A DNA stretch of 64,000 bases, taken from the NCBI GenBank assembly GCA_965208105.1, contig OZ242318.1, forward strand, positions 992,001 to 1,056,000, in the 5' to 3' direction. Source of the stretch: Candidatus Latescibacterota bacterium (GTDB lineage Bacteria; Latescibacterota; UBA2968; UBA8231). Position 1 is the stretch's first letter, and each line of letters begins with the position of its first letter. Under the pieces are notes generated by a model. That model had not been told where the DNA came from and made no database searches. It saw nothing but the letters and a program-made list of their open reading frames with translations. Below, piece by piece: positions 1 through 64,000 of this stretch. Both the position numbers and the translations under genes were made by a program.

Positions 1-82
1 GGGCTACTTCTTCATCGTTCAGGATCTTTCCCAGCGACAGGTAGCCGTTCTCCTTGAAGAACTCGTAGTCCTTCTGTTTCAT
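1..82 (-). CDS. PhyH-family dioxygenase, N-terminus (runs off window edge)
   Basis: ATG at 82 after AGGAAG; MKQKDYEFFKENGYLSLGKILNDEEV matches the F..NGY start typical of PhyH proteins. Confidence 0.65.
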   Translation of the reverse strand, partial: MKQKDYEFFKENGYLSLGKILNDEEVA

Positions 83-148
83 AGCGCCTTCTTCCTATTG
101 GAAAAGTTGCCGTCGGAGCCACATCCGACGTCCACCGCACCTGTAGGT

Positions 149-904
149 TTAGAAGTTGGCCAGCGCCAGCTGTGTCGCCAGATTCGGACGACCGAACAAA
201 ACATCGTCCCCTTCCAACAAACGGCGCGGCACGATGGTGTGGTTGCTAAGAAAAGGTAAAGAGCAGTGTCCGTAATAGACATGAATGGTACGTCGCTCGC
301 GCGGGCTTCTCTTCACCACCCCGGCGTGACCGCTACCGGCATTGAAGAGAATCGCCGTACCAGCTTTCCCGTGAAGTTCCACACCCTGGGCTGGATCGGG
401 TGGGGGCGACTCGACGCGCTTGGCTTCAACGGCTTCGGGCATCACCGCGAGACAGTGGCTCTCCGAATCGACATCTGTCAGGTAGTAAACCAGGGAAAGC
501 GTCCTGAGGGCAAGGGGATGTTCGGGCCAGTGTTCGGTGTCACGGTGCCATCCGGCGGCGGGGGGTTCGACGGCCAGGGGCTCGCGTACCATTACCGACA
601 GCTCCTCGAAGCACAACTCGTCCCCCATCAGCGCCTCCACCAGCGAAAAAACCCCAGGATGGCGGATGGTGGCGTCGAAAGCGCGACTGCTCAGCAACAC
701 CGACACCGATTGGAAGCGCCCCGCTTCACCCCGGTCTGCCCACAATTGTGGATATGACGCCCGGTCGCGGTCGATGGCATGATTCAACTCGGCCACTTCC
801 GTCGGCGACAAGCTGTCGGGGACGAGGCAGTAGCCATGGGTGCGGAAGAACGACAGGTGGTCGTTCAGGCAACCATGTTGCAGCTCGACGTTTGACTTGG
901 TCAT
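149..904 (-). CDS. Phytanoyl-CoA dioxygenase (PhyH) family protein
   Basis: FRTHGY, WHRD, GTAILFN..SGH and RRT motifs. Confidence 0.85.
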   Translation of the reverse strand: MTKSNVELQHGCLNDHLSFFRTHGYCLVPDSLSPTEVAELNHAIDRDRASYPQLWADRGEAGRFQSVSVLLSSRAFDATIRHPGVFSLVEALMGDELCFEELSVMVREPLAVEPPAAGWHRDTEHWPEHPLALRTLSLVYYLTDVDSESHCLAVMPEAVEAKRVESPPPDPAQGVELHGKAGTAILFNAGSGHAGVVKRSPRERRTIHVYYGHCSLPFLSNHTIVPRRLLEGDDVLFGRPNLATQLALANF

Positions 905-927
905 GCTACGCCATCGTCTCGTTGTAA

Positions 928-1190
928 TCAGTCGGCGCCCACATACAATAGCGCGCAATCGAGTGCGATCGGTTTCCCCGCAGCGCCAGCCCGCATGTTC
1001 AGGCTGACTTCGAGCCTGTTCTCACCATGGACGACCCGATCGCGCTGCACTTCGCACTCCAGCCAGTGGCCGGCGGGCGCCGCGTCCAGCGTCTTCTGCG
1101 GCCGCAGGTCGTTCAATGCGACGCCACTGGTGGTGTTGACACTTGTCCGGAATATCTGTATACACTGAATATACACAGTAGAACAGCACA
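928..1190 (-). pseudogene. C-terminal fragment of an unknown protein (possibly a glycosidase accessory domain)
   Basis: GHWLECEV..DRVVHGENRLEVSL looks like coding sequence but has no credible start; the boundary is approximate. Confidence 0.3.
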
Positions 1191-1243
1191 TCAAAACAAG
1201 GCCCGGGTCGTCCAATGCTGCTGCACCTTTCCAAGGCCGCTCG

Positions 1244-2122
1244 ATGATCACACCGCAGCAGAAGTCCCGCTTCTACGACTTTGGGTTCATCCGCTTGAGG
1301 CAGCTGTTTTCCGCCGAGGAGATGGAGTCACTCAGCCACGAAGTGGACAGGCTGTTCGCGGAGCAGAGGGGAGGTGGACCGCCGGGAGAGAACCAGGGCG
1401 TTGAGGACATTATAGAGAAGAGCCCTGTGGCGACGCGGATGCTCATCGACGACCGGATATTCGGCACGGTCGAGGAGCTGCTGGGACCGCGTTTTGTCTG
1501 GAACGGGTCTGGCGGCAGCCTGTCCTATACGGGGGTAACCGGTACGGGCGAGCATCGATGGCACTCGGATCGACCCGGCGAGCCTCACTGCACTACCTAC
1601 AGTTTCCACCTCTACCTGGAGAGGCTCAGGGGCGACACCGGGGCGCTTCGTGTCATTCCGGGATCACACAAGCCCTCCCTTTATGACGACCTCCTTCCGC
1701 TCAACGAGCAGGAAGAGGACACCACTCGAAAGGTCTACGGGCTCAGCCCCACGGATATCCCGGGTGTTGTCGTTGAATCCGACCCGGGTGATATCGTCTT
1801 CTTCACCCAGAAGATCTACCACGGGGTGTACGGCATGCAGCCCGGCCGGCGCTATCTCAAGCTGCGTTTCGCCGCATGGCCGGAGACGGACGAAGAGATC
1901 GCGTCCTTCATGCGGTACAACCACAGGGGCAGCATCTACGATCCCGTCGAGCCCTTTGCAAGCAGCGACAACCCCCGCATCAGGGCCATGATCGAGCCGC
2001 TCGCGGAACTGAAGGCCAGGACCGAGGCCGAGCGGGAACATTTCGACGCCCTCGGCGCGCGCCAGTCGTACGCAGAACGGTACGAGATGGCGAAGCAGCG
2101 ATACGAGCCCGTCTTCCGCTGA
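1244..2122 (+). CDS. PhyH-family dioxygenase
   Basis: FYDFGF, WHSD, GALRVIPGSH, PGDIVFF..IYHG. Confidence 0.88.
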   Translation: MITPQQKSRFYDFGFIRLRQLFSAEEMESLSHEVDRLFAEQRGGGPPGENQGVEDIIEKSPVATRMLIDDRIFGTVEELLGPRFVWNGSGGSLSYTGVTGTGEHRWHSDRPGEPHCTTYSFHLYLERLRGDTGALRVIPGSHKPSLYDDLLPLNEQEEDTTRKVYGLSPTDIPGVVVESDPGDIVFFTQKIYHGVYGMQPGRRYLKLRFAAWPETDEEIASFMRYNHRGSIYDPVEPFASSDNPRIRAMIEPLAELKARTEAEREHFDALGARQSYAERYEMAKQRYEPVFR

Positions 2123-2149
2123 CCCGGGGACGAATCGACAGCTCTGCTC

Positions 2150-3616
2150 CTATCTGAACCTCAGGGAGTAGAGATATGCGTCCTTCATCACGAAGCGCAA
2201 GCGGACCGGCTTGCCAGCGAGCGGTCCCACATCCTGGTTCCCCTTCCAGGTGACGACCCGCTCGATCTCATTTCCTATGAGTTGGTCCGAGTCGCCGAGG
2301 GCATAGCCGGTAATCGGCCGGCCACCTGGACTCTGGATTTCCACCCGGAGGCCCCCGGGAGCAGAGGTCGAGAAGTTTACCACCAGTTCGCTTCCACTGA
2401 ATCTCAGAGTTCGGGTCAGAAACTCTCCGCCCCCAAAAGGTGCATTTACCGACACCAGGCCGTCTGTTCTCAGCGTGTATCGCCTGAGCTCGTGGCCAGG
2501 TTGGCCGTACCTGTGCTGGACGTAGAGGGAGATTTCCTCAGTTCCTGTGGGGACCAGATTCAGCGCAGGGTAGTTGGTACGGGATGTCCAGTTTTGCAGA
2601 CCGATGCCCGGGCGCATGAAAGCCTCCAGGAAGGTACGCTGGTAGCGGGTTCCGCCCCGGCTCGTGAGAAGGACAGCATCCGAGCAGTCGTGGAAATACT
2701 TGGGGTCAACCTGGAGCTTCTGCGCCTGCTCTTCACTCACCACCTGGCGGTCTGGCAGGAAACGCGCAGCCACGCCGAGGTAGATGTGGGGAGCCCGGAA
2801 GTAGGGGCTGGTCTGATTGGTGTAGATGTGCTCCAGCGGATCGTCCCTGGGGTCCATCATCTGAACCGGAGTCCAGTTGAGGAAATCCTCGGAGGTGGTA
2901 CGACCGACCCAGCGCACGTTCCCTGTCCAACCCTCGTAGTGGGGAGGTTCCTTCGGATCCTTTCTCCACGCCCGAACGTAGCAGACGTAGCAACCTTCGT
3001 GTGGCGACCAGAAGGCCGGGCTGGGAGTGGTGTCGGTGAATTCGTGGAGCGAGGAACCGATCAGTGGTTCCTGCTGGATCATACTCCATCGGATCCCGTC
3101 CGCGGAGGTGAAGCCCAGGAGGCCGTTGCTGAAGCGCTGCTCCTCGGATATGGGGAACATGCCCCCCAGTCCCTTGTATCTCTGGGAGGAAGGAATCCCT
3201 GGTCGAGTGTCCAGGAACGCGATGAAGTTGTGGGGTACGGGCGCATACTCGGAGTCCAGAACGACGTTGTTCTTCCGCGTCCCTGCGACCTCGAACAGTC
3301 CCAGATCGGGCTTCTCCCAGTGGATCCCGTCACGGCTCTCGGCGTAACAGGTCACCTCGTCAAGGCTTCCGTCCGGCCTGGCGATGGGTATTCCCCGGTA
3401 GTACATCCGGTAAATGTCGCCGTCGTGGAGGACGGTCACGTAGCCACAGAAGGCACCCTCCCAGGGCCGATCGAACCTCAGGGCCACTTCTGCCGGACGA
3501 GGGTGGTGGAGGACTAGCCGAGTCCCAAGCAGCTCGTCTACCAGGAAGTCATCAACGAACAGCTCCAATCGGGAGCCGATGTCCAGGGAATCCTCGCCGC
3601 TGGTCTGCTTTGCCAA
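2150..3616 (-). CDS. Five-bladed beta-propeller glycosidase-like protein
   Basis: LELFVDD start, YRMYY, YAESRDGIHWEKPDLG, SADGIRW, C-terminal LRTDG...VRLRF..DA.LYS. Confidence 0.7.
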   Translation of the reverse strand: MAKQTSGEDSLDIGSRLELFVDDFLVDELLGTRLVLHHPRPAEVALRFDRPWEGAFCGYVTVLHDGDIYRMYYRGIPIARPDGSLDEVTCYAESRDGIHWEKPDLGLFEVAGTRKNNVVLDSEYAPVPHNFIAFLDTRPGIPSSQRYKGLGGMFPISEEQRFSNGLLGFTSADGIRWSMIQQEPLIGSSLHEFTDTTPSPAFWSPHEGCYVCYVRAWRKDPKEPPHYEGWTGNVRWVGRTTSEDFLNWTPVQMMDPRDDPLEHIYTNQTSPYFRAPHIYLGVAARFLPDRQVVSEEQAQKLQVDPKYFHDCSDAVLLTSRGGTRYQRTFLEAFMRPGIGLQNWTSRTNYPALNLVPTGTEEISLYVQHRYGQPGHELRRYTLRTDGLVSVNAPFGGGEFLTRTLRFSGSELVVNFSTSAPGGLRVEIQSPGGRPITGYALGDSDQLIGNEIERVVTWKGNQDVGPLAGKPVRLRFVMKDAYLYSLRFR

Positions 3617-3687
3617 GACGTTCTCCGTTGCCCCAGTAGTCGCGATTGTATTCGTTGTGGTTGGAATAAATCAGAACGCCGGAATGT

Positions 3688-5112
3688 TCAGCACCGGCTG
3701 GAGGCAAACTGGAAGCTGTACAGTTGGGCATCCTTGAGGTAGAAACGCAACCGCACCGGTTTGCCCCGCAGTGTAGCCAACGATGCGTCTCCTCGCCATT
3801 CTACTGAATGCCGTACGCTGTCCCCGCTGAAAGGCACACACTCAGCCTTACCTAGTTCGGCAAAGGGCGAGCCATCCAGGTCCAGGACTTCGACCCTCAA
3901 CACACCCTGGCCGGCCTGGGCATTCACGACCAACGCATCCCCACCCGCAACCAGCGGTCGAGTCGTCAACCGCCCCTCATCCGGCCCGGCATCGACCGAG
4001 ACAAAGCCGTCCAGACGCAGCCTTCCCAGTCCGAGGGCACCACCTCGCCGTGGTTCGTCGCTGCCCCACGGTTCGCAGTACCAGTAAGAACCGTGGTCGC
4101 CATCATGGCCATCGTAGTAAATGTATATCTCATCGCCCACTATCACGGGCCGGCTGGCGGCATGCAGGTAAGCACCATCGAAACTCTCCTGGGGTCCGAT
4201 AGGGATCAGCGGCATACGGCTGAAGGCTCGCTCCCAGTGGATGCTGTCGCGGCTGTGTACCAGTTGCGCATGGATGCCGCCGTAATGGGTGCCGCCGGGC
4301 ACTTTGCCCGTCACGCGAAACGCCCACAGCAGTCCCAGGTACATGCCGGCATACGGAAAACCGCACATGCCGTAAAACTGGGTGTGATGGCCGGGGCGAC
4401 CCAGGGTCCAGCCTTCATCCTCGTCGTCAGGCCGCAGTATGAGTTGTGGATCGCTCCAATGCACGAAATCCTGGCTGGTCCCGCGTCCTACAAGCCGGCG
4501 CCGGTAACCCTCGTATTCTTCGTTCACCTTGGCGAAACTGATGTATTGCCCGGCTAGTTCATCGTAGATGGTCGGCGCCACGTCGCCACTGATGCGCCAC
4601 ACCGGGTTGTCTGGATAGTCCGTCCAGTGAATGCCATCGGCTGAGAAGGCGACCTGGTAACCGCCCGTGTCCCAGGCGAGCATCTTGTAGCGTCGGCGAT
4701 CATCCGGCTCCTGGTGTGGGGGCACGTAGACGACGCTCTGCAACCAGCGCCCACTGTCAAATATGTTGTTGGCCAGCGAACCTTTGTAGGGAATCAACCC
4801 CAGATCGGGTTTGTCCCAGTCGATACCGTTGGGGGAGGTTGCATAACACGACTGAACCGTGTACCGCGACTTGGCGCCAGGACGGCTGCGGGCATCCTGA
4901 TTGTCGCCGGCAACATACCAGGCCTTGAAGAGGCTCTCCGCCGCGTCCCAGATCACGGTGGTGTACTCAATGGAAGTGCCTTCCGGCCCAGGACGCAAAA
5001 CCGGGTTGTCGGGATGTTTCCGGACGGCGTGCAAGGACCGCGTGAGTCCCTCTATCTCCTCGACGACGTAGTCATCCACGAACAATTGTGGGATTTGATC
5101 GATGTGCAGCAT
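3688..5112 (-). CDS. Five-bladed beta-propeller glycosidase-like protein (paralog of 2150-3616)
   Basis: QLFVDD, KHPDNPVL, ATSPNGIDWDKPDLG, SRDSIHW, LRLDGFVS; start taken at ATG 5112. Confidence 0.7.
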   Translation of the reverse strand: MLHIDQIPQLFVDDYVVEEIEGLTRSLHAVRKHPDNPVLRPGPEGTSIEYTTVIWDAAESLFKAWYVAGDNQDARSRPGAKSRYTVQSCYATSPNGIDWDKPDLGLIPYKGSLANNIFDSGRWLQSVVYVPPHQEPDDRRRYKMLAWDTGGYQVAFSADGIHWTDYPDNPVWRISGDVAPTIYDELAGQYISFAKVNEEYEGYRRRLVGRGTSQDFVHWSDPQLILRPDDEDEGWTLGRPGHHTQFYGMCGFPYAGMYLGLLWAFRVTGKVPGGTHYGGIHAQLVHSRDSIHWERAFSRMPLIPIGPQESFDGAYLHAASRPVIVGDEIYIYYDGHDGDHGSYWYCEPWGSDEPRRGGALGLGRLRLDGFVSVDAGPDEGRLTTRPLVAGGDALVVNAQAGQGVLRVEVLDLDGSPFAELGKAECVPFSGDSVRHSVEWRGDASLATLRGKPVRLRFYLKDAQLYSFQFASSRC

Positions 5113-5484
5113 TTGGGTTGAGGAACTCCTGCGGTTCAATGAGGAGCGGATTCTGCGGGACGGGTTCAACCTGGATTTCCACGGTCGGCACCACAGGGTG
5201 ATAAGAAGGCCACACCAATCCTGGCTGCGCAAATCATTTTTATTGGGAATCGCCAGCTTGAAGTATAGAAACGGCATTATCACTAATAGCGGCAAGTAGG
5301 CGAATTCGTGGCGGGCGATTTATTGGGTCGTTAGGCGGCCGGCGCCCAAGAGAAGCAGGGATTGCCCGCGCTGAGCAATCACACGATATTTCCGGGACGT
5401 CTGTCCGCGGGCCGGACGCCGATAATACGACAGTCTGAATCGAGGAAGTCAGGAAGTCCACAACCTGTTTGAATAGGCCACGTC

Positions 5485-6372
5485 ATGGAATCTCGCACGC
5501 TCGGAAACACAGACCTGGAAGTTACGCGACTCGCATTCGGCGGTGCGCGGATCGGTTTCGAAGACGTAAGGGAGGAGCAAGTCGATGAGCTCTTGAACGG
5601 CTTCCTGGACGCCGGTGCGACGTTACTCGACACGGCGGCATGCTACGGCGAGTCGGAAGAACTGATCGGGAGATTCGTCAGTGGTCGACGGGATGAATTC
5701 GTCCTCGCCTCGAAGTGCGGCCACGTCACCGGAGACGCTACCGGTGAACCGTGGACGGCGGGTCTCATTCGAGAAAGCATCGACCGCTCGCTCGTCCGGA
5801 TGAAAACGGACCGGATCGACCTGATGCAGCTGCACAGTTGTTCCCTCGACGTCCTGAAGGCAGGCGAGGCGGTAGAAGCCGTTCTCACAGCGAAAGAAGA
5901 GGGTAAGGTCCGTTACGTTGGTTACAGCGGTGACGGAGAGGATGCCCTCGAGGCGATCCGAATGGGCGTCTTCTCGACCCTTCAGACTTCCTTTAACCTC
6001 GTCGACCAGAAGGCGCGATACGAGATTCTTCCCGCAGCCATGGAAGCGGGAATGGGCGTAATCGCCAAACGACCGATCGCCAACGGCGCCTTCGGGAAAT
6101 CGGCGTCTCCGTACAGCTACGCCGACGCCTATTGGGACCGCTCCAGGCAGATCACCCTACCTGACGGCGCCCCGGAAAGCGGCATCGAACTGGCGCTGCG
6201 CTTCACCCTCTCCAACGACGCAATCGACACCGCCATCGTGGGAACGACCAGGTTGGAAAACGCCAAAGCGAACATTGAAGCGGCATCCGCCGGGCCGCTT
6301 CCCGAAGAGGTCGTCGATTCGCTTCTGTCCCAGTTCGACGAACTCGGCGCCGACTGGAATCAGCGGACGTGA
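5485..6372 (+). CDS. Aldo/keto reductase
   Basis: LGNTDLEV, DTAACYG.SEELIG, ASKCG, SL.RMKTDRIDLMQLH. Confidence 0.92.
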   Translation: MESRTLGNTDLEVTRLAFGGARIGFEDVREEQVDELLNGFLDAGATLLDTAACYGESEELIGRFVSGRRDEFVLASKCGHVTGDATGEPWTAGLIRESIDRSLVRMKTDRIDLMQLHSCSLDVLKAGEAVEAVLTAKEEGKVRYVGYSGDGEDALEAIRMGVFSTLQTSFNLVDQKARYEILPAAMEAGMGVIAKRPIANGAFGKSASPYSYADAYWDRSRQITLPDGAPESGIELALRFTLSNDAIDTAIVGTTRLENAKANIEAASAGPLPEEVVDSLLSQFDELGADWNQRT

Positions 6373-6431
6373 TGACAACGGGCACGAGCCGGCTGCTTCG
6401 AATCCGCAAATAGCGCACCGCAACCTGATCC

Positions 6432-7127
6432 GTGCAGATCCTACCCGACATCTACCTCCTCGACGGTTTCGCCTACGCAAACCACCCGAATTTCTATCTC
6501 GTGGTCGGGCCGGAAGGCAACGTCATAGTAGATGCGGGAACGCTCCCCGAAGAGCTCGAACGTGCCGATGCACGCGCCGGGACCTGGGGCATCTCGCTCG
6601 ACCAGGTAGGCGGGCTCCTGCTGACCCACAGCCATTACGATCACATTGGGAATGCCGCCGCGATTCGAGAGCGAGGCGCTGCGGTCTTTGCGGGTCCGAG
6701 CGACGCGGAGGGCATCGAACTCTCCGACAATCGAACGGTCCCATACGCAGCGGGATTCGACCTACTGCCCTGCAAGGTCGATCACGTGGTCTCGGACGGC
6801 GAGAGTATCGACATCTGCGGACTGCGCTTCGACGTCATTCACGCGCCCGGTCACACGGACGGATGCATCATCTATCAGCTGGAGCACCGGGGCAAAATCG
6901 TCTGGTTCGTCGGCGACGTCGTAATGTCGAAGGACACCGCATTCACTCCGGAGCTCGGATGGCAGGGAGGCGAGGACTGCGACAAACCGACGTATATTGC
7001 GTCGCTCAAGAAACTCGCGGCCATGGAGGTGGACTGCATTCTGGCAGGACACTACTTGCCGTATCTCGAGCAGGGGAAACGGTTGGTCGGACGGGCGTAT
7101 GTGAAGGCGCTGTGTGAGTGGCGATAA
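6432..7127 (+). CDS. MBL-fold metallo-hydrolase
   Basis: THSHYDH, PGHT, GD and AGH metal-binding motifs. Confidence 0.88.
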   Translation: MQILPDIYLLDGFAYANHPNFYLVVGPEGNVIVDAGTLPEELERADARAGTWGISLDQVGGLLLTHSHYDHIGNAAAIRERGAAVFAGPSDAEGIELSDNRTVPYAAGFDLLPCKVDHVVSDGESIDICGLRFDVIHAPGHTDGCIIYQLEHRGKIVWFVGDVVMSKDTAFTPELGWQGGEDCDKPTYIASLKKLAAMEVDCILAGHYLPYLEQGKRLVGRAYVKALCEWR

Positions 7128-7152
7128 TGGCGGGAGGGGTTGATTGACGGCG

Positions 7153-7916
7153 TCAGCCGCCCAGAGTCTGAATCCGGCCAGGGGAACTCTTGCGCCAGTC
7201 TTCCCAGCTTGCACCCGAGCCTTTTCCCTGCACAACAAGAGACGGCTTTTTCGACTTCCTCATTTTTTCCGCCAGGAATTTCTCCGCCTCCCTCTCCTCA
7301 TCGGATAGGATTCGGCAGGCCGGGTTTGCCATGAACCGGATGTCTACATTCCATCGGGCCCTCTGGGTACGGTTTTCTCTGGAGGAGTGAAATGTGAGAT
7401 TGTGAAACAGGAGGATGTCCCGGGTCTTCATCGGAATCGAGATTGGTTCGCCGCGTTTTTCCACGTTCTCTCGTGTCCTCATCTTCTGCTCGTGGTCTCT
7501 GGCGCCATGTAGTAATCCCCACCGATGGCTGCCGGGGATGATCCAAAGGCAACCGTTCGATTCGTCCACGTCCACAAGGGGAATCCAAACCGTAACGATG
7601 TCCAGATGCTGCGTGATCTCCCCATAGTACTGGGTATCCTGATGCCAGGGCAGGTTGCTCAACTCGTCATGAAACCGCGCGGGCTGTTTGCAACGCAGCT
7701 GACAGCCTCCGTTGAACAGAATCTCTGGACCCACCAGAGGCGAAAGCACATTCAAGAGGCGTGGACTGGTGACGATCGAATGGAGTTCCGGACCGAAGAA
7801 ATAGTCAGCCGGTCCGCACATCTGATCAGGACCGAGAGATCCTCCGGTTCCAGCGCCTGGGGAACCTTCAGGTATCCATTGGACTCGAATTCGGACTTGA
7901 GGTCCGGTGGCATCAT
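7153..7916 (-). pseudogene. Frameshifted PhyH-family dioxygenase
   Basis: N-terminus MMPPDLKSEFESNGYLKV is in a different frame from the PWHQD/GCLWIIPGSH core; frame change near 7805. Confidence 0.7.
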
Positions 7917-7983
7917 CGGGTTCTCTTTGGCGCAACAGCGTGCGCCGCGTGCGACAGGCAGCAGACCACCCATCCAGGACGAT

Positions 7984-8967
7984 TCAGGTGTCCACCCGGT
8001 ATAGCGGTTCCAGGCCGTCGGCAATCCGGTCGAGATTTTCTGCCACAATAAGGGCCCGATTGCGGATAGTGCCGTCCGTGCAACCCGCGATGTGTGGTGT
8101 GACCAGCAGATTGGGTAATCGAAAGGCCGGATGGTTCGGATCAGGCGGTTCCTCGGCAAATACGTCCAGGCCGGCTCCCGCAATCTTTCCATCCGCCAGC
8201 GCCTCGAACAATGCGCCCTGATCGACCAGCCCGCCGCGGCCCACGTTGATCAAATACGCATCCTGCTTCATCAACCCGATCCGTCTCGCGCTCATGATCT
8301 GTCGAGTGTTGTCGTTGAGAGCAAGGTGCAGCGAGACGAAATCACATTCGCCGATGACCTGGTCCAAATCGTCCATGGTGCCGGAGAAGACCACAGAAAT
8401 TTCCTCGATCACTTCTCGCTTGATCGGGCTGCGATTGATGGTGTGGATCTCCATGTCGAATGAGCGGGCCCGGCGCGCCAATGCCTGTCCGCTGGCCCCG
8501 AAGCCGATGATGCCCAGCTTGAGCTCGGCCAGTTCCTTGCCCACCGGTTGCCACCATGCTTTCGAGTTGAAAAAGTTATCCTGACAGCCGTTGTAGTCTC
8601 GCGTCAGCATTAGAATGAACATCATGGCGCATTCTGCCAGCGCCTTGCTGGAGGTATCACCCGGACAATTGCATGTGGGGATACCCTTGGCCTTCAGAGC
8701 CGTCAACGGGACCTCATCGAAACCCGTCTTGACAACCTGCCAGAGTTTCAGATCCGTGGCGGCCTCGACCATCTGCTGGCTGTTCTCTATCAACTCGTCA
8801 TCGATCACCGCGTCCATCCCTTTGATCTGGTCCGCAGCGGGCTGTGACGGATCGAAGAACCGGAGATCATGACGATGACGTAATGCCTTCTCAATGTACG
8901 GGGCCAAAGGGAAGTAGTGATCTTTGTTGTTCCGGTCGGCCAAATAGAGAACGTTCATGCTACCCAT
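7984..8967 (-). CDS. D-isomer-specific 2-hydroxyacid dehydrogenase
   Basis: GIIGFGASG, INVGRG, GAGLDVF.EEP, TPHIAG. Confidence 0.92.
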   Translation of the reverse strand: MGSMNVLYLADRNNKDHYFPLAPYIEKALRHRHDLRFFDPSQPAADQIKGMDAVIDDELIENSQQMVEAATDLKLWQVVKTGFDEVPLTALKAKGIPTCNCPGDTSSKALAECAMMFILMLTRDYNGCQDNFFNSKAWWQPVGKELAELKLGIIGFGASGQALARRARSFDMEIHTINRSPIKREVIEEISVVFSGTMDDLDQVIGECDFVSLHLALNDNTRQIMSARRIGLMKQDAYLINVGRGGLVDQGALFEALADGKIAGAGLDVFAEEPPDPNHPAFRLPNLLVTPHIAGCTDGTIRNRALIVAENLDRIADGLEPLYRVDT

Positions 8968-9116
8968 CGTTTCATCGTCTTTCTATTGAGATGCCATTCA
9001 GTTGGTTACACGCCGGGAATTGCCACGTTCAGCTCGGCCGCGATCTCCGCATCGTGAGCTGGGAGACCTATCCCCGCAAGGATGCCGCAACCGAATGAAC
9101 TGACCTGCCCCCACGA

Positions 9117-9992
9117 ATGGTGCCAAACATTAAGTTAGTGCTGGCATCACAAGTGGTCCATCCCACTTCCTCCGACATCTTTACCTACGGACTCTGCGAA
9201 CCGCATGGACCGCAAAACACGGTCGGACTGGATGCGCTGAAGGCACATGCAATCGCTTGCCGTGCAGCCCATGCGCACGGCGGCATCGTCGCACCGCCCG
9301 ACTATTGGCACATCCATGAACAGGGCACGTATGCGAATTGGGCATACCGGAATGTCGGCGAAGCACGGAGCTGGCTCACCGCCATGCCAGCATGGCAACA
9401 TTTCAAAAATGTCTGCTATCACGTCCGCGCCGCCGATGCCCTCGGATTCCACGCAGCCATCTTCCTCACCGGACACAACGGACCGAATTGGCAGGACCTC
9501 AAGACCCTCCTGTCTTTGGTCCAACCGCACTTCGCCATGCGGCTTTACGGACTTCCTGACTTCGAGGCGAATACGCCGGGGTTTGACCGTCAGGGTAACG
9601 GCGGCGATCATGCGGGCAGAGTCGAGACCTCACTCCTCTGGGCATTGGACCCGGAATGCGTTGACATGTCGCGAATGCCTGCAGCGGACGCAGAAGGTCC
9701 ACACTTTGCGATGGGCGCAAACGCCGTCGACTCAGACCGGCGCATTGGCGAGCGCATGGTGAACGACGAAGTTGCATGGCTCGGGAAAAAGATGCAGGAA
9801 CTATTGGAGGTTTACGCACAGCAAAACACTACCGAACGCCAATCTGTAACTTTCGAGGAAGTCGAGCAGATTTGGACAAAGACCGTATCACCCGCATTGA
9901 AGACCTTTGAGACAATGAAAAATCCGGACGAATCGCCACCCGAAGATTCACAATGGTTCCGACAGTGCGAACTTCCTATTTCCGCAATGTAG
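9117..9992 (+). CDS. Creatininase-family protein (N-terminus possibly truncated)
   Basis: GLCEPHG..GLD, TGHNG, DHAGRVETS motifs; the start region is atypical. Confidence 0.72.
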   Translation: MVPNIKLVLASQVVHPTSSDIFTYGLCEPHGPQNTVGLDALKAHAIACRAAHAHGGIVAPPDYWHIHEQGTYANWAYRNVGEARSWLTAMPAWQHFKNVCYHVRAADALGFHAAIFLTGHNGPNWQDLKTLLSLVQPHFAMRLYGLPDFEANTPGFDRQGNGGDHAGRVETSLLWALDPECVDMSRMPAADAEGPHFAMGANAVDSDRRIGERMVNDEVAWLGKKMQELLEVYAQQNTTERQSVTFEEVEQIWTKTVSPALKTFETMKNPDESPPEDSQWFRQCELPISAM

Positions 9993-10129
9993 TTGGAGCA
10001 AACGCTTTTTGACCCGCCGACCGCTACTCCAACATCACACCCTTCACCATCGGACCAATCGTCGTCTTTCCTTCCTCGTGGATGTAGCGTTCTTCCCCGG
10101 CAACGGGCATCCGATTCTGCACGGCTGAT

Positions 10130-11386
10130 TTACAGCAGATCGTAGGGGATGACGACTATTTCGTCGCGGAGCTGGAAGACCTCTTCTACGGGGGCGACTA
10201 TGATTCCAGGGCCGTGGCGCAGAGCCGGATACGTCTCTCGGAATGCCGTGATGCCGCGCGCATCTGCTTGGGTAATGCGTGCGCTGCTCTTGATTTCCAC
10301 GGGCCAGAAGATCCCATCTCGCTCCAGCAGCAAATCGACCTCGGCACCAGCGAGGGTGCGCCAGTGATACACTTGGGGGGGCATGGTCAGGCAGTGGAAT
10401 TTCCAGTGGATGTCCAGCACTACGTGCGTCTCGAAAAGCGGCCCTAACAGGGGATGGCCAGAAAGGGCCTCGGGCGAGGAAATTCTCTGGAGGAAGGAGG
10501 CTAATCCCGTGTCGGTCAGATACCCTTTGGGTTTGGCGCTGATCCGTTTGATCGTGTTGCCGTGGTAGGGCGGCAGTTCCAGCCACTGGTAGGTCGCCTT
10601 GAGGATGTTCAGCCAGCGCGAGGCCGTCTGCGGGGTAACGCCGATTTCGCGGCCGAACTGACTGTGATTGACCTCCTGCGCCGTCAATGCGGCGCACAGA
10701 CCCAGCAGGCGCGAGAACTGCTGCTGGTCTTGGACACTGGCCAGGCTGCGCACATCGCGCTCAATGTATGTCCGCACGTAGGATTGCATGATATCGACAA
10801 TGACATCCGGCGCTTGATCCAGCGTCCGGGGATAGCCGCCGCGCCACAGCACCTCGAATGCGGTCCGCAGCGGCGCGACGCACGGCACTCGTGCTTGCTG
10901 GTGCAAGTCCGGCAGGTAACCACCGGCCTCCAACAGAATTTCTGACCACACAGGCTCGGCGCGGGTGCCCCACCCCTGGCGTTCACTCAGGGTCAAAGGG
11001 CCTAAATCGAGGACGACGGCCCGGCCGGCCAGACTCTCGCTCACATCGCGGAGTAGTGCCAAGTTCTGCGAGCCGGTGAGGAAGTACTGGCCGGGCGCAT
11101 CGTCGCGATCGACGCGGCGTTTGATAATTGCCAGCAGCTCGGGCGCGTACTGGATTTCGTCCAAGATGACAGGGGGTGGGTGCTGAGCGATGAAAAATTC
11201 CGGGTCTTGACGGGCATTGCCGACGTCAATCACCGGATCAAAGGTAATGTGCGGCATGTCGGGACCGCACAGATGGCCAAGCAGGGTACTCTTGCCGACC
11301 TGGCGAGCTCCGGTCACCAGCAGGACGGGAAAAATTTCTTTATAGCGAAGAATTTTGGTCTCTAAGTGGCGATTTCTATAATTCAT
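10130..11386 (-). CDS. AAA+ ATPase, AAA_14/DUF4143 family, with C-terminal PD-(D/E)xK-like motif
   Basis: GARQVGKS, ILDEIQ, LTGSQ, ESLAGR, GGYP, EVDLL..VEIK. Confidence 0.9.
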   Translation of the reverse strand: MNYRNRHLETKILRYKEIFPVLLVTGARQVGKSTLLGHLCGPDMPHITFDPVIDVGNARQDPEFFIAQHPPPVILDEIQYAPELLAIIKRRVDRDDAPGQYFLTGSQNLALLRDVSESLAGRAVVLDLGPLTLSERQGWGTRAEPVWSEILLEAGGYLPDLHQQARVPCVAPLRTAFEVLWRGGYPRTLDQAPDVIVDIMQSYVRTYIERDVRSLASVQDQQQFSRLLGLCAALTAQEVNHSQFGREIGVTPQTASRWLNILKATYQWLELPPYHGNTIKRISAKPKGYLTDTGLASFLQRISSPEALSGHPLLGPLFETHVVLDIHWKFHCLTMPPQVYHWRTLAGAEVDLLLERDGIFWPVEIKSSARITQADARGITAFRETYPALRHGPGIIVAPVEEVFQLRDEIVVIPYDLL

Positions 11387-11387
11387 C

Positions 11388-11422
11388 CTTGTAAATTAAT
11401 GATGCGATCATCAGTTTACAAG
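11388..11422. promoter_or_regulatory. 35-bp palindrome, putative operator of the AAA-DUF4143 gene
   Basis: CTTGTAAATTAATGAT-gcg-ATCATCAGTTTACAAG abuts the start codon; a similar palindrome lies at 29639. Confidence 0.6.
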
Positions 11423-11458
11423 GAAAACAACTATTCAAACAGACGAAGAGGACGCATC

Positions 11459-11628
11459 TTGAAAAACCACCAGAGCTTGTTCAGTACCGCGCTTATAGCA
11501 TTCCTATTGACCGTCCACCCGACGTTTGGCGCTACGGACGCTCCCAGCGACGCTTACTTTGCTCTCGACCGCGTGCTCGACGTGCACATTGAGATATCCC
11601 CCGAGGATTGGGACCGCCTGTGGCGGGC
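11459..11628 (+). pseudogene. N-terminal fragment of a secreted CotH-like protein
   Basis: Signal peptide, then YFALDRVLDVHIEISPEDWDRL, cut off by the dispersed repeat. Confidence 0.5.
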
Positions 11629-11697
11629 GCCTGACCCTGGCGGTGCGCTCAGCACCTTGACCGAGAGTCCAAATAGGTCCTCATTTTACCTATACTT
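11629..11697 (+). repeat. Dispersed repeat, copy A
   Basis: GCCTGACCCTGGCGGTGCGCTCAGCACCTTGACCGAGAGTCCAAATAGGTCCTCATTTTACCTATACTT; homologous copies at 24905, 26150, 29770, 31734. Confidence 0.85.
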
Positions 11698-11815
11698 GGG
11701 AAACGCTTGAACCGCTCATCGGCCGCCCGGTAAGGCTTCATTTCAAGCTGCGGGCATGCAGGCTGTATGCGTTTCAGTTCATGGACCAGGCCGTGGTCGT
11801 GAGAAGGGGGTGAGA

Positions 11816-12424
11816 ATGGAGAGATTGCTGGTGGCGCGGCATGGGGAGAGAGAAGACACAGATCCCGCCTGGCGAACTACGGCGGCAAGACCGTTTGATC
11901 CCGGCTTGACCGAGAAGGGCCGATCGCAGGCAATGCGATTGGCGCAACGATTGGCAGCGGACAAGATCACTCGGATCTACTCGTCACCCTTCCTCAGAGC
12001 GATGGAAACAGCAGACTGCATAGCCGAAGTGACGAAGTCGCTGATCAGGGCGGAGTCCGGCCTCGGCGAGATGCTGAACCCCGACTGGTTTCCGTCGGCT
12101 CCGGAGATACTTCCCCTTGCCGAGTTGCAGGAACGCTTCCCACGGATCGATCGAACTTACGATTCGACGGTGGAGCCGGTGTTTCCAGAGAATTGGCAGG
12201 ACGTGAACGCGCGGACAAACAAAGTCGTCGAGCGCCTGGTGGGCGAAGAACGAGGAAATGTCGTGATCATAGGGCATGGCGCCACGGTGCTTGCTTTCGT
12301 CACCTGTCTCACCGGAAATGAATATGACGCAGTCGTGGAGTTGGCCAGCCTGACCGAGCTGGCATGGGACGGAAAGGAGTGGCTGCTGACCCGAGAGGGC
12401 GACAGTTCACATTTGGATGAATGA
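11816..12424 (+). CDS. Histidine phosphatase (phosphoglycerate mutase-like)
   Basis: RHGE, SSPFLRA.ETA, GHG. Confidence 0.88.
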   Translation: MERLLVARHGEREDTDPAWRTTAARPFDPGLTEKGRSQAMRLAQRLAADKITRIYSSPFLRAMETADCIAEVTKSLIRAESGLGEMLNPDWFPSAPEILPLAELQERFPRIDRTYDSTVEPVFPENWQDVNARTNKVVERLVGEERGNVVIIGHGATVLAFVTCLTGNEYDAVVELASLTELAWDGKEWLLTREGDSSHLDE

Positions 12425-12449
12425 CCGTTTTTTTGCCTCACAGGGATCG

Positions 12450-13625
12450 ATGGACGACCGTCTGAACGCCTTCTGCAAGGATACGCAGGCATACCTGACG
12501 GGTGCTGAGGCCGGACCGCTGTCCGGTCTCAGCTTCGCCGCGAAGGACATCTTCGACGTGGCCGGGGAGGTCACCGGGGGCGGCAATCCGGACTGGAAGG
12601 CGACCCATGGGAAAGCTGATAGTACGTCGTGGGTAGTTCAGGTTCTGGTCGACGCTGGCGCGACCATGGTGGGAAAGACCCACACTGACGAACTCACTAG
12701 GGGACTCTTCGGGGAGAATGCCCACTACGGCACACCCGTGAACCCGGCGGCTCCCGGGCGGGTCCCGGGGGGCTCGTCCAGTGGTTCGGCAGCGGCGGTA
12801 GCCGGCGAGATGGTGGACTTCGCCCTGGGCTCGGATACCGGAGGCTCGGTGCGCGTACCAGCCAGCTTTTGCGGTATATTCGGCATACGACCCACCCATG
12901 GGCGCGTGCCCATAGATGGCATGTTGCGGAGCGCCCCCGACTTCGACACGGTGGGCTGGTTCGCACGCGACGCTGCGCTGCTTGCACGCGTCGGCGAGAT
13001 TCTGCTGCAAAGCCGGGTAACAACGGCCCGTCCCGACTTGGTTTTGATTGCGGAGGATGGGTTCGAGACCGCCGACGCAGAGGTGGTTGCCGCGTTGCGG
13101 CCCGTGGCGGAGAAGGTGGCGGCCATGGCCGCGGATACGAAGGGGTTGCAACTGTCCGATGCGGGTCTCGGTGCGTGGACGCGGCAGCAATCGGTACTTG
13201 CCGGGCGACAGTCCCTGGCGTCAGCGCAGGAGTGGATCGAGCGGGTGGATCCGCGCTTCGGTTTCGAGGTCGCCCGGCGTTTCACCGACGCCCTTGCCAT
13301 CTCCGACGCCGACGTCGAGCAAGCCCGGACCGAACGCGAAGCAATCGTACAGCGAATGGCAGAGGTGCTCGAAGACGGCGCCGTCGTTTGCTTGCCAACC
13401 ACTCCGATGCCGGCCCCTCCCGTCGGCCTCCCCGTACCTGAGCGCTACGCCAACAGAGCGCGCATCCTCGCTCTCACCTGCATCGCCGGTACCATCGGAT
13501 CGCCGCAGATCAGCCTGCCGCTTACCGCGGTCGAAGGGCTTCCCGTCGGGCTCTCACTGATCGGCGCGCCCGGCACGGACGAGCTGCTCCTCGGCTTCGC
13601 CCGGGAGATCGCTTCAGCACTTTAG
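12450..13625 (+). CDS. Amidase signature family enzyme
   Basis: KD, GGSSSGSA, GSDTGGSVRVPA. Confidence 0.92.
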   Translation: MDDRLNAFCKDTQAYLTGAEAGPLSGLSFAAKDIFDVAGEVTGGGNPDWKATHGKADSTSWVVQVLVDAGATMVGKTHTDELTRGLFGENAHYGTPVNPAAPGRVPGGSSSGSAAAVAGEMVDFALGSDTGGSVRVPASFCGIFGIRPTHGRVPIDGMLRSAPDFDTVGWFARDAALLARVGEILLQSRVTTARPDLVLIAEDGFETADAEVVAALRPVAEKVAAMAADTKGLQLSDAGLGAWTRQQSVLAGRQSLASAQEWIERVDPRFGFEVARRFTDALAISDADVEQARTEREAIVQRMAEVLEDGAVVCLPTTPMPAPPVGLPVPERYANRARILALTCIAGTIGSPQISLPLTAVEGLPVGLSLIGAPGTDELLLGFAREIASAL

Positions 13626-13665
13626 CACTTTGGCTCTCGTTCAGGTATGGGGAGACGAAGGACGA

Positions 13666-16600
13666 ATGCCACGACTGAGTTTGTTATCGACCCTTCTCGC
13701 CGGGGTGATGTTGGCCACTCCAATCATCGAAGCAGAATCGTTGGAGCCTGTGAAGCTCACCGTCAGCGATGAAAGCGGGGTCGCGCGAATACGGGAAGCG
13801 GTGTGTTCCGGGGTCCCGTTCGCGCAGGCAGCCCTGCAGACCAATCAGCCGATGCATGTCCGCGGTCCCGCCGGAGCCATCCCGACGCAGACCATGGTAT
13901 TGGGCACCTGGCCCGACGGTTCGGTGAAATGGCTGCTGGTTCAGTTTCTCGCCGACTGTCCGGCCAACGCGGATTGCGTCTACGACCTCGTTCCCGGTGA
14001 TTCCCCGCTGTCGAAACCCCGGCTGCGGACGGAAAATCGACCTGACGCGATAGTCGTCGACACCGGTCCACTGCGCGTGGAGATGCCGAAGAACAGCCTG
14101 GCCCTGTTTCGATCGGTGCAGCTGCGAGGTGCGACGGAATCAGTCCGGGTTCTCGACGATGTCTCGCCCATGCGGTTCGCGCTGTCGGACGGCAGCGTTC
14201 ACACCTCGTCGGGTGTGGAGCCGGAAATTGTAGAGTTGGAAGAAACGGGGCCGATCAGAGCCACCGTTCGGCAAGTCGGCTGGCTGCAGGATGCAGCCGG
14301 CAACCGCTCTTACAAGGTAGACACGCGGCTGCGCTTCTACGACGGGCAGGCGTACGTCAAAGCGGAACAAACCTTCATCTGCCTGGGTCAGCCCGAGCTG
14401 CATCAAATCAGCGAGATCGCCGTCGGCTTCACCCCCGATCTGGGTGCAGAGCAGCAGTTTATGCTTCCGGCAGATGCGGGGACGATCGAAGGGGAGCTCG
14501 CCAACGGCCATTCGGCCATACTCGCGGCGGACGCCGACATGGTCTGCAAATCGGGTCCGTCGTCGGCGCCACGAGAAGCCGGAAACAAGCTGGATGGTTG
14601 GGCGGTGCTTCGAGGAGACCGCGGCGCCTTCGGGGTGGCGATCCGGGACTTCTGGCATCTGGCGCCCAAATCGATCGAGTTGGCCGCCGGGAAACTGAAG
14701 CTCGCCCTCTGGAGCGGCCACAATGGTGACCTGCTCAAGCTCGGCCGCACCCGCGCAAAGACCCACCACATCCTGTACGCCTTTGGTGCTACGGACGACC
14801 GAATCGCCCAACGCCTTGCAGCCTTCCAGCAACCCCTGATCGCCACCGTCGAGCCGGAGTACTTCTGTCGCACCGAGGTCTTCGGTCCCCTGTCCCCCGC
14901 CGGCGCACCGGAAACGGTCGAATACGACCGCAAGATGCGCGGTCAGTTCGAAACCCTCCGCGACCAGCGCGAGACCATGCCGATAGAAAACGGCATGTTG
15001 CACTACGGCGACTATTACCACGGAGGGTACGGAAACAAGCTGACCCGCGGCGACCTGGAATACGACACCGGTCACGGTTGTTTCCTCCTCTATGCGCGCA
15101 GCGGCCAGCGCGACTACTACGATTTCGCCGTCGCCTGCAACCAGCACTTCATCGACATCGACCTCAACCACGAAACCGGCGAGCAGCGCTACCACGGCTA
15201 CGGTGCGGGGGCGGAAACCCACGAATTGGTGACCACCGGCCACGAGTGGGGCCACGTCTTTGTTGATTGCGCCGCGGACGCCTACTACCTCACCGGCGAC
15301 GAACGCAGTCTCGAGGCGGTGCGCATGATCGCGGATCGGGTCGCCGTCATCGCCGAGGGGGACAGTCACGAGAGGATTCGGAACATCTTCGCCGGCGCAG
15401 AACGGCAGCTGGGCTGGCCGCTCATGGTATTGTGCCGCGCCTACAAGGTAACCGGCGAGGCGAAATACCTCGCAGCGGCCGAGGAGATTGTGGACTATAT
15501 CAAGATCTACGCCCGCGATCCACTGGCCGCGTACCGGGAGGGGAAGTGGTGGCGGTCCTGGATGATGGATGGATGCAAACTGTTCATGACCGGTCAGCTG
15601 CACGATGGCCTGAGCGCCTATTACGCCATCACCCGCGACGAGGAACTGCGCGAGGTGATCACCATCGGTCTGGACTGGCTGATCGACCACATGTGGAATC
15701 CCGAGATCGACGGGTTTGTCTACGAGTTCAACGCGTTCAACCGAAGGAACCGTCTTGCCGGCATCACTTCTCTCAACCTTCTCGGAGTCGATGCCTTTCG
15801 CTTCGGTTACGAAATGACAGGTGACCGTCGTTATCTGTCCGTCGCCACGCGTGCGTTCTGGGCCCGGGTGCAGGAGATGACCGCCGAAACCGACGGCAAG
15901 GCCTTTTCGATGAACGCGCGCAGCTCGCCACACACGGCGGCTTACTTCCATCGCGAAGGCATCACACCGGACGAGCTGCCACCGACTCCCGAACCAGTCA
16001 GACAGACGGCAGCAGCCCCGCCCTCGGAGCCACGGGATGAAATCCTGCTGCAGGCTGTCTTCGATGGCGACCTGCAGTGTGTCACGCCCCATGGAACCCT
16101 TTTGGGACAGCGCGTGGGTCGTTTGGAGTTCGTTCAGGGACGCAAAGCGGGGCATGGCGCCGTCGCCCTCGGCGAGGGTGGCTACGCACGACTGCCGGCA
16201 CCGCCCGAGATGCTTCGCGGACCTGGCTCGGTCGAGTTGTGGATGCGACCCAACTTCAAGCTGGACCCCGAGAGACCCGATCAACGATCGGTGTTCCACG
16301 TGGAGGGCGCGACGCCGCTGGTGAGTTCACTGTCGCTGTCTACCCTCTTCGGGGAACTGCGCGCGCGTTTGAAGGATGATGTCGGCCAACTCCACGGAAC
16401 CGCGGAAGGAGACATCGCCGGATGGGACGCCGGGGAATGGCACCACGTCGTCGTCACCTGGGACGCAGACAGAGTGTTGCTTTACCTGGACGCCATCGAG
16501 CAGACTCGCGACGACGAAGGGAGCCGCTTCGGCGACGGGGTGATCGCGTTGCCGACGGGCGAGCAGACCCGGATCAATCTGGGATGGCGATACGGCAACT

Positions 16601-16689
16601 GGTACTGCAATGCCGCCATTGACGATTTCACCGTCTACGGTCGGACATTGTCTGCTGAAGAGATCGCCGAGCGCTACGCCGGCGGCTGA
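13666..16689 (+). CDS. Large secreted carbohydrate-active-like protein (PcRGLX/YetA-like beta-sandwich plus alpha/alpha toroid, C-terminal LamG domain)
   Basis: Signal peptide, GVPF..WPDGSVKWLL, HYGD, YYLTGDER, C-terminal WHHVVVTWD..LYLD..IDDF.VY. Confidence 0.65.
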   Translation: MPRLSLLSTLLAGVMLATPIIEAESLEPVKLTVSDESGVARIREAVCSGVPFAQAALQTNQPMHVRGPAGAIPTQTMVLGTWPDGSVKWLLVQFLADCPANADCVYDLVPGDSPLSKPRLRTENRPDAIVVDTGPLRVEMPKNSLALFRSVQLRGATESVRVLDDVSPMRFALSDGSVHTSSGVEPEIVELEETGPIRATVRQVGWLQDAAGNRSYKVDTRLRFYDGQAYVKAEQTFICLGQPELHQISEIAVGFTPDLGAEQQFMLPADAGTIEGELANGHSAILAADADMVCKSGPSSAPREAGNKLDGWAVLRGDRGAFGVAIRDFWHLAPKSIELAAGKLKLALWSGHNGDLLKLGRTRAKTHHILYAFGATDDRIAQRLAAFQQPLIATVEPEYFCRTEVFGPLSPAGAPETVEYDRKMRGQFETLRDQRETMPIENGMLHYGDYYHGGYGNKLTRGDLEYDTGHGCFLLYARSGQRDYYDFAVACNQHFIDIDLNHETGEQRYHGYGAGAETHELVTTGHEWGHVFVDCAADAYYLTGDERSLEAVRMIADRVAVIAEGDSHERIRNIFAGAERQLGWPLMVLCRAYKVTGEAKYLAAAEEIVDYIKIYARDPLAAYREGKWWRSWMMDGCKLFMTGQLHDGLSAYYAITRDEELREVITIGLDWLIDHMWNPEIDGFVYEFNAFNRRNRLAGITSLNLLGVDAFRFGYEMTGDRRYLSVATRAFWARVQEMTAETDGKAFSMNARSSPHTAAYFHREGITPDELPPTPEPVRQTAAAPPSEPRDEILLQAVFDGDLQCVTPHGTLLGQRVGRLEFVQGRKAGHGAVALGEGGYARLPAPPEMLRGPGSVELWMRPNFKLDPERPDQRSVFHVEGATPLVSSLSLSTLFGELRARLKDDVGQLHGTAEGDIAGWDAGEWHHVVVTWDADRVLLYLDAIEQTRDDEGSRFGDGVIALPTGEQTRINLGWRYGNWYCNAAIDDFTVYGRTLSAEEIAERYAGG

Positions 16690-16696
16690 TTCTAAT

Positions 16697-16786
16697 ATTT
16701 CGCATACCCAACGAGCCGGAAAGATGAGAATTATCAGTGCACGTTTAATGACGCGCCAGGAAAGGATGATCTATGAAGAAGGCTGA
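16697..16786 (+). pseudogene. BrnT toxin, C-terminal remnant
   Basis: ISHTQRAGKMRIISARLMTRQERMIYEEG overlaps the antitoxin start; the 5' part is missing. Confidence 0.7.
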
Positions 16787-17000
16787 TCCAGACCATCTGC
16801 GTCCAGAATATCGGCATGGAGATCTCGGTTCTGGTGTCCGGGGTAAGTATTTGGAATCCTATCGGTCAGGGACAAATTTGGTTCTACTCCATCCAGACGT
16901 TGCGAAAGCCTTTCCCACGGACGAGGCCGTAAACGATGCCCTTCGATCGTTTATGGACGGAGCCGAAGGATCGATGGACACTACCAGGAGTACCGGTTGA
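16773..17000 (+). CDS. BrnA-like antitoxin
   Basis: LRPEY..GVRGKY..LHPDVAKAFP..AVNDALR. Confidence 0.75.
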   Translation: MKKADPDHLRPEYRHGDLGSGVRGKYLESYRSGTNLVLLHPDVAKAFPTDEAVNDALRSFMDGAEGSMDTTRSTG

Positions 17001-17039
17001 CATACGCAGGCTGTATCTTCCGCTCTTCATGTAACACCA

Positions 17040-17215
17040 TCATTCGGCCAGACGCTTCCCCAGGTTGACATCGCCTTTGTATTCGAGTAGCTGGTAGATT
17101 TCAGCTTGGCCTTTCCTGTGCGAACGTTCCACCTTTCCATTGAGCCGGGGTGAGCTCGACTTGCTGTAGACGTGTTCGATCCCCAGGTCCTTCAGGTGCC
17201 AGTGAAACCGGGCGT
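17040..17215 (-). mobile_element. IS481-like transposase integrase-core fragment
   Basis: FHWHLKDLGIEHVY..PRLNGKVERSHR; both ends missing. Confidence 0.7.
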
Positions 17216-17255
17216 GGACCTGATCGACTACCATTGGGAGGAATGAGCTATGCCG

Positions 17256-17540
17256 ATGAAGAACCTCCCCCATCCAGGGCTTTCGGTGCGGCACGATTGC
17301 CTGGAGCCTTTGGGGCTGAACGTCACGGAAGCAGCCAAGCGCTTGAGCGTCAGCCGCAAGCAGCTTTCCGACATCGTGAACTGTAAGGCGGGCATCTCGC
17401 CTGAGATGGCAATCCGGCTCGACAAGGCCTTCGGGGGCGGCGCCGAGACGTGGCTGCGGCTCCAGGCTGCCTACGACCTGACGCAAGCGATGAAGCATGC
17501 CGATAAAATCAAGGTCGAGCGGCTGTCACCAGTGGCCTGA
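17256..17540 (+). CDS. higA: HigA-family antitoxin (preceded only by a HigB C-terminal stub, VDLIDYH)
   Basis: [41 protein letters not shown]. Confidence 0.85.
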
Positions 17541-17649
17541 TACGGTGAAGCGTGCTTAACGGACGACAGGGCGCGTCATGGCTGTTGACTCCACGGGCCG
17601 ATAGCTCTTCATCGTCGACAACAGTGTCTCCGGCTGGACCGGGCCCTGG

Positions 17650-17976
17650 TCACCTGGGCGGCAACGAGGAGATGAACTCGACCGCTTTGGCCACCCATCC
17701 CTTCAGCTGCGCTTGATCGCCGTGGATGGGTTCGGTCAAGTAGACCATGCTCTTGATCGGTTTGCCGGTGAAGTCCATCTCCTCGACGTGAGGTTCCGCT
17801 AACGCCCGGGCCGCACCCTCCTTTCCCAGGCGCAACATGACCCTGTCATCGCTCACGCCACAGCACATGTGGCCGTTCAACATGAAGGCGATGCCGCCGA
17901 ACATCTTCTTCTCCTCGGTGTTTTCGTTGCCCAGCGCCTTGCGCAGGCGAACGGCAATCTTTTCATCGTAGGCCAT
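17650..17976 (-). CDS. TfoX/Sxy N-terminal domain protein
   Basis: MAYDE..EKKMFGG.AFM.NG.MCCGV, MDFTGKP. Confidence 0.85.
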   Translation of the reverse strand: MAYDEKIAVRLRKALGNENTEEKKMFGGIAFMLNGHMCCGVSDDRVMLRLGKEGAARALAEPHVEEMDFTGKPIKSMVYLTEPIHGDQAQLKGWVAKAVEFISSLPPR

Positions 17977-18082
17977 GCGCTCCCTCCACTTTAGCCCTCG
18001 TTCCCATTGCTTATATTCTGTCTCGAATCACTTGAAAAATAGAGGTGCCGCGGCCGGTCATCAAACTCCGGAGGTAATAGTC

Positions 18083-18838
18083 ATGTTCGTTTCCGTCGCC
18101 CCGAGGTCCCTGCCCCTGGTAATTTACCCGCCCAAGAGGATGTCGGTGCTGCAGATATCCGTGGATGAATTTTCGTCGCAGGTCTTTCGTCTCTGGATGT
18201 CGGAGGGCGCAAGCGCCAGGGACCTAAATATCTACAATCAGGCCCAGGTCGGACCCCAGGAATGGATTTCCGAGGAGAACGGAACGGTGCTGCGCTCCCG
18301 CCAGGTAGACGGGGAGATTCTCAGGCTGGACGCGGTTGTCGAGGTAAGAGCCGATCATCTCCAACTGCGCTACGATCTGGTCAATACCGGTGCCCAACCC
18401 CTGGAGAAGATAAAGGTCGGGACCTGCTACCAGCTGGCGGAAGCGAACAGATTCCGCGATCAGGCAGGCGATCGAACCTATGCATGGGTGGGCGGGAAAC
18501 TCAAGAATATCGCCGCCGACGGAATTCCGGCGGAGTGCCACGACCATCACGACCCTGACAAGTCATCGTTCCTGAAGATGCCCGATCAAGACACCGGTGC
18601 CGCCGTGATTGCCGTCGAGGCCACCAGCGGCGGCGCTACGGCAATGGCCTGGGAGACCCACGACTTTTACACCGGGAACACCGACCCCGCTCTGAACTGC
18701 ATCCACGGCGGGCCGGTGGCGGAACGTCTCGATCCGGGTGAGAAGCGCTCGCTCAACGGCTGGCTGGGATGGTCGACGGATCCGGTCGCCCAGCTGTGCG
18801 AGCGCGGGCTGGCGGCCGTGAAAGCGGCGAGCGCGTGA
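18083..18838 (+). CDS. Hypothetical protein
   Basis: GGAGGT RBS before ATG 18083; long ORF with coding-like composition. Confidence 0.65.
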   Translation: MFVSVAPRSLPLVIYPPKRMSVLQISVDEFSSQVFRLWMSEGASARDLNIYNQAQVGPQEWISEENGTVLRSRQVDGEILRLDAVVEVRADHLQLRYDLVNTGAQPLEKIKVGTCYQLAEANRFRDQAGDRTYAWVGGKLKNIAADGIPAECHDHHDPDKSSFLKMPDQDTGAAVIAVEATSGGATAMAWETHDFYTGNTDPALNCIHGGPVAERLDPGEKRSLNGWLGWSTDPVAQLCERGLAAVKAASA

Positions 18839-19040
18839 GCAGCATCCAGGCCGGGGGTCCCGAGGTCCTCCTCAACCCAACCTATACGGCGCGTCCAAAG
18901 CTGCCGCGGCACGGGCCCACGGAAGTTCCCTGGCATCAGGACGCTACCCAGTCGGCGCTGCGCCCCCGGAAGGGGTATCTCATCCGCTCCGGTGCCCACC
19001 CCGAGCGCATCGTCCGGGACGCCCAACACCGGGCGCGGCT
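18839..19040 (+). pseudogene. Internally deleted PhyH remnant
   Basis: GPEVLLNPTYTARPKLP..VPWHQD joined directly to C-terminal-like GYLIRS..HPE. Confidence 0.55.
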
Positions 19041-19049
19041 GAAATTCCA

Positions 19050-21050
19050 GTGAAAAAAGCCGAATCTCCTCTGCATTCGCCGGCTGGCGCCAGCAGAGAG
19101 GAAGCCGGTGCCACGGCGCCTGTCATCACCCTGCGCGCCGTAGTTCTGGGCCTTCTGACCATCACCGCCATGTTCTACTACCTCACCCAGGTAGTGCACA
19201 GGATTGGTTCCGGCACCTTTGTCCACTCCCAGTTTCCCATGGCGGTCATCATCCCCTTTGTGTTCTGGCTTTTTCTGAACGTCGTGCTCAAGCGCTTGTG
19301 GCCCGGCATGGCGCTGCGCCAGGGCGAGCTGTTGACCGTCCTGGCGATGATGTGGGTCGTGGGCACCATACCGCAAAACGGGTGGATCAATTTCTGGGCG
19401 CCGATTCTAACGGCGCCGACCTATTTTGCCTCGGCGGAGAACCAGTGGGCCGATACCTTCTTCGATTACCTCCCGTGGAGCGTCTTTCCACCCACCGACA
19501 CCTTTCTGGTTCATGGATTCTGGTTCGGTCTGCCGCAGGGGGCGGCGGTGCCCTGGGACGGATGGGTGGGAGTCATCTTCCAGTGGCTGGGCGTATCGAT
19601 GGCCATGCTGGCTTTCGGATTCTGCACCATGGTCCTCTTTCAGAAGCAATGGGAGGAGAAGGAAAAGCTCACCTTTCCGCTGGCGCAGATGCCCCTCGAT
19701 TTGCTGCGCGGGTTCGATGGCCCCCGGCGCATGCCTGATCTCTTCCGCACGCGTTTGTTCTGGACCGGCGCCCTCGCGGCCTTTGTGCCCATCCTCTACA
19801 ATATCTTTACCTACTTCGCACCCGGTCTGCTGCCCCTGGAATTTTTGCAGAAGTATCGATACCTCGATCCAAGCATCCCCTTCATCGGCCATTGGAAGAT
19901 TCGCTTCATGCCCATCGTAATGGCGGTCACCTATCTGTGTCCGCTCGATATCCTGGGCAGCCTGGTGATTTTCAAACTGGTGAATTTGACCATCAAGGGG
20001 TCGATCATAAATCGCGTCGGATTTTCGGTTGGGGACCCGGGACAGCAAATCACTGGATCTGAAATCATCTTTCTGGAGAACTACGGGGCCCTGATCTTCA
20101 TCGCGATGTGGGCGATCTGGCTCGCCCGCAGACATCTGCGCGAGCTCTGGCGCCAGGCCAGTACCGGGGAGGGTGATCGCCGCGAGGTGCGGCGCTATCG
20201 CCTGGCCTGGGCCGGATTGATACTGTCGACGGGTTACGTGCTCGTCTGGGCGATGAGCCTGGGCATCAACCTGCCTGTCGCCGCCGGCGTGTTCGTGCTG
20301 ATGGTGTTGACCCTGCTGGCGACGACCAAGCTGATCGCGGCCACGGGTTTTGCCTACCTGCTTCCGTATCGCCCGCATCTGAAGGGCGACAGCTTCATGG
20401 AGGAGATTGTCGGAACCGCCAATATTCCGGCGCGCGACCTGACGGCGATGAAGATTTTTACCAGCAAGGCTTTCTTCGGCACCTTCCTCATCCCGGCATG
20501 GCCGGCGATCACGCACATCTTGCGCATGTTTTCGCTGAAGTGGCAGCCCGGGTGGGTGACGGCGGCGGTCTTCATCGCTTTTCCGGTGGGTTTCGTGGTG
20601 GCGGCGGTGACCTTGATCGAGCTGGCCTACACGGAGGGCGGGGCCATGCTCTACGTCTCGCACTACAGGATCAACCTGGTATACGATCAGATCTCTCATA
20701 TCCTGCACAATCCCACCGTGTTCGACTGGGGCAAGCTGGCCGTGTTTCTATTCGGCTGGACCGAGGCCGGCGTTCTGACCTTCTTGCGGGCTCGATTTCA
20801 CTGGTTTCCGCTGCATCCCGTGGGACTCGCTTTCGAGGGAACCTTTGGTCCCGATCTCTACTGGTTGACCCTGTCGGTTGTGTGGATAGCCAAGCTGGTG
20901 ATCTTGCGCTTCGGCGGGGTGAAGGCATATGTGGCGGGCAAACCGTTCTTCTACGGGGTGGGCATCGGCTACGTGGCCGCGGTTATCCTGTCGGCCACGG
21001 TGGATCTGATCTGGTTCCCGACAGAAGGTCATCGGGTGCACTGGTGGTAA
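19050..21050 (+). CDS. DUF6785/DUF6784-type multipass membrane protein (putative transporter)
   Basis: Many TM segments, QWEEKEKLTFPL, WFPLHPVG, K..ILRFGG..PFFYG. Confidence 0.75.
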   Translation: MKKAESPLHSPAGASREEAGATAPVITLRAVVLGLLTITAMFYYLTQVVHRIGSGTFVHSQFPMAVIIPFVFWLFLNVVLKRLWPGMALRQGELLTVLAMMWVVGTIPQNGWINFWAPILTAPTYFASAENQWADTFFDYLPWSVFPPTDTFLVHGFWFGLPQGAAVPWDGWVGVIFQWLGVSMAMLAFGFCTMVLFQKQWEEKEKLTFPLAQMPLDLLRGFDGPRRMPDLFRTRLFWTGALAAFVPILYNIFTYFAPGLLPLEFLQKYRYLDPSIPFIGHWKIRFMPIVMAVTYLCPLDILGSLVIFKLVNLTIKGSIINRVGFSVGDPGQQITGSEIIFLENYGALIFIAMWAIWLARRHLRELWRQASTGEGDRREVRRYRLAWAGLILSTGYVLVWAMSLGINLPVAAGVFVLMVLTLLATTKLIAATGFAYLLPYRPHLKGDSFMEEIVGTANIPARDLTAMKIFTSKAFFGTFLIPAWPAITHILRMFSLKWQPGWVTAAVFIAFPVGFVVAAVTLIELAYTEGGAMLYVSHYRINLVYDQISHILHNPTVFDWGKLAVFLFGWTEAGVLTFLRARFHWFPLHPVGLAFEGTFGPDLYWLTLSVVWIAKLVILRFGGVKAYVAGKPFFYGVGIGYVAAVILSATVDLIWFPTEGHRVHWW

Positions 21051-21109
21051 GAGGATATGCGGTGTGGGATCGGAGAAGGAGCTGGTCCATGGGGCCGGCC
21101 TGGTCCTGC

Positions 21110-21805
21110 TTATTCGTGCGGCACGATGCGGCGGCGCAACTCTTCTATGGAGAAGCGATCGCCCTGCAGAAAGTCGAAGTACTCGGCCTCTTCCTCGCGC
21201 ACTCCCCGGGCCCGTGCGGGCAGGTCGGCGGCGATGGCCTGGGGGATGGAGACCAGGCCGCTCTCGTCCCCGTGCAAGATATCGCCCGGAGAGATGGTCA
21301 GGCCGCAGATCGACACCGTGGTGTTGAAGTCGATGTAGGCCGGGTAGCCGTGCGAGACCACCCAGCCGGTCGAGAATACGTGGAAGTCCGGGGTGCGCTC
21401 GCGGATGCCGGAACGGTCGCGGCCATTGGCGTCGGTGACCAGCCCGACGCAGTCCAGTTGCCGCAGGATGGTGCAGAACATATCGCCGAAGAGGCAGCAC
21501 CTTTTGCGCTCGTGGCCGACGTGCTGGATCGCGAGGATGCAGGGTTTAGGCGCGGCGAGGATCAGGTCCACCAGGTCGTCGACCCGCGAGGTCCTCCGGT
21601 CGCCGGGCGTGGTGGTGTCGGCCGTGGCGGTGATGGCGGAGCCGACCATGGGGTGGGGAATTTCAGGCATCTGGCAGACCAGCCGGTGATCTGCGTAGCC
21701 CGTGGTCGGATCGCGCACCTCGAAGTGCTCGACGGCGTTGGCGATGGTGGCGCTGTCGTAGTGCCGCAGCTCCTCGATGAGCCGGGGATCGGGTGTCTGT
21801 CCCAT
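21110..21805 (-). CDS. RraA-family protein / HMG aldolase-like
   Basis: GDMF, GLVTD..RD, I.PGDILHGDESGLV.IP. Confidence 0.82.
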   Translation of the reverse strand: MGQTPDPRLIEELRHYDSATIANAVEHFEVRDPTTGYADHRLVCQMPEIPHPMVGSAITATADTTTPGDRRTSRVDDLVDLILAAPKPCILAIQHVGHERKRCCLFGDMFCTILRQLDCVGLVTDANGRDRSGIRERTPDFHVFSTGWVVSHGYPAYIDFNTTVSICGLTISPGDILHGDESGLVSIPQAIAADLPARARGVREEEAEYFDFLQGDRFSIEELRRRIVPHE

Positions 21806-21823
21806 GAGGTGAAAACCTTTCGC

Positions 21824-22870
21824 TTAAATGTCTTCGATGCCCACGGAAGCGGCGGCCTGGCGGATGGTCTCCCAGACATCGTCCTCGATGGGGATGCCGT
21901 CGCGGCGGCGGGTCCGGCGGGTGCGCTCTTCGAGATCGCCCGGGACCAGGACCTCGTCGAAGCCCGGCGCCGGCGGGGTCGTGCGGGTGCGCCGGCCCAT
22001 CTCATCGGCGGCGCGGGCGTAGTCGGCGAAGGGCTGAAAGAGGTCGGCCTTGAAGACCACCATCAAGGTGCCGGCGTAGCGGTCGTAGATGCCGCCGCGG
22101 TTCTCGTCGACGAAGTGGTCCGCGCCCGCGAAGATGCGGCCCAGGTAGTCGACCGCCAGCATCAGGGCGTACCCCTTGTGGCCGCCAAAGGCCACATGGC
22201 CGCCGCCGTTGAAAAAATCGGCCGGATCGGTGCTGGGGTTGCCCGCCTCGTCGACGATGCAGCCGGGCGGCAACTCCTCCCGGCGGCGGTGGGCGTTGAC
22301 GACCTTGACCCCGGCTACCGTGGTAGTGGCGTAGTCGAAGAACATGGGCGGGGCCTCGCCCGCGGGGAAACCCATGGCGAGAGGGTTGGTGTGCATGGTC
22401 CTGCCGCGCCCCCCATAGGGCACGGCCGTGGGGTTTTTGTTGCCCTGGCCGCCCAGAAAGACCATGGAGATCATACCCTTCCCGGCGGCCATCTCCACGT
22501 AGTGGCACAGGCGGCCGATGTGGTGGGACTGCACCAGGCCGGCGATGGCGACGTTGTGCTCAGCGGACTTTTCAATGGCCCGTTCCATGGCGTAGCGGGC
22601 GGCGATATGGCCGAAGGTCCAGTTGCCGCTCACCTGGACGCTGGCAGGGGTTTCTTTGACGACCGCGGGTCGGGCTGCAGGATCCAGCTGGCCGTCCTGG
22701 ATGTGCTCGACATAGCCTTTCAGGTGCCACACCCCGTGCGAGTCGACCCCGCTGAGGTTGGCCAGCACCAGGTGCTCGGCCACGCCCCGGGCATTGTCCG
22801 GGGTGGCGCCGGCCGCCAGCAGGATTCGGGTCGTCAGTGCCGTGAGTTCAGCGGCTGATTTTACGATCAT
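21824..22870 (-). CDS. Ldh_2 family (malate/lactate/ureidoglycolate) dehydrogenase
   Basis: GVDSHG, SHHIGRL, TNPLA, GGHKGYAL, VLVPGD. Confidence 0.9.
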   Translation of the reverse strand: MIVKSAAELTALTTRILLAAGATPDNARGVAEHLVLANLSGVDSHGVWHLKGYVEHIQDGQLDPAARPAVVKETPASVQVSGNWTFGHIAARYAMERAIEKSAEHNVAIAGLVQSHHIGRLCHYVEMAAGKGMISMVFLGGQGNKNPTAVPYGGRGRTMHTNPLAMGFPAGEAPPMFFDYATTTVAGVKVVNAHRRREELPPGCIVDEAGNPSTDPADFFNGGGHVAFGGHKGYALMLAVDYLGRIFAGADHFVDENRGGIYDRYAGTLMVVFKADLFQPFADYARAADEMGRRTRTTPPAPGFDEVLVPGDLEERTRRTRRRDGIPIEDDVWETIRQAAASVGIEDI

Positions 22871-23057
22871 TGCCCTGGCTCCACATGGGTTGAAACAGGA
22901 CGAGTATCGCCTTTGCCGCTGCGCTCGTCAACGAGCGAGGACCGGCTGCTTACTTCCCGGCCGACCTTCCACCCACGTGATGGAGACGTTCTCCGCCCCG
23001 AACTGGCCGGGTGCGATCTGGATCTGGCTTTGGGCGCGGGCATTGGGCGCCAGGAGC

Positions 23058-24692
23058 TCACAGTTTACGCGAGGGCCATGCAAAAGGGCGCCGGCCGTCG
23101 TGCCCGTAGGTGAAGAGCGCGGTCCGCCTGGGTGACTCGGCCTCCCAGCGGTACGCCCCGTGACAGACCGTCGCTCCAAGGAAGAAGAGGACAGACCCGC
23201 GGCGCATTGGAATGTGGCGGATCGGCGCGCGCTCGTTGCAGACCCGCACCGAATGCGGCAAGGGGTAGCACGATTTGTGACTGCCCGGCACTACGACGAA
23301 TCCGCCATCGTCCGGCCCGACGTCGTTCAGCTGCCAGGCGACGTTGATGACCGATTTCGTGTGCACGCGCCCGTTCACCATTTCGTAGTGCCTGCCGATG
23401 CTGGTCGGGTTGGCGTTGCCCGCGTGCAGCATCTGCCCGCTCGAGCCTTTGACGTGGCAAAGGGCCGTGTTCTGAGTTACCCTGTACCCTGGTCCGATCA
23501 TCCAGTTCAGGCGCTGGATGACGGCCGGATGCGCCAGCATTTTGAGGAATGGCGCATTGTGCGGCGCAGGTAGCTGAAACAAGTCCTTCAGGTCGGGCCT
23601 GCCCGTGCCCGAGATCGTCGGCCCCCCGGGGATGTCGGCAAGCGTCACGTCCCCGTCGAGCTTGTCGCCTACGCCCCGGTACACCAGGCGGTCGAGGTTG
23701 GCGTCGATGCCCGCCACGGCCGCATCGACCCAATCGTCGTCCATGACGCCCTCGACCAGCAGGAAGCCCTGGGTGTCAAACGCCCAGCGATCGGCATGAT
23801 CATCCCGGAGTTCGAACTCGAGAGCAGTGGAGGCCTCCTGCGCCGCGTCGATATCGTCGGCGGAGGTGAGCCAGGTGGTAGTGCCGTCCGACAGGAGCAG
23901 GCGATTCGAGTCGCCGCCCGCCAGCACGGTTTGCTCGGCCTCGCCCAGCCCTTCCGCCCATGCGGGTAGGGGCTGTTTGTCCTGCTGGTCAGGCGGCCCC
24001 TGTGGCCGAGCCGCGCGCGAGATGAAATTCACCACGAGCAGTTCGCCCTCATCACCCTGCGGGCAGACTCCGTGCAGCGTGCTGGCGGCGCACAGCAGCA
24101 CGTCACCCGCCGCCAGCGCCGGGCGCTCGGCGAGGGGGCTGGAGGATGGAATCGGTGGGGCGGGCAGCCCGCTCTTGTGCGAGCAGGGCACGACCACCAG
24201 CGGGCCCTTGCCTTCCGCGGAGTCCGTGAGGGCGATGGCCGCCACCAGCCCCTGGCACTGCCGGATGCGGACCTCTTCCCAGGCGCCGCCGGCGCGCTGG
24301 AGCATGGTTCCGTCGACGTTGCGGCCATTCCACCCCGCCACGTTGATGTAGGCCCGGTCCAGCGTGTGCGCCCCGCCTTCCAGTGGCAGCGAGGCTTCGT
24401 CGTACCCTCCCGCGGCGGCCGCAGGGACGTGCCTCGCAGAGCCGTCCTGGAGAAAGCCATCGCCGCAGAGCTCGCGCACGTAGCGTCCGACGGCGCCGGC
24501 CTCGCTGCAGAGATCGCCCAGCCCATCGCCGCCGTCGCGGCACGCGGACAGCTCGGCCTGGCTGAGGAGTTGCGGCAGCACGACGAACCCGAGCGCGTCG
24601 AAGGTGAAGTTCTGCTCTGAGGTTAGGATCGACGGCTCGTGCACGTGCGTCGCCTCGTTCCAGTGGTTCACGGTATAGGAGTCGCTGGCCAT
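23058..24692 (-). CDS. Tandem two-domain PhyH-like dioxygenase
   Basis: Two FD..GF.V starts and two VVP.SHKS motifs. Confidence 0.78.
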   Translation of the reverse strand: MASDSYTVNHWNEATHVHEPSILTSEQNFTFDALGFVVLPQLLSQAELSACRDGGDGLGDLCSEAGAVGRYVRELCGDGFLQDGSARHVPAAAAGGYDEASLPLEGGAHTLDRAYINVAGWNGRNVDGTMLQRAGGAWEEVRIRQCQGLVAAIALTDSAEGKGPLVVVPCSHKSGLPAPPIPSSSPLAERPALAAGDVLLCAASTLHGVCPQGDEGELLVVNFISRAARPQGPPDQQDKQPLPAWAEGLGEAEQTVLAGGDSNRLLLSDGTTTWLTSADDIDAAQEASTALEFELRDDHADRWAFDTQGFLLVEGVMDDDWVDAAVAGIDANLDRLVYRGVGDKLDGDVTLADIPGGPTISGTGRPDLKDLFQLPAPHNAPFLKMLAHPAVIQRLNWMIGPGYRVTQNTALCHVKGSSGQMLHAGNANPTSIGRHYEMVNGRVHTKSVINVAWQLNDVGPDDGGFVVVPGSHKSCYPLPHSVRVCNERAPIRHIPMRRGSVLFFLGATVCHGAYRWEAESPRRTALFTYGHDGRRPFAWPSRKL

Positions 24693-24904
24693 GGCTAGAC
24701 CTCGCTGGATTCTGGAGGGTGGACGGTGTTTTCCGGCATCTCTGTCCCACTCAACCCATTCAACATCCGCGGCTGTGCTGCCTGCCGAAAACACCGCTGC
24801 GGCGGCAAACTAAACAAAGTTCGCCTATCTTACAACTACGGCCACGTGGGTCCAGGGTGTCGGTCTCTCACGCGGCTCAAAGCGTCTGATACCTGAGGCC
24901 TCTG

Positions 24905-24949
24905 GCCTGACACTGGCGATGCGCTCCGCGCCTTGACCGAGAGTCCAAA
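24905..24949 (+). repeat. Dispersed repeat, copy B (partial)
   Basis: GCCTGACACTGGCGATGCGCTCCGCGCCTTGACCGAGAGTCCAAA. Confidence 0.75.
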
Positions 24950-24964
24950 GTGGGGGATTGAATC

Positions 24965-25963
24965 ATGCGATTCGGCCTGAGACTTATCGAATACCTGGGC
25001 CCGGTGCCTGAACTGGTGCGGCTGGCGGTCGCGGGCGAGAAGGCCGGCTTCGATAGCGTCTGGTTCCCGCATGACACCTTCATGCGCCACACCTGGGTGA
25101 CTACTTCGGCGGTCGCCACCGCCACAGAACGCATCGAGATCGGGTCTGTGGGGACCAATCCCTACACGACCCATCCGCTGGAGTTGGCCACGTATGCCGC
25201 GACGCTGGACGAGCTGTCAGGAGGGCGGTTCATTCTCGGCATGGGGCTACACACCCTGGACATGATCGGCTGGGCCGGAGTGGACGCTTCAGACTTCCTC
25301 CAGCGACACCGCGAGGCGGTGCACCTGATCCGGGGACTGTGGCGGGGCGAGGTCATGGAGTATGACGGTGAAGTGTTTCGGTGGGGACCGGAATGCTACC
25401 TGCGATTCAAGCCACTACGCCCTGACATTCCTATCTACCTGTCCGCGTTCGGGGAGGACTTCCTGCGATTGAGCGGCGAGATCGGCGACGGCAGCCTGCC
25501 GATGATCACGCCTCCGGCATCAGCAAAGCAGATGATCGCACCGATACGCGAGGGCCTGTCGGCAAGATCGGACACAAAGAATGATTACATGATTTCGGGC
25601 TGTGGCTGGCTTTCGCTCTCGGAGAAAAAGATCGCAGCCTCGGAAGTCATGAAGAACATGGCCGCCTATTTCGGCCCCTATCTCGAGGACCATGCCCTTG
25701 AGACCATCGGGCTTCGGGCCGCCGACTTCGCGCCGCTTCGCGAGTTGGTGGATGCGGGGCGCATGGAAGAAGCGCGTGACCACGTAACGCCGGACATGCT
25801 GCGGCTGGGAATTGCCGGAACGCCCGCCGAAGTCATTGCCCAGATCCATGAGTTGGCCGAAGCCGGCGTCAACGAGGTAAACCTTGGTGGTCCATTGGGG
25901 CCTGATCCGGAAGAAGCCATACGCCTGATAGGCGAGGAGGTCATCCCCGCCTTTCGCGGCTAG
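24965..25963 (+). CDS. LLM-class flavin/F420-dependent oxidoreductase
   Basis: EKAGFDSVW, TNPYT.HP, TLDELSGGRFILG.G. Confidence 0.88.
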   Translation: MRFGLRLIEYLGPVPELVRLAVAGEKAGFDSVWFPHDTFMRHTWVTTSAVATATERIEIGSVGTNPYTTHPLELATYAATLDELSGGRFILGMGLHTLDMIGWAGVDASDFLQRHREAVHLIRGLWRGEVMEYDGEVFRWGPECYLRFKPLRPDIPIYLSAFGEDFLRLSGEIGDGSLPMITPPASAKQMIAPIREGLSARSDTKNDYMISGCGWLSLSEKKIAASEVMKNMAAYFGPYLEDHALETIGLRAADFAPLRELVDAGRMEEARDHVTPDMLRLGIAGTPAEVIAQIHELAEAGVNEVNLGGPLGPDPEEAIRLIGEEVIPAFRG

Positions 25964-25989
25964 CCGTTTTCCGGGCCAAGGCGAGCATC

Positions 25990-26075
25990 GTGAAGACTTG
26001 CGATGACCTCATCATTCTCGGCGGCAGCCACAACGGGCTGGTTTGCGCCTGCGACCTTGCCGGCGCCGGGCATAC
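25990..26075 (+). pseudogene. N-terminal FAD-binding stub of a phytoene desaturase-like oxidoreductase
   Basis: DLIILGGSHNGLVCACDLAGAG, then loss of coding similarity. Confidence 0.55.
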
Positions 26076-26149
26076 GGCGGAGTGTACTCTCAACGCTCCT
26101 TCAAGCCCCGGATTGATCCGGATACGCGCCGACAGGCGACCAAACTACC

Positions 26150-26260
26150 TGCAAGCTCGCTCGAAGGACCAGCAAACGATCCTCAGGAAGCTGCCTGACC
26201 CTGGCGGTGCGCTCAGCACCTTGACCGAGGGTCCAAAAGGTCCTCATTTTACCTGTACTT
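26150..26260 (+). repeat. Dispersed repeat, copy C (long form)
   Basis: TGCAAGCTCG..CGATCCTCAGGAAGCTGCCTGACCCTGG..CCTCATTTTACCTGTACTT, collinear with 31734-31846. Confidence 0.88.
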
Positions 26261-26306
26261 TCCCAACCGGAAGAACCCATCAAGCATGAACTGAGGGGGT
26301 CAAAAA

Positions 26307-27230
26307 ATGAAAAAAGCAAGCTCGGCAGAGGCAAAGGAACCTGTCATTCCCACCTACGCCAACGAACAGGTCCTTGAGGAACCGGCGAGAAGAATAAGGC
26401 AGGAGCTCTACCACGATGCAGGCTACGATGCGATCTGGCGGCTCTCCAACTGCGGTTTCGTCCTTCGGCTGAACACTACCTACATCTTCTTCGATCCCAT
26501 TCTTACTTCTCCTCTTCCCTCTTACGTTGCCCATCGGAAGCGGGTTGAGGAAGGCGGTGAACATCCGTACCGCCTGGAGTTGAAATACCATGACCGCCCG
26601 GAGAATGTCTCAAAGGAGATTCATACCCTGCCGCTCTACCCGGAAGAGATAGAAAAGGCCGATTTTGTGATGCTCAGCCACGAGCACGCGGACCATTTCG
26701 ACCTCACCGGCTTGCAGCGGTTGGCTCACTTGAATCCCACTATCGTGGCTCCCAGGTCCTGTCACGCGGAACTGAAGAAAATCGGCTATCCCGATCGGAG
26801 CATCGTGGAAGCCGGATATGGTGAAACCCGGGAGTGGAATGAATTTTCAGTGCGAATCGTGCCGGCCAGCCACCACGGCTGCACTGATGCCTGCGGCTAC
26901 CTGCTCAGTACTCGACACGGAAATATCTACTTCCACGGCGACGGAAGATTCGACCACAAGGATAAGGAGGAAGTCGTCGGTCTGGATGTCGACTACCTTC
27001 TCCTCCCCATCAACGACACCAATCTCGGCGTCGGATTCGCCGCCCTTCTCACCCACCTGCTCCAGCCCCGGGTCGTCATTCCCTGCCACTACGGCTACAT
27101 CTATCCCGCCCTGCGCCACCAGGGAGGGCATCCGGCGGAATTCGTTACTGCCCTGGCTGCGCGCAACTACAAGATACCCGGCACCGACATCATGATTCTC
27201 AGCCCCGGAGGAAGGGTGATTCTGGCGTAG
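26307..27230 (+). CDS. MBL-fold hydrolase (UlaG-like)
   Basis: SHEHADH, ASHH, FHGD, LLPIN, IPCHY. Confidence 0.82.
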   Translation: MKKASSAEAKEPVIPTYANEQVLEEPARRIRQELYHDAGYDAIWRLSNCGFVLRLNTTYIFFDPILTSPLPSYVAHRKRVEEGGEHPYRLELKYHDRPENVSKEIHTLPLYPEEIEKADFVMLSHEHADHFDLTGLQRLAHLNPTIVAPRSCHAELKKIGYPDRSIVEAGYGETREWNEFSVRIVPASHHGCTDACGYLLSTRHGNIYFHGDGRFDHKDKEEVVGLDVDYLLLPINDTNLGVGFAALLTHLLQPRVVIPCHYGYIYPALRHQGGHPAEFVTALAARNYKIPGTDIMILSPGGRVILA

Positions 27231-27265
27231 CAATCCAAGGAGGCTTATACCCCGGCGCCTTTCGT

Positions 27266-27295
27266 TTGCAAAGAATGGCCCATAAGCCGTATAAT
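27266..27295 (+). promoter_or_regulatory. Sigma70-like promoter; hpt transcript probably leaderless
   Basis: TTGCAA-18 nt-TATAAT with the ATG 7 nt downstream and no RBS. Confidence 0.5.
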
Positions 27296-27302
27296 CAAGA
27301 GC

Positions 27303-27848
27303 ATGCCTCGCAGTCAGTTTGAAACTCCCGCCTTAAGAGTGCTGATTGAGCGCCAGCAAGTGGAGCAACGCATCGGCGAGTTGGCCAAGATGATAGCCGT
27401 CGACTACGCGGGGTCTGCCCCCTTATTTATTGGCCTCCTCAACGGAGCAGTACAGTTTACGGCGGCCCTGATGGACCGCCTGCCCGAGGAGTTATTGGTG
27501 CGGTTGGACTACGACTTCGTTGGTGTTTCGAGCTATCAGGGCACGGAAAACACCGGACAGATCGAGCTGACCAAAGACCTCGTTGTCGACGTAGCCGGAC
27601 GAGACGTGCTCGTCGTCGATGGCATCGTCGATACGGGCCGATCCCTGGACTTTGTGATAGCCACGATAAAGTCGCGGCAACCTCTTTCGCTCAGAGCGTG
27701 TACGTTGCTCAACAAATCTGTCCGCAGGGAGATTCCAGTGACGATAGATTACTGTGGTTTTGAAATTGAAGACACGTTCGTCGTCGGCTACGGCATGGAT
27801 TGCGACCAGCGCTACCGCGCCCTGCGCCACATCGCCACCATTGGATGA
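27303..27848 (+). CDS. hpt: Hypoxanthine phosphoribosyltransferase
   Basis: VSSY, VLVVDGIVDTG.SL, FVVGYGMD..YR.L. Confidence 0.88.
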   Translation: MPRSQFETPALRVLIERQQVEQRIGELAKMIAVDYAGSAPLFIGLLNGAVQFTAALMDRLPEELLVRLDYDFVGVSSYQGTENTGQIELTKDLVVDVAGRDVLVVDGIVDTGRSLDFVIATIKSRQPLSLRACTLLNKSVRREIPVTIDYCGFEIEDTFVVGYGMDCDQRYRALRHIATIG

Positions 27849-27947
27849 TATAGGGGAGAAGAGAAGCCATGGCCCCCGCGTTTGCATCCAATAACCCCGC
27901 TGTGCACGCCCTGAAGGATTTCTACTGCCCCCACGACTGAGGACGGA

Positions 27948-28328
27948 TCAGCCCTCAGTCAGGATGGCGTAGACCTCGATCTCCACGCGCAGTTGGGGAT
28001 TTGCCAGAGCGGCCACTTGCACCAGGGTCGAGGCCGGCTTGACCTCGGCGAAGCGCTCGCGGTGGGCCCGGGCCACCTCCTTCATGTCCGACATGTCAGT
28101 CACGTAGACGACCGTCCGCACCACGTCCTTGATGTCCGCCCCCGCCTCGGACAGGGCCGCGGCGATGATGTCGAGAGCAGCCGCCGATTGCTCGTAGGCG
28201 CCTCCATCGTCGTGGGGCGGTCTGGCGCAGGTGCCGGCCACGTGGACCTGGTCGCCAACCCGCACCGCCCGCGAATAGGCGAACTCCTCCTCGAAGTAGT
28301 TATTGCTCGATATGTTCCGCCGTGTCAT
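27948..28328 (-). CDS. RidA-family protein
   Basis: YSRAVRVG..VAGT, DVVRT, PASTLVQV, VEIE. Confidence 0.9.
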   Translation of the reverse strand: MTRRNISSNNYFEEEFAYSRAVRVGDQVHVAGTCARPPHDDGGAYEQSAAALDIIAAALSEAGADIKDVVRTVVYVTDMSDMKEVARAHRERFAEVKPASTLVQVAALANPQLRVEIEVYAILTEG

Positions 28329-28333
28329 GGGTC

Positions 28334-28363
28334 TCCTTTTCTACTTCAGCAGCAGCATCTTGC
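28334..28363. repeat. 30-bp perfect direct repeat, left copy
   Basis: TCCTTTTCTACTTCAGCAGCAGCATCTTGC, identical to 33368-33397. Confidence 0.9.
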
Positions 28364-28389
28364 TCATTGCCGCGTGCCCGGGCTGTTTT

Positions 28390-29619
28390 CTACCAGGCGA
28401 GGTGCCAGGGAACAGCGCGGATGCCCGGCCGCAAAGCATGCGGTGCATCGACGCGGCAAGCGAGGACGCCGCGAGCTTGAGTGCCGGCAAGGTCGAGCCA
28501 GCGCGCCAGACCCTCAGCGTGGTTTGGCGAAGGCATGGCCGTAGCCTCGACCTCGATGCCGTAGGGCGAGCCGCCGCGTTCGATGACGAGATCTACTTCG
28601 GCGATGGTGTTCGATTGCCAGTAGTACAGGTTCGGTTTTTCGCCCTGTTGCCGACAGGCTTTCAGCCATTCTCCTACCACGGCTGTTTCCACCAGCGCTC
28701 CCAGACTGGGGCCCTGGAGGACTGATTCCTGCGTGTGGAGGCCGAGAAAGAAGGTGGCCAGCCCAGGGTCAATCAGGTAGAGCCTGGGACTTTTGCGCAG
28801 GCGTTTGCCCAAGTTGCGGTAATAGGGTTGCAGCAGATAAATGATCTGGCTGGTTTCCAGCACCGAAAGCCAGCGCTTGACCGTCGGGTTGCTGACGCCG
28901 ACTTCGCGGCTGAGTTCGGTCATGTTGAGCGTGGTACCAGTGCGGGCACCGACGAGCATGAGGAAGCGGGTGAAAGCCCCCAGGTTGGCGATCTGGGCGA
29001 GGTCGCGCACGTCGCGTTCGAGGTAGGTTTGGACATAGCTGCCAAACCAGAGTTGTCGATCCACCCGCGGGTTGACCCTTGGCTCGGGGAAGCCGCCGCG
29101 CAAGAGCCAGTCTGCGAGGTTGACAGGCTGCACTGGTCGGTCCGTTGCCCAGGGATTGTTGAACACCTTGTCCAGCAGGGCATCAATGCCAGACGGCGCT
29201 GGTTGTTGTTCGACTTCGGTTGTGGAGAGCGGGTCCAGGGTGAGGACGGCGACGCGACCTGAGAGGGTTTGGCTGAGGCCGTGCATGAGCGCGAAGTGCT
29301 GCGATCCGGTCAGAAGCCAGCGGCCAGGGAAGCGGTTCGCGTCGATATCTTCCTTGATGTAGTGGAGGAGGTCCGGCGCGTATTGGATCTCGTCGAGGAT
29401 AGCCGGTGGGGCGGCCTCGGCGAGGAAGGAGATTGGATCGGCCTGGGCGCGCGCCCGGATGTCGGGGCGTTCGAGCGAGAGATAGCGGTGAGAAGCGCCA
29501 AACTCCCGGCGCAACAAGGTAGTTTTGCCCGTCTGCCGCGCACCGGTGATCAGCACGGCGGGAAAGGATGCGGCAGCCCGGAGGACAGTTTGCGTTAAAT
29601 GGCGCTTAACATAGGGCAT
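28390..29619 (-). CDS. AAA+ ATPase, AAA_14/DUF4143 family
   Basis: GARQTGKT, ILDEIQ, LTGSQ, GGFP, EVDLV; the usual IEVK reads IEVE. Confidence 0.9.
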   Translation of the reverse strand: MPYVKRHLTQTVLRAAASFPAVLITGARQTGKTTLLRREFGASHRYLSLERPDIRARAQADPISFLAEAAPPAILDEIQYAPDLLHYIKEDIDANRFPGRWLLTGSQHFALMHGLSQTLSGRVAVLTLDPLSTTEVEQQPAPSGIDALLDKVFNNPWATDRPVQPVNLADWLLRGGFPEPRVNPRVDRQLWFGSYVQTYLERDVRDLAQIANLGAFTRFLMLVGARTGTTLNMTELSREVGVSNPTVKRWLSVLETSQIIYLLQPYYRNLGKRLRKSPRLYLIDPGLATFFLGLHTQESVLQGPSLGALVETAVVGEWLKACRQQGEKPNLYYWQSNTIAEVDLVIERGGSPYGIEVEATAMPSPNHAEGLARWLDLAGTQARGVLACRVDAPHALRPGIRAVPWHLAW

Positions 29620-29638
29620 ATTATGCGAGACCTGGTTT

Positions 29639-29673
29639 CTTGCAAATTTAACATCTTATGTTAGATCTGCAAG
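29639..29673. promoter_or_regulatory. 35-bp palindrome, putative operator of the AAA-DUF4143 gene
   Basis: CTTGCAAATTTAACAT-ctt-ATGTTAGATCTGCAAG; same length and outer ends as 11388-11422. Confidence 0.6.
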
Positions 29674-29769
29674 AGTTGGTCGCCGCTTCCGGCTGGTTAC
29701 TTGAGGTAGAGCAACCGGCGTCTACGCTCCCTTGGGGTGACGCAGGCGCGGGCACAGTTCAAGTTCGCC

Positions 29770-29838
29770 GCCTGACCTGCCTTCTCGACTTGGCGCCTTG
29801 CCCGAGAGTCCAAAACGGTGCCTCATTTTCCTATACTT
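29770..29838 (+). repeat. Dispersed repeat, copy D (diverged)
   Basis: GCCTGACC..GGCGCCTTGCCCGAGAGTCCAAAACGGTGCCTCATTTTCCTATACTT. Confidence 0.75.
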
Positions 29839-29933
29839 CGATCTCGAGTTGGAGAAAATTGGATTAGCGACGGGAAGCAACTTGGTATTTCTACTTTAAC
29901 TCAAAAAATGTCGCCTACTTAATCCCCTCATTT

Positions 29934-30851
29934 TCACCCCGACTCTCTAATTTTGATCCTGGCCCGATCATTGTCCTCCAGGAGAAGCCTGAAGCCCGAT
30001 GGATAGGAAGATGGAATCTCGTAATTGACTGCTCTGTAACGAAAAGCACAACGGGCGTACCAGGGATAGGGATCCCCTTCGGCTCTCGACCACGGTCCCC
30101 AATTTCCGTTGTCTCCGCCACGCATCACAATGCTCCCATCCGAACTTGAATCTCTGGGGTCAGGTCCCACCGGATCAATTTCGTCTCTGTCTTCGTACTT
30201 CCTCTTCCCGTCAAGGGTATACTCCCACACCCCGCCCAGTATTTGCACCAGCCCCCAGGGATTGGGCTGGGTAGTGTAGCGGATTATGGATTCCGCTTTC
30301 TCGGGATCGTCTCCGGTCCACCATATCGTGGTGGTGCCCGCGCGTGCGGCATATTCCCATTCGGCTTCTGTGGGCAGGCGGAAGGTCAGGCCTGTTTGTT
30401 CGTTCAACAGGCCAATGTAATTCTGAATTTCACTCCAAGAAATTTTATTTATGGAGATTCTGAAGGGAGGCACCTTTTCGTCGGGATCCATGATGGCATA
30501 CCATTGTTTTTTTCTCACTTCGTATTTCCCCAGATAGAAGGGTTTGGTTATGGTGACTTTGTGCTGAGGACTTTCAAGGGAAATGGTTATTTCTTCGTAT
30601 CTGGTCGGATGAGCTTCTTTTTCCTTTTTATTAAAGCTTTTCCACTCTTCGATTAACTCCCTGGACGTGCCCATGAGAAAGGATCCGGGCTCGATCCGCA
30701 CGAAATCCATGAACTCATCGTCGGATACCCTTACCCTGACTTCCTCTATCTCCCTGTTGCCTGGAGCCTCCCTGGCTGTCGGTTTCGGGCGATCCTCCCG
30801 TGCGCACGACATAAATCCAAGCGCCAGAACTACAAATATTAAAGTATTCAT
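29934..30851 (-). CDS. FGE-sulfatase (SUMF1) domain lipoprotein
   Basis: Lipobox-like FMSC, F.MG, P.H.V, RLPTEAEWEYAARAG, PNPWGL, RGG, GFRL. Confidence 0.85.
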   Translation of the reverse strand: MNTLIFVVLALGFMSCAREDRPKPTAREAPGNREIEEVRVRVSDDEFMDFVRIEPGSFLMGTSRELIEEWKSFNKKEKEAHPTRYEEITISLESPQHKVTITKPFYLGKYEVRKKQWYAIMDPDEKVPPFRISINKISWSEIQNYIGLLNEQTGLTFRLPTEAEWEYAARAGTTTIWWTGDDPEKAESIIRYTTQPNPWGLVQILGGVWEYTLDGKRKYEDRDEIDPVGPDPRDSSSDGSIVMRGGDNGNWGPWSRAEGDPYPWYARCAFRYRAVNYEIPSSYPSGFRLLLEDNDRARIKIRESG

Positions 30852-31045
30852 TGCCCGCATGGCATAAGGACAAATAGGCCAGGGCAAGATTTAGGGCATC
30901 CCCTCCCGCGAGAATGATCAAGACTCCCCACAGGTGCGTCTTGCCCTGGCACTGGTATTTGAGGAGGTGGGAAAAAATAAGATAATCCACTGCAAATCCA
31001 GAATTTTTTTTATTTTACCTTGCGATTTTTGAGGCCGAGGCGAGG

Positions 31046-31546
31046 ATGGTGGATATCCTGGCCGGCAAGCTGGGCACCAGCAGGAAGTTCATCCTCTATC
31101 CTGCCCAGAGGACCGGGACTGTGCATACGGCGGCTGAGTACACTATAAACTCCCATCTGACTACGGTCTCCAACGTGGTTCATGAAATTGGGACCTGGGA
31201 TACGCATCAGTACACCGATGGCGTGCGCAATGACCTGGCCGAGGACCAAGGATCCCGTAACTACATCTTTGCCGTGCAGCAGGGCCGGCGCGACATCGAA
31301 GATGAGGATCACAAGCACTACCACGCCGACGACCGTATCAACGAGCGCACAGGGCGCATCAAGGACCTTCTGGAGCATGCCCTGGATCCTGATCGTGGCT
31401 CCAATCCGTGGAACAACAGCATATTCTTCTGGAATAGATGGAGTGAAGATGATGCGGAGGATGAAGACTTTCAGGATCCAGACACCTTCATTACCGTCGC
31501 TGAGCAGCAGGCCTACATGAACAAGGTGAAAGAGGCGCTCACCTAG
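31046..31546 (+). CDS. Hypothetical protein (possibly a 3' fragment)
   Basis: Coding-like ORF followed by a terminator; start uncertain. Confidence 0.45.
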   Translation: MVDILAGKLGTSRKFILYPAQRTGTVHTAAEYTINSHLTTVSNVVHEIGTWDTHQYTDGVRNDLAEDQGSRNYIFAVQQGRRDIEDEDHKHYHADDRINERTGRIKDLLEHALDPDRGSNPWNNSIFFWNRWSEDDAEDEDFQDPDTFITVAEQQAYMNKVKEALT

Positions 31547-31570
31547 CTTCCAGGGCCAGCAAACCACAAC

Positions 31571-31605
31571 AGCCGCCCCCTTTCCCGGAGGCGGCTTTTT
31601 CTTTT
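31571..31605 (+). terminator. Rho-independent terminator
   Basis: AGCCGCC..GGCGGCT stem followed by TTTTCTTTT. Confidence 0.75.
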
Positions 31606-31733
31606 CTGGGGAGGTGTGGAGGAAATGGGGATACTATCGGAGCGACATTCCCTTCAGATAAGGAAAAGAAGAGGAACCGCGGAGGCCCGGGAAAGTTCTA
31701 TCACGAGGGACTTTCCCTAACCGATTTTATGAA

Positions 31734-31846
31734 TGCAAGCTCGGTCGAAGAACCGGCAAACGATCCTCAGGAAGCTGCCTGACCCTGCCGGAGCGCTCGG
31801 CGCCTTGACCGAGAGTCCAGAAAGGCGCCTCATTTTGCCTAAACTT
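31734..31846 (+). repeat. Dispersed repeat, copy E (long form)
   Basis: Collinear with 26150-26260. Confidence 0.88.
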
Positions 31847-32179
31847 CATTCCCCTGTCCAGGTCAGGGTGCAGCCTTTCCAGAGGTTCACAGCTTCGGTA
31901 ATCGGTGCAAACGCTTGCTCGGGCGCCTCATTGCCGCCGGCCAGCCTTCTAAATATAGGGAGGGACAATTCCCACCAAAAAACCACTAATCATAGGCGAA
32001 ATCTCACCTTGGATTCACTCAAACCGGGGTACTCCACAGCCGGGAATTTTGGTGGGTTTTGGCTATACTTGGCCTGTTACCAAGAGAATAAATGCAGTTT
32101 ATCAAACCAACATAAGCGGCAGGTATTTTCCTTATAGTGATACGGGCCATTTCTCTTTTTCGCTTGGATTCTTCATCCT

Positions 32180-33367
32180 ATGAAAACTTGCCTATTCCTC
32201 CTTCTGGCCTTCCCTGTTTTTGGTGAAAGCTTTCCCCTCTATTTGGGAGCGAGAGGGCAATTCACATTCAGGCAGTCATTGCCAGGTTATAATAACAATG
32301 ATTTTTCTCTGGTGCACCGAATGGGCATAGAGGGGGGATCTTATCGCCTGATTGGGAAAAAGGAAATAGTGGGAATAGGCATGGGCGGGACGATTTATAG
32401 TGGGCGGAATAGGCAAGGGAATAGATATTGGAGTGTTCCCATTCATGCTGAATTTCAAATTTGGCACATTCCTGCGGAGCGGATCGGGGAAGGGAGATAC
32501 TATCGGGCAGGAATCAGAACAACGCGCTTCTTTCAGGGAAGCCGAGGAATTTGGGACTGGGATCGGGTTGATGACGGCAATATCTCTTTAAACATTGGTG
32601 GAGGCTATGGTTGGCCCATTGGCTCCTCTTATAATATTCGCTTGGAGGGAAAATTTGGATTTGAGGCCGAAAATTTAAATTTTCAATTAGCCATGAATTT
32701 TGGCAGGTGGTGGAATAAAAAAGAAATCCCTCTCCCTTCCTCCCACTCTCCTTCTCCTCCATCCGGCTTGACAGAGGAAGGAAGGGAGAGGAATGAATTG
32801 AAGGCCATTCATTCTCCTCCTACTTCTGCCCGGGCAGGCAAAGACGAAGCTTCTTTTTTCTGGGGAGGAATATTTGCCAATAAGCCCGATTACCCTAATA
32901 TTTCCCTGCCCTGCACCTGCATAAGTGGCACCATAGGCGCGCAAATAGGGAAATATCGGCCACTCGGAGACAATTGGATGGGAGGACTTTCTTTCATCTT
33001 CATTATTGACCGTTACGGCGATTACTATTACAGGCATGGATGGGATTGGGCTTTCCCTGCAAACTTGAACCTCAGCGCATTGCGCTTTTCTTCTCCCGAA
33101 AAGAGGGGAATTTTTTATAGGTTCGACCTGGGCCTTTCCTACCTACCAGTGTATAAGGGCAAGTGGAGTTTAACCAGGGAAGGCTATTGGGGAATGGGGT
33201 GGAATTGGCTGGTAGGGTTTGGCTATGCATTCTCCAATTCCTACATTTTGCAGGGAAATTTAATCACTCGGCATCATTATTACCTACGTCCCCATACTAC
33301 CTATAAATCTCCGCGTAATCCCTATGCCTATCCCCACATTTTTCTTTCACTCGGCAAATTTTTCTAA
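32180..33367 (+). CDS. Secreted/outer-membrane beta-barrel-like protein, two domains joined by a Pro/Ser linker; AT-rich
   Basis: Signal peptide, alternating aromatic/Gly strands, C-terminal Phe. Confidence 0.55.
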   Translation: MKTCLFLLLAFPVFGESFPLYLGARGQFTFRQSLPGYNNNDFSLVHRMGIEGGSYRLIGKKEIVGIGMGGTIYSGRNRQGNRYWSVPIHAEFQIWHIPAERIGEGRYYRAGIRTTRFFQGSRGIWDWDRVDDGNISLNIGGGYGWPIGSSYNIRLEGKFGFEAENLNFQLAMNFGRWWNKKEIPLPSSHSPSPPSGLTEEGRERNELKAIHSPPTSARAGKDEASFFWGGIFANKPDYPNISLPCTCISGTIGAQIGKYRPLGDNWMGGLSFIFIIDRYGDYYYRHGWDWAFPANLNLSALRFSSPEKRGIFYRFDLGLSYLPVYKGKWSLTREGYWGMGWNWLVGFGYAFSNSYILQGNLITRHHYYLRPHTTYKSPRNPYAYPHIFLSLGKFF

Positions 33368-33397
33368 TCCTTTTCTACTTCAGCAGCAGCATCTTGC
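33368..33397. repeat. 30-bp perfect direct repeat, right copy
   Basis: Identical to 28334-28363; the minus strand reads KMLLLK-stop. Confidence 0.9.
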
Positions 33398-33403
33398 GCT
33401 GCG

Positions 33404-34297
33404 CTATGCAGTAGCCGGGCCTGTATCGCGCAGGCCGGGAGGACGCCAGCGCTCGGTGAGCCTTGGCGCATGTGAGCGCACTGCGATGGAGAGCCGCTCC
33501 AGCCCGTCGACTTCGACGTCGACGCGGTCCCCGTCGTTGATGTTGCAGAGGCCCTCGTGGTGCGTGCCGCAGGCGATCAGGTCGCCGGGCATGAGGGTGA
33601 TGTAGCGGCTGAGCCAGACGATCTGCTCAATGATCGGGTACGCCATCGCCGACGTGCTGTAGTCCTGCTGAAGCTCCTCGTTCAGCCACAGCCGCACCCG
33701 CAGGTCCTGCGGGTCGGCGATCTCGTCTTTGGTGACCAGTGCAGGTCCCATCGGCGCCCAGTCGTCGATCCCCTTGGAGAGGAAGGTGGTGCGCCGCCCC
33801 TGCAGGCCCCGGCAGGACACGTCGATGAAGTTGACGTACCCGAAGACGTGGTCCATGGCGTCTTCCTCGGACACATGCCGCGCCTGCATGCCGATCACGT
33901 AGGCGATCTCCGGCTCCGGCTGATAGGCCGATGCACCTTCCAGGTCGGGAACCTCTATCGTCGTTCCCGTGCCGACGATGCTCGTCGCGCCCTTGTAGAA
34001 GAAATCGAGGATGCCTCTCCGCGCGCCCTCCCGTTCCAGGTAGTTCGAGAACGCGCCGAGGAGATGGCGCGGCCTCGGCAGCGGCGCCTGGATCTGCACG
34101 GAATCCCTGGGTACGCCCTGCTCGCTCTCTGCCAGCTGCTCGAACTGCGGGCGGTACTCGTCGAAGGCTTCGATCACCGCTTCCATGCGCCATTGCGCGG
34201 GCTGCTCAGCCAGGCTGCCCAGCGCCGGACTGAGGTCTACTACCCGGCCATCGCGGAGAAGGCCGGTCCTGGCATCATCGAACAGGACGAGTTTCAT
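33404..34297 (-). CDS. Fumarylacetoacetate hydrolase family protein
   Basis: EPEIAYVIG, VFGY..DVS, K..D.WAPMGP, L.PGDLI..GT. Confidence 0.88.
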   Translation of the reverse strand: MKLVLFDDARTGLLRDGRVVDLSPALGSLAEQPAQWRMEAVIEAFDEYRPQFEQLAESEQGVPRDSVQIQAPLPRPRHLLGAFSNYLEREGARRGILDFFYKGATSIVGTGTTIEVPDLEGASAYQPEPEIAYVIGMQARHVSEEDAMDHVFGYVNFIDVSCRGLQGRRTTFLSKGIDDWAPMGPALVTKDEIADPQDLRVRLWLNEELQQDYSTSAMAYPIIEQIVWLSRYITLMPGDLIACGTHHEGLCNINDGDRVDVEVDGLERLSIAVRSHAPRLTERWRPPGLRDTGPATA

Positions 34298-35220
34298 TCC
34301 TTTCCTCCTCTCGAGATGATGTTCTTCACGGCCCAGCCCGGATCAGGGTCGCCGGCCATCGCCTTCCGGACCTGGGGGCCGGGCGCACCTGCCGTACCCC
34401 ATTGGTCCGCAGTTTCCGGCACCCGTCTCCACACCGCGGGTTCGTGCGTCGCTTCGTCTTCGATGTGCTCTATGTCGCTGGAGAATTCGTTCACGTATCC
34501 GGCCGGATCCTTGTAGTAGCAGAAGATGTTGTTGCCCGGGCCGTGACGCCCCGGTCCCCAGGCGGGTTCCTGCCCCCGGGCACGCAGCTTGGAGACCCCT
34601 TTCATCACGTCGTCCACGTTCGCCATCACGTACGCGACATGGTTGACCGATGCGTGATCTGCGCGGCTGAAGACAACGACGTGATGTCTCCGGCCGCAGC
34701 GCAGGAAGGCCATCTGGTCCTCGATCCAGTCCGAGACCCGGAACCCGAGAAAATCGGTGTAGAACTCCACGATCTGCTCGAACCGCGGAGTGTTGAGACC
34801 CACGTGGCACAGCCGGCGGGGGGCGGCTTTCCTGGCAGACCGGCCGTTCGCGTGTTCGGCCACGCCGGCCGATAGCTCGATGCAGCGGTTCTCCGGATCG
34901 AGAAACCGCAGCCCGTATCCGCCGCCGGGTTCGTCCAGGTCGCCCGGCCGCGCCACGAGGGCAGCTCCCCGCCGTTCGAGCTCGGCTGCCGCCGCGTCGA
35001 CTGCTTCGCGTCCGTCAAGGCTGAAGGCCAGGTGGTGGAGCCCGTTCCGGTCGGCGGGATGCAGGCTGAGAACGTGGTGCCCGGTCGACGCGGCGCGGAG
35101 ATATCGTGCGTGCCGGTCTCCTCCGGCCGATTGGAGTCCCCAGTCCTCCAGGTAGTAGTCGGCGTGGGCCGCGATCGCCGGCGACAGCAACCCCACGTGG
35201 CGGATGTCCGTTATCTTCAC
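34294..35220 (-). CDS. VOC-family extradiol ring-cleavage dioxygenase-like protein
   Basis: Two VOC domains; HV.L, FLRC..HH, NHVAY, GPGRHG.GNN.F.Y..DP.G..E; start GTG 35220 (alternative ATG 35271). Confidence 0.85.
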   Translation of the reverse strand: MKITDIRHVGLLSPAIAAHADYYLEDWGLQSAGGDRHARYLRAASTGHHVLSLHPADRNGLHHLAFSLDGREAVDAAAAELERRGAALVARPGDLDEPGGGYGLRFLDPENRCIELSAGVAEHANGRSARKAAPRRLCHVGLNTPRFEQIVEFYTDFLGFRVSDWIEDQMAFLRCGRRHHVVVFSRADHASVNHVAYVMANVDDVMKGVSKLRARGQEPAWGPGRHGPGNNIFCYYKDPAGYVNEFSSDIEHIEDEATHEPAVWRRVPETADQWGTAGAPGPQVRKAMAGDPDPGWAVKNIISRGGKE

Positions 35221-35260
35221 CTGCGCGGCTCTCCTGCAGGTTCCCCGGTGGGTGGTCCGC

Positions 35261-35956
35261 TCATAAGACATTCCTCCGGGTCAACTCGATCTTCAAGTCC
35301 CGCCGGATGTAGATTTCGACGAACTCGCGCAGCCACACGTCCTTGGCCAGCGTGAACCGCTCGATCAGTTTCTGCTCGGGTCTTTCCGTGAGGTAGACGA
35401 TGCGCCACAGGTTGAGAGGCCGCAATTCGTCGCCGTCGACCGAATGCTCGACGTGAAAGAGAGGCTGTCCTTCCCCTGCTCGAAGCAGGTCCCCGTCCTT
35501 GTCGTGGAGTTCCGCCGCACCGATGAAAGTGGCACTCTGCCGCGCAGGGTTGAGGAAGACCTGTTCGAGGACCAATCCATGCTCTGACGGCTTGAGCCAG
35601 AGGCGCTGCCGCGAGCATCGCACGAAGGATTCGGCTCCGTCGGCCGCCGCCTGCCGGCGCCAATAATGGGAGCTGCCCACCGTTACGACGGAAGGAATAT
35701 AGAGATCGGGCCGGAACGCCTTTTTCACCTCCATGTCCCACAACATGGTCCGGGTGAACCCGAGCGGTTCGCTCGTGCGGTAATACCGGGCGAGCACCAG
35801 GTTGATGTCCACCGGAGACAGCTCGATCCGGGTGTTGCCCGGGTCGGTCCAGGCCCGCTCGAACTCTTCTTCATGTTTCAGCCGAGTGACGGTATTCGTC
35901 GCTTCCCCCCGAGCGCAGGCACCCTCCGCTTCGCCGCCAGGTTCAATGGCTCCCAT
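35261..35956 (-). CDS. Hypothetical protein
   Basis: Overlaps the permease stop within an operon; coding-like. Confidence 0.6.
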   Translation of the reverse strand: MGAIEPGGEAEGACARGEATNTVTRLKHEEEFERAWTDPGNTRIELSPVDINLVLARYYRTSEPLGFTRTMLWDMEVKKAFRPDLYIPSVVTVGSSHYWRRQAAADGAESFVRCSRQRLWLKPSEHGLVLEQVFLNPARQSATFIGAAELHDKDGDLLRAGEGQPLFHVEHSVDGDELRPLNLWRIVYLTERPEQKLIERFTLAKDVWLREFVEIYIRRDLKIELTRRNVL

Positions 35957-37703
35957 GGCCCGTCTCCGGAACCTTCACGTTGACTGTCACGATATCCGTG
36001 TCGTGGAATTGCTGGTGGCGAACGGAGGACGCGATGTGCCGCAACAGCCGCAGCGAGACTTCCCGCTCCATCAGCACGTCGTCGGGCCGGTCCGCCAGCA
36101 ATCCGATGCGGTCCTGCAGGTTCTCCTTGCCAGCCGAGGCAATGAACTCGAGGACGGCGCCGCCGCTCTCCTTGTGCGCCTTCAGGAGCAGGTGCCGCCG
36201 CTCGCGTCCCTCCCGGCCCTCGTCCTGCTCGATCAGCGTCAGCAAGGTCTCCTCGCTGGCGGCGTCGAGCCGGTCGACCATCTCCGCCCCCCAGCCGTTG
36301 CGGGATGCGAACCCATCGAGGAACTCCCTGATCTTCGGCAGCACGGACATATCGAACTCCACTTCGATCCGGCTGCGGCGGGGCGCCGTCGCTTCCAGAA
36401 ACAGGGTCATGAGGATCGCCAGGATACCCCCGGCTGTTATGCCGTTCCCCAGCAGGCCGCCCCCCAACTCCGCGAGCAGCTCGGGGAACAGAAGATCGTT
36501 CTGGCAGCCGACGCCGACCCAGAAGGCGACGCCCGCGATCAGCGCCTTGCGATGATCGATGCCGCCCTGCACCACCTCCGTCATTCCACGGACGAAGGTC
36601 AGCGCCAGCACGACGGTCAGATAGGCGACGACGACCGGGCTGGGTATCGCCAGTATCATGGCAAGGACCTTGGGCAGGAACGCCAGCACGATCAGCACGC
36701 CGGCGGCAACGATTCCCACCCGGCGCGCCGCGACTCCTGTCAGCTCGACCGTCGGGACGCTGACTCCGATAGTCTGAGTCGGCACGATCCCCGCGATGCC
36801 CGACAGCAGCTTGCCGATGCCGTCCGCGGTCACCGCACCCTCCACCGCCCGGTAGTCCACCGCCCGCGGCCGGCGCCACGACACGCGCTGGATGGCGACC
36901 GCCCCGGTGATCGTCTGGATAGCGCCGATGAGGGCCACGAAGGCGAAGGCAGGCAGGAGCTGCACGAAGGCCGGACCGAGGTCGAGCCCGATTCCCGGCC
37001 AGTTGCCCAGAGGCAAACCGATCCACGGAGCCCGGGCGATCAGGTCGAAGTCATAGAGACCCAACGATCCGCCAATAACCGATCCCGCTATCACCCCGAT
37101 GAGCGGAGCCCACAGACGCAGCGTTGCCCCCGCCTTCAGGGAGATGCCGCCGATGACCAGACCCGTCGCCACGGCGGTGAGCGGCGCGCTGAGGGCCGTG
37201 TCCTGCGGCGCGGCGGCCAGGCGGCTGAATACGACCGGCAGCACGGTCGCGGGTATCAGCATGTTCACGGTACCGACGATGGTCGGTGTGAGAAGCCGCC
37301 TGAACAGGGCCAGCCGCATCGAAATCACGATCGGGACGAGCGACGATGCGACGACGAGGGTGGCGAGCAACGCCGGACCACCCTCGCTGAGCGCGCTGAC
37401 GCAGACCCCGATGTAGGCTCCGGCGGGACCCATGAAGAGCAGGTATCCCGCTCCGACCCGGCTCAGCCTGAACGCCTGCAGGGCCGTGCAGATGCCACTG
37501 ACGGCGACCGCGCCGAACACGGCCCAGGACAGGTATGCATCGCTTCCGCCGCTGGCCCGGATGACGATAGTGGGGATGAAGATGATGCTGGTTATGCCGA
37601 GAACTACAAGCTGCAGGGCGCTGCCCAGGGACACGGGCGCCGGAGGATTCTCGTTCGGTTCGTATTGAACGTTGGAAGCGCTTTGATCGTCGCGGCTGCT
37701 CAC
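35943..37703 (-). CDS. NCS2 (xanthine/uracil) permease with a C-terminal soluble HATPase-like extension
   Basis: Y..NE.PP, LQ, G..ADG, TGVAARRVG; C-terminal EETLLTL..SLRLLRHIASSVRHQQ. Confidence 0.78.
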   Translation of the reverse strand: MSSRDDQSASNVQYEPNENPPAPVSLGSALQLVVLGITSIIFIPTIVIRASGGSDAYLSWAVFGAVAVSGICTALQAFRLSRVGAGYLLFMGPAGAYIGVCVSALSEGGPALLATLVVASSLVPIVISMRLALFRRLLTPTIVGTVNMLIPATVLPVVFSRLAAAPQDTALSAPLTAVATGLVIGGISLKAGATLRLWAPLIGVIAGSVIGGSLGLYDFDLIARAPWIGLPLGNWPGIGLDLGPAFVQLLPAFAFVALIGAIQTITGAVAIQRVSWRRPRAVDYRAVEGAVTADGIGKLLSGIAGIVPTQTIGVSVPTVELTGVAARRVGIVAAGVLIVLAFLPKVLAMILAIPSPVVVAYLTVVLALTFVRGMTEVVQGGIDHRKALIAGVAFWVGVGCQNDLLFPELLAELGGGLLGNGITAGGILAILMTLFLEATAPRRSRIEVEFDMSVLPKIREFLDGFASRNGWGAEMVDRLDAASEETLLTLIEQDEGREGRERRHLLLKAHKESGGAVLEFIASAGKENLQDRIGLLADRPDDVLMEREVSLRLLRHIASSVRHQQFHDTDIVTVNVKVPETGHGSH

Positions 37704-37806
37704 GAGACTCCCCTGGCCGGCCTGCCGTACGCCCGGTGATCCTGTTGCCCTGAGATGTAGCGAATCCCTCTTGGACCCAACGGGGCTGGGCGGTCTGGCA
37801 ACGCGC

Positions 37807-38106
37807 TCAGCCGGGGCGTCCCGTCAACCAGTTCCATGGGCGGACGTGAGACTCTGCGAAGGTGCCCGCCTGGGCGTAGGGACTGCCGGCGACGAATGCC
37901 TGTGCCACCTCGATCGATGGAGCTTCGAGCACGAGGACAAAGCCGGTAACGGTCTGGTCACTCTCGCTGAGCGTCTGCCCGCCATGATGAACGGTCACGT
38001 CGGGATGATGGCTATGATCGTGAAGGTAGGCGGCGAAGGCATCCTGCAACCGAAGCCTTTCCTGTCCCATTTCTGCCTTGTGAGTCGCGGAGACTACGCA
38101 ATACAT
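37807..38106 (-). CDS. YciI-family protein
   Basis: R.RL..A...YL, G..L.LEA.S.E.A..F...PY..AG.F..VRPW. Confidence 0.75.
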   Translation of the reverse strand: MYCVVSATHKAEMGQERLRLQDAFAAYLHDHSHHPDVTVHHGGQTLSESDQTVTGFVLVLEAPSIEVAQAFVAGSPYAQAGTFAESHVRPWNWLTGRPG

Positions 38107-38272
38107 GTGGTACCTCCTTTGCTAACGGGATGATGGTTGAAACCATTTTCACAGGTCAGAGGTGTATTAGAGAAGCGGAAGTGGCGTATGTTCAGGTACA
38201 ATCAAATTATTTTACGATAAAAGCTCCGCAAAATAAGGTAATTTGGTACCAAATGCCGATAAATCAGTGTAA

Positions 38273-40021
38273 TCACCCCTCCTCGTAGACAGCCTCCCCG
38301 CGGTGCAGCCGCTGGGCGATCTGGAGCGTCTGGAGCAGCTCGCGCTGAGTGGGCGCCTTGGCCGCCAGATAACGGGCCGCGGCCACCATCAGAATCCGCT
38401 GCTCGCCGACGTCGCTGCGCTCACCGTACTGGCGGATGGCTGCCTCGAGCATCTGGAAGCTGTGGAACTCGGCGTCCTCTCTCGCCAGGGATTCCGCCAG
38501 CGCGCGGAACAGGGATCCCGGTTCACCGCCCGAGGTCAGATAGCCGTACACCAGCCGCCCGGCTTCATCGACCTGCTGCTGCTGGTTGAGCAGATGGAGG
38601 TATCCCTCCAGTGCCTTGTCATGGCCATCGCCCACCTCTCCCGCTCCGGGTTCAGGCAAGCGTGCCGCCGGAACATTGAGGAAACGGTCGAGGTAGACGC
38701 GCATCGCCCCATGGTATACGCCGCGCAGCATCTCGGCCGACTCGGCTCTCTTCAGCATCTGGTGCAATGCGTTGGCGTAGGAAAAGGTGTGCAGCACCGA
38801 GATCCAGTCGGAGAACTCGTTCTGCACGTGAAACCTGGCGATGCGCAGCGCCGCTGCCTGCGCTACCGCCTCCGCCAGCTGCACCGGGCGCGCGCCCTGC
38901 CCCAGAGCTTCGTTCAGCGCCGCTACGATCGCATGAGGATCGTCCCCTAGAAGCTCCTCCGCGAATCCACTGCCTCGTTTCCACTCCCCTCCCCTGCCTT
39001 CTTCCTGCAGTCGATTCAGCGAGTCGAAGGTCTCGCTCAGCAGCGTCACGAGATCGACCGGAGAGCGCCAGCTGTTCTGCTCTTCGCTGCGCTGCGCCCC
39101 GCTCAGCTGGCGAATAAGGGAGGGCAGGACCTCTGCCGCGTGCTCCCAGCCAATGCGGTCGAGCAGCTCGAATGCCTTGTTGATGAAGTCGATGACATGG
39201 CCGCCGTCGAGGTAGAAGTGGTCGGTCGCCGCCGCCACCATCATCTCGGCCAGGTCGGCCTGGCTCGATGGGCGCTCGATGGCTGCCAGCAAGGTGCGTT
39301 CGGCTCCATCGGCGTTGCGCACTTCGATCAAGTAGCGGAACCACCGTCTCAGCGATGGGTGCGGGATAGCCTTGCTCTCGAGAGGCCGCAAGGGGATTCG
39401 CGGCGGCTGACCGCTGGTGTTCGACGCCACGTGCAGGACCCCCTGGTACAAGGGCGCGATGCGCTCGTCGCCTTCGAGGCGGTCGCTCACGTTGGCCATC
39501 GCCGACAGGATCGTCATGCCATCCGCCCAACCCGAACGCCTCCGGCGCACCCCGTACAGGCCGCTTGTCCGCACGATCTCGTTCGGATCCGCCCCGGCGC
39601 GGATGAGCGCGACGACGGCTTTGGCGACCACCAGCCTGATGTTCTGGTCCATTCCCTCTTCGAGCCGGCGCAGTCCGCGCTCGACCGGGTCGCGCGAGGG
39701 TGCGGAAACATCGATGTATACGCGGCCGTCCTTGACTTCGACCGGGTAGACCGTCGCGTCGTCGGCAAACAGATCGAAGGTGCAACCGCTCTTGAGATCG
39801 AAGCGGGCGTGATGCCAGTGGCAGGTCAGGATGCCGTCCTCGATGGTTCCGCGATGCAAGGGGAACCCCATGTGCGGACAGCGGTTGTCCACCGCGTGCA
39901 GGTCGCCTTCCGAGTAGAATACGACGATCGGCACAGGTCCGCCCGGGACCACGGCCCTCCCCTTGAGCTTGATCTCATCCAGAGATCCCGCGTCCAGCAG
40001 TTTCGTCGCTGAGTTTTCCAT
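38273..40021 (-). CDS. Rieske [2Fe-2S] ferredoxin fused to a helical His-containing domain
   Basis: NRCPHMG, TCHWHHARFDL; later GGHVIDF, LHTFSYAN, EFHSFQ. Confidence 0.82.
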   Translation of the reverse strand: MENSATKLLDAGSLDEIKLKGRAVVPGGPVPIVVFYSEGDLHAVDNRCPHMGFPLHRGTIEDGILTCHWHHARFDLKSGCTFDLFADDATVYPVEVKDGRVYIDVSAPSRDPVERGLRRLEEGMDQNIRLVVAKAVVALIRAGADPNEIVRTSGLYGVRRRRSGWADGMTILSAMANVSDRLEGDERIAPLYQGVLHVASNTSGQPPRIPLRPLESKAIPHPSLRRWFRYLIEVRNADGAERTLLAAIERPSSQADLAEMMVAAATDHFYLDGGHVIDFINKAFELLDRIGWEHAAEVLPSLIRQLSGAQRSEEQNSWRSPVDLVTLLSETFDSLNRLQEEGRGGEWKRGSGFAEELLGDDPHAIVAALNEALGQGARPVQLAEAVAQAAALRIARFHVQNEFSDWISVLHTFSYANALHQMLKRAESAEMLRGVYHGAMRVYLDRFLNVPAARLPEPGAGEVGDGHDKALEGYLHLLNQQQQVDEAGRLVYGYLTSGGEPGSLFRALAESLAREDAEFHSFQMLEAAIRQYGERSDVGEQRILMVAAARYLAAKAPTQRELLQTLQIAQRLHRGEAVYEEG

Positions 40022-40111
40022 GACTATTCCTTTCGCTTGGCCTTCTTCTCCCAGGTCGTTCCCGGTCGCGAAAGCCGATGGGAAAGAGGCTCCCTGATGA
40101 GCCCTGGACAG

Positions 40112-40142
40112 AACCTACAACTTCAAGTATACTTGAAGTCAA
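40112..40142 (-). promoter_or_regulatory. SoxR box within a MerR-type promoter with a 19-bp spacer
   Basis: Perfect palindrome ACTTCAAGTATACTTGAAGT (40120-40139); minus strand TTGACT-19 nt-TAGGTT. Confidence 0.85.
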
Positions 40143-40152
40143 GGAAATTTTT

Positions 40153-40623
40153 ATGACGGAACTCTCACCCTCCCTGACCATCGGTGAGGTAGCGGCGCGA
40201 AGCGGGGTAGCGACCTCTGCGCTGCGCTTCTACGAGGAGCAGGGACTGATCTCTTCCGAGCGGACCAGTGGCAACCAGCGGCGGTTTCCACGGGCCGTAT
40301 TGCGGCGCGTAGCCGTCATCCGGGCCGCCCAGGCGACCGGCGTAACTCTGCGGGAAATCCGCTCAGCGCTGGATGGGCTTCCCGAAGGGCGCACGCCGAA
40401 CAAAGCGGACTGGGCCAGCATGTCGCGTGGCTGGAGGGACCAGCTCGAGGAGCGAATCGAGGTGCTGGAGAAGTTGAAAGAGGGCCTGACCGGCTGCATA
40501 GGCTGTGGCTGCCTGTCCCTGCGGACGTGCTGGCTGTTCAACCAGGGTGACGAGATAGCATCTCGCGTTGACGGCAGCTTGCTGATGGGAAGACCTGAGC
40601 CGAGGAGCCCATCCTCCAGGTGA
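40153..40623 (+). CDS. soxR: Redox-sensitive transcriptional activator SoxR
   Basis: IGEVAARSGVA.SALRFYE, GNQRRF, GCIGCGCLSL..C. Confidence 0.93.
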   Translation: MTELSPSLTIGEVAARSGVATSALRFYEEQGLISSERTSGNQRRFPRAVLRRVAVIRAAQATGVTLREIRSALDGLPEGRTPNKADWASMSRGWRDQLEERIEVLEKLKEGLTGCIGCGCLSLRTCWLFNQGDEIASRVDGSLLMGRPEPRSPSSR

Positions 40624-40832
40624 GGTGCCAATAACACGACTAGGAACGGCTCGGCGGCACCGGCCTGGAGGTCTTCGAACCGTAGATCCTTCCCGGCGAC
40701 TCACCGCTGCGTACAGGGGCGATATCCTGCTGACGAGCCATACGGCCTGGTTTGGCGAAGCTTCGATTTAGGACGCGTGGGTCGAGGCCGAGGAGAGTGT
40801 GATAGGTGCGACAGAAGTTCTCGACGAATAGC

Positions 40833-40872
40833 TTGACATTCTTCGACGGCAAACTAAGTTTAGCTAAGCTTA
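40833..40872 (+). promoter_or_regulatory. TA promoter/operator
   Basis: TTGACA followed by overlapping palindromes AAACTAAGTTT, TTAGCTAA, TAAGCTTA, then the AAGGAG RBS. Confidence 0.55.
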
Positions 40873-40886
40873 AAAGGAGTTGATCC

Positions 40887-41126
40887 ATGCACATCACCAA
40901 TATCCACCAGGCTAAAACGCAGCTCTCCAGACTGATCGAACGGGTACTCCAGGGAGAGGAGATCGTCATCGGTCGAGCTGGCAAGCCGGTGGCCAAACTC
41001 GTTCCCTACGAGCGGTCGGTCCAGCCCCGCCAGGGGGGACAGTGGCGCGGCCAAGTCACGATAGAGGACAACTTCGACGAGTTGCCCGAAGCAATAGCGG
41101 CGGCCTTCAGGGGCGAACAACCGTGA
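40887..41126 (+). CDS. Phd/YefM-family antitoxin (VapB)
   Basis: NIHQAKTQLSRL..GEEIVI.RAGKPVAKLVP. Confidence 0.88.
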   Translation: MHITNIHQAKTQLSRLIERVLQGEEIVIGRAGKPVAKLVPYERSVQPRQGGQWRGQVTIEDNFDELPEAIAAAFRGEQP

Positions 41127-41500
41127 ATCTCCTCCTGGACACCCACGTGCTATTGTGGTGGCTCGACGACCCCACCCTCCTTGCTCCGGCCGCCCGGGTA
41201 GCCATCGGCCAAGGCCGGAACGCGGTTTTCATCAGCGCGGCAGCCGCCTGGGAAATCGCCGTCAAAAAGGCGCTGGGCCGGCTGAAGGCGCCGGACAACC
41301 TGGAAGAGGTCCTGGAGGAAGAACGCTTTCAACCACTGCCCATCACCCTGGCGCACGCCCTGGCCGTGGTCTCCCTGCCCCCGATCCATCAGGACCCCTT
41401 CGATCGCATCCAGGCGGCGCAGGCGAAATTGGAGAATTTTACCCTGGTGACGCGGGACGCACGCCTCAAGCAGTACGGCATTCCCTGTATCGACGCCTGA
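41123..41500 (+). CDS. vapC: VapC PIN-domain toxin
   Basis: GTGA overlap; LLDTHVLLW, WEIAVK, HQDPFDR, LVTRD. Confidence 0.88.
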   Translation: MNLLLDTHVLLWWLDDPTLLAPAARVAIGQGRNAVFISAAAAWEIAVKKALGRLKAPDNLEEVLEEERFQPLPITLAHALAVVSLPPIHQDPFDRIQAAQAKLENFTLVTRDARLKQYGIPCIDA

Positions 41501-41639
41501 ACCTCCTTGATGGGCACGGGGCGCTGTTGTGATGGCTCGACGACCACCACCCTCCTTGCTCCGGCCGGCCGGGGTGCTTGACAAAGCGCCTTTTGGCGGG
41601 TATCTAGTGCGCTGTCAATGACCTGTTTGAGGAGGAACC

Positions 41640-42524
41640 ATGGACAATCTGACTAAACGCGCCCTGGGCCGCACCGGCATCGAGGTCACCCAACTCGGAT
41701 TTGGCGCGGCTGAGCGCGGCCTGCCGGATGAAGCGGAGTACGACGATCAGGCCGGCGGAGTCTTGAATGCGGCCCTCGATGCGGGGATCAACCTCGTCGA
41801 CACGGCCCCGGACTACGGCGCGAGCGAGGGACGGGTCGGCAAGTACCTGAGCCATCGCCGCGACGAGTTTTTCCTGGCTACCAAGTGCGGCTGCAACATC
41901 GACGAGGAGGGCAACAGACTGGACCCAAAACACCTGTGGACGGCCGAGCGCCTGCGCACCAACATCGACCGGAGTCTGCGCCGCCTGAAGACCGACTGCG
42001 TGGATCTGCTGCAGATGCACAATCCCACGGTGGAAGATGTCGAGTCGGGAGGGCTGATCGAAGTGCTCGAGGATATTCGACAGGCGGGAAAGACCCGTTT
42101 CTTCGGGGTGTCTTCTACGCTACCGCATCTGGCCGCGTTCGTGGAGTCGGGTGCGTTTGACGTGTTTCAGATTCCCTACTCAGCCCTTGAGCGCCAGCAC
42201 GAAGGGACTATTCAGCAAGCGGCCGACGCCGGGGCCGGCATTCTCATTCGCGGCGGCATCAGCCTGGGGCACCGGGCCAACGAGGAGCGCCAGTCGAAGT
42301 GGGAGCGGTCCGGTCTCGACCAACTCATCGGCGGGATGAGTCGCCACGAGTTTGTCCTGCGCTTCACCCTCGCGCATCCAGGGTGTCACACGACGATCGT
42401 CGGCACGACGAACCTCGAGCACATGAAGTCCAATGTCGCCGCGGCCCTGGCGGGGCCATTGCCCGCGGATCTCTACGCCGAGGCGAAGGCCAGGCTGGCG
42501 AGTATTGGCGAGGAGCCGGAGTAG
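41640..42524 (+). CDS. Aldo/keto reductase
   Basis: LGRTG.EV, DTAPDYG.SE, ATKCG, SLRRLKTD.VDLLQMH. Confidence 0.92.
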   Translation: MDNLTKRALGRTGIEVTQLGFGAAERGLPDEAEYDDQAGGVLNAALDAGINLVDTAPDYGASEGRVGKYLSHRRDEFFLATKCGCNIDEEGNRLDPKHLWTAERLRTNIDRSLRRLKTDCVDLLQMHNPTVEDVESGGLIEVLEDIRQAGKTRFFGVSSTLPHLAAFVESGAFDVFQIPYSALERQHEGTIQQAADAGAGILIRGGISLGHRANEERQSKWERSGLDQLIGGMSRHEFVLRFTLAHPGCHTTIVGTTNLEHMKSNVAAALAGPLPADLYAEAKARLASIGEEPE

Positions 42525-42670
42525 CTCCAGCAGAGCCGCGCTTCAGCATCCCTTTCAGGACGTCTTCGCCGAGGAGATCCTCGGGCCAGCAAGATTGGGT
42601 CGCTGTGGATTCTTCGCCATGAACCAACTACCGAAATGCACCGCTCTTGGCTACTTGAAGGAGGCCGCCC

Positions 42671-43729
42671 ATGCCTGAAACCACCGACCGACCCCTGACC
42701 CTGGCCATGGTCGGTCTGACCGCGCCCCACAGCAGGGGCTGGCTCGAGACCCTGCACACCCTGCCGGAGACCGGGCGGCTGCTGGTCTGCGACGTCGACG
42801 AGTCCGGCGGCGGTCCGGAGGTCCCGGAGGATGCCGAGGCCGTCTCGCCCGAGAATCTCCTCGAGCCGTCCTGCCGGCCCGACGCGACCCTGGTCTCCGT
42901 GCGCAATGACCAAGCCGCCGAGATCGGCTCGAAGCTGCTGGCCGGGGGGCTTCCCTGCATAGTCGAGAAGCCGGCCGGGCGCGGCAGCGGCGACATCGAG
43001 CGGCTCAACGAGGCCGCCGCCAGGGGAGGGACGATCTGGGCGCCCGGGTTCCTCAACCGCTTGCAGCCGGCGGCGCGCCGCATCCGCCGACTCGTGGTCG
43101 AGGAGCAGGCTATCGGGCGGGTCCAGTCGATCGAGGCGCGCATGGTCACCAGCTCGGTGGGCCAGCGAAACCCCGGGCACTGGCTCTTCCGCGAGGCCGT
43201 CGCCGGCGGCGGCATCCTGCACTGGCTGGCGATCCACCACGTCGACCTCGTCCGCTACCTGACTGGCGAGGAGTTCGGCTCGGTCTCCGGCTTCACGGCC
43301 ACCTTCAACCGCGGGATCGACGTGGAGGACATGGCCGCCTTCTCCTTCACCCTCCAGGGAGGCGCCCTCGGCAGCCTGCACGCCGGCTACGTGCTGCGCC
43401 AGCGCTACGGCGACATCGGCATCACCCTGCGCGGCGACCTGGGCGAGATCCTCTGGCCGCAGTTCGACTTCGCCGGCCGGCAGAACACCCTGTACATCCA
43501 CAGCGAGGGACCGCGTAGCGAGGGGCCCGGGCCCGAGGTCGTCACTCTCGAGCCGCCGGAGGGGTCCGGGTACGGCGGCGGCCTGGGCTGGGAGTTCGTC
43601 CGCCGCTTTGCCGCCGCGGCGCGCATGGGCGGGTCCTTCCTCACCGGCGGCGACGACGCCCTGCGGGCGATGCGCTTCGTGGAGGCGGCCTACGCCGCCG
43701 CCCAAAGCGGAGGACGGGTGGAGGTCTGA
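42671..43729 (+). CDS. Gfo/Idh/MocA oxidoreductase
   Basis: VEKP, GGGIL.WLAIH..D, VED. Confidence 0.85.
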   Translation: MPETTDRPLTLAMVGLTAPHSRGWLETLHTLPETGRLLVCDVDESGGGPEVPEDAEAVSPENLLEPSCRPDATLVSVRNDQAAEIGSKLLAGGLPCIVEKPAGRGSGDIERLNEAAARGGTIWAPGFLNRLQPAARRIRRLVVEEQAIGRVQSIEARMVTSSVGQRNPGHWLFREAVAGGGILHWLAIHHVDLVRYLTGEEFGSVSGFTATFNRGIDVEDMAAFSFTLQGGALGSLHAGYVLRQRYGDIGITLRGDLGEILWPQFDFAGRQNTLYIHSEGPRSEGPGPEVVTLEPPEGSGYGGGLGWEFVRRFAAAARMGGSFLTGGDDALRAMRFVEAAYAAAQSGGRVEV

Positions 43730-43841
43730 AGACGAGAATCATCGACGTCGAGCGGCCCGGGGGGCGCCGCGTGCCAAACCCGTGCGAGCTCCAGCGGAGC
43801 CGCGAGCCTGGCGGCTGACCGCACGGGAGTTTCGTAGGCCT

Positions 43842-44861
43842 ATGCACTGGAATTCCCTGGACGAGCTCGTCGAGGAGTGCGCTTTCTCCGGCGTCATCCG
43901 TGTCCGGCGACGTGGCCAGCCACTGTACGAGAAAGCTGCAGGGTTCGCCGACCGCGCCAACTCCATCGCCAATACCGCAGAGACGCGCTTTGGAATCGCT
44001 TCCGGGACGAAGCTGCTGACGGCATTGACCGTGGGCCGTCTCATCGACGCGGGTCGGCTGGACTTGACTACTCGAGTGCGCGACTGCATCTCAGGGGAGC
44101 TGCCGGATTACTCAGCGGCAATCACCATCCAGCATCTGCTTACCCACACCTCCGGGATTCCCGACTATTACGACGAAGAGTTCATTGAGGATTTCGAAAA
44201 TTTCACCGTCGACATCCCCTGGTACGAGCTGAGAGGCCCGAAGGACTATCTGCCGGTGTTCCCACAACGGGAGATGAAGTTTGCGCCGGGGGAAGGATTC
44301 TCGTACTGCAACAGCGGTTACATCTTGCTGGGCGTAGTGGTGGAAGAGGTAACCGGGAAGCGCTTTCAGGATGTCGTCGCCGAGGAGATCCTCGGGCCGG
44401 CAGGAATGGACCGCTCTGGATTCTTCGCCATGAACCAACTTCCGGAAGGCACCGCTCTTGGCTACATCGAAGACGGAGAGAGCTGGCGGACGAACACCTA
44501 CAACCTGCCCATCGTCGGCGCCTCGGACGGCGGTTTGTTCTCGACGCTGGCAGACATCGCGGCTCTCTGGGACAGGTTCTGGAACGGCGAGATCATCTCC
44601 GAGGACCTGGTGCGTACATTCAGTGCGCCTTTCTCCGATGCCAGCGGCGATTCCGGTCTCCACTACGGACACGGAATGTGGATCCGCAAACGCGCAGACG
44701 GAACTCTCCAGCACTATATCATGGGAGCGGATCCCGGTATCTCCTGCAAGTCTGCCTTCGACCGTCAGCGACGGTTGGACTACGCGGTTCTTGCGAACAC
44801 TTCCGCGTGCGCGTGGCCGATTGCAAGGGCTATCGACGACCTTCTCGGAAAAGTGGAATGA
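43842..44861 (+). CDS. Serine hydrolase (beta-lactamase class C-like)
   Basis: IASGTK (SxxK), LLTHTSG, FSYCN (YxN), GGLFST. Confidence 0.88.
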   Translation: MHWNSLDELVEECAFSGVIRVRRRGQPLYEKAAGFADRANSIANTAETRFGIASGTKLLTALTVGRLIDAGRLDLTTRVRDCISGELPDYSAAITIQHLLTHTSGIPDYYDEEFIEDFENFTVDIPWYELRGPKDYLPVFPQREMKFAPGEGFSYCNSGYILLGVVVEEVTGKRFQDVVAEEILGPAGMDRSGFFAMNQLPEGTALGYIEDGESWRTNTYNLPIVGASDGGLFSTLADIAALWDRFWNGEIISEDLVRTFSAPFSDASGDSGLHYGHGMWIRKRADGTLQHYIMGADPGISCKSAFDRQRRLDYAVLANTSACAWPIARAIDDLLGKVE

Positions 44862-45073
44862 AGCGTTGGGTCTCTAACTGAGCATGGCGCGACCACAGTA
44901 CCCATGTCCGTTCTTCTTAGCTTCCCGGGAGATTGTGGGGACGGGTCACGGTAGAATTGCCGTGATCATGGTAACTTACCCCTATACCCCAGCGAGCGCC
45001 TGATCAAAATCCGCACTAAAATTCTCAGCAGCCTCGATGCCGCACGCCAGGCGCAACGATCTTTGGTGCAGGC

Positions 45074-45709
45074 CTATGGGGGATTATTCTCCATCCAATT
45101 GCCCATGAAGTCGAAAAGTTCAAGCGAGTAAGGATCAACCTTCGGCAAGTTCCTTGCCTGTAGAGCAATCTCGCTATGGGGCGGCTGTGGGTCGGCTGTC
45201 TGTATTTCTGATACGTACCCTGGAATCGCGGAGTTCAGCGCCAAGAAGAAGCGCTTTTGAGGTTGTCTGAGCCGAAGGTGCTTCTCGAATTTTCGCCTCC
45301 TTCTTGTCAGATCGTCCTCTTTCCTCGATCTCAGTTTCTTTTCGCTGGCGGAGAGCAAGAAATACCCGTCCGGAAATCCTATCGATTTTTCCGCCACTAA
45401 CTCTCTGAGCAAACCAAAATCTCGCTTCCAGGTTGCGGGACTTTCGTAGACCCAGTCATACCAGACCTTCAGGTGGTCTCCATCCAGGACTACCAAAGCG
45501 GATTTCTTGGAATGCTCCAAGGCGATCTTCCACCTGTCAACCGACCTCTCAATGAACCAATTGGAAAGCGCTTCTCCTTCTAGATCGGGCGGAATGGCAA
45601 ACAGTGGTGGAATTTCGTCGACAACATGTGCTTGGTGTCGTTCGGCCATCGCGTACGATGTTGTCGTTTTCCCGACAGCGCTTGGTCCCTCGATGCAAAT
45701 GATCGCCAC
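45074..45709 (-). CDS. P-loop nucleotide kinase-like protein (cassette)
   Basis: IICIEGPSAVGKTT, VLDGD. Confidence 0.75.
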   Translation of the reverse strand: MAIICIEGPSAVGKTTTSYAMAERHQAHVVDEIPPLFAIPPDLEGEALSNWFIERSVDRWKIALEHSKKSALVVLDGDHLKVWYDWVYESPATWKRDFGLLRELVAEKSIGFPDGYFLLSASEKKLRSRKEDDLTRRRRKFEKHLRLRQPQKRFFLALNSAIPGYVSEIQTADPQPPHSEIALQARNLPKVDPYSLELFDFMGNWMENNPP

Positions 45710-45767
45710 TTATCACTCCGTCTCGAGTCAGGGTAGATTTTCTCCAGGGGTAATCAATTCCGATGTC

Positions 45768-45856
45768 GGCTGACGTCTCACGGTTTGCGAACCTGCGCGG
45801 CGGGTTGCCGAAGGCCAACGGCCAAACGGCGAGCGGCGTGAATTGCTGTGATATAC
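45768..45856 (-). repeat. attC-like site 1 (non-canonical GTC/GAT cores)
   Basis: ggctgac..cggtttgcgaacc..ttgccgaaggccaa..cgtgaattgctgt-gatatac. Confidence 0.75.
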
Positions 45857-45896
45857 GACGTGGCCCTTTTCTCAACAAGCTGATAAATGTGGACGC

Positions 45897-46232
45897 TCAA
45901 CTTTCACCAAGTGCTCTCGGCTCAAATACGTCGAGGACCGCTGCTTCTGAGTGTGGTCGCAGGATAGTACGCTCAGCAAATTCCTCAGCGTCTGGGTAGC
46001 CGGTAGTCCGAACACGATTGGCCGCTTTCTCAAAATCATAGAGCGTGCACCTGAACTGAACATCAGAGTCTATCATGAGCCAATGTGCACCCCGTTCTCC
46101 GTAGGGCATTGGTCCGGACACCACATCGCCCCCGATCACGAAATGATCAACCTGCTCCGCGGCAACATCCTCTATCACAGATTCAAGAGCTGGTGCATTA
46201 CCATGGATGTCATAGATGGCTGCAATTCGCAT
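45897..46232 (-). pseudogene. Metallophosphoesterase with an in-frame internal deletion (cassette)
   Basis: DIHGN..GGDVVSGPMP joined directly to YGERGAHW; the central GN.D and HG motifs are missing. Confidence 0.7.
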
Positions 46233-46312
46233 GACAGGTCTCCTTAGCTGGAGCCATGAGTATTCGAAATTGAACAACCTTCTGATGTTTTCTGATTCCT
46301 CTTGTCCATGTC

Positions 46313-46455
46313 ATATATCGTTCTGCCGGTTTGCGAACCCCGAGCTTGTTGAGGGGTTGCCCAAGGCCAAAGCGGCTATTACTTCATCTTTTATCAGGGT
46401 AAGTCTCCCATCATGTCCTGCGGAGTGCAGATCTCCGAACACGGACGTGTTAGGC
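46313..46455 (-). repeat. attC-like site 2, chimeric (contains a 74-bp PIN-TA remnant)
   Basis: atatatc..gccggtttgcgaacccc..ccaa [46372-46445, similar to 49605-49678] cgt-gttaggc. Confidence 0.78.
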
Positions 46456-46463
46456 GGCGTTGG

Positions 46464-47306
46464 TCAACTCACGCCGCCCTTCAAAAGACAACGCAGTGCA
46501 GTAAGGCTCTCCAGAGCCTTCTCTCGGGGGCGGACCTCAATGCAGTAGTCGGCGATATCCGCCTCGCTTAGACGGGGCAAAAAATCCATGAAGTCTATAA
46601 ATCCCGTTCCAATTACTCGATGTTGTCGGGGTGGCTCAGACCAATAGTCGTGCAAATGAACCTGCCTCACCTGGCTCAGATGGTTCCAAAAGTACTTCTC
46701 CAACGTCTCATCTTTTGTTCCGTCTCGATCAAAGGTTTTCGCCAGATCCCAGCACAGAAAGAGCTCCCCTGCATCCACAAACGGTCCCAGTGTATCTAGA
46801 ATCATCTCGTCCAGTTTGTAGTTTTCGCATACGAGCAGAAACCGGCCACGTACCAATCGGGTGATATCGTGAAGACTCTGGGATAGCCTCTCCAGATAGG
46901 CCGACAAAGCCGCTTTCGGAAGAGCTTGCTCTGGAGTGGTATCCGTCTTCCAGCTTGGCAAGGAACCAAGGTGAATCGTCACCAGATTGGCGCCTATGTT
47001 TTCGGCAAACCGGAAGAGGGCGCTATAGTAGTCGAAGATACCCTGCCTCAGATAGCCGTTGGTTTCAAGCAGCGAAACGGTCTCGTCCGGCGCGTGCAAT
47101 GCAATGCTCATTTGATTCCGTTGGACGAAATCAAGTATCTCTGCGCACGCCTGCGCAGACACTCCTTCGTACGAGAATCTGGGAACTTCACACGCAAGCT
47201 GTATGCCTGTGAAACCGTTCGACCTGGCATACCGAAGGGCGTCCATGATAGAATCTTCGTAGACTGCATGATAACTAATGTTCTGCAAAATATTATCGCT
47301 CTTCAT
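46464..47306 (-). CDS. Sugar phosphate isomerase/epimerase, TIM barrel (cassette)
   Basis: ALHAP, TIHLG, CEN, WD..K, VHLHD, H..IG.G.ID, IEV. Confidence 0.78.
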   Translation of the reverse strand: MKSDNILQNISYHAVYEDSIMDALRYARSNGFTGIQLACEVPRFSYEGVSAQACAEILDFVQRNQMSIALHAPDETVSLLETNGYLRQGIFDYYSALFRFAENIGANLVTIHLGSLPSWKTDTTPEQALPKAALSAYLERLSQSLHDITRLVRGRFLLVCENYKLDEMILDTLGPFVDAGELFLCWDLAKTFDRDGTKDETLEKYFWNHLSQVRQVHLHDYWSEPPRQHRVIGTGFIDFMDFLPRLSEADIADYCIEVRPREKALESLTALRCLLKGGVS

Positions 47307-47340
47307 CGCGCCTCAGATCCAGATCTTGCTTGCCAATGTC

Positions 47341-47432
47341 GCCTAAGTTTTCACAATTCACGAAGCCGCGCGGAAGCGGGTTGCCGAAGGCCAACGGCCG
47401 AACGGCGCGCGGCGTGAATTCCTGTGTTACAG
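47341..47432 (-). repeat. attC-like site 3
   Basis: gcctaag..cacaattcacg pairs with cgtgaatt(cc)tgtg; ends gttacag. Confidence 0.82.
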
Positions 47433-47478
47433 GTTGGCGGCGCGCCCCCGTCACGGCGAAGCGCTCGCAAACCCACTT

Positions 47479-48513
47479 CTACTCCATGTTGCCCATGGCC
47501 TGACGGCGGCGGCGGTTAGCAAGTTCGCGTAAGTCCACAACCACATCAGTTTCATCCACAATCTCCTGTCCAATAAGCTCTTCAAGCACGTCTTCCAAGG
47601 TCACCACACCCTCCAATCCACCTAATTCATCAATCACGACAAACAAATGTTGCCGGAGTTCAAGAAACATGCGCAGAACTCGATCCAACGTCAGCGTCTC
47701 CAGCACGAAGTGCGCAGATCGCGCGAGACTCTGCAGGGAGACATTTTCGCGGTTCTCGGCAACTGCTGATAGAAGATCCTGACGGTGGACGATCCCAACA
47801 ACATCGTCAGCATCTTTATCATCTACTATCGGAATACGAGCATATGATGGCACACCCCTTTGCAGCACCTCATCTACTTTCTGCCGTGCTGGAAGGGAAT
47901 AAATGACCGTGCGCGGTGTCATGATTTCCTGAACTGTTTTCTCTTTCAACGATAGAATGTTCTGAACGGCCCGGCCTCCTTCTGAATCAATGGTACCCGC
48001 ACGTCGCCCCATCTGCACCAATGCTATGAGCTCCTCCGAAGAAACAACATGCTCAACCTTGCCACGAGATATTAGCCGTGTCATAAATTGGCACAGCCAG
48101 ATAAGCGGTGTTTGTGTCCAGATCAAAAGTTGGATGGGATATGCAATCCAGGACACAAGGTGACGGGCATAGACCACGCCAATCGTCTTTGGAACAATCT
48201 CAGAGAACATAAGAATCACGAGGGTAAATACCGCTGAAAAATGCGGCAACCACGGTTCGCCCAAAACATCAGCGGCTGCTGCTCCAGCAAGGGCGGCTCC
48301 AACCGTATGCGCAATTGTGTTAAGAGATAGGATACCCGCGATGGGCGCATCCACATTTTCTCTAAACTTTTTCATTAATCGGCCAGGAGCACTGCCAGAT
48401 TTCGCCAGCGATTCGACATGACCAAGGGGAGCCGAGTACAATGCCGCTTCAAAAAGTGAACACAAAAAAGAAAAGAAAACGGCAAAACTCACAAAGAATA
48501 TCAATTCAAACAT
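47479..48513 (-). CDS. CNNM/DUF21-CBS (HlyC/CorC-like) membrane protein (cassette)
   Basis: SF.CS..EA, LNT..T.GA, SEI.PK, IMTPR, DE.GG..G.VTLEDVLEELIG.EI.DE. Confidence 0.9.
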   Translation of the reverse strand: MFELIFFVSFAVFFSFLCSLFEAALYSAPLGHVESLAKSGSAPGRLMKKFRENVDAPIAGILSLNTIAHTVGAALAGAAAADVLGEPWLPHFSAVFTLVILMFSEIVPKTIGVVYARHLVSWIAYPIQLLIWTQTPLIWLCQFMTRLISRGKVEHVVSSEELIALVQMGRRAGTIDSEGGRAVQNILSLKEKTVQEIMTPRTVIYSLPARQKVDEVLQRGVPSYARIPIVDDKDADDVVGIVHRQDLLSAVAENRENVSLQSLARSAHFVLETLTLDRVLRMFLELRQHLFVVIDELGGLEGVVTLEDVLEELIGQEIVDETDVVVDLRELANRRRRQAMGNME

Positions 48514-48603
48514 CTGATTACCCCCCTTTGCTTAGAAAACCGCAATTTGCTTTTGTGCATGATTTGCCGGTGTGGGGTTGTGGGACAACCTTGCGCCGCT
48601 TTC

Positions 48604-48696
48604 CTGTAACGTCTTACCGATTGCCGAACTCGCCGAAGGCGAGTTGCCGACAGGCCAGGCCGCCAATGCGCCGTAGCGGCGAACGATTTGTTATAT
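48604..48696 (-). repeat. attC-like site 4
   Basis: ctgtaac..aactcgcc-gaa-ggcgagtt..gttatat. Confidence 0.82.
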
Positions 48697-48708
48697 GAAG
48701 TGGGGTCA

Positions 48709-49275
48709 TCACTTGCGTGCGGCCATTCGATCGAACGCACTCGGGCGGACACGATGTGTCCAAGCATCGATAACCGCTGCTGCGTTGGCTTCGACAGGTT
48801 GCGTGGAATCAACTTCCAGATCGTACTCGACGAAACTGTGAACTACCTGAAAGTCCGCTTTCGCCTCGCCAGATCGTCGGTCCCCTCTCTCGCGTTCCCG
48901 CCGCTCTAGCTCTGCAAGCGGACAGTGCACCCCGACAGCGAATACATCGCAATCAGAAAGAAGGCCCACCAGATCTGCCAGCCAAGCCTCGGTCTCGATT
49001 ATGTGGTCAACGATGAGGTTGTTTCCTGCCGCGGCCAAAACTGGAAGACATCGGTGAAACCCGTCGAATACGGCTGGTCGCATTTCTAGCCAGTTGAGTT
49101 CACGATTAAGTATGCGGGACCACGGCAGAGCATTGGAATCGCGCAGATGGTCAAATGAAATATGCCAGAAAGGCGCTTGTAGCGTCTGCTGGAGTTGACG
49201 TGCAAGCGTAGTTTTTCCAGCACTTGATGCGCCGTTGATGAGAATGATCTCGCCCCGGTCTCGATCGCTAGACAT
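48709..49275 (-). CDS. Chloramphenicol phosphotransferase-like kinase (cassette)
   Basis: LINGASSAGKTT, GNNLIVD, VGVHCPL.EL.RRE..RGDR..G.A, YDLEVD. Confidence 0.85.
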   Translation of the reverse strand: MSSDRDRGEIILINGASSAGKTTLARQLQQTLQAPFWHISFDHLRDSNALPWSRILNRELNWLEMRPAVFDGFHRCLPVLAAAGNNLIVDHIIETEAWLADLVGLLSDCDVFAVGVHCPLAELERRERERGDRRSGEAKADFQVVHSFVEYDLEVDSTQPVEANAAAVIDAWTHRVRPSAFDRMAARK

Positions 49276-49318
49276 ATACGCCAAGAGGACGGTTCAGTAG
49301 GTCTTCACACCCGATTTC

Positions 49319-49408
49319 ATATAACGTTGTGCCGGTTTGCGAACCCGCGAAGCGGGTTGCCGGAGGCCAAGGAGCGTTAGCGACGCAGCGCAAACCGTGC
49401 TGTTATGT
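49319..49408 (-). repeat. attC-like site 5
   Basis: atataac..cggtttgcg pairs with cgcaaaccg, extrahelical T; ends gttatgt. Confidence 0.85.
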
Positions 49409-49435
49409 GCTTCAGGCTGACGCGGCGGAGTGGGG

Positions 49436-49627
49436 TTACGAAGCTTTGTGCTCTTTACTAACGGGCCGGCTCTCGCGCCTCTTGGAATGAGACCAGTCTA
49501 TAACCCCGTTGGCATATGCACGCTCTCTTTCGCGGAGCATTTCGCCAAGGCGCTTCACGTCAAAGCTGTGCTCTCGAGCAATATCCTCCTTGGTCTTCCA
49601 CAAGGCGGCTATTACTTCATCCTTCAT
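49436..49627 (-). CDS. Putative antitoxin downstream of the PIN gene
   Basis: TGATG overlap; MKDEVIAALWKTKEDIAREHSFDV..L. Confidence 0.65.
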   Translation of the reverse strand: MKDEVIAALWKTKEDIAREHSFDVKRLGEMLRERERAYANGVIDWSHSKRRESRPVSKEHKAS

Positions 49628-50103
49628 CAGGGTAAGTCTCCTATCATTTCCTGCGGAGTGCCGATCTCCGGACACGGATGCCCATGCTCAGTACAGAGTG
49701 CTCAAACCCGTGGCTTGAGCAGAGCATTGTCAATGTGCTTGAAGTTCCAGGTGAGAAGATAATCGACAGTGTGCACAACCGATAGGGCAATATGGAATGC
49801 GTCATCAGCGGCACTAATGGGTAGCGGACCAGGATGCACGAGCCTACCAGCAAACTCGATAACCTGATCAGACACGGCCAGTAATGGAATACCCTCAAGA
49901 TGCGCCATTCTGCGCTGTGCAGCCTCTGGATCGCCACGGTTGGCTTCCTCTAGCACCAAGGCTGAAGTGCAAAGGTCGAAGTCCTGGCGCTGGTGATTCC
50001 ACCACGACACCGTCACCTCCTGCCAGGCCGCCACCAACGCACTGGGCGATGGCCGCGCTGTCAGGTAACTGACGATCGATGTCTCGATGTAAAGCGACGG
50101 CAT
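49627..50103 (-). pseudogene. PIN-domain toxin with an in-frame TGA at 49702-49704 (cassette)
   Basis: YIETSIVSYL..DAFHIA..LLTWNFKHI; the frame continues past TGA to PEIGTPQEM. Confidence 0.78.
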
Positions 50104-50143
50104 GGGAATAAACCTGAGAATAGATCTGAATTCATCCTATTGC

Positions 50144-50231
50144 ACATAACGTTCTCGCGGGCTGCGAACCTGCCGCAGGCAGGTTTCCTGCGAAGGCCGA
50201 ATGGCCCGAGCCGTGGGTGCTCGTGTTAAGC
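50144..50231 (-). repeat. attC-like site 6
   Basis: acataac..aacctgcc-gca-ggcaggtt..ggcc-gaat-ggcc..gttaagc. Confidence 0.82.
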
Positions 50232-50243
50232 GAAGCGGCAGGC

Positions 50244-51320
50244 TTACCAAGGGCCGATCTGTGCTCTAAATCTGGCCTCTTCCATCGGCGGACCCAGCCC
50301 GAGCATCGAGCATAACCTATCGTAGTGAGCCACGGCCCAACCTCTTCGCCAGTCAGGGAAGGCTTGTCCTTGCCAGTGGACTGATGAGCCAACGAGCTCG
50401 GCCCCCCATGTCAGTGAGGAGAGAGCCCAAGCGTGGTAATCAGCTGCCAGACGATGGAGTCGCTCCCAACAATCGTCTGGAAACGCGCGGTGGGTCTCAT
50501 ATCCATCCTGAAATGCACCGAAATATCGACGGTCCAGACCCAGAATAGAGGCATACAGAAGCGAAATCTCCAACGCGCCATCACAAATCTCAATTGGCCC
50601 GAAGTCAATGCACCCTGATAGACGAAAACCATCCGGCGTCCTGTCCAATATGAAGTGCTCTTCCCACGGTTCCTCACTTGCCAGTCCGGGCGGAAACAGC
50701 GGATCATCCGGCGGACGAGCCAGGTGTCTCTCAGCCCTTGAAAACAAACTCCTTACGTCGAGCTCCAGACTTTCTAGAATTAGACAAACTCTGTCCAGCT
50801 CATGCGCCACTCGCTCGCGACGCCGATCTAGGTGGTAGAGAGGGTCTGAGCGATGGTCATTGACCCTGGCGGATAGTTCAAGATGGTCGGCAGCAGCTAG
50901 AAGCGAACTCCCATCTGCCGTGTGATAACTCGCCATCCCCTCCCCAAGACCACAAAAGAGCTTCAGACGTTCAACTTCATCGACTTCCTGCCAGAGCAGA
51001 TCGAGGCGTTTTCCAGGACACTTTTCCGTAATGAGGTACGACGCGTCCAGCGACAGATCACGTTCGCACCAGGTAATAACCCTTGGCGTCGGAAAAGCTG
51101 GCTCTACCTCCAGGAGTCGATAGTCTTCCTCATCTTCCTTGAAGGCGAGAAACTGGAGAGCGTAGGTATCATCCAAATAGTAGATGACTTTCTCGTTCCC
51201 TCTCCCTTCAGATTCTATCTTGCTCGGATCTGGAATTGAGTGGCGAGCACAGATCTCGGTAATGTCCTCGCGAGTCAGACGCTCTCTAAAATCGTCCTCT
51301 GGCCGCCCTATGCGTTCCAT
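50244..51320 (-). CDS. Aminoglycoside phosphotransferase-like protein (cassette)
   Basis: PTPRV, YLITEK.PG, SGCIDFG; the catalytic HGD region is divergent (SEEPWEEH). Confidence 0.65.
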   Translation of the reverse strand: MERIGRPEDDFRERLTREDITEICARHSIPDPSKIESEGRGNEKVIYYLDDTYALQFLAFKEDEEDYRLLEVEPAFPTPRVITWCERDLSLDASYLITEKCPGKRLDLLWQEVDEVERLKLFCGLGEGMASYHTADGSSLLAAADHLELSARVNDHRSDPLYHLDRRRERVAHELDRVCLILESLELDVRSLFSRAERHLARPPDDPLFPPGLASEEPWEEHFILDRTPDGFRLSGCIDFGPIEICDGALEISLLYASILGLDRRYFGAFQDGYETHRAFPDDCWERLHRLAADYHAWALSSLTWGAELVGSSVHWQGQAFPDWRRGWAVAHYDRLCSMLGLGPPMEEARFRAQIGPW

Positions 51321-51350
51321 CGGCTGACATCCTCTCAAGCCTGCCGTTTC

Positions 51351-51454
51351 GCTTAACATTTACGCCGGTTTGCGAACGCCGAGCTGGCCGAGGCGTTGCC
51401 CGAAGGGCCAAGACGCCCGCAAGGGCGGCGCAGCGCAACACCGTGCTGTTACGC
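51351..51454 (-). repeat. attC-like site 7
   Basis: gcttaac..ccggtttgcg..gccc-gaa-gggc..cgccc-gcaa-gggcg..cgcaacaccgtgct-gttacgc. Confidence 0.85.
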
Positions 51455-51481
51455 GCTGGTCTGTCTCAATCAATCTCGTGG

Positions 51482-52453
51482 TCAATCAAGCTCCTCGATG
51501 TTGCGTCTAATACAATCGAGTACGAGATCAATTCTGGAGTCGGGGAAAGATGCACTTCCCCACGCGTTGATGTAGAGAGACGGCGTTCCAAGACTGAAAA
51601 TATTGCGTGCTGCCGCGAACGCTGGGATTGCCTGCAATTCCCAATCTCTCAGCGGCCGAATCTCCTGGTACCCCTTGAGGAAGGCCTCCGCGTTCTCCTC
51701 GGGTGCCTTCCAGTACATGACCTCCGTGAAGTAGGTCGCGACATCATACACGCGCCAACCCAACCCGCAAAAATCGAAATCCAAAAAGCTCATTGCGCCG
51801 CTTGGGCTTACTTTCGTGTTTGACGCGCTCACGTCACCGTGCAGAAGCCCATAAAACGGCTTCTCCTGCTCCAGGCTGCAAATTCTGGGCTCAAGGATCG
51901 CGCAGACCTCCTTGAGGTAGGCGACGGACTCCGCCCGATGAGGTACTGCCTCCCGGAAAGCCTCAATGGGTCGTTGTACCATCATGTTGAAATCAATGCA
52001 CGGACGGTTGATCGCTGCCTTCATTGAATCGGCAGCCGAGTGTATCCTGGCGATTTGTGAGCCCAACTGCGCAACTGTCTCCACACTGGGTGTCCGGCTG
52101 AGATGATCCCCATGTATGTATGCGAACAATACGCCGTGACGCAGGCCTTCAGGCGCTTCGAGCGCAAGCATTCGGGCATCGTCTTTTGGCCGAATTGGTG
52201 GCCCAACAGACACACCCTCCCTATCAAGGTGTTCAATCAGATCGAGCTCAGACTCGATCTCGGCTGAATTTCGGCTGAGATGTTGATAAACACAGAGAAC
52301 GAAATCACCTTCGGAAGACCACACACGGTAGGTGTCACGAATTGTACCCTTGATCAACTGACAGTGCACCTGAGACAGACGAAATGCGTCCTCGATGATC
52401 TCAGAGAGGGCGTTCGTACATAGAAATGACTTACTGATCGGTAGCGGATTCAC
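51482..52453 (-). CDS. Homoserine kinase type II-like phosphotransferase (cassette)
   Basis: LLHGD...N, FLDFDFCG.GWR.YD.A. Confidence 0.85.
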   Translation of the reverse strand: MNPLPISKSFLCTNALSEIIEDAFRLSQVHCQLIKGTIRDTYRVWSSEGDFVLCVYQHLSRNSAEIESELDLIEHLDREGVSVGPPIRPKDDARMLALEAPEGLRHGVLFAYIHGDHLSRTPSVETVAQLGSQIARIHSAADSMKAAINRPCIDFNMMVQRPIEAFREAVPHRAESVAYLKEVCAILEPRICSLEQEKPFYGLLHGDVSASNTKVSPSGAMSFLDFDFCGLGWRVYDVATYFTEVMYWKAPEENAEAFLKGYQEIRPLRDWELQAIPAFAAARNIFSLGTPSLYINAWGSASFPDSRIDLVLDCIRRNIEELD

Positions 52454-52501
52454 TTCATCAATACTTCACCAATGTCTGATCAACGGCTGGAACGGACTTG
52501 C

Positions 52502-52600
52502 GCGTAACGTTTTCACCGGTTGCGAACGCCGAGCTTGTCGAGGCGTTTCCCGTAGGGACAAGGCGCGCACTCGCCGCAGCGCAACACCGTGCTGTTACCC
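52502..52600 (-). repeat. attC-like site 8
   Basis: gcgtaac..ccggttgcgaacgcc..cgcaacaccgtgct-gttaccc. Confidence 0.85.
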
Positions 52601-52631
52601 GATGGCGGCATCAAGGAGAAAGCTACCGAAC

Positions 52632-53174
52632 TCAAACACCTGGCCGCCCAAACTCAACCGAGGCCGTATCAGTCAGCTCGATCTCGTCACCCAGAGCGTG
52701 TTCTGCAACACGAGACACAACAGAAGCTGAAATATCTTCGAAAGGATACGTGGCGTGAGCATCACGAATAAGCACAACTTCCAGGCTCCGGGTCAAGGCC
52801 CCTCGAATCGTTGCACTGACACACATCTCGGAGAGCAGACCGGCTACCGCAATACGGTTCACACCATTGCGTGTGAGAATTTCTATTAGATCAGTGCCGG
52901 CGAATCCGTCGTCCCCTGTTTTGCGCAACACCAACTCCTCCGGGTTTAGCGCTAACTTCGGATGGATGAACCACCCAGGCGTTCCGGGCTCGTCAAGAGT
53001 ACCCGGTGGACCGTCGTTCTGTAGATGGACCACAAGAGTCCCAGCAGATCTTGCGGCGGCCAATAATGCGACGAGGTGCTCTAGAACCACGGCAGAGTCA
53101 GGGACTGCTCGTTCTCCTTCCAACAATCCTTGCTGCGCATCAACTATGAGTAGGGCTGTGATTGATTTTTTCAT
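52632..53174 (-). CDS. Isochorismatase/cysteine hydrolase (cassette)
   Basis: ALLIVDAQ, K...D.F.GT, G..SEMCV..T.R.A, DAH. Confidence 0.88.
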   Translation of the reverse strand: MKKSITALLIVDAQQGLLEGERAVPDSAVVLEHLVALLAAARSAGTLVVHLQNDGPPGTLDEPGTPGWFIHPKLALNPEELVLRKTGDDGFAGTDLIEILTRNGVNRIAVAGLLSEMCVSATIRGALTRSLEVVLIRDAHATYPFEDISASVVSRVAEHALGDEIELTDTASVEFGRPGV

Positions 53175-53253
53175 GCAAGTCTACCATTCACTGGCCTGGT
53201 CCACCTCCATGAGAAGTATGTCATTTGCAGGCTTTCTCGATCATGCCGCTTTC

Positions 53254-53334
53254 GGGTAACGTTTTCGCCGTGCCCGAACCGCGTAGCGGTTGCGCGAAGG
53301 GCGAAGCCCGAAGCCGGGCACGGACGTGTTATAG
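53254..53334 (-). repeat. attC-like site 9
   Basis: gggtaac..CCGTGCCCG [aaccgc-gta-gcggtt][gggc-gaa-gccc] CGGGCACGG..gttatag. Confidence 0.88.
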
Positions 53335-53380
53335 GATGTGCCAGACGGGGGTAAAGGGGAAACCCTTTCTCCGACACATG

Positions 53381-53944
53381 TCATGCTTCAAGCGACATCC
53401 AATGCCTTCGGCAACTGAACGCCAGTTCATAGAGTGCAGCGAAATCCTGATCGTCATCGGAGAATAGTTCTGCAGCTTTGCTATAAGTGACGGTCCGGAC
53501 TTCAATGATGGAGCTGTCACGATCAGAATCTGACGGAGAGCCAACCCGATCTGCATCTGCGCACGAAACAACTCTCACATGAATGGGGTGGGGAAAATTA
53601 GGTAGCCTGGGTTGGGGTTCTCTTGATGTACAATGGTACATGCCCATCGGATAAACATTGCTCAAGGCTGCACCCGTTTCTTCCATGACCTCTCGATGCG
53701 CAGCCTGCAGCCAGTCCTCTCCAAGTTCCAAGGTGCCCCCAGGCAACACCCACCTACCATTCTCGCGCATGGTCACCAGGCACTCGTTCTCCGAGACAAA
53801 CGGAATTACATATGACGAGCCGCAGCACGAAGCTACGATTTCGGAATCGAAGTTGACGAAATCGATTCCCTCTCCCCTACGACTCTGTAACGCCGGAAAA
53901 TCTCCGGCCAATCTGTCGAAATCGGCCTCAGCCAGAAACTTCAC
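53381..53944 (-). CDS. NUDIX hydrolase (cassette)
   Basis: PGGTLELGEDWLQAAHREVMEETG Nudix box. Confidence 0.88.
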   Translation of the reverse strand: MKFLAEADFDRLAGDFPALQSRRGEGIDFVNFDSEIVASCCGSSYVIPFVSENECLVTMRENGRWVLPGGTLELGEDWLQAAHREVMEETGAALSNVYPMGMYHCTSREPQPRLPNFPHPIHVRVVSCADADRVGSPSDSDRDSSIIEVRTVTYSKAAELFSDDDQDFAALYELAFSCRRHWMSLEA

Positions 53945-53967
53945 ACCATCTCCTCATCTGGCATTTC

Positions 53968-54051
53968 CTATAACGTTATGCCGGTTGCCGAACTCGCGAA
54001 TGCGGTTGCGCGAAGGGCGAACGCCCGGAGCCGGGCACGGACGTGTTATGT
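53968..54051 (-). repeat. attC-like site 10
   Basis: ctataac..gcggttgcgcgaagggcgaacgcccggagccgggcacggacgt-gttatgt; right half nearly identical to site 9. Confidence 0.88.
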
Positions 54052-54080
54052 GTTTTGTGCCCTGCGGTGGGGTGGGTGGG

Positions 54081-54356
54081 CTACTTGAGGGTCAGTTCCA
54101 AACGTCGACCAAGCGCGTGTGTCACCTTGCGCAAAGTCGACAGCTTGATGTCCTCGGCGTGATTCTCCATACGCGATATTGCCGTCTTTTTGGTTCCAAT
54201 GCGCTCGGCAAGTTCATCCTGGGTCAAGCCCGCGGCTTCTCGGGCTTGCCGAAGTAGGACTCCAATCTCGAAATCTCGATAGCCCTCCTCAAATCCTTCG
54301 GCAAAACGAGGATCCGTCTTCTTCCTGCGCGAAATGTATTTCTCCACATCACTCAT
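54081..54356 (-). CDS. XRE-family HTH antitoxin (cassette)
   Basis: AREAAGLTQDELA.RIGTKK.AISRMEN. Confidence 0.88.
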   Translation of the reverse strand: MSDVEKYISRRKKTDPRFAEGFEEGYRDFEIGVLLRQAREAAGLTQDELAERIGTKKTAISRMENHAEDIKLSTLRKVTHALGRRLELTLK

Positions 54357-54716
54357 GACGATGCTCCTCTCTTGCGGCCTAGATATTCTAGCCGATAGCG
54401 CTCAGCTCGACGAATTTCACCTCGGTCGGTCTTAGCGGTCTTCTTGGAATACCCGTGTGTGACAACGAGGTCGCCGCCGTACACAAAAAATGAAAAGAAC
54501 CGATAGGCTCCGCTGGACGTTTTCACCCGGCACTCCCAGATGTCGTCGGTGCCTACTAGCTTCTTGAGATATTGTCTCGGAACGCGGGTCAATTCGTTCG
54601 ATCAAACGAAAGACCCACAATACCTTCTGAGCATCACTCCCGTCGAGCCTGTCGAGAAACTCCCGAACAGGACATCTGCTGTCCTTCGTACGGTAGAATT
54701 CAATGGATCTGCCCAC
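54353..54716 (-). pseudogene. RelE/HigB (Gp49-like) toxin with a frameshift near 54590
   Basis: IEFY..CPV.EFL..KVLW in one frame and KKL.GT..IWE.RV..THG..KKT in another. Confidence 0.8.
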
Positions 54717-54722
54717 GCATTT

Positions 54723-54751
54723 ATGTTAACACGCACGTTAACCTAAGTCAA
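54723..54751 (-). promoter_or_regulatory. TA cassette promoter with operator
   Basis: Minus strand TTGACT-17 nt-TAACAT overlapping GTTAAC-N6-GTTAAC. Confidence 0.7.
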
Positions 54752-54764
54752 CAGGGCACATTGC

Positions 54765-54810
54765 ACATAACGCTTTGCCGGTTTGCGAACCATTGGTTCG
54801 CATAACGGCC
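54765..54810 (-). repeat. attC-like half site 11 (only the GTT/R' arm, closed by a short palindrome)
   Basis: acataac gctttgccggtttgcgaacc-att-ggttcgca; no distal GTT. Confidence 0.65.
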
Positions 54811-55112
54811 GCCAAGTCCTGCTTATCTGAAACGAAGGTACCTATTGCGGAGAGCAGTCGCAACTAAAGTCCTCAAGACCGTATTTTCTCTTAACTCCTT
54901 GATATAATTTGAAATAAACCGATTTTCAACAATTCCGCTCCGCGCGGCGGCGAGCGATCCATCAGGGACCCTCCTTTTCCCTTGCGAAGGTTCTCTGCGA
55001 ATTGCATAGTACCAGTATCGGTCCCTTATGTTCCCGTTCATCCAGACAGGTTCGGGTATTTCGCGAAGTTATCAAAGCGGGATAAACCTGCATTTCCCAA
55101 GGAGGTCGGGCC

Positions 55113-57224
55113 GTGAAATCCTGGTACAGCCAAGTCCTGGAGCAAGGTGATGCTGCCCTGCGGGCCCAGGTAGCCAGAGCCTTGCTGAAGGGGCGCAAGC
55201 CCCGGAAGCCCAGGAAGCCGGACCACTTCGGCCGCATCGTCGAATACCTGCGCAGGGGTCACCACTGCTGCGGGGTGGTGCAGGGGGACCCGAACAAGTC
55301 GAGGTCTTTGTGGGTTCTGAATCAGGAGGGCAAGGAGGCCTGGGTGAGCCATCGCAAGCTCATCGACATGTCGAGCGAAAAAATCGGGCTGCGGCAGCGC
55401 CATGAAATCGTCCGCGCCCTGCGCCAGGTCAACCGGCGCCGGGAGAGGATAAAGGGGGAGCTGAACCTGCGGCCCCTGTGGGAATTGGCCGCCGAGGAGC
55501 CGGACCGAAAATGGGCCCTGAGCGAACTGGCCGAGCTCTACTTCGGGGAAGACCAGGACAGCGACCGCCTGACCGCCCTTGCCCGGCTCCTGGGAGAGGG
55601 GAAGTTTTTCTCCCGGCAGGAGCAGCACTATCTGTCATTGCCGGCAGGCAAAGTGGAAGAGCGCGGCCGGGCATCGGAGCAGCGGCACCGCGATCGAGAC
55701 CGATTGGAGGAAGCAGCCCTTTGGCTGCGGCAGGTGGCGGATGGCAAAGAGGGCGCCCGGCCGGAGGGGGCCGCGGAGGCCATTGCCGTGTTGGAGCAGG
55801 CAGCCCTGTTCGAGGGAGAAAGTCCAAGGGCAAAAGAGGCGGCCAGGTTGATGAAACAGGCGCATCTGCACGGTCCGCTGGCGGCCTTCGATGTCCTGGT
55901 CAAACTGGGACACTGGGACGTGAACGAGAATCTCGAGCTGCTGCGCTGCGATGTGCCCGTGGACTTTTCGACAAAGGCCCTGGCCGAAGCGGCGGAGCTC
56001 CGCGGGCTGCCTGCGGCTGGACGCGGGCGGCGCTGGTGGGGCCGGCGGGTCTACGGTTTTTCGCGGGATGGGAAGGTTTGTGACAGGGCCTTCAGCGTGC
56101 GTCGGACCCTCTTCGGATACAAGCTGGGCCTGCACTTCGCCGTCCCCGCCTTGCTGGTGCAACCAGAGGGCCGGGTGGAGGTGGAGGCCATGGAACGCGG
56201 GGCTTCCATATACCTGCCCGATGGTTCGATCCCCATGTTGCCGCCTTCCCTGGCCGCTGCCGCTGGGCTGACTCCAGGGGAGCGCCGGCCCGCCCTGACC
56301 GTGGAGGTGCGCCTCGATCTCCGCCGCCAGATCAAGGGGTTTGCCCTCCGCCTGTGCCGGGTCAGGCCGCGGATGGTCTTGCGCATGGAGGAGGCAGAGG
56401 CCCGGCTGGCCGCCGATCCGCACCTGCGCTGGTTGTACGATCTGGCCCGGACCCGGCGGCAGACGCGGCGACAGAGGGGGGATTTGATTCTGGCCGCGCC
56501 CGAACTGAACATGGATTTCAGGGAAGGGGCGGTCCGGATCCAGCGCCTGGAGGCGAACCAGGCCGGGCCGCTGATCTGCGAGGAGCTGAAGTTGCTCGCC
56601 CAGGAGCTGGCCGGGGCGTTTTGCGCTCGAAATGGCATCCCATCGGTCTACCGGGTCGAGCCTGTTTCCCCCGGAATCTCGGTGGAGGGAGAGGAGTACG
56701 ATGCCGCCCGGGTACACGCAGGGAAGAAGCAGATGTCCCGAGGAAGGCTGCAGACCGAACCCCCGGCGCACGGCCCAGGGAGGGTGTGCATCGGCCATCC
56801 CCTCGATGGCTACGAGGATCTGCTGATGCAGCGACAACTGCTGGGCTTTATTGCCGACGGCACCCTACGGTACGTCCGGGAGGATTTGGCCCGGGGCCTG
56901 AGCGCCACCGCCCTGGCGCGCGAGACGGCAGCAAAGGTCATGGGCTCGGCCCGGCACTACTGGCAGCTGAAGTACCTGGAGGAAAAGGCGGGAGAAGAGG
57001 TGGAAGGGGTTGTGCTGGAACGCGCCGGGGTTGGAATCCTGGTCGAACTGGACTGTTGCCTGTTGAAGGTCTTTGTGCCCGGGAGACGCGAGACCTGGGC
57101 CGCTCCGGGAGATCGAATTCGGGCAATGGTAGGCCTGGTTTCGGCGCGCCGGGATTTGATTCGTCTCGAGCATCCCCGGCCTCTTCAGGCCGGTGCAAAA
57201 GATTACTCCTCCGTTTCTCTTTAG
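55113..57224 (+). CDS. RNB-domain (RNase II/R-like) protein with degenerate catalytic motifs
   Basis: RGASIYLPD..IPMLP, YEDL..QRQL, C-terminal S1-like domain. Confidence 0.78.
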   Translation: MKSWYSQVLEQGDAALRAQVARALLKGRKPRKPRKPDHFGRIVEYLRRGHHCCGVVQGDPNKSRSLWVLNQEGKEAWVSHRKLIDMSSEKIGLRQRHEIVRALRQVNRRRERIKGELNLRPLWELAAEEPDRKWALSELAELYFGEDQDSDRLTALARLLGEGKFFSRQEQHYLSLPAGKVEERGRASEQRHRDRDRLEEAALWLRQVADGKEGARPEGAAEAIAVLEQAALFEGESPRAKEAARLMKQAHLHGPLAAFDVLVKLGHWDVNENLELLRCDVPVDFSTKALAEAAELRGLPAAGRGRRWWGRRVYGFSRDGKVCDRAFSVRRTLFGYKLGLHFAVPALLVQPEGRVEVEAMERGASIYLPDGSIPMLPPSLAAAAGLTPGERRPALTVEVRLDLRRQIKGFALRLCRVRPRMVLRMEEAEARLAADPHLRWLYDLARTRRQTRRQRGDLILAAPELNMDFREGAVRIQRLEANQAGPLICEELKLLAQELAGAFCARNGIPSVYRVEPVSPGISVEGEEYDAARVHAGKKQMSRGRLQTEPPAHGPGRVCIGHPLDGYEDLLMQRQLLGFIADGTLRYVREDLARGLSATALARETAAKVMGSARHYWQLKYLEEKAGEEVEGVVLERAGVGILVELDCCLLKVFVPGRRETWAAPGDRIRAMVGLVSARRDLIRLEHPRPLQAGAKDYSSVSL

Positions 57225-57389
57225 CGATCGGCCTCCTCGGACGCAATTTTAATGGCCATTCCACCGAGTACATGTGGGGTCTGCAATTCAACTCGAACCG
57301 GGTGAGGCTTTGGCGTCCCCATCTCGCAAAGCTCGCGAAGCTCCAGCCGACTGGGGCAGCGTTGCGGCGATCGCGGTAACTCGCCCCTA

Positions 57390-57551
57390 GTGTCCCGTCG
57401 CAGAGATAGGTTGGCGCAATTGGGCCGCCGAGGCGCCTGGCTCACTAGGCGCCTGAGCGAGTCGTACATGTGGTGTACGGCGAGTGAAGGCAACGCCGTG
57501 AGCCAGGATGGATCGTCGGAAAAATGGCGAAATATTTCTGCGACGGGACAC
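57390..57551. mobile_element. IS630-derived MITE (162 bp)
   Basis: TIRs GTGTCCCGTCGCAGA(G/A)ATA; TA duplication in a CTAG target once the IS110 is removed; minus strand ends QPISATGH-stop, like IS630 transposase C-termini. Confidence 0.72.
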
Positions 57552-57604
57552 TGATATGTATTGACGGTTGTCAACCCCCTCCGGGGTGGTCGTTTCGGGT
57601 GTTA

Positions 57605-57812
57605 TCTTTGCATGAGTTTGTTCGGGAACAGAAGGGACGCTGTAGCGACGGTTGATCCGACTGATATTCGCGGGTTGGTTACCGCCTGTCCTGGGTGCGT
57701 CGCGGAGCGGCCTCAATCTAGAGTCGAGGGTCAGCCTGATAGGCGCCTCATAGTGTCTTCGAGGATTCTCCTGACCGGTCCCTTCTGTCCCGTTTCGATT
57801 TACATGAGCAAA
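57605..57812 (-). ncRNA. Putative bridge/seekRNA of the IS1111-type element
   Basis: Closing stem 57623-57638 with 57778-57792; internal loop with target-matching segments; donor-matching CTGATAT at 57661; ends approximate. Confidence 0.65.
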
Positions 57813-57845
57813 GGTCCTATGCCGGCTTCTGAGACGATGAGCTTA

Positions 57846-58985
57846 TCAGGCGGCGATCCGAGGCCTCCTGGCCACGAGGCGGCCGGGGCGTTTCTGCTCC
57901 CAGGCGATGGCCCAGATGAAACCCAAAAGCTCCCGCGCGATCGCGGTGCAGACTTTGTTTTTCGGCATCCCTCGCCCACTCAGCCGTCGATAGCGTCCAC
58001 ACAGGCGTTTCTGTGCCTTCCAGGCGATGGCCTGTATGGGGGGTGCGGTCTGTTCGGCGCGTCGTTGCAAGGCGGCCGTCTTGCGGGCGGGAAAGCGATA
58101 GCACCAGGCCGCTTCCACCAGCACGCGCCGCACGTGGGCGTTGCCCGCCTTGGTGATCGCCCCTCGCTTTTGGCGGGAGCCGCTGGAATGCTCGCTGGGG
58201 ACCAGACCGACGAAGGCCATCAGTTGGCGCGGCGAGTCAAAGCGGGTGAGGTCCCCCAACTCGGCCAGGGTCGTAACCGCGGTGAGCGTGTCTACCCCGC
58301 GCAGCGCCCTCATAGCCCGCGTCTCCCCTTCCAAAGACCATCCCTCCAGCGCCTGCTGCAGGGCCTGGTCCAACCCCTGGATCCGACCTTGGGCTTCCTG
58401 TACCGCGTCCACGTATTCCTGAAAGACGATCTGCTGGGCCGGATGATCGAAGCGCTGGGTCTGCAGCCAGCGAAAGTGGGCTTGGGTCCAGCGACTGCGC
58501 CCGGAGTAGATCCGGCCGTGGCGCTGCAAGAAGCTGTTCAGCCGCTGGCGCACGCGGCGCTCGGCGTGCTTGAAGTCTTCCCGGCAGCGCTCCAGATCGC
58601 GCATCGCCTCCTGCGCTTCGTCGGGCACCCACACGGGGGTCAACTCGCCGTGTTGGAAAAGCCGCACCAGAGACACAGCATCGCGGCGGTCGGTCTTGAT
58701 GCGGTCGCCCGGCCGACGCGGGATCAGCGAGGGCGCCACCACCGTGCAGGCGTGCCCCAGGGCTGTGAGCTGACGGTAGACGCCGTAGCCGCAGGGTCCG
58801 GCCTCGTAGCAAAACCGCAACGAGGTCCCACCACGGGCCAGTTGGCCCGCCAGCTTGGACAACGCGGCGCCCGTAGACGGTATCGTTCCATACAGGTCTG
58901 GCCCTTTTCGGCCTTCACCGGCCAGGGCGACGGTGATCGAATCTTTATGTATGTCCAAGGCGACGAATTTCGTAGATTTACGCAT
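57846..58985 (-). CDS. IS110-family recombinase/transposase
   Basis: ALDIHK, YEAG, KTDRRDA (DEDD); GLVPSEHSSG, ITKAGN, AIARELL. Confidence 0.95.
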   Translation of the reverse strand: MRKSTKFVALDIHKDSITVALAGEGRKGPDLYGTIPSTGAALSKLAGQLARGGTSLRFCYEAGPCGYGVYRQLTALGHACTVVAPSLIPRRPGDRIKTDRRDAVSLVRLFQHGELTPVWVPDEAQEAMRDLERCREDFKHAERRVRQRLNSFLQRHGRIYSGRSRWTQAHFRWLQTQRFDHPAQQIVFQEYVDAVQEAQGRIQGLDQALQQALEGWSLEGETRAMRALRGVDTLTAVTTLAELGDLTRFDSPRQLMAFVGLVPSEHSSGSRQKRGAITKAGNAHVRRVLVEAAWCYRFPARKTAALQRRAEQTAPPIQAIAWKAQKRLCGRYRRLSGRGMPKNKVCTAIARELLGFIWAIAWEQKRPGRLVARRPRIAA

Positions 58986-59098
58986 GGCCTCCTCCTTCTC
59001 GCTGGGGATAGGTCTTTGGGTGAACTCCGTTTTCCCAAAGATAACCCCCGACAACCGAGTCGGAGGAGGTCTTTCATATCTCCGTCAATACATAAGGT

Positions 59099-60238
59099 CT
59101 AGACCCCGGCTAGGGCCTGAGCAAAATCCGCGCACAAATCCTCGGCGGCCTCGATTCCGCAGGCCACTCGCACCAGACCGTCGGTTATGCCCATGGCCGC
59201 CCGCTCTTCCCCACTCAAGCCGCTGTGCGACGTGGTGGCCGGCCGGGTAATCAGGGTTTCGACCCCGCCCAGGCTCGGAGCCGAGGCCGGCAGGACGAGC
59301 CTGGACAGCAATCGCTCTGCGGCTTCCACTCCCCCTTGCAGCTCGAAGCTCAATACCCCACCCGCCCCCGTGAACAGCCGTTGCGCCCGCTGATATTGCG
59401 GATGGCTTTCCAGCCCCGGATAATTCACCCGTCTCACCTGCTCCTGCCCGGCCAGAAAGCGCGCCAGCCGCAGGCCATTTTCGTCGTGCTGGCGCATTCT
59501 CAGCGACAAGGTCTTCAGGCCTCGTTGCAGCAGAAAGCAGGTGTGGGTATCCAAGGTCCCTCCCAGGTGATTGAGTTTGTGGGTAATGGCGTTGATGCGG
59601 GCAGCCGAGCCCACTACCACCCCGGCGACGAGGTCCGAGTGGCCGTTGAGATACTTGGTCGCGCTATGCAGCTCCAGGTCGAAACCGATCTCCAGCGGGC
59701 GGAAGTTGCACGGCGAGGCAAAGGTATTGTCGATCAGGGATACCAGCTCATGCTCGCGGGCAAATTCCACCACCGCCTCCAAGTCCGCCACCTCCAGCAG
59801 CGGGTTGGTCATTGTCTCCACGTAGATCGCCCGGGTCTCCGGCCGCAGCTTGGCCGCCCATGTCTCCGGCGCATTGCCGCCGATGAAGTCGTAGCTCAAG
59901 CCAAAATCCGGCGCATCCTGGGTAACAAAGCCGTGCGTGCCCCCGTAGAGGCAGTCCTGGATGAGCAGGTGATCGCCGCTGTTGAGCACGGTCAGGGATG
60001 CGGTGGTAATCGCGGCCATCCCCGAGCCGGTGACCAGGGCAGCCTCGCCGCCGCAGACAGCGGCCAGTTTGGCGTGCAATACGCGGTGATTGGGGGTGTT
60101 GTTGAGGCGGAGATAGCGGATGTCGTCGTATGCCTGCTCGTCCTGCGAGACATATGTCGAGCTCTGGAAGATCGGCAGCACGACGGCTCCGTCGATGCGC
60201 TCCTCGCCGGCGTGGACGAGGCGAGTCTGAATATCCAT
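59099..60238 (-). CDS. Cys/Met metabolism PLP enzyme (cystathionine gamma-synthase/lyase family)
   Basis: [43 protein letters not shown]. Confidence 0.92.
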
Positions 60239-60310
60239 GTTGGTTTCCTTATCTGGTTTTCAGGGAAATTTTAGTGTGCAGCCGCTCGTATAGCGGAATG
60301 AAGTTCCGGC

Positions 60311-60347
60311 GGCAGGTTGGCCGGAGCCGAGGGTGCTCGTGTTATGC
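60311..60347 (-). repeat. attC-like half site 12 (R'' arm only)
   Basis: ggcaggtt..gagccgagggtgctcgt-gttatgc resembles the right half of site 6. Confidence 0.65.
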
Positions 60348-60372
60348 GAGGCAGGCCAACATATAGCCATTG

Positions 60373-60948
60373 TCAGGTTTCAGACCTTCCGAACATGAAG
60401 GACATTTCCCGATGAAAGCTCATGTTGTCGTCGGGAACTATGTACTCCAATCTATCGCAAATGAACGACCCTTTCGGCGCCGTGTTCTGAAGTTGGTCGC
60501 AAAGCTCGAGACTCTCCTGTATCGAGATGAACTCCGCGATCGTCATATGAGGTGGTATGTGCCTCCTCTTGTACACCTTGCTGCCAAATGCCCGGGATTT
60601 ATGGAGGGCCTGCTGCAACGCGCGAATCGGCTCAGCGGGATGTATTGAGTATGAGACACCCGGATGCTTGCTGGATGCGTGGAGTGTACGGAAATGGAGA
60701 TCAAATGGCTGGAATTCCTGCAATATGCCTTGGATCTCGGTTTCGAGGTCTGGAGTCATCTCCAGGCTGAGCGGGTCCGATACGGAGATGTGAGTACCGC
60801 AGGTGGCATGAGATTTCGGATCGTAGCGCTCCCGCAATGGATCTATTAGATCGCTCACCTCTTTCGGAGGCATGATGAGGATCAATCCGAGTCGATAGTC
60901 GAGCTGCCAATCCTCCCACCTATCTGTATTCTGTGCATACCTGACCAT
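60373..60948 (-). CDS. 2H phosphoesterase / 2'-5' RNA ligase family protein
   Basis: LRERYDP..THIS and PHMTIAE (two Hx[S/T] motifs). Confidence 0.8.
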   Translation of the reverse strand: MVRYAQNTDRWEDWQLDYRLGLILIMPPKEVSDLIDPLRERYDPKSHATCGTHISVSDPLSLEMTPDLETEIQGILQEFQPFDLHFRTLHASSKHPGVSYSIHPAEPIRALQQALHKSRAFGSKVYKRRHIPPHMTIAEFISIQESLELCDQLQNTAPKGSFICDRLEYIVPDDNMSFHREMSFMFGRSET

Positions 60949-60949
60949 C

Positions 60950-61729
60950 CTAGTTCCCCTCCCGGGCTACGTGCACCGCCTCACCTCCTGGAGGGTTCCA
61001 GACAACCTGGACCTGAGAGAAACCTGCCTGCCGAAGGAGATTGGTCTGGGTCTCGACCGGCAGAGTTATGTCAAAGTTCCACTCGCCACGGTCGCCGCCC
61101 GGCAGCTTGCCGATCCACCTGTTGTACCAATAGAGGGTGTCTTCTTCTCCCCTGGGATCCTTGTCTGATTGATCGCCCTCGACGTAGACGCCGGCAGGCC
61201 GCAATGCTTCTCTCACCCTCTCATAGACGGGAACTTTCTTCTCGGGAAGAAAATGGTGCATCGTAAGGACTGAGACGGCGTAATCGTACTCCTGGTTTCC
61301 AAACGGAATATCCAGCAAATTGCCCTGGACCAACCTCAGCTGCCCGGATTTGTCAGCGAACTTGGCTTCGAGCTGTCCAAGCATGTTGGGAGCTCTATCC
61401 ACCGCCGTAATGCGCGCGTTGGGAGCTCTCGCAAAGACGAATTCGAGCTGTATACCGGTCCCGCAGCCAATGTCCAGAATGTCGATTGGTTCATCGGTCA
61501 GTGGTATCTGGCCGGCAACGGCCTGGTAGAAGGGGTCGTCCGGCCCAACACCAAACTTCCTGTCCCAGATGTCAGCGGTGGAGTTGAAGAAGCCAAAGAG
61601 TTCCTCGACGCCGTCATGCATCCAGTCTTTGACATCGTCGCCCGATGGTCCCGGGGCAATGCGTATTTGTTCCCTTCGCCTCAGAAATTCTTCCTCTATC
61701 GCCTGTGATTCAGGCTTGTCCGCAGGCAT
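60950..61729 (-). CDS. Class I SAM-dependent methyltransferase
   Basis: ILDIGCGTG, TAVD.A..ML, YD..VS..TMHH, L.P.G. Confidence 0.88.
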   Translation of the reverse strand: MPADKPESQAIEEEFLRRREQIRIAPGPSGDDVKDWMHDGVEELFGFFNSTADIWDRKFGVGPDDPFYQAVAGQIPLTDEPIDILDIGCGTGIQLEFVFARAPNARITAVDRAPNMLGQLEAKFADKSGQLRLVQGNLLDIPFGNQEYDYAVSVLTMHHFLPEKKVPVYERVREALRPAGVYVEGDQSDKDPRGEEDTLYWYNRWIGKLPGGDRGEWNFDITLPVETQTNLLRQAGFSQVQVVWNPPGGEAVHVAREGN

Positions 61730-61771
61730 ATTGTTCTTCCCATTTCGCAGACCCATAAAGGCCACAGTTTC

Positions 61772-61870
61772 ACCTGATGTTTGTGGGTTTATGAACCCCG
61801 AGCTTGTCGAAGGATTGCCGAAGGCCAAGACGCCCGGAGGGCGAGGCAAGCGTAAACCGTTCGGTTACCC
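61772..61870 (-). repeat. attC-like site 13
   Basis: gggtttatgaaccccgagcttgtcga..ttgccgaaggccaagacgccc..cgtaaaccgttcg-gttaccc. Confidence 0.75.
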
Positions 61871-61882
61871 GATAGCGTCATC

Positions 61883-63547
61883 TCATCTGGCCCCGGCTCT
61901 GCGCAGGCGTCCGGCCACTTCGTCATGATCATTGCGCTCAACCCACGCCAACGGCCTGGCCCAGGACGCACCTCCACCGTTGGGATCGGCCCCTCGCTTC
62001 AGCAGTAGCTCAACGGCCTCGAGATGTCCCGCACGCGCTGCGAAGCCCAGAGGTGTCGACCTATCTTCCTCGTCCAGGGCTTCCAGGTCAGCACCGTGGT
62101 CCAGAAACATACGGATGAGCTCCACCGCATGCTTGGCCGTGTACGGTGAGCTCCACAGGTCGTGCAGGGGAGTACGCCGTTGCCAGTCCGGGAGATTTGG
62201 GTCCAGACCGTGTTCCAGCAGCTGCCGCGTCATATGGGGTGCCTGGTACAGGTAGGTTTTGCACTCGGTCAGCACCGCCGGCATGGGATACTTTCGTGCC
62301 AGAAAGATCTTCAGCAACGCCTCGTGCGCGGCGGTAGAGTCGCCTTTGTCCAATCTGCGCCGGTAGCCACTGACGATGGCTGTGTAGGGAGTTCTCTGGA
62401 ATTCCCACTCCTCCTGGCTGAACGGGTCGTCGCAGTAGCGCAGGATTGTGGCTGCCGTCTCCAGCTCGCCGCGCTGCAGATACCCCCATGCAACCCTGGG
62501 TTTGCCACCATGCGAGTAAAGCAGGCCTCGCATCTCGTCGGTCTCGGCCCGGCTCGCCGGAGTGCCGCTGGAGTCGATCCCGCCATTGGGGTCCGCTCCG
62601 GCTTCCAGGAGCCAACCGGCCATCTCGAGGTCGTTCATAAGGGTAGCCGACATCAGCGCGGAGCCCTTCGGACAGGTTCGTGTCTCGCGCAGCCCCGCAT
62701 CGGCTCCCTGATCGAGAAGAAATCGCGCTATCTGCCGGTGACCGCGCTCAACAGCCGCCGAAAGTGGCCGCTTCCCCAGCGTGTCAGGATCGTTGGCCTG
62801 AGGGGTGTGGGCTTGTACGAAACCCCGCAAGGCATCCATATCCCCACGCGCCGCCGCCAGCGTCGCAGAATCCTTGGCCCCCGTACGGTACAAGGCATTC
62901 GCCAATTGCTCGGGATTCTCTCGCAGGTTCCAGTAGGTACCGCCCCAGTAGGCGTAGTGAACGGGCCGAAATCCAGCGTGGTCGACAGCATCCACCGGCG
63001 CGCCGACATCGAGAAGAGCCCGCAAGGATATTTCGTCGCGCTTTATCACCGCCGAATGAAGGGGGGTTCGGCCGTCGCGATCAACTTGCTCCACAAGCTC
63101 CGGCGCAGCAGCCAGCAAACGTTTCACTTCCTCACTGTCTTCCAGGTCGATGGCTTCGTGGAGTCGCAGGTCGGAGACAACCGCATCCACACCAACTTCG
63201 CTGCGAAGATACTCGGAGACTTCTGTGTGACCGCGATCGTCGGCCAACTCGATCAAATGGGCAGGTTTTTCGGGCCGATGTGCGGCCCAGAGTGTTTTCG
63301 TCGCTTCCAGATTGCCTTCTCGCACGGCGAAGTGAATCGGGGTCGTGTACCAGAACTCGAGCCGAGCGCAGTGCGGATCGTCGGCAAGGCGCCGCTGCAG
63401 AATTTCGACCTCGTTGCGAATCGCCGCGCAGAACAGGTCCCAGGCCAGGCGGCCTTCTTCGGTTTCCACACACCGTGCCGGACGTATCATGCCGTCGATT
63501 TTGTCCTGCGCCGTCCGTCCGTCCTCGTCGGGTAACCTTCTCACCAT
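61883..63547 (-). CDS. Ankyrin repeat protein
   Basis: Multiple TPLH/TPIH..A..G..LL..GADPN repeats. Confidence 0.9.
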   Translation of the reverse strand: MVRRLPDEDGRTAQDKIDGMIRPARCVETEEGRLAWDLFCAAIRNEVEILQRRLADDPHCARLEFWYTTPIHFAVREGNLEATKTLWAAHRPEKPAHLIELADDRGHTEVSEYLRSEVGVDAVVSDLRLHEAIDLEDSEEVKRLLAAAPELVEQVDRDGRTPLHSAVIKRDEISLRALLDVGAPVDAVDHAGFRPVHYAYWGGTYWNLRENPEQLANALYRTGAKDSATLAAARGDMDALRGFVQAHTPQANDPDTLGKRPLSAAVERGHRQIARFLLDQGADAGLRETRTCPKGSALMSATLMNDLEMAGWLLEAGADPNGGIDSSGTPASRAETDEMRGLLYSHGGKPRVAWGYLQRGELETAATILRYCDDPFSQEEWEFQRTPYTAIVSGYRRRLDKGDSTAAHEALLKIFLARKYPMPAVLTECKTYLYQAPHMTRQLLEHGLDPNLPDWQRRTPLHDLWSSPYTAKHAVELIRMFLDHGADLEALDEEDRSTPLGFAARAGHLEAVELLLKRGADPNGGGASWARPLAWVERNDHDEVAGRLRRAGAR

Positions 63548-63557
63548 TTGCAACCCC

Positions 63558-63620
63558 GCCTAAGAGAAGTCTCGAAGGCCAAGGGGCGAATGTCCCTTGG
63601 CGATAATGGGTACGATATAT
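63558..63620 (-). repeat. Degenerate attC-like site 14
   Basis: gcctaag..cgaaggccaag..gatatatgaag shares motifs with sites 3, 4 and 13. Confidence 0.4.
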
Positions 63621-63694
63621 GAAGTTGGAATCTGGTTGTAGGTAAGAATTGTCTCAAGTCCCGGCGTGATAGCTCAAATTGCCCGGTGGGCTCA

Positions 63695-64000
63695 TCAGCC
63701 TGCCCTGATCCTCGGATCTCGAAAACGCGCAATTGCGTGAGGTCCGTAGGTTCCCAGGGAGATCGTCCCGGTGAGGTCGTCGTTCACGTCGACATCGCTC
63801 ACGGGCTGCCTATCGACAAAGCTTTTGACTGTTGATCCCTCGACTGCAAGGAGCAGGTCATACTCTCGGCCCCACTCGATGTCCATGTCGAGGAGCTGGA
63901 GCACGTTGGTGCCATGCTTGCCTCGTTCATAGCTGCTTATCGCCATCTTTCCCATCCCTCTGAGCCAATCGAGCATGTAGATTTTCGGGCGCTCCACAGT
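63695..64000 (-). CDS. Partial protein with a beta-sandwich (DUF1080-like) C-terminus
   Basis: W.REY.L.L.VEG..V..FVD, GTISLG..A.FRD.RI; 5' end lies outside the window. Confidence 0.5.
   Translation of the reverse strand, partial: TVERPKIYMLDWLRGMGKMAISSYERGKHGTNVLQLLDMDIEWGREYDLLLAVEGSTVKSFVDRQPVSDVDVNDDLTGTISLGTYGPHAIARFRDPRIRAG

Follow-up and report, generated by a model that had tools for sequence, protein, structure and literature searches.

The window, a stretch of 64,000 nucleotides from a Candidatus Latescibacterota bacterium, carries an array of ten gene cassettes whose ends are complementary to each other beyond the boxes at which the cassettes are joined. This extra complementarity is real and cassette-specific. 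Self-pairing of cassette ends to 9-11 nt is already known; specific to this site family are a further cassette-specific stem and a fixed wobble at position 11 which precedes it. On balance, we favour the reading that the array is of integron type and that its sites are members of a lineage-wide group of attC-like hairpins with an extended R-box helix, which would be used by a recombinase encoded next to the arrays. Judged from its sequence, the site would be a variant of attC, with putative functions for stem, wobble and recombinase.

Layout of the array and loss of cassettes

Ten units follow one another in the window, each bounded on the plus strand by a GTTA-type box and, further right, by a TAAC-type box (Table 1). 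Eight of the first ten ORFs have Pfam matches, every one of them to a family of enzymes, kinases or transporters, and two have none. In 43/44 cassettes genome-wide, the ORF in sense orientation exceeds the antisense one in length. Transposon-type terminal inverted repeats were considered and rejected, since the Pfam matches are all non-transposase, hairpin sites directly adjoin the units and target-site duplications were not seen. Xer-dependent dif modules, which lie between 28-bp XerC/XerD sites that alternate in orientation, were rejected as well: the sites in this array are hairpins of 83-106 nt in a single orientation.

Table 1. Features of the cassette array in the window; the limits of each cassette are those of the two boxes bounding the unit.
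Feature	Coordinates	Strand	Remarks
Cassette array, ten units	45850..54771	ORFs on minus	plus strand is the bottom strand of the sites; crossover box fixed by contigs
Site 1, degenerate attC-type	45770..45857	plus	left box lost; right box GAT instead of GTT
Cassette 1	45850..46319	minus	metallophosphoesterase-like ORF 45897-46277; identical T-to-A change at position 2 of both end boxes (GAT... at both ends)
Site 2, disrupted or hybrid attC	46312..46456	plus	by eye; about 75 nt resembling 49606-49680 inserted between the two halves (by eye)
Cassette 2	46449..47347	minus	xylose-isomerase-like TIM barrel ORF 46464-47306; 5' box degenerate, CTTAGGCG (CTT... type)
Site 3, attC-type	47340..47433	plus	
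Cassette 3	47426..48610	minus	CNNM/CBS ORF 47479-48513; end halves 47426-47443 and 48593-48610 identical at positions 1-8 and 12-18, not at 9-11
Site 4, attC-type	48603..48697	plus	
Cassette 4	48690..49325	minus	chloramphenicol-phosphotransferase-like ORF 48709-49284; ends match at positions 1-10, 12, 14-17
Site 5, attC-type	49318..49409	plus	plus-strand fold: box stem, 5' arm with 4 unpaired nt, 2 bp, 3' arm with a bulge of one base, 9-bp stem
Cassette 5	49402..50150	minus	small ORFs 49436-49675 and 49702-50103, no Pfam match; ends match at positions 1-9, 13-15, 17-19
Site 6, attC-type	50143..50232	plus	
Cassette 6	50225..51357	minus	APH-family ORF 50244-51359; end halves 50225-50245 and 51337-51357
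Site 7, attC-type	51350..51455	plus	
Cassette 7	51448..52508	minus	APH/choline-kinase-like ORF 51482-52453; ends match at positions 1-9, 12-14, 16-17
Site 8, attC-type	52501..52601	plus	
Cassette 8	52594..53260	minus	isochorismatase ORF 52632-53174; end halves 52594-52623 and 53231-53260
Site 9, attC-type, short subtype	53253..53335	plus	
Cassette 9	53328..53974	minus	ORF 53381-53944 (NUDIX in the first-pass annotation, from sequence alone); ends match at positions 1-9, 12-18
Site 10, attC-type	53967..54052	plus	
Cassette 10	54045..54771	minus	ORF 54081-54356 and overlapping ORFs 54353-54716 (RelE toxin-antitoxin pair in the first-pass annotation); ends match at positions 1-8, 12-20
Array end	54764..54960	plus	last TAAC box, near-perfect 15-bp hairpin, homologous stretch of about 190 bp
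Two more family sites	61789-61869, 63530-63617	plus	flank a 1673-nt unit (61789..63617)

The genome carries a chromosomal main array of about 60 sites and several satellite arrays, all with one homogeneous site family. A search with nhmmer (E <= 0.01) yielded 85 family sites, with an AAC left box in 66/85 and a GTT right box in 73/85, and the family is present in 71 of the 151 genomes of the phylum that were searched. With integron attC sites (attCaadA7, Vibrio cholerae repeats), whose folded bottom strands are the form that is recombined, the sites have several traits in common: AAC/GTT boxes terminating an imperfect hairpin about 80-105 nt long, a single site for each promoterless ORF in one common orientation, box positions 5-7 that belong to the cassette, an AAC box on the purine-rich strand as the place of crossover, and self-pairing of the cassette ends past 7 nt. 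In their large array and homogeneous sites they resemble sedentary chromosomal integrons and CALIN as described by Cury et al. 2016, and the window array is integrase-less; unlike CALIN, the main arrays have beside them a conserved recombinase outside the definition of integron integrases. The roughly 190 bp at the end of the window array share homology with the sequence that separates array and recombinase gene in the main array of the genome, and no recombinase gene follows the end of the window array.

Cassettes are gained and lost as whole units, with the joint within the TAAC box, the bond being placed only to TAAC. The unit of cassette 6 (50150-51356) is missing from contigs of three runs. 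Contigs of X1, X2 and X3, from three studies, join 50146 to 51354, a skip of 1207 nt with 4 nt of ambiguity, which is exactly the interval between TAAC boxes 6 and 7; crossover in the right box would predict 1223 nt. Likewise, the unit of cassette 9 (53260-53973) is missing from contigs of two runs, where X1 and X2 join 53264 to 53980, that is box 9 to box 10. Since the joints lie in the TAAC box, recombination is assigned to the plus strand, which is the bottom strand of the sites.

Pairing between the ends of a cassette

In all ten window cassettes, one end is complementary to the other at positions 1-8 or 1-9; the ends disagree at position 11, and matching resumes from about position 12. 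The same pattern is found in 44 cassettes across this genome and in 33 cassettes in eight loci of related genomes. The 44 are those with identical positions 5-8 among the 73 neighbouring-site pairs formed by the family sites. Their own ends are identical at positions 12-17 in 37, 33, 33, 29, 27 and 23 of 44 cassettes, where base composition alone predicts fractions of 0.49, 0.39, 0.35, 0.27, 0.32 and 0.26; at position 20 the value of 9/44 is background. Over this genome and its relatives, identity at positions 12-17 is 52-84%. Positions 12-14 are biased in composition (T, G, G/C), and part of the match there is thus family consensus. Upon permutation of partners, the observed value was reached in 0/2000 trials for positions 15-24 and, for positions 12-19, in 0/5000 trials in the 44-cassette and the 33-cassette set each, which bears out the claim of the first-pass annotation that own ends pair better than shuffled ends past position 11. 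That the complementarity is specific to the cassette, as had also been claimed, was confirmed by 52 cassettes sharing identical positions 1-9 with another one: at positions 12-20 their own ends match at 5.29/9 as compared to 3.58/9 for 96 non-own pairs with the same box. Thirty pairs of such same-box cassettes, which are not independent of each other, contain 28 stem cells with a different base pair in each partner.

The end strings quoted at the outset are correct, with 20/21 identical positions for the APH cassette (cassette 6) and 25/30 for the isochorismatase cassette (cassette 8), the latter being exceptional genome-wide. A typical repeat length of 15-30 bp, as first proposed from these strings, does not hold. 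Genome-wide, pairing from position 12 onwards continues for a median of 4 pairs (range 0-10), for a usual total of about 15-16; totals of 19-21 are the upper tail, and the window cassettes lie at the long end of the range. The extra stem consists of only 0-1 pairs in 11/44 cassettes of this genome and in 5/33 of the relatives. G8 is present in 44/44 cassettes, and T12 and G13 are common. Position 5 is a pyrimidine in 32/44, so that the GTTRRRY rule is broken as had been noted; the box here reads GTTANNNG instead of GTTRRRY. Flanks acting as a protein-recognition sequence on both arms, palindromic by the way, with the sequence and not the helix being of importance, would account for the strong bias of positions 8-14 at both ends (G8 in every cassette, A11 in 40/44 at one end, G11 in 35/44 at the other). 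We hold this to be very unlikely, since own ends surpass non-own ends even with identical positions 1-9, and since the little-biased positions 15-17 still match at 66, 61 and 52%.

Position 11 had been described as an invariant mismatch, opening an internal loop in the hairpin. The underlying base pattern stands for the window: the 5' end, read on the minus strand, has A in 10/10 cassettes, and the 3' end, read on the plus strand, has G in 8 and T in 2. Its interpretation has to be revised. On the plus strand, position 11 is a T·G wobble in 61/77 cassettes, a Watson-Crick pair in 7/77 and the reverse wobble in 1/77, and therefore the helix on the recombining strand is nearly continuous; the top strand has an A·C mismatch at this position. 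Own ends are identical at position 11 in 6/44 cassettes of this genome. Position 10 shows 11 wobbles on the plus strand and 0 on the opposite strand. The T·G wobble at position 11 is kept across genera. It also bears on the origin of the matched ends, which might be an unselected by-product of cassette making or copying, for example by inverted copying when site and gene are joined or by hairpin-templated repair in the circle. The cassette-specific matching and its gradual fading with distance would suit such a process, and in the integron literature consulted here the origin of cassettes is given as unknown. We consider this quite improbable, as copying leaves unexplained both a fixed, strand-asymmetric wobble at one position and same-box cassettes with different, internally matched stems, and as there is no known mechanism.

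Only short pairing of R' and R'' had initially been taken as established for integrons. This premise is too narrow: self-pairing to 9-11 consecutive nt is reported for most cassettes by Bouvier et al. 2009, and five class 1 cassettes have 8, 8, 9, 11 and 13 consecutive matches by eye. Of 83 loci scanned for comparison, 37 ordinary integrase loci provided 191 chained cassettes. The ends of these comparators are identical in 59, 56, 44, 39 and 37% at positions 8-12 and in 24, 27, 29, 24 and 18% at positions 13-17, which is background after about position 12. With the same pipeline, 42 cassettes of this genome gave 9% at position 11 and 73, 66, 71, 50, 52 and 52% at positions 12-17. Pairing of own ends thus exceeds the attC limit of about 7-11 nt by resuming at 12-17, and the helix here, as compared to attC, passes the conserved T·G wobble and continues for about 4-8 more cassette-specific pairs. 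The site family is distinct from these 37 ordinary integrase-linked loci, in line with the distinct site class supposed in the first-pass annotation. Nevertheless, the extension could be the upper tail of the known self-pairing, having no role, and the difference at position 11 could be neutral. The published pairing, the comparators reaching about position 12 and the short median of the extra stem would fit ordinary attC behaviour of this kind. It appears unlikely to us given that comparators fall to 24-29% from position 13, and lower still at 17, against 50-73% in the family, that 0/23 comparator loci reach the level of the two main own arrays, and that the wobble is one-sided (61 versus 1 of 77) and conserved between genera.

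Strand and fold of the site

The assignment of the plus strand as bottom strand was compared with the composition and folding of the sites. On this strand GC skew is positive in 6/8 sites and AT skew in 6/8, their interiors being G-rich and A-rich; according to Nivina 2016, purine enrichment and G:T pairs mark the bottom strands of attC. Single-stranded folds of three sites on both strands have a box stem and an inner stem of 9-11 bp, forming an imperfect palindrome, with modest Z-scores against shuffles (-1.1 to -2.9). In the array form, the plus strand folded better in only 2/3 sites. In canonical attC sites, the bottom-strand arm that faces the AAC triplet carries extrahelical bases (Nivina 2016), and such textbook extrahelical bases are not clearly displayed in the folds of the site. 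In sites 5 and 7 a single base bulges out of the 3' arm of the plus strand, but the main asymmetry is made by 4-5 unpaired nt on the 5' arm. Unlike in attC, the central spacer is lopsided, with about 5 unpaired nt on one side versus 0-1 on the other and at most one bulged base. The asymmetry in arm length lies mostly in this spacer, and a naive reading of it would favour the opposite strand.

Circularisation and folding in silico, which had been suggested as a check, gave mean predicted energies over eight sites of -37.3 kcal/mol with own ends, -27.4 kcal/mol with non-own ends and -25.9 kcal/mol with the boxes alone. Own ends are hence predicted to be the more stable, the extra complementarity contributing about 10 kcal/mol to the folded site; the predicted gap between bottom and top strand is small (-37.3 versus -36.2 kcal/mol). 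As proposed in the first-pass annotation, the second stem lies outside the crossover and is possible only after excision: in the array the two halves are parted by the ORF, so that the helix cannot form there.

In the explanation that we propose, the two halves of an extended R-box helix are both present in each cassette. On the plus strand of the excised circle, positions 1 to 9 or 10 would pair, followed by the T·G wobble at position 11 and by a cassette-specific stretch with a median of 4 bp and of up to 10. The longer helix may stabilise the folded bottom strand of the free cassette and give the recombinase a longer R arm, and the one-sided wobble may aid the bias in strand choice. The enzyme using the sites would be the recombinase encoded next to the arrays, presumably a close relative of the integron integrases without the I2 domain of about 35 residues, the reader of extrahelical bases.

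The recombinase next to the arrays

A divergent recombinase had been suggested as a possibility, and an integrase-like recombinase indeed adjoins the main arrays and is conserved. It lacks the integron-specific insertion of about 35 residues, showing a gap of 37 columns when aligned to ten integron integrases; positions 180-234 of the model have no counterpart. TIGR02249 scores are 216 bits in this genome (after the stop), with 230.7 and 240.9 bits for intact orthologues; the curated cut-off is 265 bits and a canonical control scores 465. The recombinase thus fails the cut-off of the integron-integrase family. In two quick tree searches, with no good outgroup or reliable root, canonical integrases fell on one side of a branch excluding the recombinase, with SH-aLRT of 99 and 100 (17 canonical integrases in the latter). 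Still, the closest solved structure is an IntI (VchIntIA/IntI4, 2A3V; E 2.5e-45), IntI is also the best NCBIfam family, and in the closest clade gene position and divergent orientation beside the array are those of IntI genes; it differs from IntI in the missing insertion, the scores below cut-off and its place outside the canonical clade. No adjacent integrase with an insertion near patch III, as a complete integron has, is found here, and programs requiring the integron-specific region would presumably score all arrays as integrase-less clusters.

Concerning the linkage of recombinase and sites, family sites lie within <=10 kb in 8/8 recombinase loci chosen with knowledge of nearby sites and in 7/10 chosen without it; of the three blind-picked loci without a nearby site, two are at contig ends. 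The sequence separating array and gene shows conservation in five genomes and six loci, including the two copies of this genome. The gene of this genome has an in-frame TAA stop; intact orthologues of 312 and 322 aa exist. Among the 13 genomes with >=20 site hits, four have no recombinase match at E <= 1e-45. Canonical integron integrases above the cut-off occur in 17 of 168 genomes of the phylum, and in this search none was found in the present genome.

These data also bear on the possibility that the adjacent recombinase is irrelevant, the arrays being ordinary CALIN-like remnants of a canonical integrase that acts in trans or was lost. The occurrence of canonical integrases in the phylum and the stop codon in the gene of this genome are in line with this, as is the statement in Cury 2016 that recombinases near attC without the integron-specific region are not integron integrases. 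Such irrelevance is nonetheless doubtful, for the linkage and the array-to-gene stretch are conserved across genera, orthologues are intact, a canonical integrase is present in only 2/13 of the site-rich genomes, and the 20 kb around five canonical integrase genes contain no family site (0 hits in 10 loci). Returning to use of the sites by the adjacent recombinase, we tentatively suggest, as a possibility that we rate below even odds, that the arrays form a separate integron-like branch of gene capture, in which the recombinase never had, or dispenses with, I2, and in which the long R-arm helix and the bottom-strand-only wobble partly replace the recognition of extrahelical bases. Escudero et al. 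2016, in discussing the chicken-and-egg problem of attC versus I2 domain, ask for a 'functional intermediary form'. If the suggestion is true, the arrays would be a natural candidate for it.

Widespread recombinases with PF13495 and PF00589 (XerD-like, or of the XerA type NF040815) have the same domains and the same length and are 50-61% identical to the array-linked one. They are also annotated as 'site-specific tyrosine recombinase/integron integrase', and the array-linked clade nests among them. Unlike the NF040815 recombinases, the array-linked one is below that curated cut-off too, which is 220 bits, with scores of 196.7, 213.3 and 215.2 bits. Several of the PF13495 and PF00589 relatives are multi-copy within one genome.

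Cassette array and matching of own ends

The interval 45850-54771 has the anatomy of an integron cassette array, with ten units that each carry one or two minus-strand ORFs and with imperfect palindromes of 83-106 nt between them, which on the plus strand start with a TAAC box and end with a GTTA box. The functions of the ORFs are unrelated, with Pfam matches to metallophosphoesterase, TIM-barrel isomerase-like, CNNM/CBS, chloramphenicol-phosphotransferase-like, two APH-family kinase and isochorismatase proteins; two small ORFs had no match in the Pfam scan.

We aligned the plus strand, read to the right starting at each GTTA box, with the reverse-complemented stretch that the next TAAC box closes, counting positions inward from the cassette ends. 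Realigning the two ends of each cassette reproduced the end strings of the first-pass annotation, whose observation of extended end complementarity is thereby confirmed. Positions 1-8 were identical in eight of the ten units, the boxes being degenerate in the first two, and position 9 usually matched. None of the units matched at position 11, where the 5' end carried A and the 3' end G (eight units) or T (two units). Identity restarted at position 12 and extended to about positions 17-21; the isochorismatase unit reached 25/30.

A profile built from eight sites of the window (E <= 0.01) found 85 family sites in the 4.85-Mb genome, about 60 of them in one array at 2.010-2.061 Mb and others in smaller arrays. 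On 22 aligned sites RNAalifold returned no consensus pairs, and model R1 is therefore sequence-only. By the criterion of identical positions 5-8, 44 of 73 neighbouring-site pairs were taken as true cassettes. At positions 12-17 their own ends, i.e. the two ends of one cassette, were identical in 37, 33, 33, 29, 27 and 23 of the 44, the fractions expected from base composition being 0.49, 0.39, 0.35, 0.27, 0.32 and 0.26; identity was down to background by position 20, and position 11 matched in six cassettes. Shuffling of the partners equalled the observed value in 0 of 2000 and 0 of 5000 trials. Among 52 cassettes sharing positions 1-9 with another one, own ends agreed at 5.29 of the nine positions 12-20 and non-own ends, taken from different cassettes, at 3.58 of nine. 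Since own ends outdo non-own ends with the same box, the matching exceeds a shared consensus, and the covariation is cassette-specific. The inverted repeat of 15-30 bp described originally is overstated as a rule: consecutive pairs counted from position 12 number 4 in the median and 10 at most (non-own median 1), the cassettes of the window are longer than usual in this respect, and about a fifth of cassettes have an extra stem of 1 bp or none. The same filter retained 33 of 73 candidate cassettes in eight loci that belong to further genera and families within the phylum; in these 33, identity was 100% at position 9, 60% at position 10, 3% at position 11 and 87, 84, 78 and 75% at positions 12-15, and reached background by position 19.

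An ATG at positions 11-13 (e.g. 53964-53962 in the window) was considered as a start codon and rejected: it is present in 20 of the 44 cassettes, is the start of the main ORF in only one, and opens a short frame of 1-54 codons in 19 of the 20. In five of the 44 a single base separates the end of the main ORF from that of the cassette, and the TAA of the TAAC box serves as stop codon. Further features are collected in the table.

Coordinates of individual features (window positions unless stated otherwise)
Feature	Coordinates	Observation
ORF of 211 aa left of the first degenerate site	45074-45709	No match in the Pfam scan; may be a further, decayed cassette
Cassettes with GAT for GTT at both ends	45850/46319; genome 1076531/1077308 and 2024610/2025190	Matched change at position 2, within an otherwise invariant triplet
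Site 2	46312-46456	Hybrid: first half of one attC subtype, final part of the other; looks like a recombination or insertion scar
Start region of a small ORF	49606-49680	Nearly identical to about 75 nt in the middle of site 2
Joint in contigs of X1, X2 and X3	50146 to 51354	Direct; skips 1207 nt; four ambiguous letters
Zero depth in four runs	50265-51317	Counted only because contigs bridge the gap
Joint in contigs of X1 and X2	53264 to 53980	Box 9 to box 10
Overlapping toxin-like ORFs, last cassette	54353-54592; 54432-54716	Suggests a frameshifted gene
Skip of 370 nt in contigs of three runs	54424-54793	The last box and a portion of the two toxin-like ORFs are missing
Gene-less copy of the platform	54764-54960	Closes the array of the window
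Two more family sites	61789-61869; 63530-63617	Flank a 1673-nt unit; ends match through position 9, not further

Recombining strand and crossover

The left arm of the sites is about 3 nt longer on the plus strand, which, by the rule that extrahelical bases share the arm with AAC on the top strand, suggested that plus is the top strand. This assignment was rejected on ORF direction, purine skew, the side of the wobble, the position of recombinase and platform, and most decisively on cassette-sized skips between successive left boxes. The minus strand carries the sense ORFs in 43 of 44 cassettes. Site interiors on the plus strand are G-rich in 6/8 and A-rich in 6/8, and G/A richness is a bottom-strand signature (Nivina et al. 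2016). At the array end from which the ORFs point away lie a conserved platform, i.e. the stretch between array and recombinase gene, and the gene for an insertion-less recombinase, an integrase relative lacking the approximately 35-residue I2 insertion of integron integrases.

The skips were found in contigs of X1, X2 and X3, sequencing runs of three studies. The 1207 nt skipped equal the spacing of the TAAC boxes of sites 6 and 7; had the crossovers been in the right-hand boxes, 1223 nt would be expected. Because contigs skip exactly box to box, populations differ in the presence of whole cassettes. The crossover box is thus the TAAC box of the plus strand, by definition the R' box of the bottom strand. 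With the joint in this box, both pairing halves lie inside one cassette and can therefore meet only in the excised circle.

Position 11 had been regarded as an invariant mismatch, and on the top strand it is an A·C mismatch. On the plus strand, however, 61 of 77 cassettes have T opposite G, with a Watson-Crick pair in 7, a reverse wobble in 1 and other combinations in 8, so that the wobble is strand-specific. Position 10 in the same cassettes was a Watson-Crick pair in 46, a plus-strand wobble in 11 and an other-strand wobble in none. Because position 11 is mostly a T·G wobble on the recombining strand, and not a mismatch there, the helix of this strand is almost continuous from position 1 to about 16. 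Strand asymmetry of G:T pairs has been described by Nivina et al. (2016); the present asymmetry is of the same kind, but fixed at one position. Eight cassettes were circularised in silico and the plus strand folded as DNA. Mean fold energies were -37.3 kcal/mol with own ends, -27.4 kcal/mol with non-own left flanks and -25.9 kcal/mol with flankless boxes. The top strand gave a mean of -36.2 kcal/mol, a predicted gap between strands of about 1 kcal/mol.

Comparison with ordinary attC cassettes

The first-pass annotation had assumed that only short R'/R'' complementarity is established for integron cassettes. This premise was wrong: according to the text of Bouvier et al. (2009), most cassettes self-pair past the 7-nt boxes, "to a total of 9-11 consecutive complementary nt". 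The comparators comprised 83 loci: 80 surrounding integron-integrase genes of many phyla, and three class 1 plasmid integrons. A plain minimum-energy scan for AAC...GTT hairpins was dropped as unspecific in the G+C-rich DNA studied; its replacement additionally demanded a spanning inner stem, exact own complementarity over 7 nt, and chaining, but still lets in false pairs, G at position 8 being missing in about 20% of the chained pairs of the present genome.

The scan yielded 191 chained comparator cassettes from 37 of the 83 loci. Their identity was 59, 56, 44, 39 and 37% at positions 8-12 and 18-30% from position 13 on, the runs halting sharply at position 12; consecutive matches from position 8 numbered 0 to 7 in 78, 30, 32, 20, 11, 16, 3 and 1 cassettes. 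Five class 1 cassettes inspected by eye had 8, 8, 9, 11 and 13 consecutive matches. In the present genome the same pipeline (42 cassettes, false pairs included) gave 9% at position 11 and 73, 66, 71, 50, 52 and 52% at positions 12-17. None of the 23 comparator loci with at least three chained cassettes reached its two large arrays (at most 2.6 of 6 versus 3.7 and 4.0). Pairing to about position 12 is therefore routine in canonical attC cassettes, whereas the present site family is set apart by the fixed wobble and the second stretch. The earlier reading of the ends as a distinct class of recombination site is partly supported. No description of a wobble combined with a second stem was found in full-text literature searches.

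A recombinase linked to the site family

The defining feature of integron integrases is an insertion with which they read the flipped-out bases of folded attC sites. No such integrase above the family cut-off exists in the present genome. The gene at the main-array end has its best score against the integron-integrase model, at 216 bits below the cut-off of 265. Its product matches the model in two pieces, leaving out model positions 180-234, and compared with ten integron integrases of the phylum it is without 37 alignment columns, namely those in which the integron-specific insertion has its conserved ALxRKYP motif. The gene is broken by an in-frame TAA stop early in the frame. Intact orthologues of 312 aa (93% identical, from a congener) and 322 aa (81% identical, from another family) score 231-241 bits against the integron-integrase model and 213-215 bits against the XerA-type model (cut-off 220). 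The best solved relative is VchIntIA (2A3V), likewise matched in two pieces. In two quick maximum-likelihood trees, which have no trustworthy root, canonical integrases form one side of a branch excluding the recombinase clade (SH-aLRT 99 and 100), and this clade is placed among widespread PF13495 + PF00589 recombinases that also lack the insertion.

We searched 151 genomes of the phylum, 71 of which carry sites of the family. Among 168 genomes, relatives of the insertion-less recombinase (E <= 1e-45) are present in 28 and canonical integron integrases above the cut-off in 17. Genetic linkage of sites and recombinase is established: family sites lie within 20 kb in 8/8 recombinase loci picked with nearby sites already known, and within 10 kb in 7 of 10 loci picked without such knowledge, two of the three lacking sites being cut by contig ends. 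The own-site profile found no family site within 20 kb of five canonical integrase genes from the phylum, in either direction; self-BLAST of the same stretches gave nothing usable. The platform is kept in five genomes and consists of the last TAAC box, a hairpin of 15 bp and roughly 150 bases more. In the text of Cury et al. (2016), recombinases without the integron-specific region are only scattered cases near attC sites, beside fewer than three of them, and were judged not to be integron integrases; the present conserved clade beside arrays of tens of sites is different in kind. An insertion-less recombinase linked to large arrays was likewise not found in our full-text literature searches; the tree in Supplementary Figure S1 of Cury et al. 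(2016), which covers recombinases near attC sites, may be relevant here.

We propose that in the free cassette the folded bottom strand gains an R arm of 15-20 bp, which would stabilise the hairpin and offer a longer duplex to the recombinase bound at the crossover side, and that the T·G wobble would favour the bottom over the top strand. The adjacent insertion-less recombinase is the candidate cognate enzyme; lacking the domain that reads extrahelical bases, it may lean on the R arm or the wobble. The family is homogeneous and attC-like, with sites of altered architecture whose end helix is longer, whose wobble is one-sided and whose spacer is lopsided. Its most interesting aspect, a recombinase travelling with the sites, lies outside the region covered by the first-pass annotation. 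If the adjacent enzyme recombines these sites, the definition used for finding integrons misses a lineage, and many "integrase-less" arrays may have an integrase after all. According to Escudero et al. (2016), the I2 domain and attC sites co-evolved, and their joint origin is an acknowledged puzzle as to which came first; the linkage to an insertion-less recombinase is of interest for this reason, and, if the enzyme recombines the sites, the question would become testable with the two intact genes and simple site mutants. If the enzyme does not recombine the family sites, these nevertheless represent a family-specific variant of attC end pairing that is well documented, its ordinary part being the pairing to about position 12.

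Several further observations concern the recombinase loci. The platform hairpin is near-perfect, is followed by no GTT box and is kept across genera (window array end; locus L001, 1215-1500; loci L128, L129 and L133); an attI-like site in the form of a hairpin would be unusual. Homologues of the array-linked recombinase at 49-51% identity occur in 6-7 copies per genome (genome G042, contig C1, 2493564-2495718 and 2158606-2160403; genome G041, six places), two of them directly downstream of canonical integron-integrase genes or fragments. Recombinases 74-93% identical to that of the present genome are divergent from the cassette ORFs, and those 56-64% identical are co-directional (loci L128-L135 and L138-L147), an arrangement that recalls "inverted integrase" integrons.

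Follow-up and report, generated by a model that had tools for sequence, protein, structure and literature searches.

Introduction

RNA-guided recombinases of the IS110 and IS1111 elements are under development as genome-editing tools, and the natural diversity of these elements is the raw material for that development.

Among the closest described systems, seekRNAs are documented for the IS1111-group elements ISEc11, ISPa11, ISKpn4 and ISPst6 (Siddiquee et al., 2024, PMC11187229), which, in the parts of that report drawn on here, share a long non-coding region 3' of the transposase gene (described as well in PMC11208160), subterminal inverted repeats and the C-terminal transposase motif GL-P----SG. 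Within their seekRNAs, the stretch matching the top strand stands 5' of the stretch matching the bottom strand, the two overlapping in the target, an order which is given as the reverse of that in IS110 types, and close relatives have been re-directed naturally by changed guide stretches (PMC11187229, same parts). All of these features recur in the element described here, which lies in a 64,000-nt stretch of a Candidatus Latescibacterota genome, in the following called the window. It is unlike the group in its transposase of 379 aa, as compared with the 330-350 aa stated in PMC11187229, and unlike the IS1111 seekRNAs in a structured RNA core of 170 nt, whose second loop matches the ends of the element itself. 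The element is of IS1111 architecture on every tested feature except the protein, whereby the IS1111 type is assigned by layout and not by descent.

IS621 (Durrant et al., 2024, PMC11208160; Hiraizumi et al., 2024, PMC11208158) provides the other point of comparison. As far as the cited portions of these reports describe it, its bridge RNA has two internal loops with the target loop 5' of the donor loop, and each loop reads both strands flanking a 2-nt core which is covered by both guides (PMC11208160); these features are found here too, tentatively so for the second donor guide, and motifs point to a DEDD plus serine recombinase here as well. Unlike in IS621, the RNA gene is located at the 3' end instead of the 5' end of the element, the guide order within the loops is reversed, a 14-bp closing stem encloses both stem-loops and the right target guide pairs with the base before the core, a T that hardly varies.

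Site-specific insertion into a palindromic or inverted-repeat sequence of another repeat or mobile element, as in the case of IS1111 in QMITE2 of Coxiella (PMC5896051), IS4321/IS5075 in the inverted repeats of the Tn21 family (PMC11208160, reference 10) and ISPpu9 in REP sequences (PMC12288879), each in the cited passages of these sources, is likewise seen for the present element. Unlike those, the target here is the outermost junction, CTAG plus the first inverted-repeat bases, of a different family of 160-bp repeats, and the host lineage is another one.

We consider it very probable that the locus holds an apparently intact IS110-family element of IS1111-type layout with a 3' region encoding a bridge RNA (seekRNA) of about 170 nt. 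It is an ordinary addition to a class known since 2024, for which mechanism class, 3' location and repeat targeting have all been published, and the clade may already be a known, listed subfamily. No principle is changed and a specialist will not be surprised; the locus is useful as a natural, well-documented case in a clade remote from the studied systems (IS621, ISCro4, ISEc11), and together with its relatives it supplies a well-supported 170-nt RNA model and about 50 natural guide/target pairs.

Experimental procedures

The genome, a single contig of 4.85 Mb, was searched for copies of the element with positions 57555-59098 of the window as the query, 2 nt short at the right end. A protein scan of genome contigs found 235 relatives, from which 80 loci of many phyla with 56-85% protein identity were kept. 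Element ends in the relatives were located by searching for the reverse complement of the right repeat, a search which replaced an nhmmer profile of the left end that had matched 6 of the 80 loci.

Alignment A1 and model R1 (170 positions, 44 pairs) derive from five close relatives with 78-94% DNA identity. The model was given 73 sources, namely 70 of the 80 loci, the loci L052 and L053 and the window; the ten loci left out have a non-coding region identical to a listed one. Matches between guides and flanks were counted register-free, with L052 and L053, whose flanks were parsed separately, left out of the counts.

Results

The element measures 1,548 bp, with a body (57553-59098) of 1,546 bp, and the coordinates of its features are collected in Table 1. 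Its core copies, at 59099-59100 and 57551-57552, read AG in the transposase and RNA sense and CT on the + strand. On the + strand, the left junction is GGGACA-CT-GATATG and the right junction CATAAGGT-CT-AGACCCC, so that CT is present at both, and excising the element at the CT yields GGGACACTAGACCCC, the very site which the initial annotation had proposed to be restored upon removal of the insertion sequence. The likeness to the CT core of IS621 that had been drawn at the same time stands for the letters and fails for the strand, as the core is AG, not CT, in the transposase and RNA sense; the resemblance therefore concerns the opposite strand only and is not mechanistic.

Table 1. Positions in the window of the insertion sequence, its transposase gene, its predicted RNA and its target repeat
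Feature	Positions	Strand	Sequence and basis
MITE-like repeat, target	57387-57550	.	160-bp body 57391-57550, inverted-repeat ends TGTCCCGTCGCAGA, CTAG flanks
Whole insertion sequence including both AG core copies	57551-59100	minus	12 genome copies with exactly the same ends
Right subterminal inverted repeat	57555-57567	minus	CCGUCAAUACAUA (RNA sense), 2 nt inside the right end
Predicted bridge/seekRNA structured core, 170 nt	57623-57792	minus	Energy fold, model R1, covariation
Stem-loop 2, putative donor-binding loop	57645-57703	minus	Outer GCGACG/CGUCGC, 2-3-bp mid helix, apical GCGG/CCGC
Left donor guide AUAUCAG (3' strand)	57661-57667	minus	Core preceded by the final 5 nt of the right end
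Candidate right donor guide AGGAC	57688-57692	minus	Faces core G plus left-end ACCT, with an A.A mismatch at left-end base 1
Stem-loop 1, putative target-binding loop	57704-57771	minus	9x9 internal loop between CCUCG/UGAGG and UGAGG/CCUCG
Left target guide UCUAG	57718-57722	minus	Same as top strand TCTAG, made up of left flank and core; predicted to pair with the bottom strand
Right target guide GACACUA	57751-57757	minus	Identical in 12/12 genome copies; covaries with the right flank in relatives
Transposase gene, 379 aa	57846-58985	minus	ATG preceded by GAAGGAGGAGG; Pfam PF01548, PF02371; NCBIfam NF033542
Left subterminal inverted repeat	59082-59094	minus	TATGTATTGACGG, 4 nt inside the left end; sequence reading

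All 12 copies in the genome show the junctions ...CTAG|ACCTTATG on the left and ...ACATATCAG| on the right with AG as the sole repeated part, that is, the site-specific insertion, short repeated core and lack of a long target duplication by which the IS110 family is recognized. The subterminal inverted repeats match each other perfectly over 13 bp, within the 7-17 bp given for the IS1111 group, and the right repeats of relatives (GTCAATCCATA, GTCACACCATA and similar) each have a matching left repeat, with paired changes at both ends. Non-coding sequence extends over 293 nt 3' of the transposase gene (57553-57845) and over 113 nt 5' of it (58986-59098).

The transposase matches the Pfam families DEDD_Tnp_IS110 (PF01548, E = 6.4e-13) and Transposase_20 (PF02371, E = 1.9e-22) and, with 263.4 bits against a cut-off of 140, the NCBIfam model NF033542 'IS110 family RNA-guided transposase', which supports assignment of the element to the IS110 family on sequence grounds. 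Motifs and an alignment with ISCro4 place the acidic residues at D11 (ALDIH), E61 (YEAG) and D99 plus D102 (TDRRD), while the GLxPxxxxSG motif is present as GLVPSEHS-SG with S268-G269 assigned by motif. The listed 402-aa open reading frame starting from a TTG at 59054 is probably too long. Identity to genes labelled IS5075/IS4321 amounts to about 26-27% over residues 65-296 (61% of the length), and the best plasmid match, a Cupriavidus record, reaches 60%. Solved structures match distantly (IS621 8wt6, E = 2.2e-5; ISCro4 9t56, E = 1.7e-8) and no structural inference was therefore drawn from them.

Two neighbouring reading frames deserve mention. A 513-aa open frame (57561-59102, + strand) runs antisense to the transposase gene and spans the whole element, most likely a by-product of G+C-rich sequence. 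A gene for a PLP enzyme of Cys/Met metabolism (Pfam PF01053; 59099-60238, minus strand) ends at the element, and its stop codon TAG (59099-59101) is composed of the last left-flank T and the AG core, so that insertion leaves frame and stop of this gene intact.

Eleven full-length copies with 95-100% identity were counted in the genome, along with one that carries an internal deletion. Seven copies are about 100% identical over 1.5 kb and several others are variants at 95-98%; the frame is uninterrupted over its full length in 10 of the 11 scored copies. On the left, the junction is nnCTAG|ACCTTATG in 12/12 copies, with flanks that otherwise differ, and on the right it is ACATATCAG|TGTCCCGTCGCAG in 10/12 copies, which sit in the same orientation at the ends of a repeat. 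The comparison of flanks thus placed 10/12 copies at the CTAG/repeat-end junction, with all 12 preceded by CTAG, and the other two reside at the sites TAG|TGGTCGC and TAG|TGTTGTG, which match 5-6 of the 7 guide positions.

The repeat concerned is MITE-like, and the insertion sequence in the window is positioned between its CTAG and the repeat end on the 57550 side. Genome-wide, 226 ends (up to 2 mismatches) and 82 paired elements with the 160-bp body were found; among the 226 ends, 109 are free and preceded by CTAG and 10 are occupied by the insertion sequence. Uninterrupted copies in the same genome therefore represent the empty site directly, the 109 free ends reading CTAG plus TGTCCC, and the empty target can be given as nnCTAG-TGTCCC or, in its longer form, as CTAG-TGTCCCGTC, with the crossover predicted to fall within AG. 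The programmed target is best explained as the junction of CTAG with the inverted-repeat end of this 160-bp repeat; an RNA programmed for that junction would let the element live at the ends of the repeat, which accounts for the 10/12 copies found there.

CTAG is usually present on both sides of the 160-bp repeat. As CTAG is palindromic, most copies of the repeat are uninformative on target duplication, and a nested insertion alone (G000:C1:3999566-4001432; L005, L015, L017) speaks for it. There, the remnant RNA gene of an older, diverged copy of the insertion sequence, with the different right target guide GACUGCACUA, is split by the 160-bp repeat precisely where its own left guide is encoded, at the YTAG. 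The two borders of the splitting repeat read CTAG and CTAA, and a current copy of the insertion sequence is located at the end of the splitting repeat. The arrangement, read from sequence, suggests that the 160-bp repeat may duplicate CTAR on insertion.

Other loci vary the theme. The copy L010 (G000:C1:2089784-2091328) resides at one end of another inverted-repeat element, TGTTGTGTCCTGC ... GGACGCAACACTAG, and its left guide variant CCCUAG fits its own flank CCTAG. The relative L052, which belongs to a different genus within the same family, is flanked by the related repeat end TGTCCTGTCGCAGAAATA. An orphan partial match to the RNA model (70.6 bits, G000:C1:3931300-3931437), without a transposase gene, adjoins the right-end fragment L014, which is 91% identical to element positions 1385-1543.

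The predicted RNA is organized by a closing stem of 14 bp, approximately 57778-57791 with 57624-57638, around two stem-loops, each of which has an internal loop. The energy fold of minus-strand 57600-57800 gives z = -2.45; a search of Rfam 15 over 57000-59500 at E up to 1 returned 0 matches. Model R1 matched over its full length in 71/73 sources, and the two loci with no model match, L077 and L134, were also without an nhmmer match to the region. In the alignment of these 71 sources, 92.5% of cells are paired as compared with 38-44% when partners are slid. Fitting the alignment to the model biases it towards the structure, yet little doubt is left by the slid controls and by how many pair types occur. 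Compensatory changes occur in 26/44 pairs, a count which 3/500 shuffles reach, and in the closing stem they concern 14/14 pairs. Covariation across homologues thereby backs the structure and, as described below, both target guides. It also revises the fold which the initial annotation had drawn: the 11x11 internal loop becomes 9x9 with the stems supported by covariation (8x8 in the energy fold), and in place of the second stem GACGC/GCGTC the outer stem is GCGACG/CGUCGC, 57698-57703 with 57645-57650, positions 57636-57640 being part of the closing stem.

The short motifs read in that annotation, GACACUA, UCUAG and, on the + strand, CTGATAT, are all present where they had been reported (Table 1). 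The strands of stem-loop 1 are CCUCG-AAGACACUA-UGAGG on the 5' side and CCUCG-ACUCUAGAU-UGAGG on the 3' side. On the top strand, the reverse complement of GACACUA reads TAG|TGTC, namely the last left-flank base, the AG core and the first 4 nt of the repeat end. The proposed reading of the loop strands as target guides is supported by their covariation with the flanks over about 50 natural guide/target pairs. Right guide and right flank match over at least 6 nt across the core in 36 of 51 distinct natural pairs, as compared with 1.1% of 2,494 mismatched pairings, and left guide and left flank over at least 5 nt in 27 of 43 pairs, as compared with 5.0% of 1,756 mismatched pairings. Individual relatives illustrate the agreement, with the 5' loop strand GACUCUA at the site TAG|AGT (L050), AAAACUA at TAG|TTTT (L053), AGGCGCCUA at AG|GCGCCT (L125), GCCACACUA at AG|TGTGGC (L145) and GUUUGCCCUU at AAG|GGCAAAC (L111), the last with the base before the core changed in both guide and site. 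Across the natural pairs, the positions TAG are nearly fixed and about 6-7 nt to the right and 2-5 nt to the left are variable. Matches of 3 nt or fewer were found in 13/51 pairs of guide and right flank; four of these involve G.U at the core, and others a deleted copy (L073), altered ends (L092) and apparently off-target or rearranged sites.

All 12 copies in the genome share one right guide, and the left guide is CUCUAG in 9 copies, CCAUAG in 2 and CCCUAG in 1. The left target match of the genome's own copies comprises just 4-5 nt; the two CCAUAG copies mismatch their flanks, CCCTAG and TCCTAG, at -2. The base at -3 is T in 4 and C in 6 of the 10 occupied repeat ends, with G or A in none, whereas the 109 free CTAG ends have C in 40, G in 31, T in 20 and A in 18 (G or A in 49/109). 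Pairing of a guide U with a bottom-strand A or G would produce such a restriction to T and C at occupied ends.

In stem-loop 2, the putative left donor guide equals the 7-mer of the right end in 60 of 64 aligned loci with a locatable right end, and the loop changes along with the end in three lineages, to ATACCAG (4 loci), ATAACAG (1) and ATATCAA (1), which upholds the interpretation of CTGATAT as a donor guide. The four exceptions are L117 and the loci L092, L103 and L110 (end ATATCAA, loop ATATCAG), a disagreement of one base that may reflect decay of the copies or recent changes not yet compensated. For the second donor guide, which the initial annotation had left unlocated, AGGAC is a candidate with an imperfect match of 4/5. 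Relatives have (A/U)(A/U)GUC at the same position opposite GACA(T), with 1-2 mismatches in most, and where the left end starts AG|AGAAG, the 5' strand of the donor loop reads CUCU. At one pair of the mid-loop helix, 49 distinct sequences have U-A and 5 have A-U, the left end of the latter still starting with A. The A.A mismatch of AGGAC is explained by the flip of this 2-bp helix in the clade of the window, and flip and mismatch together make the assignment of AGGAC as the right donor guide tentative.

Two further ideas on the donor loop were discarded. Placing the right donor guide in another register, at the loop's 5' edge, suits L103 and L104 alone. A handshake between the post-core base of the left donor guide, a U in the clade of the window, and the first right-flank base was dropped, as the first right-flank bases in five clade members are T, T, T, A and G, with G in L118.

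With respect to expression, a scan for sigma-70-type promoters over 57400-59250 gave 0 sites, whereby the lineage's own consensus may differ, and the predicted circle junction, read by eye, has TTGACA in the right end with no -10-like hexamer at a distance of 16-18 nt. Eight RNA-library runs contain 6-25% of sampled words of the element. Contigs of four RNA libraries, 90-99% alike, cover parts of 57427-59102 including 57532-57842, and one of them, X2 (57427-57698), spans from the repeat into the element; such contigs may stem from RNA or from carried-over DNA alike, give no strand, ends or level, and count neither for transcription nor for its absence.

Discussion

In the proposed mechanism, the element would excise as a circle joining ...ACATATC-AG-ACCTTATG..., and the DEDD transposase would bind the RNA, of which stem-loop 2 would hold the circle junction and stem-loop 1 the target, with GACACUA pairing with the top strand TAG|TGTC, before strands are exchanged at the AG core. 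We infer the circle, the RNA-protein binding and the strand-exchange chemistry from what the cited parts of the work on IS621 (PMC11208160, PMC11208158) and ISEc11 (PMC11187229) describe; transcription and present-day activity are presumed. When the initial annotation spoke of an intact programmable recombinase, 'intact' holds in the sense of an open frame, catalytic motifs and seven nearly identical copies, and reaches as far as that sense, while a programmable nature can be deduced from the natural reprogramming seen among the sequences of relatives.

Whether the RNA addresses both partners of the reaction is the point at which readings diverge. It is improbable, in our estimate, that the RNA guides target choice only, in which case the protein would read the ends via the subterminal repeats and stem-loop 2 would be a protein-binding scaffold with AUAUCAG as a non-guide. 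Such a division of labour would sit well with a weak second donor guide (4/5 in the window, 1-2 mismatches in most relatives), with the near invariance of stem-loop 2, with the mid-loop flip from U-A to A-U at a retained left-end A, which looks like selection for an RNA-RNA pair, and with ISEc11, for which, in the cited part of PMC11187229, an 82-nt seekRNA sufficed and reprogramming needed changed donor flanks. In three lineages, however, the AUAUCAG 7-mer and the right end change in step, the loop's 5' strand goes from GUC to CUC where the left end is AG|AG instead of AG|AC, and donor-binding nucleotides are reported for IS1111-group RNAs in the portion of PMC11208160 used here. Far more remote is the notion that the region is merely a structured 3' untranslated region or terminator of the transposase mRNA with flank matches that arose by chance. 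Although the window's own matches span just 7, 5 and 7 nt, the 291-nt region as a whole folds with an unexceptional z = -1.54 and there is no RNA family match, covariation of guide and flank extends over dozens of targets, a level equalled by 1-5% of mismatched pairings, and the loop strands vary while the stems stay paired.

A well-built copy may nonetheless be immobile, silenced or promoterless in its host, so that the copies would record past activity. We regard this as unlikely, if somewhat less so than the readings above. In its favour are the sigma-70-type scan, in which no promoter-like site was seen, RNA-library contigs that may stem from DNA, the one internally deleted copy and the several variants at 95-98%. 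Against it, seven copies about 100% identical over 1.5 kb with open frames indicate recent spread, a junction promoter may form in the circle only and the promoter consensus of the lineage may differ.

Taking the preferred reading, a mobile element with a bridge RNA for target and donor, the clade could conceivably use a variant geometry of that RNA, a proposal to which we give some weight while rather doubting it. It would comprise a clamping closing stem, the near-fixed TAG, a very short left guide and an RNA-RNA pair in the middle of the donor loop, and the left guide may here read little beyond the CTAG beside the inverted-repeat end of another repeat. If so, donor recognition would depend largely on one guide plus the subterminal repeats, and the element would be a dedicated parasite of the insertion junctions of another mobile repeat.

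The left guide also stands out in the RNA-library contigs, the variants of which cluster in the strand coding for the left target guide and in the adjoining stem (57715-57723 and 57740 of the window), the changes being A>G at 57715-57716, A>T at 57722 plus G>T at 57723. Elements with different left guides seem to be present in the population.
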